From Clostridiales bacterium DTU087 (lineage in GTDB: Bacteria; Bacillota; Limnochordia; DTU087), in NCBI GenBank assembly GCA_001513495.1, contig LFTN01000009.1:1-43235 (forward strand): DNA of 43,235 bases, given 5' to 3'. The notes under the pieces are model-generated. The model was given only the letters and a program-made list of their open reading frames with translations. It had not been told where the DNA came from and made no database searches. Positions within the stretch are counted from its first letter, which is position 1, and the number at the start of each line of letters is the position of its first letter. Below are positions 1 through 43,235 of the stretch, one piece after another. The position numbers were made by a program, and so were the translations under genes.

Positions 1-59
1 TTGGCTGCCTTGCTTGGAAACCGCATTACGACCATGTTGCCACCAGTTGCCATCATCAT
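1..59 (-). CDS. spoIIAB: anti-sigma F factor SpoIIAB, first ~19 codons only (gene runs off the left edge)
   Basis: The reverse strand reads ATGATGATGGCAACTGGTGGCAACATGGTCGTAATGCGGTTTCCAAGCAAGGCAGCC = MMMATGGNMVVMRFPSKAA. The start overlaps the spoIIAA stop (AGATGATGATG). The M-x-F-x-S...N pattern resembles SpoIIAB N-termini, and the position directly after spoIIAA fits. The fragment is very short. Confidence 0.4.
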   Translation of the reverse strand, partial: MMMATGGNMVVMRFPSKAA

Positions 60-418
60 CTTCCCCCAATCTGAGCCAACGCTTGTTCCTCAGTATCGGC
101 GAACTGCATAATGCGTTCCATGCCAGCCATGATCAGCATCCGCCGCACCGGGTCTACAGCCCTAAGAGCCACCACTTTCCCCGCCCGGGCTTTAATCTGC
201 CTGTATCGCCCCATGAGAACACCAAGGCCGGAGCTATCGATAAAGCCAACATGCTCCAGATCCCAGATCAAATGATAAACCCTAGAGTTCTCCGCCAAGG
301 CCGTGTCCACCATTTCCTTGACCTCAGCAGCTGAAGCCAAGTCCAGCTCGCCTCCTAGAGATACAATCAATGCTTTTCCTCTACGCTTGATTTCTATATC
401 CACCCTCTGCCCCTCCAT
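56..418 (-). CDS. spoIIAA: anti-sigma factor antagonist, STAS domain (SpoIIAA-like)
   Basis: 120-aa ORF. STAS signature LIVSLGGELDLASA ... HVGFIDSSGLGVLMGRY (phosphorylatable Ser in DSSGLG). It is followed by an overlapping SpoIIAB-like start. Confidence 0.8.
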   Translation of the reverse strand: MEGQRVDIEIKRRGKALIVSLGGELDLASAAEVKEMVDTALAENSRVYHLIWDLEHVGFIDSSGLGVLMGRYRQIKARAGKVVALRAVDPVRRMLIMAGMERIMQFADTEEQALAQIGGR

Positions 419-466
419 GAGTTGATCCGCTCATTCCAGCAGTAAGAGCTGGAAGTCCTTAATGTA

Positions 467-492
467 TTTTCACGCATATCTGATAAATTCCT
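467..492 (-). promoter_or_regulatory. possible sigma-H-type promoter for the spoIIA operon
   Basis: The minus strand reads GGCAGGAATTTATCAGATATGCGTGAAAATAC. AGGAATT (492-486) matches the sigma-H -35 consensus RnAGGAwWW. After 11 nt comes cgtGAAA (-10 consensus RnnGAAT, 3/4 of the core). It lies ~45 nt upstream of the spoIIAA ATG. This is a partial match only. Confidence 0.25.
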
Positions 493-895
493 GCCAAACG
501 GTTATTTGCTGCCGCATCAATATTATTGGGGAGCCCGCTCGACCCACCTGAAGCAGCCTGGGTATTTCCGGCAGTCTTGGCCTATCGGAAGCAGGGCGCC
601 CACTGCAATAGCAACAACCCTAGAAAAGATCAAGTCTTCCAAAACTATCCGTGTATTTACAATTACCAGAAGGAAGAGTCCATGTGAACGACGCAAGTCG
701 TCTTAAGCCAAAAATACTCCAACAGTGAGACATCACACCATTGTAACAGGCAAGTAGACACAGTTCTCCATTTACTACCCATCAATTCCCGTTGTATTGC
801 AGAATGGGGGGCGGTATCGGCATAGCCATAGCAAGCTGCTTCCGCAGCATATGAAGTATGATCACTTTGGTCAATATGGAAGAAAGGAGAATTCC

Positions 896-2149
896 ATGTC
901 TAAGAAGTGTAGAACACGGATGGTGCAGATTAGGCTCGCTCTTTTCCTAACCATAGTGTTGGTCTTGAGCATAGGTGTAGTGACAAACGCAAAGACTACC
1001 GTAGTCTATTGGCAGCATTTTGCAGATGCTAGGATTGAAGCTGTTCAACAGCTAGCAGCGGAGTTCATGAAGGAAAACCCGGATATTGAAATTCAAATAG
1101 AAGGCATTCCTTGGGCTGCCTATTTCGACAAGCTGTTCACCTCCATTGCCGCGGGTTCGGGCCCTGATGTTTTCCAGGCACCCACTGGCTTGGCCGAGCA
1201 GTTCATTCGAAGCGGCAACATTGTGCCTCTAAGGGGAATCTCTCCATCCCAGGTTGAAGAAGAGTTTCTCCCCTGGACAGTGGAAAGGCTGATCAGCGAA
1301 GGCAAGATCTGGGGGCTGCCCACTGACATACAAAGCATAGTCCTATTCTACAATACCCGGTTGTTCAAGGAAGCCGGCCTAGACCCGGATCGCCCGCCTG
1401 CCAGCTGGGAAGAACTGGTGCACTACGGACAAAAGCTCACCAAGCAAGAGGGGGGCAGGTTTAGCCAAACCGGATTAGACACAGACTACTATTCTATAGT
1501 CTTAGAGACTTTTATGTTCCAAGCTGGTGTTGGCAAGATGTATGATGATGACTTGACCCAAGCGCTGTTCAATACTCCAGAAGCACTAAGAGCGCTGACG
1601 TTCATGACCGATCTGACTACCCGCTATGGGATTGAGGATGCAGAGTTCAATAGTCAAGACAACACCTTTGCTCTGGAGCTAACTGCCATGTCTTTGGCGC
1701 ATCCGGTAAGCATGGGGACACTGAGGCTGTTTAACCCAGCTCTAGAGTACAAGGTAGCGCTTGCTCCGCCGGTCAATGCAGGAGATACTCCTGTGACTAC
1801 AGGAACTCACTGGCAGTACTTTATCACCAAGAAAGCCCCGCAGCTGGAGGCACAGAAATGGGTTGAGTACCTGGCCTCTGAACATGCTCAACTGACCTTC
1901 TGCCAGGTCGCAGGGGATCTAGTCTCAAGAAAAGCATTGCTCACCAACCCCAAAGTAAGAACCAATCCTAACCAAGCCGTTGCCCTTGATTCGCTGGAGT
2001 ATGCTCGTCCCATATCTTGGCCGGGGTGGGCTGAGTTTGTTCGGCTATACACAGAAGCCATTGAAAGGGTAGTCTTCGGTCAGAATACACCTGAAGAGTC
2101 CTTGGATATTCTCATTAGGGAGATCAATGGCGTTTTGGCCAACCGCTAG
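896..2149 (+). CDS. ABC transporter extracellular solute-binding protein (family 1, carbohydrate/CUT1 type)
   Basis: The ORF 797..2149 is trimmed to the ATG at 896, which is preceded by AAAGGAGA (884-890). N-terminal signal/anchor MSKKCRTRMVQIRLALFLTIVLVLSIGVV. The length (~417 aa) and sequence are typical of sugar-binding SBPs. Two permease genes follow. Confidence 0.85.
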   Translation: MSKKCRTRMVQIRLALFLTIVLVLSIGVVTNAKTTVVYWQHFADARIEAVQQLAAEFMKENPDIEIQIEGIPWAAYFDKLFTSIAAGSGPDVFQAPTGLAEQFIRSGNIVPLRGISPSQVEEEFLPWTVERLISEGKIWGLPTDIQSIVLFYNTRLFKEAGLDPDRPPASWEELVHYGQKLTKQEGGRFSQTGLDTDYYSIVLETFMFQAGVGKMYDDDLTQALFNTPEALRALTFMTDLTTRYGIEDAEFNSQDNTFALELTAMSLAHPVSMGTLRLFNPALEYKVALAPPVNAGDTPVTTGTHWQYFITKKAPQLEAQKWVEYLASEHAQLTFCQVAGDLVSRKALLTNPKVRTNPNQAVALDSLEYARPISWPGWAEFVRLYTEAIERVVFGQNTPEESLDILIREINGVLANR

Positions 2150-2222
2150 TCTGAGTATGGTCATAGCGCGGGACTGTGGACAGCATCCCGCGCTATGTTC
2201 TTATGTTTAAGTGAGAGGATGC

Positions 2223-3137
2223 ATGGTATTGACAGCTAGTAAGCGCAGTATCAATCAGAAGAAGTTGGCACCGTACATATTTATCGCACCGGCAGTTATT
2301 TTCTTTTGCCTGCTGCTGGTATACCCAATTCTGTTCGGTTTCCTGCTGAGCTTTCAAGACTGGAATCTGTTGGCTAGGGAGGCGTCCTTCGTAGGTCTCG
2401 GCAACTATGCCAAGGCACTCAGGGACCCTCTCTTCCGGAAAAGCCTATGGAACACAGTGTACTACACACTAATGACCATACCGCCGACAGTCATACTCTC
2501 ATTAATTCTAGCCTTGATGATCAATTCTAGGCTCATCAGGTACAAGAGCCTGTTTCGGGTACTGTATTTTGTTCCAGTGGTTACATCAATGGTGGCTATC
2601 TCCTTCGTATGGAAGTGGATGTATAACCCTCGCTACGGCCTAATAAACTTGGCGCTGGAAGCCGTGGGATTCACCGGTCAATCCTGGCTTAGCAGTCCAA
2701 CATTGGCCCTGCCGTCTGTAGCCATCATGATGATATGGCAGAGTGTTGGCTTCTACATGGTGTTGTTTATCGCGGGATTACAGGGAATTCCGGAGACTCT
2801 TTACGAGGCAGCCACCATCGATGGGGCAAATCGCTGGCAGACCTTTTCATACATTACTCTACCACTCCTAAACCCAACCATTGTGTTCATCTTGATCACC
2901 TCGGTAATAAACTCTTTCCAGGTGTTTGTCCCAGTATTTGTGATGACGTCTTCTACAACCGGCGAGCCCGGCGGCCCTCTAAACAGTACCAGAGTGTTAG
3001 TATATCATCTATACTCCATTGCATTCCGAAATCTAGATATGGGCTATGGTTCGGCGATCGCCTTTATCCTCTTCGCCATCCTCTTGATTGTAACGGTACT
3101 GCAGTTTAAGGTAGTCCAGCAGAAAGTGGAGTACTAG
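2223..3137 (+). CDS. carbohydrate ABC transporter permease (MalF/UgpA-like)
   Basis: ATG at 2223 follows GAGAGGA. Multi-pass membrane protein with the EAA-loop motif YEAATIDGANRWQTFSYITLPLL. Confidence 0.85.
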   Translation: MVLTASKRSINQKKLAPYIFIAPAVIFFCLLLVYPILFGFLLSFQDWNLLAREASFVGLGNYAKALRDPLFRKSLWNTVYYTLMTIPPTVILSLILALMINSRLIRYKSLFRVLYFVPVVTSMVAISFVWKWMYNPRYGLINLALEAVGFTGQSWLSSPTLALPSVAIMMIWQSVGFYMVLFIAGLQGIPETLYEAATIDGANRWQTFSYITLPLLNPTIVFILITSVINSFQVFVPVFVMTSSTTGEPGGPLNSTRVLVYHLYSIAFRNLDMGYGSAIAFILFAILLIVTVLQFKVVQQKVEY

Positions 3138-3149
3138 GAGGTAAAACAG

Positions 3150-3977
3150 GTGACTAGGAGAAATTCGTTGGAACGGATCATACTTGGAACCCTCCTTTTG
3201 TTGGGGGGCATAGCTATGATTGTGCCCTTTGTCTGGATGGTCAGCTCGGCCTTTAAGCCGCTGCCGGAAGTCATTAAGGTTCCACCCACTTTGATACCAC
3301 AGAATCCCACATTGGACAACTTCAGGACAGTGTTTACACGGGTGCCGTTCTCCCGTTACTTTCTCAACAGCACTATTGTCGCTGTGGTGGTGGTGTTCAG
3401 TACGCTGTTTACGAGTTCACTTGCAGGTTTCGCTTTTGCAAAATATGATTTTACAGGCTGCAATGTCATATTTCTGCTCATTGTCAGCACCATGATGGTG
3501 CCTTTCCACGTAATCATTATCCCCTTGTATATAATGATGCATCGGGCCGGGCTTGTTGACACTCTGCTGGCTCTGATCATACCTGGATTAGTCAGTGCAT
3601 ATGGGATCTTTCTGATGCGGCAGTTTTCTCAAGGGATACCCGACGAACTCTTGGATGCCGCCCGGATCGATGGTGCATCTGAGTTCCGGATCTACTGGCA
3701 GGTAGTGCTGCCACTGGTGAAGCCGGCTTTAGCGACACTAGGGATTTTCACCTTTATGTGGAACTGGGATTCCTTCCTATGGCCGGTAATTGTAAGCGAC
3801 TCCGATATATCCCGAACCTTGCCCATAGGGCTGTCGACTTTCGGGCAGCAATATGCATCCTTCTACAACTTGCAGATGGCGGCATCATTGGTCACCGTAA
3901 CTCCAGTCCTGATAGCTTTCCTGATGGCACAGAAGTATTTCATACAAGGCATTGCTCTAACCGGCTTGAAGACGTAA
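3150..3977 (+). CDS. carbohydrate ABC transporter permease (MalG/UgpE-like)
   Basis: GTG start 7 nt after AGGAGGT (3136-3142). EAA loop LDAARIDGASEFRIYWQVVLPLVKP. 275 aa, six predicted TM segments. Confidence 0.85.
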   Translation: MTRRNSLERIILGTLLLLGGIAMIVPFVWMVSSAFKPLPEVIKVPPTLIPQNPTLDNFRTVFTRVPFSRYFLNSTIVAVVVVFSTLFTSSLAGFAFAKYDFTGCNVIFLLIVSTMMVPFHVIIIPLYIMMHRAGLVDTLLALIIPGLVSAYGIFLMRQFSQGIPDELLDAARIDGASEFRIYWQVVLPLVKPALATLGIFTFMWNWDSFLWPVIVSDSDISRTLPIGLSTFGQQYASFYNLQMAASLVTVTPVLIAFLMAQKYFIQGIALTGLKT

Positions 3978-4001
3978 GCGATAAAGAAAGGGTGTCAGTT
4001 G

Positions 4002-5123
4002 ATGGTTATGACTAGTAGAGAACGGATATTGCGAGCTTTTCGATGCGAAGAAACCGATCGAGTGCCCATTAGGCTTTGGGGAGTAGACACCTTTGCCAGT
4101 AGTGTCGCAGACCCCTCCTATTGGCCTCTACACAGAATGGCGGCACAGCACTGCGACCAAATGATTACCTGGCCGGTACCGGCTGGTTTTGCCTTGACTG
4201 GAATGGAGATTACTGACCGGCATAGGTTCATCAGGCCATCCGAACATGAGGGCTTTGTAGAAGTGGTTACTGTAATACCCACCCCGGAAGGTGAGCTTAC
4301 TTCGGTGTTTCTCAAGAGCTTATCGAGAAAGCCAGGATACATTAAGGAACACTTCATAAAGACACCGCAAGATATCAAGAAGGTGCTGTCCATCCCATAT
4401 AACCCTCCCCGTCCCGATACCAGGGGATTTCTTGCGTTAGACTGCAAGGTGGGAGAGAAAGCAGTACCAATGGTCGGGCTGCCGTCGGATCCGGTGTATA
4501 TCGCCAATGACATGATTGGGTCTGAGTTGTTCGCCATCTGGAGCATAGAGGAGAGACCTCTCCTGCTGGAATTCATCTCGATCTTGGCAGATAGGTGGCA
4601 TGATCTGGTCATATACTTGCTGGAACAAGGAGTAGGCCCGCTGTTCGGTTACGTAGGCCCTGAACTTTGCATACCTCCCCTGCAGTCCGTCAAGGATTTT
4701 GAGGAGATGGTTGTCGAGGTAGACAAGCCGACTATTGCGGCCATTCATGACCATGGCGGACTGGTTTGGGTGCATTGCCATGGAGGCATGAACCCCGTGC
4801 TGGAACTCTTTATGGAGATGGGGGTCGACTGCCTCAATCCCATTGAACCGCCTCCCATGGGAGATATTCTCCTCTCTGAAGCTAAAGAGCGGGTCAAGGG
4901 AAGAATGTGCCTGGAAGGCAACATTGAGGTTGGGGACTTTCAAATGTTGGGCCATGAGGAGTTTCGGCAGGTTTGCATAGACAGTATCCAGATGGGTAAG
5001 CCAGGAGGGGGATTCATATTCTGTCCATCATCGGATCACACCCACTGGCCGTTCTTGGATGAGCACATTCTGGAAAACTATAGGATCTTCATTGAGGTAG
5101 GGCTGGAATACGGCAGGTATTGA
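4002..5123 (+). CDS. uroporphyrinogen decarboxylase (URO-D)-fold family protein, function unknown
   Basis: ORF 3999..5123, with ATG at 4002 8 nt after AAGGGTG. N-terminus SRERILRAFRCEETDRVPI and the C-terminal stretch VHCHGGMNPVLELFMEMGVDCLNPIEPPPMGD are typical of URO-D/MtaA-like TIM barrels. It sits immediately downstream of the permeases. The family call is from memory and not verified. Confidence 0.55.
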   Translation: MVMTSRERILRAFRCEETDRVPIRLWGVDTFASSVADPSYWPLHRMAAQHCDQMITWPVPAGFALTGMEITDRHRFIRPSEHEGFVEVVTVIPTPEGELTSVFLKSLSRKPGYIKEHFIKTPQDIKKVLSIPYNPPRPDTRGFLALDCKVGEKAVPMVGLPSDPVYIANDMIGSELFAIWSIEERPLLLEFISILADRWHDLVIYLLEQGVGPLFGYVGPELCIPPLQSVKDFEEMVVEVDKPTIAAIHDHGGLVWVHCHGGMNPVLELFMEMGVDCLNPIEPPPMGDILLSEAKERVKGRMCLEGNIEVGDFQMLGHEEFRQVCIDSIQMGKPGGGFIFCPSSDHTHWPFLDEHILENYRIFIEVGLEYGRY

Positions 5124-5136
5124 TTAGGCATACGAA

Positions 5137-5158
5137 AGAGGAGCTTTCCAGCTCCTCT
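5137..5158. terminator. hairpin between convergent genes (candidate bidirectional terminator)
   Basis: AGAGGAGCT-ttcc-AGCTCCTCT is a perfect 9-bp inverted repeat 14 nt after the URO-D-like stop. On the minus strand it is followed by TTTCG. There is no long U-tract on either strand. Confidence 0.4.
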
Positions 5159-5241
5159 CGGTACTAGACTCTGGTGCTTTGCTATGGGCGGCTTAGCCTG
5201 CACATGATTCAGAGGCTCTAAGAGGGCCTGTATTCTCCAGC

Positions 5242-6471
5242 CTAATCGCTGGGCTTGCCGGGAACGATACTCTGCAGCAGGCGTTTTGACATCCTCACCA
5301 GCATCTGGAGAATGTTAGCCCTTTCTACATCATAGTCAGCCGCTATATCCACTCGGGCGATTTCGATACCGCCGCGTTTGATCACCAGCTCACCCAAGAC
5401 CTCGCCCTTATGCAACGGTGCCGTCAAATCCTTTTTCCAGTCTATTTCCCGGGTCAGTTCCCCTTGACTGCCCCGGGGCACGCCGATGGTGAGTTCTTCT
5501 ATGGTACTGACAGATACCTTCTCCTCCTTGCCCCATGAAACCACGGCTTCGCCCAGAGACTGCCCCGGCCGGGCAATGGTTACCGGTTCATAGGTGCGAA
5601 AACCATAATCCATCAGTGTCGTAGTATCCTTGCTGCGGGCATCTTTAGTGGGCGCACCTAGAACTACTGAAATCAGCCGCATGCCGTCTCGCTGAGCTGT
5701 GGCTGCCAAACAGTACCCTGCCTCCGATGTCATGCCGGTCTTGATGCCGTCTAAGCCAGGGTATCCATAGCGCCTGCCGGACCCCAGCACCCGATCAAGG
5801 AGCTCATTGAGAGTATACAGGTGGGGTTTGCCAGTGGTGTCAGGCCTCATGGTATACTCATGGGTCGAAACCATCTCGATGAGATGGGGCAGTCGTACAG
5901 CATGGCGGGATAGGAGGGCCAAATCATAAGCGGAGGAGTGGTGCTCTGCATCCATGCCCAGAGTCCGGGGTGGCAGGCCGCTGGCATTGCTGAAAACCGT
6001 ATTCGTCATTCCTAGTTCCTGTGCCCTGCGGTTCATCTCGGCGACAAAGCTGGCCTCAGAACCTGACAGATACTCAGCTACAGCAACCGCGGCATCGTTG
6101 GCCGACCCGACTGCAATGGCGTAGAGCATATCTTTCATGGTCATCTGCTCTCCGACTTCTAGCCATATCTGGGAGCCTCCCATATCGGCAGCATGCTCAC
6201 TGGTTGTAATCAGATCATCGAGAGAAGCCTTGCCGGCTTCGATTGCTTCCAACGCCAACACTAAGGTCATGATCTTGGTGATGCTTGCCATAGGGAGTGG
6301 GGCATGCATGTCTTTTTCATATATCACCTCACCTGACCTGGCCTCCATCAAGACAGCCGCTTTTGCTGACAGGCTCAGCTCCTGGGCACTAGCTGGCAGA
6401 ATACCGATGGTGCTAAGGCAGAGTACGGTCAGTAAGATGATCGCGATGGTTCCCTTGTGGATAGATGGCAT
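5242..6471 (-). CDS. dacF: D-alanyl-D-alanine carboxypeptidase (peptidase S11, PBP5 family), DacF-like by synteny
   Basis: ATG at 6471 lies 7 nt after GGAGGG. Signal peptide. Active-site motifs SITK (SxxK), SNASG (SxN-like) and KTG (GIKTGMT). The neighbours deoB-pdp upstream and spoIIA downstream match the B. subtilis drm-pupG-dacF-spoIIA region. A forespore-type -35 element GCATA (rc of 6554-6558) lies upstream. Confidence 0.8.
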   Translation of the reverse strand: MPSIHKGTIAIILLTVLCLSTIGILPASAQELSLSAKAAVLMEARSGEVIYEKDMHAPLPMASITKIMTLVLALEAIEAGKASLDDLITTSEHAADMGGSQIWLEVGEQMTMKDMLYAIAVGSANDAAVAVAEYLSGSEASFVAEMNRRAQELGMTNTVFSNASGLPPRTLGMDAEHHSSAYDLALLSRHAVRLPHLIEMVSTHEYTMRPDTTGKPHLYTLNELLDRVLGSGRRYGYPGLDGIKTGMTSEAGYCLAATAQRDGMRLISVVLGAPTKDARSKDTTTLMDYGFRTYEPVTIARPGQSLGEAVVSWGKEEKVSVSTIEELTIGVPRGSQGELTREIDWKKDLTAPLHKGEVLGELVIKRGGIEIARVDIAADYDVERANILQMLVRMSKRLLQSIVPGKPSD

Positions 6472-6564
6472 TTAAATCCCTCCTCTGCCGTGTATCTCCT
6501 GGGTCCTCTCTAATCGTGCTACATTCTATAACCTATGTCTAGCCCCTCGCGGTTATGCCAAGAC

Positions 6565-7872
6565 TCACCTGGAAACACGAGCCAGGATGAGGGGAAGCGG
6601 TTCTGTGGGGCTGCCTATAAGCTCAATGGCAGCTTCTATTCTTCTGGCAGCACTGTTGACTGATTCAGGTGCAGGTCCATAGACCCTAGCCATCACCTGT
6701 CCCTGCTGAAGCTGATCACCCACTTTTACCAATAATTCTAAGCCCGCACTTAGGTCGATTTCGTCATCGATCCGCTGCCGCCCAGCCCCCAGCTCCATGG
6801 CGATTAGGCCAATCTCCCTGGCATCAATGCGGGATACATAGCCTGAACTCGGGGCTACAGCCTCCAAACACACGGGAGCCTGGGGCAAGAGCTCTGGCTC
6901 CTCGATAACCCGGGGATCACCGCCTTGAGCCGCAATCATCGCCCGAAACCGTTCTATCGGCAGGCCCTTCTCCATAGCCTGCAACAAGAGCTGCCGGCCC
7001 TCTTCTGGTGTCTCCGCCTTTTCTGCCTGAATCAGCATTTCAGCTCCCAGGGCTAGGCAAAGCTCCGTCAAATCCTCAGGGCCGCTGCCCTGGAGAGTAG
7101 CGACAGCTTCCCGGACCTCCAGGGCGTTGCCCACTGCATGCCCGAGGGGCTGGTCCATATTGGTGACTAAAGCGGTGGTGCGCCGGCCGGTTTTCGTTCC
7201 AATATCCACCATGGTTTCAGCCAGCAGCCGTGCCGAAGAGAGATCCTGCATAAAAGCGCCGCTGCCAACTTTCACATCCAAGACGATGCGGCTGGCTCCA
7301 GCAGCTATCTTCTTGCTCATAATTGAGCTGGCGATCAAGGGTATGGAATCCACCGTGGCTGTCACGTCCCGCAGAGCATACAGCTTCTTGTCTGCCGGCA
7401 CCAGATTGCCGGTCTGGCCTACAACCGCCAATCCAGCTTCCTCAACAGCCTGAATAAACTCCGTTCTATTCAAGTCAAAGCGAAACCCTGGGATGGCGCT
7501 GAGCTTATCCAAAGTTCCGCCGGTATGGCCCAATCCGCGGCCGGACATTTTCGCGATTCTAACACCGGCTGCTGCCACCCACGGGAGCAGTACCAGAGTA
7601 GTCTTATCCCCCACTCCCCCGGTGGAGTGTTTATCCACCAGCTGCCCTCCCAGCTCCGGCCATGTCAGTACCTCCCCAGAGTCAACCATGGCCATAGTGA
7701 GTTCTGCGGTGGCTTCGGAACTGAGCCCTTGGAAATACACTGCCATACACCATGCCGCCATCTGGTAATCTGGAACGCGGCCCTCGGTGTAGCCATTAAT
7801 CATGAAACGGATCTCCTCCCGGGAAAGGCCGAGCCCGTCCCGGGTCCTGGTAATGATATCATACATCCTCAT
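6565..7872 (-). CDS. pdp: pyrimidine-nucleoside (thymidine) phosphorylase
   Basis: The N-terminus MRMYDIITRTRDG..EEIRFMINGYTEGRVPDYQMAAW is nearly identical in pattern to B. subtilis Pdp. Also contains DKHSTGGVGDK. 435 aa. Confidence 0.9.
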   Translation of the reverse strand: MRMYDIITRTRDGLGLSREEIRFMINGYTEGRVPDYQMAAWCMAVYFQGLSSEATAELTMAMVDSGEVLTWPELGGQLVDKHSTGGVGDKTTLVLLPWVAAAGVRIAKMSGRGLGHTGGTLDKLSAIPGFRFDLNRTEFIQAVEEAGLAVVGQTGNLVPADKKLYALRDVTATVDSIPLIASSIMSKKIAAGASRIVLDVKVGSGAFMQDLSSARLLAETMVDIGTKTGRRTTALVTNMDQPLGHAVGNALEVREAVATLQGSGPEDLTELCLALGAEMLIQAEKAETPEEGRQLLLQAMEKGLPIERFRAMIAAQGGDPRVIEEPELLPQAPVCLEAVAPSSGYVSRIDAREIGLIAMELGAGRQRIDDEIDLSAGLELLVKVGDQLQQGQVMARVYGPAPESVNSAARRIEAAIELIGSPTEPLPLILARVSR

Positions 7873-7892
7873 GATGCTCCTGCCCCTCCCTT

Positions 7893-9089
7893 CTATCTCC
7901 GGCGGGGAGTCAAGACACTCAAGAAGCTAGTACCCGGCCCTTCCCAAGCGATGCCGAAAAAGTCGGCGATGGATGCGGCCACATCGGCGAAGGTCTCCCG
8001 GGTCCCAAGGGGAATGCAGCCGTCTATGCCCGCGCCGGTCACAAGTAAAGGCACATACTCCCGGGAATGGTCGGTGCTTGCCGTCGTGGGGTCACAGCCG
8101 TGATCAGCGGTGATGATGAGCAGATCACTAGGGGTCAGTTTATCTAAGATGGCCTGCAGCTTGGAGTCCAGGCTTTCCAGGCCCCTTGCGTAACCCTGTA
8201 CATCGTTTCTATGACCCCAAAGAGTGTCAAAATCAACAAAATTGGCGAAGATGAGGCCTTCTTTCTGCAACTCGTCCATGGCTTTCAGCACTGCCTCCTG
8301 GACTTCAGCATTGCTATGGGCTGGCAAGGCATTGGTAACCCCTCGGCCCGCAAAAATATCGGGTATCTTGCCGATGCCATAGACAGTACAGCCGGCATCA
8401 ACCAGGCGATCCAGTATGGTCGGCCCCACAGGCGGCAGGCTGAAATCCCGGCGGCGGTCAGTTCTCTGAAAGGCACCGGGCTTCCCGACAAAAGGCCGGG
8501 CAATGACCCGTCCGACTCCGTGTTCACCCTGCAGCAGCTGCCTTGCCATCGCACAGATCTCATACAGCCTGTCCAGGCCGATGATTTCTTCATGTGCAGC
8601 AATCTGGAACACACTGTCCGCAGATGTGTAAACTATGGGACACCCTGTGGCCATATGTTCTTCGCCCAGCTCTTTGATAATCTCAGTACCCGATGCCGGC
8701 TTGTTACCCAAGACGCTAGTACCGATCATCTCCTCAAAGGTACTGATCACTTCCTCCGGAAACCCGCTGGGATAGACCGGAAACGGCCTTTCCAGGATGA
8801 TCCCCATCAATTCCCAATGTCCTGTGGTTGTATCCTTGCCGGGAGACCTCTCTGCCATCTTGCCCCAGCCTGAGGAGCAGGCTTTGGTGGGCGGAACCCC
8901 TTCAATGGGCACGATGTTGCCCAGCCCCAGCTTTTCTAGGTTAGGAAGATGCAGCCCTCCCACTGCCCTGGCTGTATTAGGTAGAGTAGCACTGCCTTTA
9001 TCACCGTACAGTGCCGCATCTGGCAGCTCACCAACTCCCACACTGTCTAGAACCAAGACGATAATTCGCTGCTTGTCCACCTTGTTCAT
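7893..9089 (-). CDS. deoB: phosphopentomutase
   Basis: ORF 7893..9143. The homologue-like start is [25 protein letters not shown] at 9089. Also contains ADHGCDPT. The exact start is uncertain: there is a TTG at 9143, and a strong GAGAGGAGG at ~9129-9137 suggests an alternative upstream start. Confidence 0.9.
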
Positions 9090-9288
9090 AGCGAGCACCC
9101 AGCTGCCCAAGATCCTGGGTCTGGGTGTCCTCCTCTCAATCAATGTCTAAGATTGGATCTTGGCAATAGCTCTCGCAACTAATTATGGCCGCAAGTTCAA
9201 GTTCTCTTGTAGTGAGCGGGGGGCGGACTGCCATGCACTGGCATTATGCCTTTCCCACTTGGGTAAACATTTCTAGGTAACCAGCTAG

Positions 9289-9573
9289 TTACCTGCTCCC
9301 AGATCTTCCAGGATTTTCACTGCCGGACACAAAAAGAGAAGCCGCAAGCGGTTCTTGCGGCTGATTCAGAGGTCTGCACGTTGAGGGCAACAGCTCCTCC
9401 GGCAGTATGGGCGGTTCGGCTTCCCGCTGGTTAATCCTGGGCCAGCCGCTGAAGATCAGCCAGAGGATTATAGTAATAACAACCAGGAAAGCCAGGGGCT
9501 TGGCGGCTGCCCGCAGGCGCCTGCCTAATCCCCGCAAGGAGATCACCCAAATCACCGCAATCCCCCATTTCAT
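9289..9573 (-). CDS. hypothetical small membrane protein
   Basis: 94 codons. ATG follows AAGGAGA by 5 nt, 36 nt after the spoIIM stop. Hydrophobic segments GIAVIWVISL and LAFLVVITIILWLIFSGW. I recognise no family. Confidence 0.45.
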   Translation of the reverse strand: MKWGIAVIWVISLRGLGRRLRAAAKPLAFLVVITIILWLIFSGWPRINQREAEPPILPEELLPSTCRPLNQPQEPLAASLFVSGSENPGRSGSR

Positions 9574-9609
9574 TCCAATCTCCTTGGAAAACTGGGCCCA
9601 GGCCGTTGG

Positions 9610-10245
9610 CTAAAGATAGCGGGAGGCCGTCTCAATCAGTACGGGTGTGATGTATGCTTCAACCAAGGCCGCTGCACCCATTAATCCACAAGCTCCAACT
9701 GTCAAGAGAGTGACTCGGAAAAACTGATGGTACATGTTGATATCCCGCCGGCCCATCAGGGTCCGGAGGGCGGCCCACGAGAAACTCAAGGCTGCGCCGC
9801 CGGCTAAGATGAGAGCCGGTACTACCAGCAGGTTATGCGGCACCACCGACACAACTGCCATGGCAATCCCCTTGAGTACCATCTCCTCCACCATGAAACC
9901 CACAGTGAATCCCAGGACAAAGCCCCGCAGGAAAAGCAGGGCTAGGACCAAGGGTGCCCCCAGCACCGACAATCCCAATAACCACATCAGACCTACAGTC
10001 TTGGCGATGTTCTGAAGAAAAGCCTGACGGATGGCAGCTGCGGAGCCGACGGCGTTGGCTGCGGGTGCAGCTTCAAATAAGGTATGAATATAGCCACCCA
10101 GATCATCACGCTGCTGGGTGCTCAGGGCTTTGACGGCAAATGCTCCGCTGATTGTACCCATGATAAACACTACAAAGACAAACATATATGCCGCTGTGCG
10201 GCGGTGAAAATAGCCTTGGAAAGCCCCGGATATCTGCCTGGCCAT
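9610..10245 (-). CDS. spoIIM: stage II sporulation protein M
   Basis: 211 aa. The blocks GLMWLLGLSVLGAPLVLALLFLRGFVLGFTVGF, VVPHNLLVVPALILAG and EAYITPVLIE match B. subtilis SpoIIM as I recall it. SD GGGGGAGG 6 nt before the ATG. Confidence 0.85.
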   Translation of the reverse strand: MARQISGAFQGYFHRRTAAYMFVFVVFIMGTISGAFAVKALSTQQRDDLGGYIHTLFEAAPAANAVGSAAAIRQAFLQNIAKTVGLMWLLGLSVLGAPLVLALLFLRGFVLGFTVGFMVEEMVLKGIAMAVVSVVPHNLLVVPALILAGGAALSFSWAALRTLMGRRDINMYHQFFRVTLLTVGACGLMGAAALVEAYITPVLIETASRYL

Positions 10246-10329
10246 TCCGTGCCTCCCCCTTGTCCCGGCGGCGGTCCCCCTCTTGTCACACCATCTTTAT
10301 GCACCCTGAGGACGGTTTATGCTAGGGAC

Positions 10330-10929
10330 CTATGCCAGGTGGGAGACATCATTGACGCTGATCAGCGCTATATCGTTAAGGCTGGAGCCTTGGACTATGC
10401 TGATGCCGCCGTTGTCCAAGGTGTAGAGGGGCTGCACGCGGCCTGCGATCCAAGCCAGCAAGGCTCGTAGGAGGCCGCCATGGGAGACCACGATCCCGAT
10501 CTGTCCGCGATATTCTGTGATCACCCAATCCAGTGCCTTGATGCTTCTTTCTCTCAATTCTGCCAAGGCCTCGCCGCCTCCGGGGGCTGCTAGGAGGGGC
10601 TCTTCCTGGTGCTGTTGCCACTCTTCAGGATATAGCTTTTGGATCTCTGCCCTGGTCAAGCCCTCCCACCTCCCATAGTACCGCTCCCGCCAAAGGGGGC
10701 AGCTGACCACCGGCAGCTGGAGCTTCTGCCCAATGGGTGCTGCAGTGTCCAAAGCCCGGACAAGATCACTGCTGATCAAGAAACTGGCACCCGCCCCGGC
10801 TAGGCGCTCTGCAACCCGCTTGGCTTGCTGCTTGCCCCTATCGGTTAATGGGATGTCTGTCTGCCCTTGATATCGCTTTGCCTGGTTCCATGCGGTCTCG
10901 CCGTGCCTGACCAGGTAGATCTTGGTCAA
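10330..10929 (-). CDS. histidine phosphatase family protein (phosphoglycerate mutase / alpha-ribazole phosphatase-like)
   Basis: Catalytic RHG motif in MTKIYLVRHGETAWN, plus a downstream SHGG. TTG start 8 nt after GGAAGGAGAG, and this SD overlaps the end of the upstream gene. Confidence 0.8.
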   Translation of the reverse strand: MTKIYLVRHGETAWNQAKRYQGQTDIPLTDRGKQQAKRVAERLAGAGASFLISSDLVRALDTAAPIGQKLQLPVVSCPLWRERYYGRWEGLTRAEIQKLYPEEWQQHQEEPLLAAPGGGEALAELRERSIKALDWVITEYRGQIGIVVSHGGLLRALLAWIAGRVQPLYTLDNGGISIVQGSSLNDIALISVNDVSHLA

Positions 10930-10947
10930 TCCACCGACTCTCCTTCC

Positions 10948-12123
10948 CTATCCTTGCTCGCCGATAACTCGGCCATAACGCCCGCCGCCGCCCTCACTCA
11001 CAGCCAGCTGTCCATCTCTGGCAGCAGCGATGTTTTGAGCTACCCTTGGGCCAACTACATCTTCCAACTCCTTAAGGGAAGTGTAGTGGAGTATCTGCAT
11101 CTCGGTGCCGAAGGCATCCAGCAGCTTTTCCAAGGTTTTCTTGCCGACACCGGGGATGAACTCCAGGGGAACTTGATGAATGTAAGGGGGACGGTCCCCG
11201 GGATGCACAGCTTCATCCCCATCCGCGATGGCGGTGATGCGGTCCAGTACTCCGACTACGACCCTACTGCTGTCACACCTGCTGCACCGGTAGACCGGCG
11301 GCTCTCCTTCAACTACCGCTTCACAGTTGAGGCAGAAGGTCCTGTGGTACTTGCCCAAACGGGGATCTAAGCCGTAATTTGCCAGAATCAGGTTGTCTGG
11401 GCTGCCTGTCAGTGCCCTGCAAAAATGGGCAAAATCGGGGTTGGTGAGCTGGAGCTTGTTGTATTCCCGGGCGATTTTGGGAAGGGAGTGGGCATCAGAA
11501 TTACTTAAGAACCTCACATTGGATAGTTCAAGGAGCCTGTCGGCCAAGTAGGTATTGGAACTTAACCCCAGCTCTAAGGCGGGAAAACCTACGCCGGTTT
11601 CGGCTAAGCGGGTGACACAGTTGCCGTATATACTCTTGAACGGAGTAAAGGCATGGGCTGGCAGGAAAACGCCTGTCAAATCATTGACTACAAATCCATT
11701 GACTTCCTGAATTCCGAGGCTCGCCCGCTGAGAGCTGAGAGAGATATTGGTGATGGCAGAAGAGAGGAAACGGCTCAATTCCTCCATTGTCTCCAAAGAA
11801 GGGGTGAAGGCCAAGAAATGGGCACTGCCTCCTTGAGGCCCTCCGAGCTCAATTTCTGCACCTAGAAATAGGACAACCTTGTCCCGATAACTCAAGCCTC
11901 CTCCGGGAAGAGGAACTAAATCGCCTCTATCAACCAATGCCCTGAGATCTGCCAGTACAGCTGGAGAGGCGCAGTCGACGATCCCGGCGATGTGGATGCC
12001 TTTACGTTCAGAGCATTCCCGGAGAATTCCCTGTACTGTCAAGGCAGACGACGCAGTTATTTTTACCGGGGTGCCCGACCCAGCCCGCCCAACATGAATG
12101 TGCAGATCAGCGAAATATATCAA
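10948..12123 (-). CDS. PHP-domain nuclease of the endonuclease Q / TIGR00375 family (putative)
   Basis: N-terminal PHP motif YFADLHIHVGRA, an internal Cys4 zinc ribbon CLNCEAVVEGEPPVYRCSRC, and a C-terminal helix-hairpin-helix IPGVGKKTLEKLL. TTG start 7 nt after GGGAGG. The family assignment is from memory of the domain layout. Confidence 0.55.
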   Translation of the reverse strand: MIYFADLHIHVGRAGSGTPVKITASSALTVQGILRECSERKGIHIAGIVDCASPAVLADLRALVDRGDLVPLPGGGLSYRDKVVLFLGAEIELGGPQGGSAHFLAFTPSLETMEELSRFLSSAITNISLSSQRASLGIQEVNGFVVNDLTGVFLPAHAFTPFKSIYGNCVTRLAETGVGFPALELGLSSNTYLADRLLELSNVRFLSNSDAHSLPKIAREYNKLQLTNPDFAHFCRALTGSPDNLILANYGLDPRLGKYHRTFCLNCEAVVEGEPPVYRCSRCDSSRVVVGVLDRITAIADGDEAVHPGDRPPYIHQVPLEFIPGVGKKTLEKLLDAFGTEMQILHYTSLKELEDVVGPRVAQNIAAARDGQLAVSEGGGGRYGRVIGEQG

Positions 12124-12355
12124 GAGAATACCTCCCGCTTCTAGAAGACTGCAGCGGATATTGCTGCGCAGAGCATCGTGTGCAGTGAAGCAGCTAGCCG
12201 ATACAGCAGCCCCCCGCCATTGTCACATCCATTGCAAAGTATCAAAAAGGGGCCGTACCTGTCAAGGCTGTCTGCACCCGGGCGCCCGCCGGGACAGATG
12301 ACGCCGTGTTTACGTCGGACGTGTCAGCTGTAAGGCGTGTCTGCCCCTTGCTGGT

Positions 12356-13468
12356 TTAGAGCCATTGGGCTGCCAGCCACCCTGCTGCGCCGCCGGCCCG
12401 GAAAAAGGCTGGATCATCCGCCGGTGTCCTCCCCATGGAGGTGACCTTTACCCCATAATCCTCCAAGAGCTCTAGGGTTCGGTCCCCATCGACCCAATGG
12501 ATCTGATGGCGGCTCAAGCCCTGCTCCTCGATCTGCTGCCGCAATCGCTTGCCCTCATCCCCGCTCAGTTGAGGGATAGGGAGATGGCAGGCAGTATGGC
12601 ACAGCCGCCCCAGGGCGGTAATGGTGTGATGACTAAGCCCCTGATGGCGCGCCCGCCTGTCGGCAAAACTAATCCGAGGTACGGCTATGGCCCTTCCGCC
12701 CAGGGAGTTGACGGCATCGAGGATGGGGGCTGTTTCCAGAGCCGTTGTGCCAAAGGCTGTACCAGTACCCACTACTCCAGGCCCCATGGCAACTACGCAG
12801 GCATCCGCCCGGGCTGCGTGCTTCGCTGCTAAGAGCCCCGAATAAATGCCAACTGCCTCGAGATCGCCCCCAAAGGCATGTCCAGCTGTAATAGTAGTGG
12901 CGATCAGGCCCTTTTCCTTGAGGGAAGCTGCCAGCTTGCTGAACGCCAGCGGCAAAGCAGCACCATCGGTCATCAGGTATGCCAGGCGGGCTGGTTGAGC
13001 GGCGAAATGGCGAAATGCTACTGCTATTGGTGCAATCAGGCTGTGAAGGCTGGCGACCATGACCGGCATGCCGGCCAGAGAGTCGCTTTCTCCAAGGATG
13101 GAATGATAGGGGCTCCCTTCTTCCTCAACCGACAAGACGGCAAGCTGCAGAGGCGTATAGCGAAGCTTCACAATGTGGCCATGGGGTTTTTGGGGCTCCT
13201 CTGCCATGGCAGGCCCCTTCCTTGCCGCTAGTACTTCGGCCCGATGTTGAGGATAGCAGCCGATGACAAAGTGTATCCCGCCGGTTCCCAGTCCAAGATC
13301 CACCGCAGTGGTGTTGATCTCCACCCAGTCCCCCGGCAAGACATCATCACACAACTGCCGATAGTTGACGGCAGGAGCCAACTGACCCCTAACATCTACT
13401 ACCAGCTCTTGGATATCTGCCGCAACCTTGGTGACCTTATGCACTTTGCCCCACATTCGGTGAAGCAT
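12356..13468 (-). CDS. DUF3866-like protein (uncharacterised)
   Basis: ORF 12356..13474. The ATG at 13468 has 6-nt spacing from GGGGGG. Motif block GDWVEINTTAVDLGLGTGGIHFV and the ~370 aa length fit my recollection of DUF3866. Not verified. Confidence 0.45.
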   Translation of the reverse strand: MLHRMWGKVHKVTKVAADIQELVVDVRGQLAPAVNYRQLCDDVLPGDWVEINTTAVDLGLGTGGIHFVIGCYPQHRAEVLAARKGPAMAEEPQKPHGHIVKLRYTPLQLAVLSVEEEGSPYHSILGESDSLAGMPVMVASLHSLIAPIAVAFRHFAAQPARLAYLMTDGAALPLAFSKLAASLKEKGLIATTITAGHAFGGDLEAVGIYSGLLAAKHAARADACVVAMGPGVVGTGTAFGTTALETAPILDAVNSLGGRAIAVPRISFADRRARHQGLSHHTITALGRLCHTACHLPIPQLSGDEGKRLRQQIEEQGLSRHQIHWVDGDRTLELLEDYGVKVTSMGRTPADDPAFFRAGGAAGWLAAQWL

Positions 13469-13702
13469 GATCATCCCCCCGACATCGCATTCGCAGTGTC
13501 AAGCAGCTAATGTCTAGTTAGGATGACCATGGCTCAGAAGGAAAATGCGCCTGTCACAGTCGCAGCCTCTGGCAGAGTATCTGGCCAAGGCGCTCTTGTT
13601 CAAGGGTCCGAGAAGGCCCTGAAAAATAGAATTCCGCCGGGTGGGGATGCCCCGCGGAACTTGATTAGAAAACCAACCAGCCATTTGCTACTCAATCAGA
13701 CA

Positions 13703-13761
13703 GGTTCTGCATATCCAGAGGCCCGGATATGCAGACCTTGTCCGCCGGGTACACCCGGCGG
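13703..13761 (-). terminator. two tandem perfect hairpins immediately downstream of pnp
   Basis: Hairpin 1 is CCGCCGGGT/ACCCGGCGG (13742-13761), 8 nt after the TAA. Hairpin 2 is TCTGCATATCC-n8-GGATATGCAGA (13706-13735, 11 bp). Neither has a clean U-tract, so they may act as terminator/3'-end stabilisers. Confidence 0.4.
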
Positions 13762-13769
13762 CTACCTGC

Positions 13770-15902
13770 TTAAGACCTAGGCCGCCTGCCCCGGTCCTTC
13801 TTACTCTCATCAGCCTCTAATGCTTCGGGACGAGCCAAGTTGACTCTACCCATACGGTCAATCTCAATTACCTTTACCGTAACGGTGTCTCCCAATTGTA
13901 CTACATCCTCGACTTTGCCGACCCGGCCCTTGGCCAGTTTCGAAATGTGCAGCAGTCCTTCCTTACCGGGCAGCACTTCCACAAAAGCGCCGAAGTCCAT
14001 AATGCGCTTCACTGTTCCCAAGTAAGTTTCGCCCACTTCCACATCCTTGATCAACAGCTCAATCATCTTCTGTGCCCGATCTCCGGCATCCTGGTCAGTA
14101 GAGGCAACGTAGACACGGCCGTCATCTTCTATATCGATAGTAACACCGGTCTCATCGATGATCTTCCTGATGGTCTTGCCACCTGGGCCAATGACTTCCC
14201 TGATCTTGTCCACTGGGATTTCCATAGTAAAGATCCGGGGAGCAAAGGGTGACAACTCCTCTCTGGGACGTTCAATGGTTGCCAGCATTTTCCGGAGTAT
14301 GAACAACCGCCCTTCTCTTGCTTGAGCCAGAGCCTGTTTCAAGACATCCCAGATAACGCCTTCGATCTTAATATCCATCTGCAGGGCGGTAATGCCCCGT
14401 TCTGTTCCTGCAACCTTGAAATCCATGTCTCCCAAGGCATCCTCCATACCTTGGATGTCGGAGAGAATGGAGAACTCATCTCCGTCTTTAACCAATCCCA
14501 TGGCAATACCTGCTACCGGGCGCTTAATGGGAACTCCGGCATCCATCAAAGCCAGAGTACTGCCGCAGACGCTGGCCATGGAAGATGAGCCGTTGGATTC
14601 CAAGACCTCTGATACCAAGCGGACGGTATATGGAAACTCATCTTCGCCGGGAATCATTGGCAGCAAGGCCCGTTCCGCCAGAGCACCGTGGCCGATTTCT
14701 CGGCGGCCGGGGCCCCTGATGGGACGGACTTCGCCTACACTGTAGGACGGGAAGTTGTAGTGGTGAATATAGCGCTTGCTCTCTTCGTAGCCAAGATCAT
14801 CCAGGTGCTGCTCATCAGACTTCACGCCTAAAGTACAGGTTGTCAGCACTTGGGTCTGCCCCCGGGTGAAGACTGCTGAACCATGTGCTCGGGGCAGGAT
14901 ACCTACCTCGCAGGTCACCTGCCGAATCTCATCCAAGGAGCGGCCATCGGGCCTTCGCTTCTCATGGATGACCATGTTCCGGACGATTTCCTTAATCAAG
15001 GATGCAATCACCTGATCGAGGCTCCGTTCCTTCTCGGCTAGAGCTTCCTCCCCAAACTCCTGGAGGAACTCTTCATGCAGCCCGAGGCGGACGTTGTCTA
15101 CATCTGCTTCCCTGCTCAGCTTGTCAGCGTTGCGCAAGGCATCTTGAAGCCGGGCCGTTCCCTTTTCCCGAACCCACCGCTCCACCTCAGCATCGATCTC
15201 AGGGGCTTGAAACTCCTGTTTTGGCTGACCAATCTGCCTAACTATCTCCTCTTGGAACTCCACTAAAGCCACTACATGCTGGTGCCCGAACTTGATGGCT
15301 TCCAGTACAACTTCCTCAGGCACTTCGTTGGCCCCAGCTTCCACCATGGTCACCGCTTGTTTTGTGCCGGCAACAACCAAGTGCAGGTCGCTCGCCAGCT
15401 GCTGCTCATAGGTGGGGTTGATGATGAACTCACCGTCAACTCTACCGACGATAACGCCTCCTACTGGCCCTTCAAATGGGATATCCGAAATAGATAGCGC
15501 CGTCGAAGCTCCAACCAGGGCGGTAATGTCAGGAGCATTATCTTGGTCCACTGAGAGAATTGTAGCTACAACCTGGACATCGTTGCGCATCCCCTCGGGA
15601 AACAGCGGCCTTAAGGGGCGGTCGATCATCCGAGCCGCCAAAATAGCCGCCTCACCCGGACGGCCTTCCCGGCGCCCCCAGCCTCCCGGCACCTTTCCTA
15701 CTGCATACATCCGCTCTTCGTAGTCAACCAGCAAAGGGAAAAAATCTATACCCTCTCGAGGCTCTTTGGACATGGTGGCTGTCACTAGTACTACAGTATC
15801 ACCATAGCGTATAAGTACGCTGCCGTTGGCCTGCTTGGCCAGGGCGCCAGTCTCGACGGTTAGTGTTCTCCCTCCCAATTCCAGCTGAAATTCCTGTTTC
15901 AT
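13770..15902 (-). CDS. pnp: polyribonucleotide nucleotidyltransferase (PNPase)
   Basis: ORF 13770..15926. ATG at 15902 lies 7 nt after AAGGAGG. Two RNase PH domains, plus KH ([11 protein letters not shown]) and S1 ([14 protein letters not shown]) domains. Confidence 0.95.
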
Positions 15903-16050
15903 CTTACGTACCTCCTTAGGGTTCAATGGCCACTCTCGCCCGGCCCGGCAGAGACTCGTTCCTCCTGATCAAGCATACCGGCCGTTTCATAGTATCTTCT
16001 TCTTTTCCCAGGGAAATTCTAGTCCCGGGTAGCCAGAGTGGTCATGTGAA

Positions 16051-16075
16051 GAAGGAGCGGGGTTACCGCTCCTTC
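16051..16075 (-). terminator. rpsO 3' hairpin (terminator / processing stem ahead of pnp)
   Basis: GAAGGAGCGG-n5-CCGCTCCTTC is a perfect 10-bp stem 8 nt after the rpsO stop. On the minus strand it is followed by TTCAC (short U-tract). Confidence 0.45.
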
Positions 16076-16083
16076 AATCACGA

Positions 16084-16353
16084 TTACCCTCGTATGCCGA
16101 GTTTGGCGACAAGGGTCCGATACCGTTCAATATCTCGTTCCCGAAGATAGTCGAGCAGCCCTTTTCTCTGACCAATCATTTTCAGCATGCCCCGTCGGGA
16201 ATGGTAGTCCTTTTTGTGCACTTTCAGGTGCTCAGTCAGGTCACTGATCCTCTTGGTGAGAATCGCAATCTGCACTTCAGGTGAACCAGTGTCACCTTCG
16301 TGCATCTTAAACTCATCGATAATCTCCCGCTTGATGTCTTTATCTAGAGCCAC
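16084..16353 (-). CDS. rpsO: 30S ribosomal protein S15
   Basis: [51 protein letters not shown].. The GTG at 16353 lies 8 nt after GGAGG. The ORF-track start at 16362 overlaps the SD. Confidence 0.95.
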
Positions 16354-16446
16354 ATACTTCACCTCCCTATACTCAGAATCCCCCCAGCCCAGAACGACGT
16401 TGGAGGAGCTCGCCGAACCGAGTCAAGGGTTCCAAACACCGTCTTC

Positions 16447-16475
16447 ACTATACCACAAAGCTCAGAGGCTGTAAA
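16447..16475 (-). promoter_or_regulatory. sigma-A-type promoter for rpsO
   Basis: The minus strand reads TTTACA-17 nt-TATAGT, with an extended -10 TG (TGGTATAGT). The -35 lies inside the last codons of ribF. The resulting leader to the rpsO start is ~85 nt. Confidence 0.45.
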
Positions 16476-17475
16476 TCTTTTCTGACGAGGATTGATCAGT
16501 GCCAATTACACTGGCTGGCAAGAGCTTGCGGGCGGCCTGGATATCACGGTCAACCTGCGCCTGCAGCTCGTGGGAATTGGCGAACTTCTGGATTGGGCGG
16601 AGGAAGTGATGGAAGGAGACCTCCAGCTCTTTGCCGTAATAGGCTGCCTTGTGATCCAGCACGTGTACCTCAATTGCCAGGATGCTGCCATCAAAGGTCG
16701 GTTTTGTGCTGATGCTGAGCACACCGATCAACACTTGCCTCTGGGCATCGCCGTGGGTGTTGTCAGCGGCTCTTTCCCGTACAGTCACTGCATAGACTCC
16801 CTCTCGGGGGATGAGCTGATGGGGCTCGATCTTCAAGTTGGCGGTGGGAAAGCCTAGCGTTCTCCCCCTGCCTTCACCCTGTATAACAGGGCCGGCTAGA
16901 CGGTAAGGGCGTCCCAAAAGCTCAGCCGCGGCCTCGACGTCTCCCTCTTGCAGCAGCCTTCTGATGCGGGTGCTGGAGACTTTTTCCCCTCCGGCCTCTA
17001 CCGGAGGCACTTTGATCACCGATTTTAGCCCCCAACTGGGGCCATCCTTTGCCAGGAGCTCAGTTGTGCCTCGGCTCTTGTTGCCGAAGGTAAAGTCCTC
17101 TCCCGCTGCCACTGCGATAACCTTCAATTGGCCCACTAGGATGCCTTTGACAAACTCTTCGGGCTCCAATCGAGCCAGAGAGCCATCGAAAACCAGCTCC
17201 ACTACAGCCTCTATGCCGAGATCCCACATATACTGCCTTCGCTCCTCCGCTGTTGTGAGCAGCAGCGGTACTGCCTCAGGCTTGACTATGGAAAGGGGGT
17301 GGCGGTCAAAGGTAACCAGTGCCGGTACCCGACCTAAAGAAGCCGCCAGTTCCACCACTTGAGAGGCAATAGCTTGATGCCCTAAGTGCATGCCGTCAAA
17401 AAACCCCAAACCGGCCACCATTTCTACATTGAGTACACTGCTGGTGATTCTGCCGTCCCGCCAATAAATCTGCAA
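16462..17475 (-). CDS. ribF: bifunctional riboflavin kinase / FMN adenylyltransferase
   Basis: GFFDGMHLGHQ (nucleotidyltransferase HxGH), a GRTLGFPTANL kinase block, and a PTFDG..LAIEVHVLD pattern. The TTG start at 17475 is uncertain. Confidence 0.9.
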   Translation of the reverse strand: MQIYWRDGRITSSVLNVEMVAGLGFFDGMHLGHQAIASQVVELAASLGRVPALVTFDRHPLSIVKPEAVPLLLTTAEERRQYMWDLGIEAVVELVFDGSLARLEPEEFVKGILVGQLKVIAVAAGEDFTFGNKSRGTTELLAKDGPSWGLKSVIKVPPVEAGGEKVSSTRIRRLLQEGDVEAAAELLGRPYRLAGPVIQGEGRGRTLGFPTANLKIEPHQLIPREGVYAVTVRERAADNTHGDAQRQVLIGVLSISTKPTFDGSILAIEVHVLDHKAAYYGKELEVSFHHFLRPIQKFANSHELQAQVDRDIQAARKLLPASVIGTDQSSSEKIYSL

Positions 17476-17510
17476 ATCACACTCACCCCTGGTTCAGGTC
17501 CCATCTAATA

Positions 17511-18512
17511 CTATTCCAACACCGAAGGAAACAGCCTTGCCGGCTGCAGTACTCCCCGTCCTCTGCCTTGAGGATTGCGGCCAATTCCGAGGAACCTGCC
17601 TTGGTCATCATAGATCCGAAGTAGGTTCTGTGATGAGGGATCCTCTCCAACACTTGCTACTACGTCAATATCCACCGGCGCCAGCCATTTCTCAACTTCC
17701 TCCACCGGCACCCAGCCGCCGCTGCTAATCCGCTTGGCTGCGGCAGAATGGAGCACAGCTCCGGGGAGGTGGCCTACCCCCCGATCCATAGGAATCAGTA
17801 CCGGTGTATTCGGAAGTGTACTTACTTCTGCTTCCACTTCTATCTGCTCCCCACGCACCATCAGTTCCTCCAAGGTGAGGGCATCCCGCAGCGACCAGGG
17901 GCCGACTCTAGTTCTGATCAAAAAGGACATATGGCTCGGCACCCGGAGGTGTTCCCCTAGATCTTGGCAGAGTGTGCGGATGTACGTGCCCTTGGAGCAC
18001 ACAACATCGAACAGGATGGTGTCTCCAAACCGCCATTGACCCCGGCGCCAGCCCTTGACAAGAGTGAAGTCCAGGATTCTTACCCGTCTCGGCCTTCTCT
18101 CCACCGTCTTTCCCTGCCGGGCTAGCTCATAGAGCCGCTGCCCCTGGTGTTTCAATGCTGAAACCATGGGCGGGATTTGCTCAATCTCTCCTCGAAATGT
18201 GTCAAATGCTTCAAGTAGATCCTCATCGGAAAAGCAAAACTTCCGGTCTTCAGTCACTACTTCGCCGCCGGCATCTTGGGTGTCCGTAGATTTTCCAAAC
18301 CACAGTTCGGCCCGATAGGCCTTAACGTGGTCCTCCATATAGGGAATGAGCCTGGTGGCATTTCCGACACATAACACCAGGATGCCGGCGGCGCCGGGAT
18401 CGAGGGTGCCCGTATGGCCGATCCGCTTTTCACCCAGCTGCCGTCGAGCCAGATTCACTACATCATGGGATGTCATCCCCGGGGGTTTGAGAAGCACCAA
18501 AATGCCGTCCAT
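17511..18512 (-). CDS. truB: tRNA pseudouridine(55) synthase
   Basis: MDGILVLLKPPGMTSHDVV...HTGTLDPGAAGILVLCVG (catalytic Asp). The ORF-track N-terminal extension to 18683 overlaps nrnA and is rejected. Confidence 0.9.
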   Translation of the reverse strand: MDGILVLLKPPGMTSHDVVNLARRQLGEKRIGHTGTLDPGAAGILVLCVGNATRLIPYMEDHVKAYRAELWFGKSTDTQDAGGEVVTEDRKFCFSDEDLLEAFDTFRGEIEQIPPMVSALKHQGQRLYELARQGKTVERRPRRVRILDFTLVKGWRRGQWRFGDTILFDVVCSKGTYIRTLCQDLGEHLRVPSHMSFLIRTRVGPWSLRDALTLEELMVRGEQIEVEAEVSTLPNTPVLIPMDRGVGHLPGAVLHSAAAKRISSGGWVPVEEVEKWLAPVDIDVVASVGEDPSSQNLLRIYDDQGRFLGIGRNPQGRGRGVLQPARLFPSVLE

Positions 18513-18528
18513 GCTGGCCTTCGCCCCC

Positions 18529-19530
18529 CTATCCTCCCGATTGCTCAGCGGAGTTGGATGCCAGTATTCTGGCGGCTGTCTCCAGCACCAGGGCCTTCGC
18601 CTCTTGCAAAGGCATATCGAGGGTGCATCCGGCTGCGTACGTGTGGCCGCCGCCCCCAAACAAACCGGCGATTCTGCTGGCATCTATATTATCCCGGGAG
18701 CGAAAACTGACTTTGGTCCTTGATGGCTCCAACTCCCGAAACATGATGGCCAGCTTCACCGTTCTGATCATCCTAGGGTATCTAATTACATCTTCAGACT
18801 GCTGACCGCTCCAATGATTCTCACCCAGCATGGCCCTGTGAATAGTGATCCAGCTCATGTCGCCCCGAGGACTAATCTCCAAGGTGTCCAGGGCTGCACG
18901 GATCAGGTCAACCTCCTCATAGGCCCTGTTTTCATATAGATGTAGAGCGGTCTCGGCCGGATCGGCTCCCTGCCTGACCAGTTCACTGGCGATATACAAC
19001 ACCCGGCTGTTTGTGTTGCTGTAGCGAAAGGTTCCCGTATCCCCTGCCAATGCGGCATACAGGTTGGCAGCCATGGGCTGGCTCAAGGGGATCTGCAGGT
19101 ATTCGGCAATCAGCTCATAGATGATCTCTCCGGTGGCTGCAGCCTCGGGCTTTATGTAAAAGGCCTCACCAAAGCCCCGATTGGTGCCGTGGTGGTCAAT
19201 ATTGATTACGGGCACGCCGGACTGCAGATAAGGAACCAGGCCGCCGCATCTGGCAGGCTCACAGTCTTCGACAATGACTGCATCTACATCAAGGGCTGAT
19301 CCAAGCTCCCCACCAAAAACCTTGCACGACTCTATTCCCGGCAGAAACCTAGACCAGTCCCCCAAAGGATCCGGGGATACGCAGACAGCTTCCTTGCCGG
19401 CAGCCTGCAAAGCCAGCTGAAGGGCCAACCCAGACCCGACACTGTCTGGGTCTGGGTCGATATGCCACGTAATCAAGAACTTGTTGTAGGCTCTAATTGC
19501 CTGAGCTACTTGTTCAAGGGAACCCGTCAC
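18529..19530 (-). CDS. nrnA: DHH/DHHA1 family oligoribonuclease / pAp phosphatase NrnA
   Basis: DPDSVGS, the DHH motif INIDHHGTN, and the DHHA1 motif GGGGHTYAAG. The GTG start overlaps the rbfA stop by 1 nt. Confidence 0.8.
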   Translation of the reverse strand: MTGSLEQVAQAIRAYNKFLITWHIDPDPDSVGSGLALQLALQAAGKEAVCVSPDPLGDWSRFLPGIESCKVFGGELGSALDVDAVIVEDCEPARCGGLVPYLQSGVPVINIDHHGTNRGFGEAFYIKPEAAATGEIIYELIAEYLQIPLSQPMAANLYAALAGDTGTFRYSNTNSRVLYIASELVRQGADPAETALHLYENRAYEEVDLIRAALDTLEISPRGDMSWITIHRAMLGENHWSGQQSEDVIRYPRMIRTVKLAIMFRELEPSRTKVSFRSRDNIDASRIAGLFGGGGHTYAAGCTLDMPLQEAKALVLETAARILASNSAEQSGG

Positions 19531-19925
19531 TATATATCTTCTCCTACACTTGAGGCAGTGTCTTGGTCTTCTGCATCGGCGCCGTCGTCCTGGAGCTCTC
19601 TGAGGAGCTGGGAAATCCGAGCTCCTCGCTCTAGAGATTCATCCCACCGGAAGATGATCTCAGGGGTGTGGCGCAAGCGTATCCGCTGGCCGAGCTCAGA
19701 GCGGATATAACCGGTAGCCCGCTCAAGGCCATCCATAGCTGCTCTCTTTGTCTCTTCATCTCCCAACACGCTGACAAATATCTTGACATGACGGAGATCC
19801 CGGGAGACTTCGGCATCGGTGACTGTCACAAAGGCGACCCGAGGGTCTTTCATCTTCCTGATGATGTCGCTTGCCTCCTGCTTGATCGCTCCCCGGACTC
19901 TTTGTACCCGCTGGTGGGTGGCCAT
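19530..19925 (-). CDS. rbfA: ribosome-binding factor A
   Basis: RVQRVRGAIKQEASDIIRKMKDPRV.FVTVTDAEVSRDLRHVKIFVSV. ATG at 19925. Acidic C-terminal tail. Confidence 0.9.
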   Translation of the reverse strand: MATHQRVQRVRGAIKQEASDIIRKMKDPRVAFVTVTDAEVSRDLRHVKIFVSVLGDEETKRAAMDGLERATGYIRSELGQRIRLRHTPEIIFRWDESLERGARISQLLRELQDDGADAEDQDTASSVGEDI

Positions 19926-19966
19926 GTTCCTCAACCCCTTCTTCAGCCTTTACTGGTGATTGACGG

Positions 19967-22168
19967 CTAGAGTGTCCGCTTTACCTCCTTGAGGACAAAG
20001 ACCTCGATCTCATCGCCCTCCTTGACATCGTTGAAGCGTTCTATACCGATGCCGCACTCATAGCCCTGGGATACTTCCCTGACATCATCCTTAAATCGCC
20101 TGAGGGAGGAGATCTTGCCTTCGTGAATCACTACATTATTGCGCAGCAGCCGCAACTCGGCATTGCGGGCGACCTTACCGTCGGTCACATAGCATCCTGC
20201 CACAACTCCCACATTGGGAACTCTAAATGTTGCCCGCACTACTGCCCTTCCCATGACCTCTTCCACATAATCAGGCTCCAGAAGGCCCTCCATTGCCGCT
20301 TTCACATCATCGATCGCGTCATAGATAACCCGATAAGTTCGAATATCAATCTTTTCCCGTTCCGCGACCCTATTGGCATTGACATCGGGACGGACATTGA
20401 AGCCGATGATGACAGCATCAGATGTTGCCGCCAGCAGGACATCACTTTCGGTGATTCCTCCCACACCATCATGGATCACCTTTACCTGAACTTCATCGGT
20501 GGACAAACGTTCCAGGGCTTGGCGAACAGCCTCTACTGAGCCCTGCACATCTGCCTTAATGATCAAGTTGAAATCCTTGACCTCTCCTTGCTTGATCCGC
20601 TCAAACAGGCCATCGAGAGTGATGGGGGCAGTTCTCCTCAGTTCAGCTTCCCGCTTTTCCTCCTGTTTCTGGGCAGCAATCTGCCTAGCCAGCTTCTCGT
20701 CCTCCAGAGCCACCAGCTCATCTCCGGCCTCTGGAACATCGGCAAGGCCCACCACCTCTACCGGAGTCGCCGGGCCGGCTGTCTCCACACGCCTGCCGGC
20801 AGCATCGTTCATGGCCCGCACCCTTCCGGACACAGAGCCAGCAACGATAGCATCCCCAATCCGCAGGGTTCCGTTGCTGATCAAGACCGTAGCCACCGGG
20901 CCGCGGCCCTTATCTAGCTTTGCCTCGATGATGGTACCCCTTGCCATCCGGTCAGGATTTGCCTTCAGTTCCCGCAAATCTGCCACCAAGAGGATCATCT
21001 CTAAGAGGTCGTCGATGCCTTCTTTCCGCAGTGCGGAGATATTGACGCAGACTGTATCGCCGCCCCACTCCTCCGGAATCAGGCCCACTTCAGCCAATGC
21101 CTGTTTTACTCGGTCTGGGTTTGCGTCGGGACGATCCATCTTATTGATGGCAACAATGATGGGTACATCGGCGGCCTGTGCATGGCTGATGGCTTCTCTG
21201 GTTTGGGGCATGACACCATCATCGGCAGCCACAACTAAGACAGCAATATCGGTGACCTGGGCACCTCGGGAGCGCATGGCAGTAAAGGCCTCATGCCCGG
21301 GAGTGTCCAGGAAGGTGATCTTCCTTCCTTGCAGATTTACCTGATACGCGCCGATATGCTGGGTTATCCCTCCAGCTTCCTCCTGGGTTACATGGCTTTC
21401 TCTAATGGAATCTAACAGTGTAGTCTTACCGTGATCTACATGTCCCATGATGGTGACAATAGGAGGACGAGGCTGAAGCTTTTCAGGCGGGTCCTCAACA
21501 TCGGCTAACGGATCAACTGTCTCGATTTCCGGAAGTATCACTTTGAAGCCCAAATCCTCCGCTACTGTGGCAGCAGCTTCCCAGCTGATGCTTTGGGGAA
21601 CCGTGGCCATTACACCTATGCCCATCAGTTTCTTGATGATGACGGCAGCGGAGATGCTCATGCGGCCTGCGAGCTCCTTCACAGTAATGCTTTCCGGAAT
21701 CTCGATCTCCTTAGGCCGCTGCGGGGCAGCAGGTCGAGGGCCGCGGGAAGAAGGCTGGCGCCGTGAGTCCCTTCTCTTGGGCCGACGCCGCTTGGCAGGT
21801 GCGGCACCTTCGTCCTCACCCACAATCTGGGTCTGCGCCTTTGGTACAGGTTTTGCAGGACGCTTTGGAGATTTCTTAGGCTCCTCAGCCGCTTCCACCT
21901 GCACCGCCCTTTTCTGCACCGGTTCTTGCTTCACTGTTTTCTTCTGCACTGGTTTATCCTTCTTAGCAGCCGGCTCACCTGGCTTCGGCTGTTTCTGCTT
22001 CTTGTCTCTTTCCTGGGTAAAGTGTTCTCTGACTAGATCGGCCACGTCATCTTCCAAAGTGCTCATGTGATTCTTGACATCTGCTCCCAGCTCTTGCAGA
22101 ATCTCCACAAGCCGCTTACTCTTAATCTCAAGTTCCTTGGCCAGCTCATACACGCGAACTTTTCCCAT
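19967..22168 (-). CDS. infB: translation initiation factor IF-2
   Basis: 733 aa. Lys/Pro-rich N-terminal region. G domain [26 protein letters not shown]. Confidence 0.95.
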
Positions 22169-22527
22169 TAAGCATCACCCCTAGCTTGGTCCGCTAATTC
22201 CTCTACTCTTCCATCGCTGCCCTCTGCCTCCGTTTTCTTGGTATTGGCAGCCTTGATAATCGCCTGGGCCATTCCCGCATCTTTGACGCAGAGAACCGAC
22301 CGGGCAGGCTTCCCGATGGCTGCTCCCAACTGTTCCTTGGTTCCCACGTGTATGATGGGAACCCGCTTGGCTGCTTTCTCAAAAGCCCTTATAGTCCCGG
22401 CACTGGCATCACAAGCCAGTACCACCAACTGTATACCTCTTCTCCGCAAAGCTGCCAGACAGCTGTTGTACCCAGAAATCAGATTTCCGCTTGCCTGGGC
22501 GAACCCCAGCAAACTGAATACCTTCAC
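22168..22527 (-). CDS. ylxQ: L7Ae-family RNA-binding protein YlxQ
   Basis: 119 aa. The position between ylxR and infB, with 4-nt and 1-nt overlaps, is as in Bacillus. Contains an L7Ae-like core [11 protein letters not shown]... Confidence 0.7.
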
Positions 22528-22796
22528 ATAACCCTCTCCAGTTCATCCCGGAGCCTATCAATAATCTCCGGGGTGATGGCCGCTTCCAGGGCTCTTTCCA
22601 GCTGCTTCTTTCTCAATGCCTGCTCCATGCAGGCCGTGTCGGGGCACAGATAGGCACCCCTGCCGGACTGCTTCCCTGTAGGATCAAGCAAGATCTCACC
22701 CGCGGGAGTTCTCACGATGCGGATCAAATCTCGCTTGGGGCGCACGGTACGACAGCCGATACATGTTCTTTGCGGAATTTTGCGCTGTTTCGGCAC
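22524..22796 (-). CDS. ylxR: YlxR/DUF448 family protein (RnpM)
   Basis: IPQRTCIGCRTVRPKRDLIRIV ... GRGAYLC. GTG start 7 nt after GAAGGAGTGG. Confidence 0.8.
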   Translation of the reverse strand: MPKQRKIPQRTCIGCRTVRPKRDLIRIVRTPAGEILLDPTGKQSGRGAYLCPDTACMEQALRKKQLERALEAAITPEIIDRLRDELERVM

Positions 22797-22836
22797 CCTG
22801 CCACCACTCCTTCACAATCACGCCATCCGCGGCTGT

Positions 22837-24609
22837 TTACTCATCAAACTCCAAACGCAAATCGGCCAAGTCCTTGAGGACTTTCGTGCCTGTGCCCTGC
22901 CGTTTAGTCTCCTTTTCTTCCTCATCTGGGAGCTTAACTTCCTTAAGATCCAAGCGCCCGGCAAGGGTAAAACCGCTCTCATCATCTTCAGGCCCCGCAA
23001 CATATTCGGAAATCTCCTCTTCCTGGAATTGCTGATCCTCGGAAAACAAAGTGGGAAGCGGCTCTTCCTCGATCAGTTCTTCCTCCAGCAGTGATTCTAG
23101 GTCTTGCTTGCGGGCCTTGCGGCTCTTTGGCTTCCCTAAGACAGCGGCAGGCTTGGCGGTCTTTCTGCGCCAAACGCCCTCTTCATCCAGTTCCCCATCA
23201 ACAGCTTCAGACTCTTCATCGAAGGCTTCCACATCTTCATCTAATGCCCCGTGCTCAATGGTATCGGAGTCGTCATCTGCATCACCCGGCAGCTCCTCTT
23301 CGGCATCCGGCTCCAGAGGAAGCTCTTCAAAGTCATCGTCAGGTTCAGCGGCAGACGCCGTATCAACAGCTTCCTCATCCAACTCCCCATCGGTATCAGA
23401 CGCCGTCAGTCCATCGGTTTCAGCTGGGGCTTCTTCATCCTCAAGCACCTCGCCATCAACTGCATCCAGTGCCGCATACTCCAGCTCTTCCGCTGGAACC
23501 TCTTCTTCATCATAGCCTTGGTCTATATCTTCATCCTTTGGCACTGCCCGCTCAAAGGCCTCCCGGGCCAAGAGCTGGGCCATCTGCTCCTGGCTCTTGA
23601 TGTCGATTCTCCACCCAGTCAGCCGGGCTGCTAGGCGCGCATTCTGTCCTTCTTTTCCAATGGCTAAGGACAAGTGATTGTCCGGCACCACGGCTCTGGC
23701 AGTCTTGGTGGCCTCATCCAGGTAGGTTCTGACTACATTGGCCGGGCTTAAGGCATTGGCCACAAACTCCTCTTCGATAGGTGCCCAAGGAATGATGTCA
23801 ATCTTCTCACCTCGGAGTTCCGACACGACAGCCTGGACCCGCATGCCCCTCGGGCCCACACACGCTCCTACCGGGTCGACATTGGGATCCCGGGAGTACA
23901 CTGCCACTTTGGAGCGGGCACCGGCCTCTCTAGCTACTGCCTTGACCTCCACAGTCCCATCGTAGATTTCTGGAACTTCCATCTCAAACAAGCGCAGCAC
24001 CAAACCGGGATGGGTTCTGGAGACCGCTACCTGGGGCCCTTTGCCGGTCTGTCGAACTTCGCTGATGTAGACCTTTAATCTCGTCCCCTGGGTAAGGGAT
24101 TCGCCCGGCATTTGGTCCGATGGGCTTAGGATCGCTTCCACTTTGCCCAGATCGATGATTACATTGCGGTTCTCCCTGCGCTGAACAATGCCGGTGACGA
24201 CATCTCCTTCACGATTCTTAAATTCATCATAGATGAGCGCCCTCTCAGCTTCACGAATCCTTTGAATAACCACCTGTTTGGCGGTTTGGGCAGCGATGCG
24301 GCCGAAATCCTCGGGGGTTACCACTACATCAACGACATCATCCAGCTTGTAGTTTGGGTCTATGGCCTGAGCCTCCACCAGGCTGATCTCTGTGGACTCA
24401 TCCGTGACTTCCTCGACCACAACTTTACGGGCGTAGACATTGATTTCCCCCGTCTTTTCATCAACTTCTACCCTTACATTCTGAGCTGAACCATAGTTGC
24501 GCTTGTAGGCTGTCGTGATGGCAGCCTCTATGGCTTCTAGTATAATATCTTTGGTAATACCCCGCTCTTTTTCCAACTCATTAAGAGCGCTCATCACTTC
24601 GAAGTTCAT
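22837..24609 (-). CDS. nusA: transcription termination/antitermination factor NusA with a long acidic C-terminal extension
   Basis: The N-terminal, S1 and KH1/KH2 core (~355 aa; GACVGPRGMRVQAV, AIGKEGQNARLAARLTGWRIDI) is followed by ~235 D/E-rich residues. Confidence 0.95.
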   Translation of the reverse strand: MNFEVMSALNELEKERGITKDIILEAIEAAITTAYKRNYGSAQNVRVEVDEKTGEINVYARKVVVEEVTDESTEISLVEAQAIDPNYKLDDVVDVVVTPEDFGRIAAQTAKQVVIQRIREAERALIYDEFKNREGDVVTGIVQRRENRNVIIDLGKVEAILSPSDQMPGESLTQGTRLKVYISEVRQTGKGPQVAVSRTHPGLVLRLFEMEVPEIYDGTVEVKAVAREAGARSKVAVYSRDPNVDPVGACVGPRGMRVQAVVSELRGEKIDIIPWAPIEEEFVANALSPANVVRTYLDEATKTARAVVPDNHLSLAIGKEGQNARLAARLTGWRIDIKSQEQMAQLLAREAFERAVPKDEDIDQGYDEEEVPAEELEYAALDAVDGEVLEDEEAPAETDGLTASDTDGELDEEAVDTASAAEPDDDFEELPLEPDAEEELPGDADDDSDTIEHGALDEDVEAFDEESEAVDGELDEEGVWRRKTAKPAAVLGKPKSRKARKQDLESLLEEELIEEEPLPTLFSEDQQFQEEEISEYVAGPEDDESGFTLAGRLDLKEVKLPDEEEKETKRQGTGTKVLKDLADLRLEFDE

Positions 24610-24631
24610 TTAAGTGCCCTCCTGTTTCCAC

Positions 24632-25096
24632 CTAGAACTCGACGGCCAGGTTAGCTTTGGCCACCTGGTCACGAGGAATCTTGTTTACTTGGCCCCCGGC
24701 CTCAACAACTACCGCACCGTCTTCTAACCCCAGAAGCTTCCCTTCCCATTCCTTCTTGCCTTGGTAGGGAGCGTAGGTCTTGATATGTACTAACCTGCCC
24801 GCAAATCTGGTGAAGTGTTCATCACGGGTTAGCGGCCTTTCCAGCCCAGGTGAAGACACCTCCAGGGAGTAGCTGCCGGGAATCGGATCCACCTCATCCA
24901 GCCGGGAACTGAGCCGGCGGCTGACCTTTTCACAGTCATCCAAACCCACTCCACCGTCTTTGTCGATAAACACCCTCAGGATCCAGTCAGGGCCTTCCTT
25001 CGTATATTCGACGTCTACCAGCTCCAGCTCTGGGTAGTCGGTCAAGATTTCCTCTGCAAGCTGAGCAGTTATGCGCTCTACATCCTGTTTTGCCAT
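24632..25096 (-). CDS. rimP: ribosome maturation factor RimP
   Basis: 154 aa. Y.LEVSSPGLERPL motif. Immediately upstream of nusA. Confidence 0.9.
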   Translation of the reverse strand: MAKQDVERITAQLAEEILTDYPELELVDVEYTKEGPDWILRVFIDKDGGVGLDDCEKVSRRLSSRLDEVDPIPGSYSLEVSSPGLERPLTRDEHFTRFAGRLVHIKTYAPYQGKKEWEGKLLGLEDGAVVVEAGGQVNKIPRDQVAKANLAVEF

Positions 25097-25334
25097 GCTT
25101 TAGCCTCCATTCTGCTGCTAATAGCCCAATCTATGTAACACCCGCTCATTGTTATTCTAGGCTGAATGACAGGACAGGCCGCCTTGTAAAGCTTGCCGGA
25201 CTGCCCCTTTTACCACGAAAGAGTGGGAATCACCCACTCTTCCAAAGAAGTTCCACCGCTGTGAAAAATGCAGAGCCGCGCTTTGCTCCCCATCTAAACC
25301 ACTGCGAGGATGCTCCGCGGCACACTCCAATGTT

Positions 25335-25363
25335 AGTATATCACTTTCCTGCATCGTTGACAA
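25335..25363 (-). promoter_or_regulatory. sigma-A-type promoter for the rimP-nusA-infB operon
   Basis: The minus strand reads TTGTCA-17 nt-TATACT (rc of 25358-25363 and 25335-25340), giving a ~230-nt leader. Confidence 0.45.
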
Positions 25364-25412
25364 GGCCTTCGATAAAGCCGAATAGCACAAAAAGTCCAAG
25401 AGGTGGTTATGT

Positions 25413-28400
25413 TTAGAAAAGCGATAGCTGGGATGTCTTGGGTAGTCCGGCCAGTGCCCCATGGGCACCGAGGGTTTCGATGACTGTCTTACTCACACCG
25501 CATCTCATCCTGATATCCTCCCATGAGGCAAAGGGCCCTTCTTCTCTTCCCTGAGCCAACATCAGTGCTGCCCCCTCCCCTACTCCCGGTACAATTGCCA
25601 AGGGCGGCCTCAGTCTCTCTTCCTGAATCAAGAAGCGGGTGGGGTGGGATTGGTAAAGGTCAACTGAATGGAATCCAATTCCCCTCAGCATGGCCTCCAT
25701 CACCACTTCTGCCACTGTCAGCAAGCTTTTCTCCTTGGCACTGGCAGCGCTGCCTTTCGCTAAGATGGAATCGATGATCGCCCTTACACCCGGCAGGCCA
25801 TCGCTGATCAGCTGGGCTTCAAAGGTACCAGCCCGGACAGAGAAATAGGCCGCGTAATAGGCTAAGGGATGATGTACTTTAAAGTAAGCTATCCGGAAAG
25901 CCATGGTCACATATGCCACTGCATGGGCCTTGGGGAAAAGATAGCTGATTTTCCTGCAGGAGTCGATGTACCATTGCGGCACCCCGATGGTTTCCATGGC
26001 TTGGACATCCTCGGGCCTTAATCCTCTTCCCTTCCGCACCCGTTCCATAATTGAGAAGGCGGTCTCCGGTTCCATGCCTTCTTGTATGAGATAGTTCATG
26101 ATATCATCCCTGGTGGCAATGGCTTGACTCAAATCAGCAATTCCGTTCTTAATCAGGTCTTGAGCATTGTTGGTCCAGACATTGGTCCCATGGGAGAACC
26201 CGCTGATGCGCACCAGCTCACCGAAGGATGCAGGCCGGGTCTCTTCCAGCATCTGCCGGACGAAGCGGGTGCCAAATTCAGGGACTCCTAACGTGCCGAC
26301 GGTAGTCCCGAGATCATCGGGCTCGATCCCTAAGGCTTTCACACTGGAGAAGATGCTCATGGTATCGGGATCGTCCAAGGGTATATCCAGGACCGGCACT
26401 CCAGTCATATCCTCCAGCATCCGCAGCATGGTCGGATCATCATGGCCGAGAATGTCCAGCTTCACCAGGTTGTCACTAATGGCATTGTAATCAAAATGGG
26501 TTGTTATAGTGCCGCTGCCAGCATCATTGGCCGGATACTGCACCGGGGAGAACTCGTTGATATCCCGACCTTGGGGAACCACAATCATGCCTCCTGGGTG
26601 TTGACCGGTGGTGCGCCGCACCCCTGTGCAGCCTCTCACCAGCCGGTTGATCTCAGCCGTCCGGGCAGTCAGCCCCTTACTCTCTAGGTATTGGCAGACG
26701 AAGCCATAGCTGGTTTTTTCCGCTAGAGTACCGATAGTGCCTGCCCGAAATACGTGCTCTTTGCCGAAGAGTTCTTCTGTATACCGATGCACACAGGCTT
26801 GATACTCCCCTGAGAAGTTCAAATCTATGTCAGGTACTTTTTCTCCATGGAATCCCATGAACACCTCAAAGGGGATGTCAAAACCAAGCTTTTGGTACGG
26901 CATTCCACATTGACAGCGCTTATCTGGCAGATCAACACCGGCCTGCACCGAGCCGTCGGTGATAAACTCCACTTGGCGGCATTGGGGACAAACATAATGG
27001 GGTGGCAGCGGATTGACCTCTGTCACTCCACAGAGGGTAGCCACCAGTGATGAACCCACAGAGCCCCGGGAACCGACTAGATAGCCATCGCTGAGGGACT
27101 TCTTCACCAGCTTGTGGGCAATTAGGTACAGCACAGCGAATCCGTTGCCCACGATGGCATTCAGTTCCTTCTCCACCCGCTCCTTGATCAGCGGGGGCAG
27201 CGGATCACCGTAGAGCTCGCGGGCATTGGCATAGGTCATCTCTATGATCTGCTCTTCGGCCCCCTCGATGGTGGGAGCATGGAGGCCGCTGGGCACCGGC
27301 CGCAAGTCTTCCACCATTTCCGCGATCCGATTAGGCCCATGGATGACTGCTTCTTCAGCAGCCTCTTGGCCAAGATAGGCGAACTCAGCCAGCATCTCTT
27401 CTGTAGTCCTGAAAAACAGAGGCGCCTGCCTTTCTGCATCTTCATAGCCTTGACCGGCCATGAGTATGCGGCGGTAGACCTCATCCCACGGGTGCAGGTA
27501 GTGGACATCACAGGTGGCTGCTACCGGTTTGCCCAGCCGCTTTCCCAGCGCGACAATCTCTCGGTTGATCCTTTCCAGATCTGCCTGGGATTGGACCCTG
27601 TCGCCTACTAAGAAGGCGTTATTGCCCAGCGGCTGGATTTCCAGGTAGTCATAGAAACCGGCTATTTCCGCCAGCCGTTCTCTATCCGCACCCTGCAAGA
27701 ATGCTTGATACAACTCTCCTGCTTCACATGCCGAACCGATGATCAGGCCCTCCCGATACTCCTCAATTAACCGTCGGGGGAGGCGGGGCCGGCGATAGAA
27801 GAACTCCAAATGGGATAGGGAAACCAGCTTATACAGGTTGCAGAGGCCCTGCTGGTTCTTGGCCAAAAGCACCACATGATAGGAGGGCCCTTTGGGATCA
27901 TCTCCATCGACTAGGTACCCCTCCATACCGTACAGTATTTTGATGCCAGCCTGCTTGCCTGCGTAGTAGGCTTCGGGAAAAGCCTGTACGACACCGTGGT
28001 CGGTAATAGCGATGGCTTTGTGACCCCAGTCTGCGGCGAGCTGGATGACATCTCTGACTTCTACAGTCCCGTCCATGGCAGACATTTTGGTGTGCAGGTG
28101 AAGTTCAACCCGCTTCTTGGGAGCCTCATCCCGCCGAACAAGTTCTGCCGGCGGCTCCTCTCTCTGCAGGTCATTGGGCAGCATAGTCAACTCCTGGGTG
28201 TAGCGATCCCACTGGATGGGGCCTCGGGCCCGCAGCCACATGCCTCGGCTTAGCTCCGGCGCCAGCCGGACTGCATCTTCATCCTCAAACAGTTTGAGGG
28301 TGATGGAATCACGGTAGTCGGTGAGCTCAATGATCAGCAAGCGCCGCCCGCTCCGCAGCTCCCTTTCTTCCAAGTTGATGATCTCACCGGCAATGACAAA

Positions 28401-28901
28401 GGAACGCTCTTCATCGGTAATCTCGGCTATGGACCGCGGCTGCTCCCGAATCCTGCGTCCCTTCAATACGCCTGTGGCACCGCTATTGGCTGCTGATACT
28501 GGGGCTTTTGCCTCCGGTGCTTCCAGCACTTCACGACTGGCCCGCTCCATTACATAAGACATATAAGCAGCCTCATCGGCCATGAGCAGATCATTAATGG
28601 GCATCGCTGGGGACAGGCCTTCCTCGCCTTCAGCGATGTCGAAGGAAATCGACCGCAGCTCCGGCAGGAGCTCCACCAGGGTTTGACCTAGAGTCTCCAG
28701 TTCCCTGCGGCACACCTCTTCTCTGGCTGCCAGGCATATTTTCCATTCCCGGCGTTTACAATCGACCAGGACTCTCTCTACAACAGCTCGGGCGGCTGTA
28801 CCTTCACAGGTTACTGGAAGTTGAGCCGCCCGCAAGAAATCGGACAGGGATTGTCCCCTCGTTCGGGGAGTTACCACATATACAGTTGCATTACCAGCCA
28901 C
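25413..28901 (-). CDS. polC: DNA polymerase III PolC-type alpha subunit lacking the 3'-5' exonuclease insertion
   Basis: 1162 aa. GTG start after GGAGAGGA. PolC-specific blocks are present throughout: OB fold, VELHLHTKMSAMDG, ITDHGVVQAFPEA, PPHYVCPQCRQ zinc module, VPDIDLNFSGEYQ, GQHPGGMIVVP, LDILGHDDPT, C-terminal QLSLF. Canonical proS-polC-rimP position. No DEDD exonuclease motifs (see findings). Confidence 0.9.
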   Translation of the reverse strand: MAGNATVYVVTPRTRGQSLSDFLRAAQLPVTCEGTAARAVVERVLVDCKRREWKICLAAREEVCRRELETLGQTLVELLPELRSISFDIAEGEEGLSPAMPINDLLMADEAAYMSYVMERASREVLEAPEAKAPVSAANSGATGVLKGRRIREQPRSIAEITDEERSFVIAGEIINLEERELRSGRRLLIIELTDYRDSITLKLFEDEDAVRLAPELSRGMWLRARGPIQWDRYTQELTMLPNDLQREEPPAELVRRDEAPKKRVELHLHTKMSAMDGTVEVRDVIQLAADWGHKAIAITDHGVVQAFPEAYYAGKQAGIKILYGMEGYLVDGDDPKGPSYHVVLLAKNQQGLCNLYKLVSLSHLEFFYRRPRLPRRLIEEYREGLIIGSACEAGELYQAFLQGADRERLAEIAGFYDYLEIQPLGNNAFLVGDRVQSQADLERINREIVALGKRLGKPVAATCDVHYLHPWDEVYRRILMAGQGYEDAERQAPLFFRTTEEMLAEFAYLGQEAAEEAVIHGPNRIAEMVEDLRPVPSGLHAPTIEGAEEQIIEMTYANARELYGDPLPPLIKERVEKELNAIVGNGFAVLYLIAHKLVKKSLSDGYLVGSRGSVGSSLVATLCGVTEVNPLPPHYVCPQCRQVEFITDGSVQAGVDLPDKRCQCGMPYQKLGFDIPFEVFMGFHGEKVPDIDLNFSGEYQACVHRYTEELFGKEHVFRAGTIGTLAEKTSYGFVCQYLESKGLTARTAEINRLVRGCTGVRRTTGQHPGGMIVVPQGRDINEFSPVQYPANDAGSGTITTHFDYNAISDNLVKLDILGHDDPTMLRMLEDMTGVPVLDIPLDDPDTMSIFSSVKALGIEPDDLGTTVGTLGVPEFGTRFVRQMLEETRPASFGELVRISGFSHGTNVWTNNAQDLIKNGIADLSQAIATRDDIMNYLIQEGMEPETAFSIMERVRKGRGLRPEDVQAMETIGVPQWYIDSCRKISYLFPKAHAVAYVTMAFRIAYFKVHHPLAYYAAYFSVRAGTFEAQLISDGLPGVRAIIDSILAKGSAASAKEKSLLTVAEVVMEAMLRGIGFHSVDLYQSHPTRFLIQEERLRPPLAIVPGVGEGAALMLAQGREEGPFASWEDIRMRCGVSKTVIETLGAHGALAGLPKTSQLSLF

Positions 28902-28935
28902 TTTCAGGTTCCTCTCCAGCTGCAGTATCAGTTGC

Positions 28936-29646
28936 TTATCTAGGCCCTAAAACCTTGAGTATCTCCCAGTACATCTTGAGACGGTTCCGTGCTCCTGGAA
29001 GCAGCCCCTGCTTTTCTTCCTTCATGACGTGGGACACATCCTTGAGCAGCACCTTTTCTACCCGTATGCCGTTGGCGGCTACGTACTTAGAGATCGCTAC
29101 TTCAACCCCGTACCGGCTGTCTTCCAACTGAGGAATCTCCTCCAGGATCTTCCTGCGGATTGCCCTCTGGCCCGAAAGAAACGGCGTGATTTTCTGGGCA
29201 ATGGTAGTTGTTGCCCTTCCCCCGGCAAACACTCCGACGGTCATATCTGTCCTGCCGGAAATAACCGGCTCCAGCAGATCATGACAGTGAGTTTCAGACA
29301 ATCCAACCAGGTCTGCGTCCACAAACAGCAGGATATCTGCTGTGGTTGCCTTGGCACCGGCCTTCATCGCGCCGCCCTTGCCCCTATTGGGATAGAGGCT
29401 GATTACCCTAGCCCCGAGATCAGCAGCCACTTGAGCAGTGTGATCCGATGATCCGTCATTGACTACAATGACTTCATCAATAGCGCTAGAGCTAAGCAGA
29501 ACCTGCAGTATACCGCCGATTGTATCCTCCTCGTTGTAAGCGGGGACTACAGCAGCGACCCGATGTCTAATCTGTGCAGGATCTCCCTTATCCTCTGCTA
29601 GTAGACTTGGAATCCGCGATGGCTCTTGTGATTCGGTCTTGAACAT
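28936..29646 (-). CDS. family 2 glycosyltransferase (small, soluble type)
   Basis: VVPAYNEEDTIG..VIVVNDGSSDHT..NRGKGGA..FVDADL (DxD). 236 aa. The only ATG start (29646) overlaps the proS 3' end by 59 nt. Confidence 0.75.
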   Translation of the reverse strand: MFKTESQEPSRIPSLLAEDKGDPAQIRHRVAAVVPAYNEEDTIGGILQVLLSSSAIDEVIVVNDGSSDHTAQVAADLGARVISLYPNRGKGGAMKAGAKATTADILLFVDADLVGLSETHCHDLLEPVISGRTDMTVGVFAGGRATTTIAQKITPFLSGQRAIRRKILEEIPQLEDSRYGVEVAISKYVAANGIRVEKVLLKDVSHVMKEEKQGLLPGARNRLKMYWEILKVLGPR

Positions 29647-31318
29647 GACTCACCACTTCACTCAATGAGATTAAATGCTCTTCGCCCGTGGCTCGCCAAC
29701 GAACCTCAACCTGTCCATCAGCCAGGGCCCGGGGCCCAATGGTGATCCTGATGGGAAATCCGATTAAATCAGCATCCTTAAACTTCACACCCGGCCGCTC
29801 ATTTCTATCATCAATAATTGTCTCTACTCCAGCTTCGGTGAGGTCCTGGTAGATTCTCTCCGCTGCCTCTCTCTGCTGTTCATCTCGATAATTAACGGGA
29901 ACAACATCAACATGGAAGGGGGCAACACTGACGGGCCAGCAGATGCCGTCGACATCATGGCACTGTTCGATGATCGCTGCCATCGTCCGGCTGACTCCTA
30001 TGCCGTAGCAGCCCATGATCAGAGGCCGCTCTTCTCCATCTTCATCGGTAAACAAAGCACCCAGTGGTACACTGTACTTGGTTCCCAGTTTGAAAACCTG
30101 ACCGACTTCTATGCCCCTAGCCCCCTGGAGAACACCTTCTCCGCAATGACATGGGTCACCGGGCTGAGCCTTGCGGATATCTACTACTGCATCTGGAGTA
30201 AAATCCCGTCCCGGCTTAACACCCTGCAGGTGAACATCAACTGCGTTGCCGCCGGCAATGCCGCTTTCTATGGCCATGACCGCCGGATCGGCGATGATCT
30301 TGCAGCCTTTCAGGCCGATAGGGCCGGCAAATCCCAAGGGAGCCCCGGTTACCTCTTCGATGGTCCGTTCATCGGCCAGCTCAACTTCCAGGCAGCCTAT
30401 GGCCCTGGCAAGCTTGATTTCATTTACGGCGTGATCTCCCCGCAGTACTGCAGCTGCTACTTGGTCGCCGCCCCGGTAGATCAGAGTCTTGATCATCTCA
30501 CTGGCGGGGCGGTTAAAGAACTTCTCCAAATCTTCAATGGTCCTCATCCCCGGCGTAGCAACTTCAACCACCGGATCCTCCCGGCCAACGGGGTCGGTTG
30601 GCGGCGTGAAGCACTCAGCCTTCTCCACATTGGCTGCATAGTCGCAGCTTGAGCAGTAGACGATCTCGGCTTCGCCGGCATCGGCAATGGCCATGAACTC
30701 ATGGGTCTGATTGCCGCCAATAGCTCCCGGATCAGCCTCCACCGGCCTGGTCTTGAGGCCGCACCGGTCAAAGATCCGCTGATAGGCGTGGAACATTGTC
30801 CAATAGCTCTCATCTAGCCCCTGTTCATCACGGTCAAAGGAGTAGAGGTCCTTCATAATGAACTCTCTTCCCCGCATGACTCCAAATCGGGGGCGGATTT
30901 CGTCTCGGTATTTGTTCTGGATCTGATATAAGAGTAGAGGCAGCTGCCTATAGGAGCGCACCTCATTCCTGACTAAAGCAGTTGTGATTTCTTCATGGGT
31001 AGGCCCTAAGCAAAACAGTCGCTGGTGGCGATCGGACAGCTTAAACATCTCCTCGCCGTAATCATCCCAACGGCCTGTCTCATGCCACAACTCTGCCGGC
31101 TGGACGATGGGCAAGAGCACCTCCTGGCCTCCTGCAGCATCCATCTCCTCCCTGACGATCCGCATGATCTTCTGCAGCACCCGGTACCCCAGGGGCAGAT
31201 AGGAATATATCCCAGCTGCGACTTTTCGCATCATCGCAGCCCGCAGCATCAGTTGGTGGCTTGCGATCTCAGCTTCTGCAGGAACTTCCCGTAGAGTCGG
31301 CATCAAGAGCTTCGACAT
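29588..31318 (-). CDS. proS: proline--tRNA ligase (bacterial type with INS editing domain)
   Basis: Homologue-like start MSKLLMPTLREVPAEAE at 31318 (the ORF track begins at 31366). Class II motifs. ~576 aa. Confidence 0.95.
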   Translation of the reverse strand: MSKLLMPTLREVPAEAEIASHQLMLRAAMMRKVAAGIYSYLPLGYRVLQKIMRIVREEMDAAGGQEVLLPIVQPAELWHETGRWDDYGEEMFKLSDRHQRLFCLGPTHEEITTALVRNEVRSYRQLPLLLYQIQNKYRDEIRPRFGVMRGREFIMKDLYSFDRDEQGLDESYWTMFHAYQRIFDRCGLKTRPVEADPGAIGGNQTHEFMAIADAGEAEIVYCSSCDYAANVEKAECFTPPTDPVGREDPVVEVATPGMRTIEDLEKFFNRPASEMIKTLIYRGGDQVAAAVLRGDHAVNEIKLARAIGCLEVELADERTIEEVTGAPLGFAGPIGLKGCKIIADPAVMAIESGIAGGNAVDVHLQGVKPGRDFTPDAVVDIRKAQPGDPCHCGEGVLQGARGIEVGQVFKLGTKYSVPLGALFTDEDGEERPLIMGCYGIGVSRTMAAIIEQCHDVDGICWPVSVAPFHVDVVPVNYRDEQQREAAERIYQDLTEAGVETIIDDRNERPGVKFKDADLIGFPIRITIGPRALADGQVEVRWRATGEEHLISLSEVVSHVQDRITRAIADSKSTSRG

Positions 31319-31398
31319 TCTCAATTTCAACACCCCCGAAATCAAAACAATTGTAACAGACTGCAAGAATCCCTGTCAATATTGGGGAAAGGGCCCAA

Positions 31399-32541
31399 TT
31401 ACTGGCCTGCATCGGCCACAGCCTTGGACAGCTCTTCCACAGCCCTCACCAGTACATTCACTGCATCTTCCGCGGGAAACTGCCCCATCAGCTCACCCTT
31501 CCGGAAAAGCACAACCTTATCCCTGCCGCCGGCAATGCCGATATCTGCATCCCTGGCTTCGCCTGGCCCGTTGACAACACACCCCATCACCGCCACCTTC
31601 AGGGGGACAGTGATGCCCCGTAAGCGGTACTCGACCTGTCGGGCAATATCGATGAGGTCCATCTGGCAGCGGCCGCAGGTGGGACAGGATATGATCTCGA
31701 TGCCCCGGCGCCGCAGGTTCAAGGATTGGAGAATGCCGTAGGCGACCTGCACTTCCTCAACCGGGTCTCCGGTCAAGGACACCCGGATGGTGTCCCCTAG
31801 CCCCATTGCCAACAGGATACCGATTCCTACAGAGGATTTGATCGTCCCCTGGAAGGGGGTGCCGGCCTCAGTAATCCCCAAGTGCAGCGGGTACTTTACA
31901 CGGCGGGCCATCAATTGATAGGCCCTAACTGTAGTGGCCACATCCGACGCCTTCAGCGAGATGACAATATCATGGAAAGACTCACCTTCCAGGATTCTGA
32001 CATGCTCCAGGGCGCTCTCCACCAAGGCCTCAGGCACCCGCCCTCCATACTTGTCCAGCAGCGGCTTAGCCAGAGATCCGGCATTGACACCGATGCGAAT
32101 CGGTATGTTCCGCTCTCGAGCCGCGGATACCACCGCCTCCACCCGCCGACGGCTGCCGATATTGCCGGGGTTGATCCTCAGTTTGCTGACACCGGCTTCC
32201 ACCGCCTGCAAGGCCAGTCTATAGTCAAAGTGGATATCGGCAATCACCGGCAGGCCAGCTTCCCGGCAGATCTTCGGCAAAGCGGCCGCGGCTTTCTCAT
32301 CGGGAACCGCTACCCGCACCAGCTCACAGCCTGCTTCCTTCAGAGCGGCAATTTGGACCAAAGTGGCCTCTGCATCTCTGGTATCGGTATTGGTCATGGA
32401 CTGAACGGTAACAGGCGCACCGCCGCCGATCACCACGTCCTTGACCTTGACCGGCCGGGTACTTTCCCGGAGGACAATCTCCCCTTGGGAGCCATCTAGC
32501 TTAACCAGCAGCCCAGTCTTCTCATTCAGCCGATCATTCAA
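31399..32541 (-). CDS. ispG: 4-hydroxy-3-methylbut-2-en-1-yl diphosphate synthase
   Basis: IGGGAPVTVQSMTNTDT, RVAVPD, CPTCGRC, C-terminal GCVVNGPGEA. TTG start 9 nt after GAAGGAGGG. Confidence 0.95.
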   Translation of the reverse strand: MNDRLNEKTGLLVKLDGSQGEIVLRESTRPVKVKDVVIGGGAPVTVQSMTNTDTRDAEATLVQIAALKEAGCELVRVAVPDEKAAAALPKICREAGLPVIADIHFDYRLALQAVEAGVSKLRINPGNIGSRRRVEAVVSAARERNIPIRIGVNAGSLAKPLLDKYGGRVPEALVESALEHVRILEGESFHDIVISLKASDVATTVRAYQLMARRVKYPLHLGITEAGTPFQGTIKSSVGIGILLAMGLGDTIRVSLTGDPVEEVQVAYGILQSLNLRRRGIEIISCPTCGRCQMDLIDIARQVEYRLRGITVPLKVAVMGCVVNGPGEARDADIGIAGGRDKVVLFRKGELMGQFPAEDAVNVLVRAVEELSKAVADAGQ

Positions 32542-32634
32542 TCGCCGCAGCCCTCCTTCTTCAAGAATCTAAAAGACCCCTGGAGTATTCTGTGCCCCGG
32601 CGCAAATGAGCGGCACTTAATCGCCGCCATTGGG

Positions 32635-33675
32635 TCAGAGAATGCTCAATCGGGTCAAATCCTTATACGTGGCAAACAGCATCAAGAGCAGCAGAAAAGC
32701 CAACCCGATGAACTGCACCAGCCCCTTCTGCTCAGGCTCCAAGGGGCGTCCCCTCACTGCCTCCCAAAGGAGCATCATCAGCCAGCCTCCATCAAGAATG
32801 GGAATGGGCAGGAAGTTGAACAGCCCCAGATTGATGCTGAGCACCGCAGCCATAAACACCACAAACATGATCCCCCGGTTGGCAGACTCGCCCACTATCT
32901 GGAAGATACCGATGGGGCCTGCGATATCTGGCTCAATCCTGCCGGTAATCATCCGCACTATGGATACTACAATATCCCTCGATACAAAGTAGGTTTGCCT
33001 GAGGCCGGTAGACAAGGCTTCACCTAGAGACTGCTGGGGCTTCTCCACCATTCCGACGCCCAGCCGGGCCCGGTTAAGCTCTGGGTCCAACCTCGGTGTA
33101 ACTGCTAGACGCAGTGTCCTATCCTCCCGGACAACTGTAACGGAGATCTCTTCATTGGGGTAGCGGGCTACGATCTTGTTAATCTCGCTGATGGAGCTGA
33201 TCTTCTCGCCTGCCACCTCGGCTATCACATCGCCGGGGAGCAGTCCGATCTCAGCCGCCGGCGAGTCGGGCTCAACGACCTGAACCGTCGGCGGGATAAA
33301 GACTAAGCCCATGTATAATGCAAAGAGAAGTACAGCCAGGACAAAGTTCATGATGGGCCCTGCAGCAATTACTGCTAGCCGCTGCCCCAGGCTCTTCCTA
33401 TTAAAGCTTCCCTCATCTTCATCGGAGACTATGTCATCCTCATCCTCAGGGATGTCCATACCTGCCAGCTTGACGTACCCCCCGAAGGGCAGAAGCCGTA
33501 GACTGTAAACGGTAGCTTGTCTGCGCCTTTTCCACAAGGCAGGGCCAAACCCCAGAGCAAACTCGTAAACCTTGACTCCCATAGCCTTCGCCGCAAGGAA
33601 ATGCCCCAGCTCATGGACAAAGATTGTTGGCCCCAACACAAGCACAAAGGCTAAGAGCATGTTCAAGACAATCAT
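32635..33675 (-). CDS. rseP: RIP (site-2) zinc metalloprotease RseP/RasP, M50 family with PDZ domain
   Basis: HELGHFLAAK (HExxH) in TM1, and C-terminal NLLPIPILDGG-like FNFLPIPILDGG. Confidence 0.9.
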   Translation of the reverse strand: MIVLNMLLAFVLVLGPTIFVHELGHFLAAKAMGVKVYEFALGFGPALWKRRRQATVYSLRLLPFGGYVKLAGMDIPEDEDDIVSDEDEGSFNRKSLGQRLAVIAAGPIMNFVLAVLLFALYMGLVFIPPTVQVVEPDSPAAEIGLLPGDVIAEVAGEKISSISEINKIVARYPNEEISVTVVREDRTLRLAVTPRLDPELNRARLGVGMVEKPQQSLGEALSTGLRQTYFVSRDIVVSIVRMITGRIEPDIAGPIGIFQIVGESANRGIMFVVFMAAVLSINLGLFNFLPIPILDGGWLMMLLWEAVRGRPLEPEQKGLVQFIGLAFLLLLMLFATYKDLTRLSIL

Positions 33676-33699
33676 CCTTTCCGCCGACCGTTGATCGGC

Positions 33700-34857
33700 C
33701 TAGGTGTGACGATCGATCAGGCTCACCAGGTATTGGCGGCTGGCAGCGTCTGCCTCCAGTATATCTTCAATGTCGGGTTTCATCACCCCGCGGTGCTGTT
33801 CCAAAGCCGATTGGATCAGGCGGGGAATATCAGTAAAGCCGATCCGCCTCTCCATAAAGGCCTGGACTGCAACCTCGTTGGCCGCATTTAACACTGTAGG
33901 AAAGGTACCTCCTGCCGTCAATGCCTCATAGGCCAAGCGCAGGCAGGGAAACCGCTCAAGATCTGGAGCTTCAAAATCCAAACGGCCCGTGTCAATCAAC
34001 GAAAGGCTTTCCACGGGACTGGCGAGCCTTTCGGGAAATGTCAGTGCATACTGGATAGGCAGCCGCATATCCGCAACGCCCAGTTGAGCGATGAGACTTC
34101 CATCTCTGAGCTCAACCAACGAATGGATGATGCTCTGGGGATGGATGACAACTTCAATGCGCTCCGGCGGGAGCTGAAACAACCAGTGGGCTTCAATAAC
34201 CTCCAAGCCTTTGTTCATCAGGGTGGCGGAATCAATGGTTATCTTCCCGCCCATGTTCCAGGTGGGGTGAGCCAGGGCTTCTTCAAGGGTAACCTGCTCC
34301 AGCTCATCCTTGGAACTCTCCCGAAAGGGGCCCCCCGAAGCAGTAAGAATTATCTTGTGCAAATCTCCATCTCTCACGCCCTGAAGGCACTGGAAGATGG
34401 CGCTGTGTTCGCTGTCAACCGGCAGCAGCCGCACATCGTGCTCCCTTACTGCTTCCATTACGACACTGCCTGCAGCTACTAGTGTTTCCTTGTTTGCCAA
34501 GGCGACATCCTTCCCAGCCCTGATGGCTGCCAAGGTGGGGAGAATGCCGGCTGCCCCTACTACAGCGTTCAACACTAGATCAACGCCCTCCATTGCCGCC
34601 ATTTCTTCCATGGCACTGGGGCCTGTTAAGATTTTAAGGCCGGGCAGCTCCCGCCTTTGGAGCCTGCCGGCAGCCTGATCGCAGGCGAGGCTTACTGCCT
34701 TGGGCCGAAATTCCTCAATTTGCTCTGCCAGCAGCTCAGCATTGCTGCCGGCAGCCAAACCTACAACACGGAAGCGCTCCGGCAGCCGTCGAACTACATC
34801 CAGAGCTTGTGTCCCTATGGAGCCCGTTGAACCAAGAATGACGATTCTTAGTGCCAA
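33700..34857 (-). CDS. dxr: 1-deoxy-D-xylulose 5-phosphate reductoisomerase
   Basis: ILGSTGSIGTQALDV, LANKE, SEHSAIFQC, HPTWNMG. The ORF track starts at 34908 (TTG), overlapping the upstream gene. A TTG at 34857 or GTG at 34866 after AGAGGAG gives the usual short N-terminus. The start is uncertain. Confidence 0.93.
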   Translation of the reverse strand: MALRIVILGSTGSIGTQALDVVRRLPERFRVVGLAAGSNAELLAEQIEEFRPKAVSLACDQAAGRLQRRELPGLKILTGPSAMEEMAAMEGVDLVLNAVVGAAGILPTLAAIRAGKDVALANKETLVAAGSVVMEAVREHDVRLLPVDSEHSAIFQCLQGVRDGDLHKIILTASGGPFRESSKDELEQVTLEEALAHPTWNMGGKITIDSATLMNKGLEVIEAHWLFQLPPERIEVVIHPQSIIHSLVELRDGSLIAQLGVADMRLPIQYALTFPERLASPVESLSLIDTGRLDFEAPDLERFPCLRLAYEALTAGGTFPTVLNAANEVAVQAFMERRIGFTDIPRLIQSALEQHRGVMKPDIEDILEADAASRQYLVSLIDRHT

Positions 34858-34889
34858 CTTATTCACCACTCCTCTGTTCAAGACCGCGT

Positions 34890-35942
34890 TCAGCCTTCCT
34901 GCTTCCAAGCAGGGATGAAGATAACCACCATGATGGCTTTGAGAACTACCATAATCAGCGGGCCGAGGATAAACCCGCTAACACCCAGCAGCCTGATCCC
35001 CAGATAGACTGCTGTCAGCGATGTCAAGGGATGGAGCCCCAATTGGGCACCGACGATCCTAGGCTCTGCCAGCTGCCGGCTCACCAGAATTACCCCCAGA
35101 ATCACTGTTAACCAAACGGCATAGGCTATGTTCCCCATGAAAAGGTAGTAGACTATCATGGGAACAAAGATGGCGCTGGGTCCGATCATAGGCAGGAAGT
35201 CAAACAGGGCCACCAAAAGGCCCAGCAGCCAAGCATAGCGGATCCGCAGGGCAGTAAGGCCGATTACTGCCAAGGAGCCTGACAAGCTGATCAACGTCAA
35301 TTGAGACCGTAAGAAGCCGAAGATCCCATTAGCCACTTGATCCTTGACATGCTGAGCCTTTGGGCGCCAGCTTTTCGGAACCAGACTCATGAAAAACTCA
35401 CCGAAAAGCCGCTTGTCCCGGCTCATGAAGAATGTAGCGATACTGGCGATGACCACCGTAAGCCCGAAATTCGGCAGCCCACTCAAGCTGCTCAGCACCC
35501 AGCCCCCTACCATTCTCAGGGTATCTGTAACCTGATCAAGTTCAGGCTGCACCGCTTCCGCGATGGGAGCCGGTATTTCAGCAAAGATCACCAACAGCAG
35601 GTTCTCAACCCTGGAAAACAGGTTCCTCAGCCACTCCTCCCAGAAGGTACTGTAGCGAGGCAAGAGCGAGAGGAAATGGGTCACCTCAGCGGTCAAATTG
35701 GTAACCAGGAGAAAGACAATTAAGGCAAGGGCAACGACAAACAGCAGGAGTACCAGAAGGACCGAAAACCCTCTGGAAATGGGGAGCCGTTTCTCTAACA
35801 TATTAACAAAAGGATCAATGATTGCGGCAAAGATCAGTGCCAGCAAGAAAGGAGCAAGATACTGGAGGGCATACCTGGTCGCAACAAGAATGCCAGCTAT
35901 TACCAGTACCAGGGAAATCAGCAATTTTAGGCGCCGATTCAC
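34890..35942 (-). CDS. AI-2E family transporter (PerM/YtvI-like integral membrane protein)
   Basis: ~350 aa and polytopic. N-terminal block LAPFLLALIFAAIIDPFVNMLEKRLPISRG is typical of UPF0118/AI-2E. The GTG at 35942 lies 8 nt after GGAGG, whereas the ORF-track start at 35951 abuts the SD. Confidence 0.7.
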   Translation of the reverse strand: MNRRLKLLISLVLVIAGILVATRYALQYLAPFLLALIFAAIIDPFVNMLEKRLPISRGFSVLLVLLLFVVALALIVFLLVTNLTAEVTHFLSLLPRYSTFWEEWLRNLFSRVENLLLVIFAEIPAPIAEAVQPELDQVTDTLRMVGGWVLSSLSGLPNFGLTVVIASIATFFMSRDKRLFGEFFMSLVPKSWRPKAQHVKDQVANGIFGFLRSQLTLISLSGSLAVIGLTALRIRYAWLLGLLVALFDFLPMIGPSAIFVPMIVYYLFMGNIAYAVWLTVILGVILVSRQLAEPRIVGAQLGLHPLTSLTAVYLGIRLLGVSGFILGPLIMVVLKAIMVVIFIPAWKQEG

Positions 35943-36029
35943 CCACACCACCTCCTAGGCGGGAGAACTCGCTTTGAATCTGAAACCCTGACAATCAGCA
36001 TATTCCCCCAGGGGCTTCCTAGAACTACT

Positions 36030-36818
36030 TCAGCCAATCCATTTGCTGAGGTAGTACACCACCGGTACAGTAAACAACAAACTGTCGATTCGGTCCAACA
36101 CACCTCCGTGCCCCGGCAGGATCCAGCCAGCATCTTTGACGCCGGCCTCCCTCTTGAGGGCAGACTCGAAAAGATCTCCCACTCCAGCAGCAATCCCGAT
36201 GACGATACCCAAAACCCACCCAGGCAGCAAGCCTATCTGCAGGCGGTTGTTCACATATTGAGCAGCCAGCGCAGCAAGGAGAATGCCTCCAACGGCCCCT
36301 TCTACCGATTTGTTGGGGCTGATGGCAGGTGCCAGCTTGTGGCGCCCCCACTTGGTACCGATAAAATAAGCACCGGTATCAGCAGCCCATGTTCCCAGCA
36401 TGACCAGAAGCAGCAGCGCTAGTCCCTGGGGCTCAGCTCTCAGCAGCAAGAAATGACTGGGGAGAAAGGCCCCGTACAAGATAGCCAGCATCAGCATGCC
36501 TCCCCGGCTGAAGGGTCTTGCCGACGCCGAAAACAGTTCTAGAATCGCCCCCAAAAGAAAAAGCACAAGCAGCATCGGGGCAAGGAACACATCGCCTTTG
36601 AGATAGACGGCGGTCAGCAGCACCGCTGACCCCATACAGAGGAAGGGCCCGGAAACCGCCATGTTCATCTCTACCATCATTACCCGCAGTTCAAACACGG
36701 CAACAAGACTTGCAGCTAACACCAAGATGAAAAAGGGTGCCCCGCCCCAGTACAGGCAGCCTAAAGCTACCGGAATGGCGAGTACAGCAGTCAGCACCCG
36801 TTTTGTGAGGGAAGACAT
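36030..36818 (-). CDS. cdsA: phosphatidate cytidylyltransferase
   Basis: 262 aa membrane protein. C-terminal signature SALKREAGVKDAGWILPGHGGVLDRIDS. Confidence 0.9.
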   Translation of the reverse strand: MSSLTKRVLTAVLAIPVALGCLYWGGAPFFILVLAASLVAVFELRVMMVEMNMAVSGPFLCMGSAVLLTAVYLKGDVFLAPMLLVLFLLGAILELFSASARPFSRGGMLMLAILYGAFLPSHFLLLRAEPQGLALLLLVMLGTWAADTGAYFIGTKWGRHKLAPAISPNKSVEGAVGGILLAALAAQYVNNRLQIGLLPGWVLGIVIGIAAGVGDLFESALKREAGVKDAGWILPGHGGVLDRIDSLLFTVPVVYYLSKWIG

Positions 36819-36823
36819 CTGCT

Positions 36824-37681
36824 CTAATCCAGCCCCCTTCCGGTCCTTATTCTACCAAATCTCCGATCCCGCTTCTGGTACTCGGCAATTGCTTCTATGA
36901 AATCCTTGGGGGTAAAATCCGGCCACATAATGTCTGAAAAATACAACTCCGCATAGGCTGCCTGCCACAGGAGGAAATTGCTTAACCTCCGTTCGCCGCC
37001 AGTACGGATGATGAGGTCCGGCTCCGGGTCCCCCGCGGTGTATAAATGCTGTGCGATGGCCGTCTCGTCGATGACTAGCTCCTCACCACTGGCTGCCTTC
37101 TCGATCAGCTGCTGGACGGCGTTGACGATTTCTAGGCGGCTCCCGTAGCTGATAGCCAAGTTGAGTTTCAGCTGTTCATTGGCTGCAGTCAGCTCAGCCG
37201 CCTTCTCAACCTGGATTCTCACCGTTTCGGGAAGGTCAGTCAATCTGCCGATGGCAACAATTCGCACACCTTCATCTTTAAGGCTGTGGAACTCAGTCTC
37301 CAGTACCTCAATGATGAGCTGCATTAGGAAACTTACCTCTTCTTTCGGACGCTGCCAGTTCTCGGTTGAAAAACAGTAAGCCGTCAGCACCGGAATGCCC
37401 AGTTCGCCACAGGTTCTGACTATTTCCCTCAGTGTGTGAACACCCTGGCGGTGGCCTTCGGTCCGAGGCAGCCCCCGGGCTGCAGCCCACCTGCCGTTTC
37501 CATCCATAATTACTCCTACATGTTTAGGCAGCCGGTCCCGGGCAAGTTTGGCAGCAACCTCCTCATTCTGGGTGTCTGTATTGCTGCGGGTCCTGGAGAA
37601 AAACCGAGATACTTTGAAGCTTTTCCACAAGGTAAGTCTACCCTTTCCCTTATACGATGCTGAAAAAAGCACCCCCTCCAT
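36824..37681 (-). CDS. uppS: isoprenyl transferase (undecaprenyl diphosphate synthase)
   Basis: HVGVIMDGNGRWA, ENWQRP, DLIIRTGGERRLSNFLLWQAAYAELYF. The ORF ATG at 37681 lies inside a terminator hairpin, so the TTG at 37630 is an alternative start. Confidence 0.9.
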   Translation of the reverse strand: MEGVLFSASYKGKGRLTLWKSFKVSRFFSRTRSNTDTQNEEVAAKLARDRLPKHVGVIMDGNGRWAAARGLPRTEGHRQGVHTLREIVRTCGELGIPVLTAYCFSTENWQRPKEEVSFLMQLIIEVLETEFHSLKDEGVRIVAIGRLTDLPETVRIQVEKAAELTAANEQLKLNLAISYGSRLEIVNAVQQLIEKAASGEELVIDETAIAQHLYTAGDPEPDLIIRTGGERRLSNFLLWQAAYAELYFSDIMWPDFTPKDFIEAIAEYQKRDRRFGRIRTGRGLD

Positions 37682-37694
37682 CCATTGAGGGGGT
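37661..37694 (-). terminator. rho-independent terminator ending the pyrH-frr unit
   Basis: The minus strand reads ACCCCCTC-aatggatg-GAGGGGGT followed by GCTTTTTTCAGC. This is an 8-bp GC-rich stem plus a T6 run. Confidence 0.65.
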
Positions 37695-37741
37695 TATCTA
37701 TCCCTGGAATCATTCATGGAGTGCAAAAACACTGACGGCGG

Positions 37742-37978
37742 CTACCAATACTCACGGGCTAGAACAACCTGCATAGAGCCAGCGAGCCCTGCCTCCCTCA
37801 CAGCCACCACCCGCCAAGGACCGATGATTTGACTGCGGGACCGCCGGGGCTCGGTGCGCAGGATCTCTACCTGGTCCTGCAATGCCGGCCATCGGGACAC
37901 GACTTGGTCCCACCTGTGCCCTAAAATCTCATCTGGACCGGGCAGGCCCTCCTCCAGACCCCATCTGCCATCACCCAA
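37742..37978 (-). CDS. hypothetical 78-aa protein
   Basis: TTG start 6 nt after AGGAGGG, 19 nt after the frr stop. The ORF ends 47 nt before the terminator. Trp-rich, with no family I recognise. Confidence 0.45.
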   Translation of the reverse strand: MGDGRWGLEEGLPGPDEILGHRWDQVVSRWPALQDQVEILRTEPRRSRSQIIGPWRVVAVREAGLAGSMQVVLAREYW

Positions 37979-37996
37979 CTGCCGCCCTCCTAATCA

Positions 37997-38554
37997 CTAT
38001 ACCTCCATGATCTCATTCTCTTTAGCCTCGAGAAGCTGATTGATCATTTCGATATACTTGTCAGTCAGCTCCTGTACATCGTCTTCAGAACGGCGCCGTT
38101 CGTCCTCCGATAGGGAACCTTCCTTTTCCAAGTCCCGCAGGCTCTCATTGGCCTCCCTGCGGATATTGCGGATGGCAACCCGCTTATCTTCAGCTTCCTT
38201 GCGAACCAGCTTAACTAGATCTTTCCGCCGTTCCTCGGTTAGAGGCGGAATGGCAAGCCGGATCACAGTCCCATCGGAATTTGGTGTTAGGCCTAAATCA
38301 GATTTCAAGATTGCTTTCTCTACGTCCTTAACTGCGTTTTTGTCCCAAGGCTGGATGAGCAAGAGCCGTGCCTCAGGTGCCGATACTGAAGCCAATTGGT
38401 TCAGAGGAGTCATCGTGCCGTAGTATTCGACCTGAATCCGGTCGAGCAGAGCTGGATTAGCTCTACCGGTTCTCACACCAGCAAAAGCTTGCTTGGTCGC
38501 TTCGATAACTCCTTGCATCTTCCGTTCGCAGTCTTGAAGCACTTCCTTTGTCAC
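37997..38554 (-). CDS. frr: ribosome recycling factor
   Basis: GVRTGRANPALLDRIQVEYYG...LNQLA.VS.PE.R.LLIQPWD. The GTG at 38554 lies 7 nt after GGGAGGG and 1 nt after the pyrH stop. The ORF-track extension to 38638 is rejected. Confidence 0.95.
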   Translation of the reverse strand: MTKEVLQDCERKMQGVIEATKQAFAGVRTGRANPALLDRIQVEYYGTMTPLNQLASVSAPEARLLLIQPWDKNAVKDVEKAILKSDLGLTPNSDGTVIRLAIPPLTEERRKDLVKLVRKEAEDKRVAIRNIRREANESLRDLEKEGSLSEDERRRSEDDVQELTDKYIEMINQLLEAKENEIMEV

Positions 38555-38555
38555 T

Positions 38556-39377
<822 letters not shown>

Positions 39378-40031
39378 CTACTTATTTAGTTCTGCCATGA
39401 CTTCCTCTACCCAGTCGTCGGTGCGTTTTTCAATGCCCTCGCCCCGTTCGAACCGAGCAAAGCGCCTAATGGCAATGTTTTCACCGATCTGGGAAATCAT
39501 CTCCTGCAGGAGTTCTTGCACGGTCTTGTCCGGATCTTTGATATATGGCTGCTCAAGGAGGCAGACTTCCTTGAAGAACCGCTCCATACGGCCCTCAACA
39601 ATCCGGTCAACGATCTTCTCAGGCTTGCCTTCATTCAAAGCAGCCGCGCGGTAGATATTTTTCTCCCGCTCCAAAACAGCTTCAGGAACCTCATCCCGGG
39701 ACACATAGTTGGGCTTGGATGCAGCAACCTGCATTGCCATATCTTTGACAAACTGCTTAAAGGCATCTGTCTTGGCGACGAAATCTGTCTCACAGTTGAC
39801 TTCGATCAAAACGCCAACTCTGCCGCCTAGATGTATGTAGGCGTCTACAAGTCCTTCAGCTGCAATCCGTCCTGCCTTCTTGGCAGCAGCCGCCAAACCC
39901 TTCTCCCTGAGATAGTCGACAGCTTTATCCATATCGCCTTGGGTTTCCTGCAAGGCTTTCTTACAATCCATAAAGCCGGCACCGGTCCGCTCACGGAGTT
40001 CCTTGATCATACCCGCAGTAATCTCTGGCAT
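39378..40031 (-). CDS. tsf: elongation factor Ts (short form)
   Basis: [20 protein letters not shown] (UBA-like N-terminus), and [12 protein letters not shown]-like [16 protein letters not shown] 5 nt after GAAGGAGGA. Confidence 0.95.
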
Positions 40032-40060
40032 ATTAATCCTCCTTCAACAAGTCAATTTGC

Positions 40061-40100
40061 AGAAAAAGGGGAGGAAGCCATCACCGACGCTCTCCTCCCC
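40061..40100 (-). terminator. hairpin + T5 between rpsB and tsf (internal terminator/attenuator)
   Basis: The minus strand reads GGGGAGGA(g)AGC-n10-GCTTCCTCCCC followed by TTTTTCTG. This is an 11-bp stem with one bulge. tsf lies downstream, so termination must be partial. Confidence 0.55.
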
Positions 40101-40111
40101 TCTCTCATGCC

Positions 40112-40897
40112 TTACTCTTCGTCATCGAGGCCTTCGTCGTCAAGTCCCAACTCAAGCTCAGTGTCTGCTTCGTTATTGGATGCTTCTTCAGCTAGAGCTG
40201 CTTCCATGCCCTGCTGGCCTTCTTTGCCCTCGATAACTGCATCAGCTATAATCCCTGTCAGCAGGCGGATAGCCCGGATAGCATCATCATTGCCTGGAAT
40301 GACATAATCGATTTCATCGGGATCACAGTTGGTGTCAACTATGGCTACTATGGGAATTCTCAGTTTCCGAGCCTCGGCTACCGCAATCCGCTCTTTCCTG
40401 GGGTCGACAACAAACACGGCCCCTGGAAGCCGTTCCATGTCGCGGATTCCGCCCAAGAACCGCTCCAGCTTGTCATGCTCTTTCCGCAGTCCCAGAACTT
40501 CCTTCTTGGGCAAGACCTCGTAGGCACCGTCCTCCTCCATCTTCTCCAGCTGCTTAAGCCGCTGGACTCGGCTGCGGATGGTGCTGAAGTTGGTCAGCAT
40601 GCCGCCCAGCCAGCGCTCATTGACGTAGAACATCCCGCAACGCTGGGCTTCCTCCCGGATGGCTTCATAGGCCTGCTTCTTCGTACCGACAAAGAGTACT
40701 GATTCTCCGTCAGCTACAACTTCCTTGATGAAGTTATACGCTACATCAATCAAGCGCACGGTCTTCTGCAGGTCGATGATATAGATGCCGTTGCGCTCCG
40801 TAAAGATGTACTCCTTCATCTTGGGGTTCCAGCGGCGAGTTTGGTGACCAAAATGGACACCAGCCTCCAACAACTGTTTCATAGATACAATCGCCAC
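40112..40897 (-). CDS. rpsB: 30S ribosomal protein S2
   Basis: [27 protein letters not shown]. The GTG at 40897 lies 7 nt after GGAGG, and the ORF-track extension to 40966 is rejected. Acidic C-terminal tail. Confidence 0.95.
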
Positions 40898-41009
40898 TAA
40901 CCCACCTCCTCTCCGGTTGAGTTCCTCCGCATCCTTCAACCTGCCCTGTCCACCGGATGCCGGCACCTGGAAAGGCAGTCGGGACGCGTGTGTGATTACA
41001 CCACAAATA

Positions 41010-41039
41010 ACTATAGCATATCCTGCTCCAACTGTGCAA
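41010..41039 (-). promoter_or_regulatory. sigma-A-type promoter for rpsB
   Basis: The minus strand reads TTGCAC-18 nt-TATAGT (rc of 41034-41039 and 41010-41015), giving a ~105-nt leader to the rpsB GTG. Confidence 0.4.
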
Positions 41040-41058
41040 CAAAAGTTTCCTCGGCCTT

Positions 41059-41496
41059 TTATTGCCTAAACCGTTCCAAATCTAAGATAAGCCGCACTTC
41101 TCCCTTGGGAAGCTCTACGTCCCTCGCGATTTCTTCTACAGTGTATCCTCGCTCAGCCAAACCTATAACTGCAGCCCGCTTCTCCTCCAGGCTGCTCTGG
41201 GAAGCAGTCTGTTCCACGTCTTGACCACCCGCCGCTGCCTCCTGGCTTAGGCTAGTGCTACTGCCATCCTGGGCCTGGCCCAAGCGGCTGTCAAGCTCCT
41301 GCAAGAGGGCCTGGCCCGCTTCGTCCAGCTCACTCATCAGCTCCTGCAGAGCAGCCTCTGTCTCTACCATGGCCGCCCGGAGGCCGTAGAGCCTTCCCCA
41401 CCGCTGCTTGAGCCCGGCAATTTCCCAACCCAGCCATATGCAGGCTCCCAATGCTGCTATCGATATAATGAGTGCCATTGCAGCCATCATCGCCAC
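41059..41496 (-). CDS. membrane-anchored coiled-coil protein with C-terminal helix-turn-helix (uncharacterised; swrB position)
   Basis: N-terminal [23 protein letters not shown], a helical Q/E/L-rich middle region, and a C-terminal HTH-like [35 protein letters not shown]. The start (41487-41496) abuts the stop of the preceding ORF. Confidence 0.5.
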
Positions 41497-41498
41497 CT

Positions 41499-41822
41499 CT
41501 AGATTCGAATATCGATTTTTCGCCCCAGGCCCTCTCGGGCGGTGAGCTTGCCTTCGTTCCCGTCCTTCTTCTCCTGTTCAGTCTGACTCTGATGCTGTTG
41601 GGGCGGTCTACGGCGGCCCCCGCTATCCCTTTGATCAATCCGAGCATGCTGTTTTTGCTCAGTGCCGGCAACTTGGCTGCGGCGGGCAGCCAGCTCTGCC
41701 CCGGCCTGGGAGCCCAATTGGGCCTGGACGGCCTCAGGGTGCTTCTGGCCAGCTTGCTCCAGGCGGGAGCCGTCGTGGGACCGAGGGAACAACACTTGCA
41801 GATCTGGAAATTTGATGGACAA
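41499..41822 (-). CDS. hypothetical hydrophilic Q/R/E-rich protein
   Basis: 107 codons. TTG start 5 nt after GGGTGAG, 27 nt after the fliA stop. The stop lies 2 nt before the next gene. Competing overlapping ORFs exist in other frames, so its coding status is uncertain. Confidence 0.35.
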   Translation of the reverse strand: MSIKFPDLQVLFPRSHDGSRLEQAGQKHPEAVQAQLGSQAGAELAARRSQVAGTEQKQHARIDQRDSGGRRRPPQQHQSQTEQEKKDGNEGKLTAREGLGRKIDIRI

Positions 41823-41849
41823 GTCTGCTCACCCTTCCTCGGGAGCCAC

Positions 41850-42635
41850 TTACCCAACCATACCAACATCAGAGCGGGATAGCTTTCCCCGCAGCCGGCT
41901 GAGGGCCTTGGTGTGCAGCTGGGAGACCCGGGACTCAGAGACATCCATCACTTTGCCGATCTCCTTCAAGGTGAGTTCTTCATAGTAATACAAACTGATC
42001 ACCAGGCGTTCTCTTTCCGGCAAAGCCTCGATAGCCTCCGCCAGCACCTCCAGCAGGGCATCCATGGTTACAAGTACAGCTGGATCCTCATGGCTGGTGT
42101 CTGCTACCATATCAGTGAGCCGCAGCTTCTCACCATCTTGTCCGCCCTCTGACCAAGGTTCATCCAAAGATAGCAGGGTCGTTGCTGCGACCTCCTGCAA
42201 CAGCTTAGAATAATCGGCAGCAGTGATCCCCATGGCTTTCTGCAGCTCCGCATCGGTGGGCGGCCTGCCCAGCTTCTCTTCTAGTTGAGCCATACTCTGT
42301 GCCAACTGCCGAGCCTTAAGCCGCACCGAACGGGGAACCCAATCAGCTGCCCGCAGCCCGTCGAGAATTGCTCCTCTGATTCTGGTGGCTGCGTATGACT
42401 CAAACTTGACGCCCCGGGACGGATCGTATTTCTCCACCGCATCCAACAAACCGAATATCCCATAGCTGACCAGATCATCATACTCAACTGTATTAGGAAG
42501 ACCGACAGCCATCCGTCCGGCTACATACTTAACCAGATGCAGATATGCTGTAACCAAGGATTCCCGGACCTTGGGATCTCCAGTCTTCTTTAACTGGCTC
42601 CACCATATGTCCAGCTGCCTTTCCTCCACTGACAC
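41850..42635 (-). CDS. fliA: flagellar RNA polymerase sigma factor (sigma-28, FliA/SigD)
   Basis: Region 2 LVTAYLHLVKYVAGRM..YDDLVSYGIFGLLDAVEKYDPSRGVKFESYAATRIRGAILD. Region 4 LTLKEIGKVMDVSESRVSQLHTKAL. Follows flhG. Confidence 0.9.
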   Translation of the reverse strand: MSVEERQLDIWWSQLKKTGDPKVRESLVTAYLHLVKYVAGRMAVGLPNTVEYDDLVSYGIFGLLDAVEKYDPSRGVKFESYAATRIRGAILDGLRAADWVPRSVRLKARQLAQSMAQLEEKLGRPPTDAELQKAMGITAADYSKLLQEVAATTLLSLDEPWSEGGQDGEKLRLTDMVADTSHEDPAVLVTMDALLEVLAEAIEALPERERLVISLYYYEELTLKEIGKVMDVSESRVSQLHTKALSRLRGKLSRSDVGMVG

Positions 42636-42686
42636 TTCCCGACCATCCTTTCAACCCTTACCCAAAGCTGACTCACCAGCCGCCGG

Positions 42687-43235
42687 CTAAGTTGACCGCC
42701 TAACCAGATGCATCATCCGGCGAAAGAGGCCGCTGATACCGCCTGCGCCATTGGCTGCTGCCGTCTTGTCGATGTCCCCTGGTTCGTCTCTGCACAGCAG
42801 CTGAGCCGCTACTTTGTCAATGGCCACTGCCGCCTTGCAGCGGGGATAGGCAAGATAGAAGGGCTTCATCTCCCGCACCGCCCGCTGCACCACGGGATCC
42901 CTGGGGATGCCGCCAGCAAAGGCCAGCTCCTGGGAGAGGAACCTCCGGGACACACTATAGAGGCGATCAAACACCTCCACTCCGCTGCGGTCATCTTCAC
43001 ACATGTTCACTACCACCTGCAGCTTGGCACCGTGATTACGCATGGCCAAGACCTTGATTAGACCGTAAGCATCAGTCAAAGACGTGGGGTCGGGAGTAGC
43101 TACCACCAGAATCTCATTGCTTGCCAGGGCAAAGCTGAGTACAGTCCGGGATATTCCGGCACCGGTATCAATGAGCAGAAGGTCCAGGGCTTCATCAAGC
43201 GCTGCCAAGCTGTCGATAAACCGATCTAATGAATG
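42687..43235 (-). CDS. flhG: MinD/ParA-family ATPase FlhG (YlxH), C-terminal part; gene continues beyond the right edge
   Basis: LDLLLIDTGAGIS, VVATPDPTSLTDAYGLIK, and a C-terminal amphipathic GISGLFRRMMHLV. The frame is open to the window end. Confidence 0.8.
   Translation of the reverse strand, partial: HSLDRFIDSLAALDEALDLLLIDTGAGISRTVLSFALASNEILVVATPDPTSLTDAYGLIKVLAMRNHGAKLQVVVNMCEDDRSGVEVFDRLYSVSRRFLSQELAFAGGIPRDPVVQRAVREMKPFYLAYPRCKAAVAIDKVAAQLLCRDEPGDIDKTAAANGAGGISGLFRRMMHLVRRST

Follow-up and report, generated by a model that had tools for sequence, protein, structure and literature searches.

The open reading frame at positions 25413-28901, on the minus strand of the 43,235-nucleotide stretch of DNA analysed here (the window), encodes a real, intact and selected PolC replicase that has no built-in exonuclease. 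Our preferred reading, to which we assign a probability of about 60%, is of a genuine and functional polC on the chromosome whose product lost its exonuclease (Exo) domain secondarily and probably proofreads with its PHP domain.

The assignment as polC, the gene for the PolC-type DNA polymerase III alpha subunit, draws on NCBIfam, Pfam, AF2 and Foldseek. The 1162-residue frame starts with GTG, has zero internal stops, and scores 1487.4 bits against NF001688 of NCBIfam (cut-off 873) and 1374 bits against TIGR01405 (cut-off 1043). Its AF2 model (mean pLDDT 88.2) has 3f2b as the top Foldseek match, at a TM score of 0.95 and an rmsd of 2.7 A. The Pfam set at E<=1 comprises OB, PHP, DNA_pol3_alpha, finger and HHH_6. 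The domains stand in PolC order, with the OB fold (residues ~165-248, 28158..28409, this and all following features on the minus strand; PF01336 at 169-245, E 4.5e-9) ahead of an uninterrupted PHP domain (residues ~264-470, matched at 266-416, 27492..28112; PF02811, E 8.5e-37), whereas DnaE has its OB fold C-terminally. The Pol3 palm/thumb core (residues 551-819, 26445..27251; PF07733, E 4.7e-57) contains the catalytic residues D691 and D693, both in PDIDLNF, and D816, and is followed by the fingers domain (residues 822-959, 26025..26438; PF17657, E 2.2e-23) and a tandem helix-hairpin-helix (residues 1074-1154, 25440..25682; PF14579, E 1.5e-9). D691, D693, N695 and D816 are each invariant in 120/120 homologs, and the Asn of PDIDLNF marks PolC where DnaE has Asp (PMC3919608). 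A four-Cys zinc finger (C638, C641, C663, C665; 26907..26990) has CxC rather than CxxC as its second pair, a form confined to the 12-member clade of the window PolC; the other 108 homologs have CxxC. The protein ends in ...TSQLSLF, and its beta-clamp binding motif QLSLF (25416..25430) fits the PolC C-terminal consensus QL[S/D]LF (PMC3919608). Because the catalytic Asp triad, the zinc finger and QLSLF are all intact, the enzyme should polymerise and bind the clamp like any other PolC. An earlier note on this DNA had described the frame as continuous, not a frameshift pseudogene, and as colinear with canonical PolC up to QLSLF; the lack of internal stops and the NCBIfam, Pfam and PDB searches bear out both statements.

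The exonuclease is missing from the very place where canonical PolC carries its ~200-aa DEDDh Exo. Here the PHP domain has a 14-residue loop, GYLVDGDDPKGPSY (residues 328-341, 27879..27920), which runs between metal ligands 5 and 6 and is modelled by AF2 at pLDDT 88-97 throughout. The spacing of these ligands (E327 to H342) is 15 residues, as against 215 in G. kaustophilus PolC, exactly 200 residues fewer. Likewise, the alignment to the NCBIfam PolC model breaks into two stretches, of which the second pairs residues 339-1162 with model positions 613-1444 and ~190 model positions are skipped. The junction reads GIKILYGMEGYLVDG-DDPKGPS-YHVVLLAK; the earlier note had the DDPKGPS residues right, and their nucleotide span should be 27882-27902 instead of 27882-27911. 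The short loop closes off the PHP barrel, in a way similar to the engineered deltaExo constructs, considered below, that have served PolC crystallography and kinetics.

Searches for the domain elsewhere were equally negative. RNase_T (PF00929) has no Pfam match in the polC ORF at E<=1, and neither it nor motifs Exo I-III were found in the window PolC, which thus lacks the DEDDh-in-PHP hallmark of 86% of PolCs. We also trained a custom Exo HMM on 19 Exo domains taken from the nearest PolCs that have one. Run without any filters over the six reading frames of the 43-kb window, it gave no match (best E 0.62), and the 6 kb on either side of polC in 12 related loci were likewise blank; as positive controls, 19/19 Exo domains were matched at 1e-91 to 1e-105. 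These results uphold the earlier claims that the Exo is missing from its canonical insertion site, the loop closing between ligands 5 and 6, and that the ORF holds no exonuclease motif. Some homologs have longer loops at the Exo site (84 aa in P0056, 32 in P0110 and P0116, 30 in P0019 and P0038); we considered these as Exo remnants and rejected them, as they are low-complexity and without Exo similarity.

The N-terminal region is also reduced. Subdomain N-I is kept (residues ~6-89, 28635..28886), as indicated by alignment with the N-I of canonical PolC and by an AF2 fold of beta-alpha-alpha-beta-beta-alpha-beta at pLDDT 80-90; PF14480 has no Pfam match in the ORF at E<=1. The place of subdomain N-II is taken by a linker that is predicted to be disordered (residues 92-142, 28476..28628; AF2 pLDDT below 50). 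Alignment with N-II-containing PolCs leaves a ~75-aa gap, so that N-II is absent, and 164 residues precede the OB fold, compared with at least 217 in 19/19 exo-containing homologs. The length deficit was thus correctly attributed in the earlier note to the Exo together with a ~75-aa shorter N-terminus.

A gap this clean could in principle come from an assembly deletion or mark a decaying paralogue, and the window comes from an unbinned, strongly fragmented metagenome assembly. We give this explanation next to no credence. Eleven MAG relatives at 67-86% identity, each assembled independently, have the identical junction in frame, which excludes the assembly deletion that the earlier note had raised, and the junction recurs in more than 100 protein clusters that include complete genomes. 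The AF2 model is confident through the junction. Decay has a point in its favour in one relative, L002, which carries an in-frame stop at codon 1123. Against it, every catalytic and metal-binding residue of the window PolC is intact, and dN/dS of polC is 0.07-0.08, which excludes a decaying copy. Its rate of evolution is as low as that of proS and of rimP.

The gene order ispG-proS-GT2-polC-rimP-nusA is common to the window and its 11 relatives. Upstream lie a family-2 glycosyltransferase gene (28936-29646, minus strand) and proS (29588-31366, minus strand), both recognised by Pfam and in the same order in all clade loci; downstream, Pfam and synteny identify rimP (24632-25096, minus strand) and nusA (22837-24609, minus strand). 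This confirms the canonical proS-polC-rimP-nusA slot described earlier, with one GT2 gene between proS and polC. The window also contains spoIIM. No dnaE was found in the window contig, and Rfam returned nothing in the whole window at the gathering score or in the polC-rimP spacer at E<=1.

The novelty implied in the earlier note did not hold: a catalogue of exo-less PolCs had already come from Timinskas et al. (NAR 2014), who found 6% of PolCs without Exo, all from Clostridia or Negativicutes and all alongside DnaE1 (PMC3919608). The window PolC is a fresh example of a variant known since 2013/14 and frequent among uncultured Firmicutes. Among the 120 nearest protein clusters at 90% identity, 101 are exo-less, with Thermosinus, Thermanaeromonas, Heliorestis and Limnochorda among their cultured carriers. 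The nearest relatives are MAGs labelled Bacillota bacterium, and more distant exo-less matches come from Limnochordia, Syntrophothermus, Thermosinus and Heliorestis. In a broad sample, exo-containing PolCs are the majority (108/131 representatives).

To follow the history of the domain we used a neighbour-joining tree of 179 PolC sequences without an outgroup root, counting changes with soft polytomies. Exo presence or absence changed at least 5 times when splits with at least 95% bootstrap are considered, and up to at least 10 times with splits of at least 50%. Exo-less PolCs nest beside exo-containing sisters at 96-100% bootstrap. These repeated changes and nested positions indicate that Exo loss is easy and frequent, and we favour secondary loss because one domain is hardly likely to have been inserted again and again at a single site. 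It is possible, although we think it quite unlikely, that neither the window clade nor the Limnochordia-like lineages grouped with it ever had Exo or N-II, and that they preserve an ancestral, DnaE-like form of PolC that proofreads by PHP. The clade sits in a large part of the tree that is all exo-less and mostly N-II-less, its deep attachment has support of only 8-67%, and in DnaE, the outgroup, the loop at the Exo site is short. The number of changes, the well-supported exo-containing sisters and the exo-containing majority speak against primary absence, in a tree without an outgroup root. Secondary loss therefore remains our inference, although the weakly supported deep placement of the window clade makes it probable, not proven, for this lineage.

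The PHP domain is the most likely source of 3'-5' proofreading in cis, a prediction made from the protein sequence. All nine PHP metal ligands are present in the window PolC, a point the earlier note had left to be checked: H268, H270, D277, H302, E327, H342, C392, D465 and H467 (HHDHEHCDH). Mapped against Table 1 of Barros 2013, the G. kaustophilus counterparts are H346, H348, D355, H380, E405, H620, C670, N743 and H745, with the same spacing except from E to H. The set fits the nine-ligand motif HHDHEH[C/H]DH of active PHP domains (PMC3666897, PMC12926913), and the ligands are invariant in a 60-sequence alignment (A1). In M. tuberculosis, D226N abolishes PHP exonuclease activity, and the Asn at ligand 8 of G. 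kaustophilus PolC (N743) goes with inactivity (PMC5636811), although that PHP domain binds three metals (PMC3666897); the window PolC, by contrast, has Asp (D465). The earlier note had cautiously offered PHP in cis, a DnaQ-like subunit in trans and fidelity organised differently as options. Of these, PHP proofreading in cis gains from the intact nine-ligand site, and it is because all nine ligands are present, including the ligand-8 Asp, that we consider it the most likely mechanism. With its full trinuclear set, the PHP domain would carry out 3'-5' proofreading in the manner of the active PHP exonucleases in DnaE1 of Thermus and Mycobacterium.

The intact motif is present in 101/101 exo-less 90% clusters, and among 50%-cluster representatives in 22/23 exo-less compared with 66/108 exo-containing sequences (Fisher p = 0.001, uncorrected for phylogeny), so that ~39% of the latter have lost at least one ligand. 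It also occurs in 19/19 exo-containing clostridial PolCs, and its retention may reflect lineage or a structural role and not compensation for a lost Exo. The one PolC PHP domain that has been assayed, that of G. kaustophilus, was inactive, and we found no report in the literature of a measured exonuclease activity for an exo-less PolC.

A doubtful but serious alternative is that PolC does not proofread at all: PHP would be structural only, and a co-resident DnaE1 with an active PHP would act as the principal or correcting polymerase, leaving PolC a narrower role. The confinement of the catalogued exo-less PolCs to PolC+DnaE1 genomes fits this, as does the observation of Timinskas et al. that the DnaE1 of Clostridia possesses all the features of a replicase acting alone; they raised the same possibility (PMC3919608). 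Moreover, the G. kaustophilus PHP shows that metal binding may persist without activity. A reduced role is harder to reconcile with a window PolC that keeps the consensus clamp motif, is encoded in a core housekeeping operon region and evolves at the slow rate of its neighbours, and an idle PHP domain is harder to reconcile with ligands kept in nearly all exo-less representatives and often lost from exo-containing ones.

Alternatively, a separate DnaQ-like DEDDh exonuclease may dock on PolC and proofread in trans, as epsilon does on E. coli DnaE. A 2026 survey (PMC12926913) gives precedent, with stand-alone DnaQ homologs averaging more than 3 per bacterial proteome and trans proofreading established for proteobacterial DnaE1 and, via PolC, for B. 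subtilis DnaE3. We nevertheless judge it unlikely for the window PolC. The Exo HMM is blank in the window and around polC in the 12 related loci, and with its PHP site intact the protein would seem to need no replacement. In the consulted part of the survey, the proofreaders given for Clostridia are PHP (of PolC and DnaE1) and the DnaQ domain of PolC, with stand-alone DnaQ going unmentioned.

In the textbook view, PolC is a replicase that carries its own DnaQ proofreader. That the domain can be done without is shown by the exo-less PolCs found in nature. Our analysis indicates that it came or went at least 5 times, for which repeated loss is the simplest account, and that PolCs without it have nearly always kept an intact PHP metal site. 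Should PHP be the proofreader, exo-less PolCs would be replicases that work like mycobacterial DnaE1, which would bear on fidelity in Clostridia-like bacteria with the still uncharacterised PolC+DnaE1 replication system, and also on PolC-targeted antibiotics and engineered mutator strains. If instead the domain was never acquired, the exo-less group would reveal in what sequence the domains of PolC were added. This significance is general to the exo-less class and not specific to the window, which confirms the class, extends it to a new uncultured clade and offers a clean candidate for biochemical work.

Comparison with known systems places the window PolC closest to the exo-less PolCs of Timinskas et al., which come from Clostridia-like Firmicutes and share its OB, PHP, Pol3 and HhH domains, its PHP without DEDDh, its PHP metal site and its clamp motif. 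It differs from that set in coming from an uncultured anaerobic-digester clade of Bacillota, unsampled by complete-genome surveys, and additionally in lacking N-II and in the CxC pair of its zinc finger. Canonical PolC (B. subtilis; E. faecium, 9QPC) is orthologous, with 41-54% identity over shared domains and the same gene neighbourhood and clamp motif, but carries a DnaQ-like Exo of ~200-211 aa that separates PHP strands 3 and 4, and an NTD of two subdomains, whereas the window PolC has no Exo and keeps N-I alone. DnaE1 of Thermus and M. tuberculosis (2HPI, 5LEW) resembles the window PolC in its complete nine-ligand trinuclear site, in the short loop that joins ligands 5 and 6 and in having no DEDDh domain fused to it; it belongs to the other C-family branch, however, with a C-terminal OB fold, a tau-binding CTD and ~21% identity, and PHP exonuclease activity is demonstrated there while for the window PolC it is predicted. 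The nearest structural counterparts are laboratory deletions of Bacilli PolCs, the engineered PolC-deltaN-deltaExo of G. kaustophilus (3F2B/3F2C/3F2D) and that of S. aureus (PMC12592400, PMC3666897, PMC3656037), which have the same domain content as the window PolC, align with it in one unbroken stretch and match its predicted structure at the TM score and rmsd given above. Both engineered forms are active as polymerases, and the S. aureus construct polymerises at 330 per second (PMC3656037), which speaks for the viability of the architecture. Unlike these constructs, the window PolC is natural and keeps N-I.

The open reading frame at 25413-28901 (minus strand) runs from a GTG start through 1162 residues with zero internal stops and is, with a probability of about 0.95, a genuine, functional PolC of the known class that lacks the DEDDh exonuclease domain (Exo). 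Pfam places on it an OB fold (residues 169-245), a PHP domain (266-416), the Pol III alpha core (551-819), fingers (822-959) and a tandem HhH region (1074-1154), all on the minus strand, and finds no RNase_T/DEDDh match at E<=1. Scores against the curated NCBIfam PolC equivalogs are 1487 bits (cut-off 873) and 1374 bits (cut-off 1043). The NCBIfam alignment falls into two pieces, the second placing query residue 339 on model position 613, and about 190 model positions are therefore skipped. The protein has the Asp triad of the polymerase, all four zinc-finger cysteines, the Asn in PDIDLNF that is specific to PolC and, at its C-terminus, the clamp motif QLSLF. The second cysteine pair of the zinc finger (26907-26990, minus strand; residues 638-665) is CxC (C663-Q-C665) across the 12-member clade that includes the window PolC, unlike the CxxC of the remaining 108 homologs.

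The earlier note was right in what it observed and in its structural reading, and it came through the tests that it had set against itself. It had claimed that Exo is cleanly missing at its canonical site in the PHP domain, and the metal ligands bear this out. All nine are found in the window PolC (H268 H270 D277 H302 E327 H342 C392 D465 H467), and their intervals equal those of G. kaustophilus PolC (H346 H348 D355 H380 E405 H620 C670 N743 H745; Barros et al. 2013, Table 1; PMC3666897) save for the E-to-H step between ligands 5 and 6, which is 15 versus 215 residues. Precisely 200 residues, the Exo insertion, are thus missing, leaving a 14-residue loop. Banos-Mateos et al. 2017 (PMC5636811) place the DEDD exonuclease of PolC at this same loop, and give the equivalent loop in DnaE enzymes as 9-29 residues. 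The junction reads GIKILYGMEGYLVDG-DDPKGPS-YHVVLLAK, with DDPKGPS encoded by nucleotides 27882-27902. An HMM from the 19 closest exo-containing PolCs, built on their Exo domains, gave zero matches to the whole window in six frames with all filters off, and recovered 19/19 positive controls at 1e-91 or better. The loop between ligands 5 and 6 is also an insertion hot spot: five homologous PolCs (P0056, P0110, P0116, P0019 and P0038) carry low-complexity inserts of 30-84 residues there, none similar to Exo.

An assembly deletion and pseudogene decay are both ruled out for practical purposes. A public record from metagenome assembly GCA_001577815.1 (LSQX01389273.1) differs from window positions 15413-38901 at 5 of 23,489 bases, including one that replaces K661 of the window PolC by R in the record. 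Our scan of species-representative genomes recovered 12 related loci at 59-86% identity, in anaerobic-digester 'Bacillota bacterium' MAGs. The junction is covered in 11 of these and is in frame in every one, as YGMEGYL[IV]xxxxxxxxS[YF]H, and the order ispG-proS-GT2-polC-rimP-nusA is common to all complete loci. Against the four closest orthologues, polC shows a dN/dS of 0.07-0.08 (Nei-Gojobori), and PolC diverges at about the rate of proS and rimP. The closest solved structure is 3f2b, a crystallisation construct of G. kaustophilus PolC from which the experimenters deleted the exonuclease domain (PMC12592400), and the alignment to it is single and unbroken. The AlphaFold2 model of the window PolC (mean pLDDT 88.2; 88-97 at the junction) superposes on 3f2b with a TM-score of 0.95 and an rmsd of 2.7 A. 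It is the in-frame junction in relatives, synteny, dN/dS, intact catalytic and clamp motifs and this confident model together that exclude deletion and decay. In one relative at 83% identity (JAAZHE010000178.1), the otherwise intact polC has an in-frame stop at codon 1123, explained by an error in sequencing or assembly, or else by recent inactivation. Two distinct exo-less polC loci, 74% and 70% identical to the window and flanked by the same genes, occur in the single MAG CTOTU40582, which suggests a mixed bin more than a duplication.

The surroundings of polC show features of their own. The 316-nt polC-rimP spacer (25097-25412, minus strand) is conserved over 9 orthologous loci and contains, in order, a promoter-like TTGTCAA-N17-(TG)TATACT (25363..25335, minus strand), an attenuator-like GCCGCG...CGCGGC hairpin followed by a T-run, and an invariant 10-bp hairpin, AAGAGTGGG....CCCACTCTT. 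Four of the 9 loci carry a GC/AU swap at one pair of the attenuator-like hairpin, and the spacer has no Rfam match at E<=1. Its probable role is that of a leader or attenuator for the rimP-nusA-infB operon. Between proS and polC lies a family-2 glycosyltransferase gene (28936-29646, minus strand) that overlaps the proS 3' end by about 59 nt, an arrangement kept in all related loci. The nusA gene (22837-24609, minus strand) encodes a 590-residue NusA with an extremely Asp/Glu-rich C-terminal tail of about 230 residues. Farther away, minus-strand ORFs at 10948-12123 (391 aa) and 41330-41944 (204 aa) have no Pfam match at E<=1e-5; adjoining the former, the ORF at 12356-13474 encodes a DUF3866 protein.

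The N-terminus, earlier described as about 75 residues short, owes this to one subdomain: by alignment to canonical PolCs, the window PolC retains N-I and lacks the ~75-residue N-II. In the AlphaFold2 model N-I is folded (pLDDT 80-90) and is followed by disordered residues 92-142. At least 217 residues precede the OB fold in 19/19 exo-containing homologs, and fewer do so in about 70 of 101 exo-less ones; N-II loss is therefore confined to exo-less lineages within this sample.

Absence of Exo is widespread among the relatives of this protein. Of the best-scoring 120 clusters at 90% identity, 101 lack Exo, with ligands 5 and 6 separated by 12-32 residues (by 84 in one cluster), and 19 have it (212-214 residues). 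Exo-less members include Thermosinus carboxydivorans, Thermanaeromonas toyohensis, Heliorestis and Limnochorda pilosa, as well as Limnochordia and Syntrophothermus MAGs. When 1.84 billion 50%-identity representatives were searched exhaustively, the top 150 included 131 full-length PolCs, with Exo present in 108 and absent in 23. Simple neighbour-joining trees of the shared domains (Kimura-type correction) require at least two Exo changes in 200/200 bootstraps of the near set, and a broad 179-sequence tree at least five, counting splits with >=95% support, or at least ten with splits of >=50%. Several exo-less PolCs are sisters to exo-containing ones with 96-100% support. Because it is implausible that one domain was inserted anew at an identical site, recurrent loss across PolC diversity is the sensible reading of these simple trees. 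The window clade itself may, with lower probability, reflect a primary absence, since the trees give it no firm deep position. One representative from the 50% search, P0218 (1178 aa), is the sole exo-less one with degenerate PHP ligands (HRSLENSDQ) and would therefore lack any recognisable proofreader; it belongs to a cluster of 9, located on contigs up to 134 kb, and may be a second copy, akin to the Thermotogae case of Timinskas et al.

Polymerisation and clamp binding by the window PolC should be ordinary; an engineered S. aureus deltaN-deltaExo PolC is a fast polymerase, with a kpol of 330 per second (PMC3656037). For 3'-5' proofreading the best-supported candidate would be the PHP domain, a role to which we give even odds from its ligand residues, a trans-acting DnaQ or a DnaE1 partner being less likely alternatives. 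The nine ligands are complete in the window PolC, in 101/101 exo-less near homologs and in 22/23 exo-less representatives, whereas at least one is lost in 42/108 exo-containing representatives (Fisher p = 0.001, uncorrected for phylogeny). Serious caveats apply. Exo-containing clostridial PolCs carry the same intact motif, so ligand retention may be lineage-wide or structural, and to our knowledge exonuclease activity has never been demonstrated for any PolC PHP. At ligand position 8 the window PolC has Asp, like the active enzymes of Thermus and M. tuberculosis, and replacing that Asp with Asn (D226N) inactivates the latter (PMC5636811). The inactive PHP of G. kaustophilus PolC has Asn here (PMC3666897; PMC5636811).

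Timinskas et al. (PMC3919608) found that 6% of PolCs lack Exo, all of them from Clostridia and Negativicutes apart from a single additional copy in Thermotogae. Every one came from a genome pairing PolC with DnaE1, amounting to 16% of such systems; the authors noted that no PolC+DnaE1 system had been characterised, and put DnaE1 forward as the possible main replicase in these genomes. A 2026 survey by the same group (PMC12926913) classes proofreaders by the HHDHEH[C/H]DH motif, and counts usually three candidate proofreaders in Clostridia. We found no biochemical characterisation of an exo-less PolC in the literature. The window PolC is not a discovery by itself, but would lend itself well to the biochemistry still missing in the field. 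Its architecture has been on record for over ten years, and it adds one more example from an uncultured digester clade, with N-II loss and the CxC zinc-finger variant as minor extra features.
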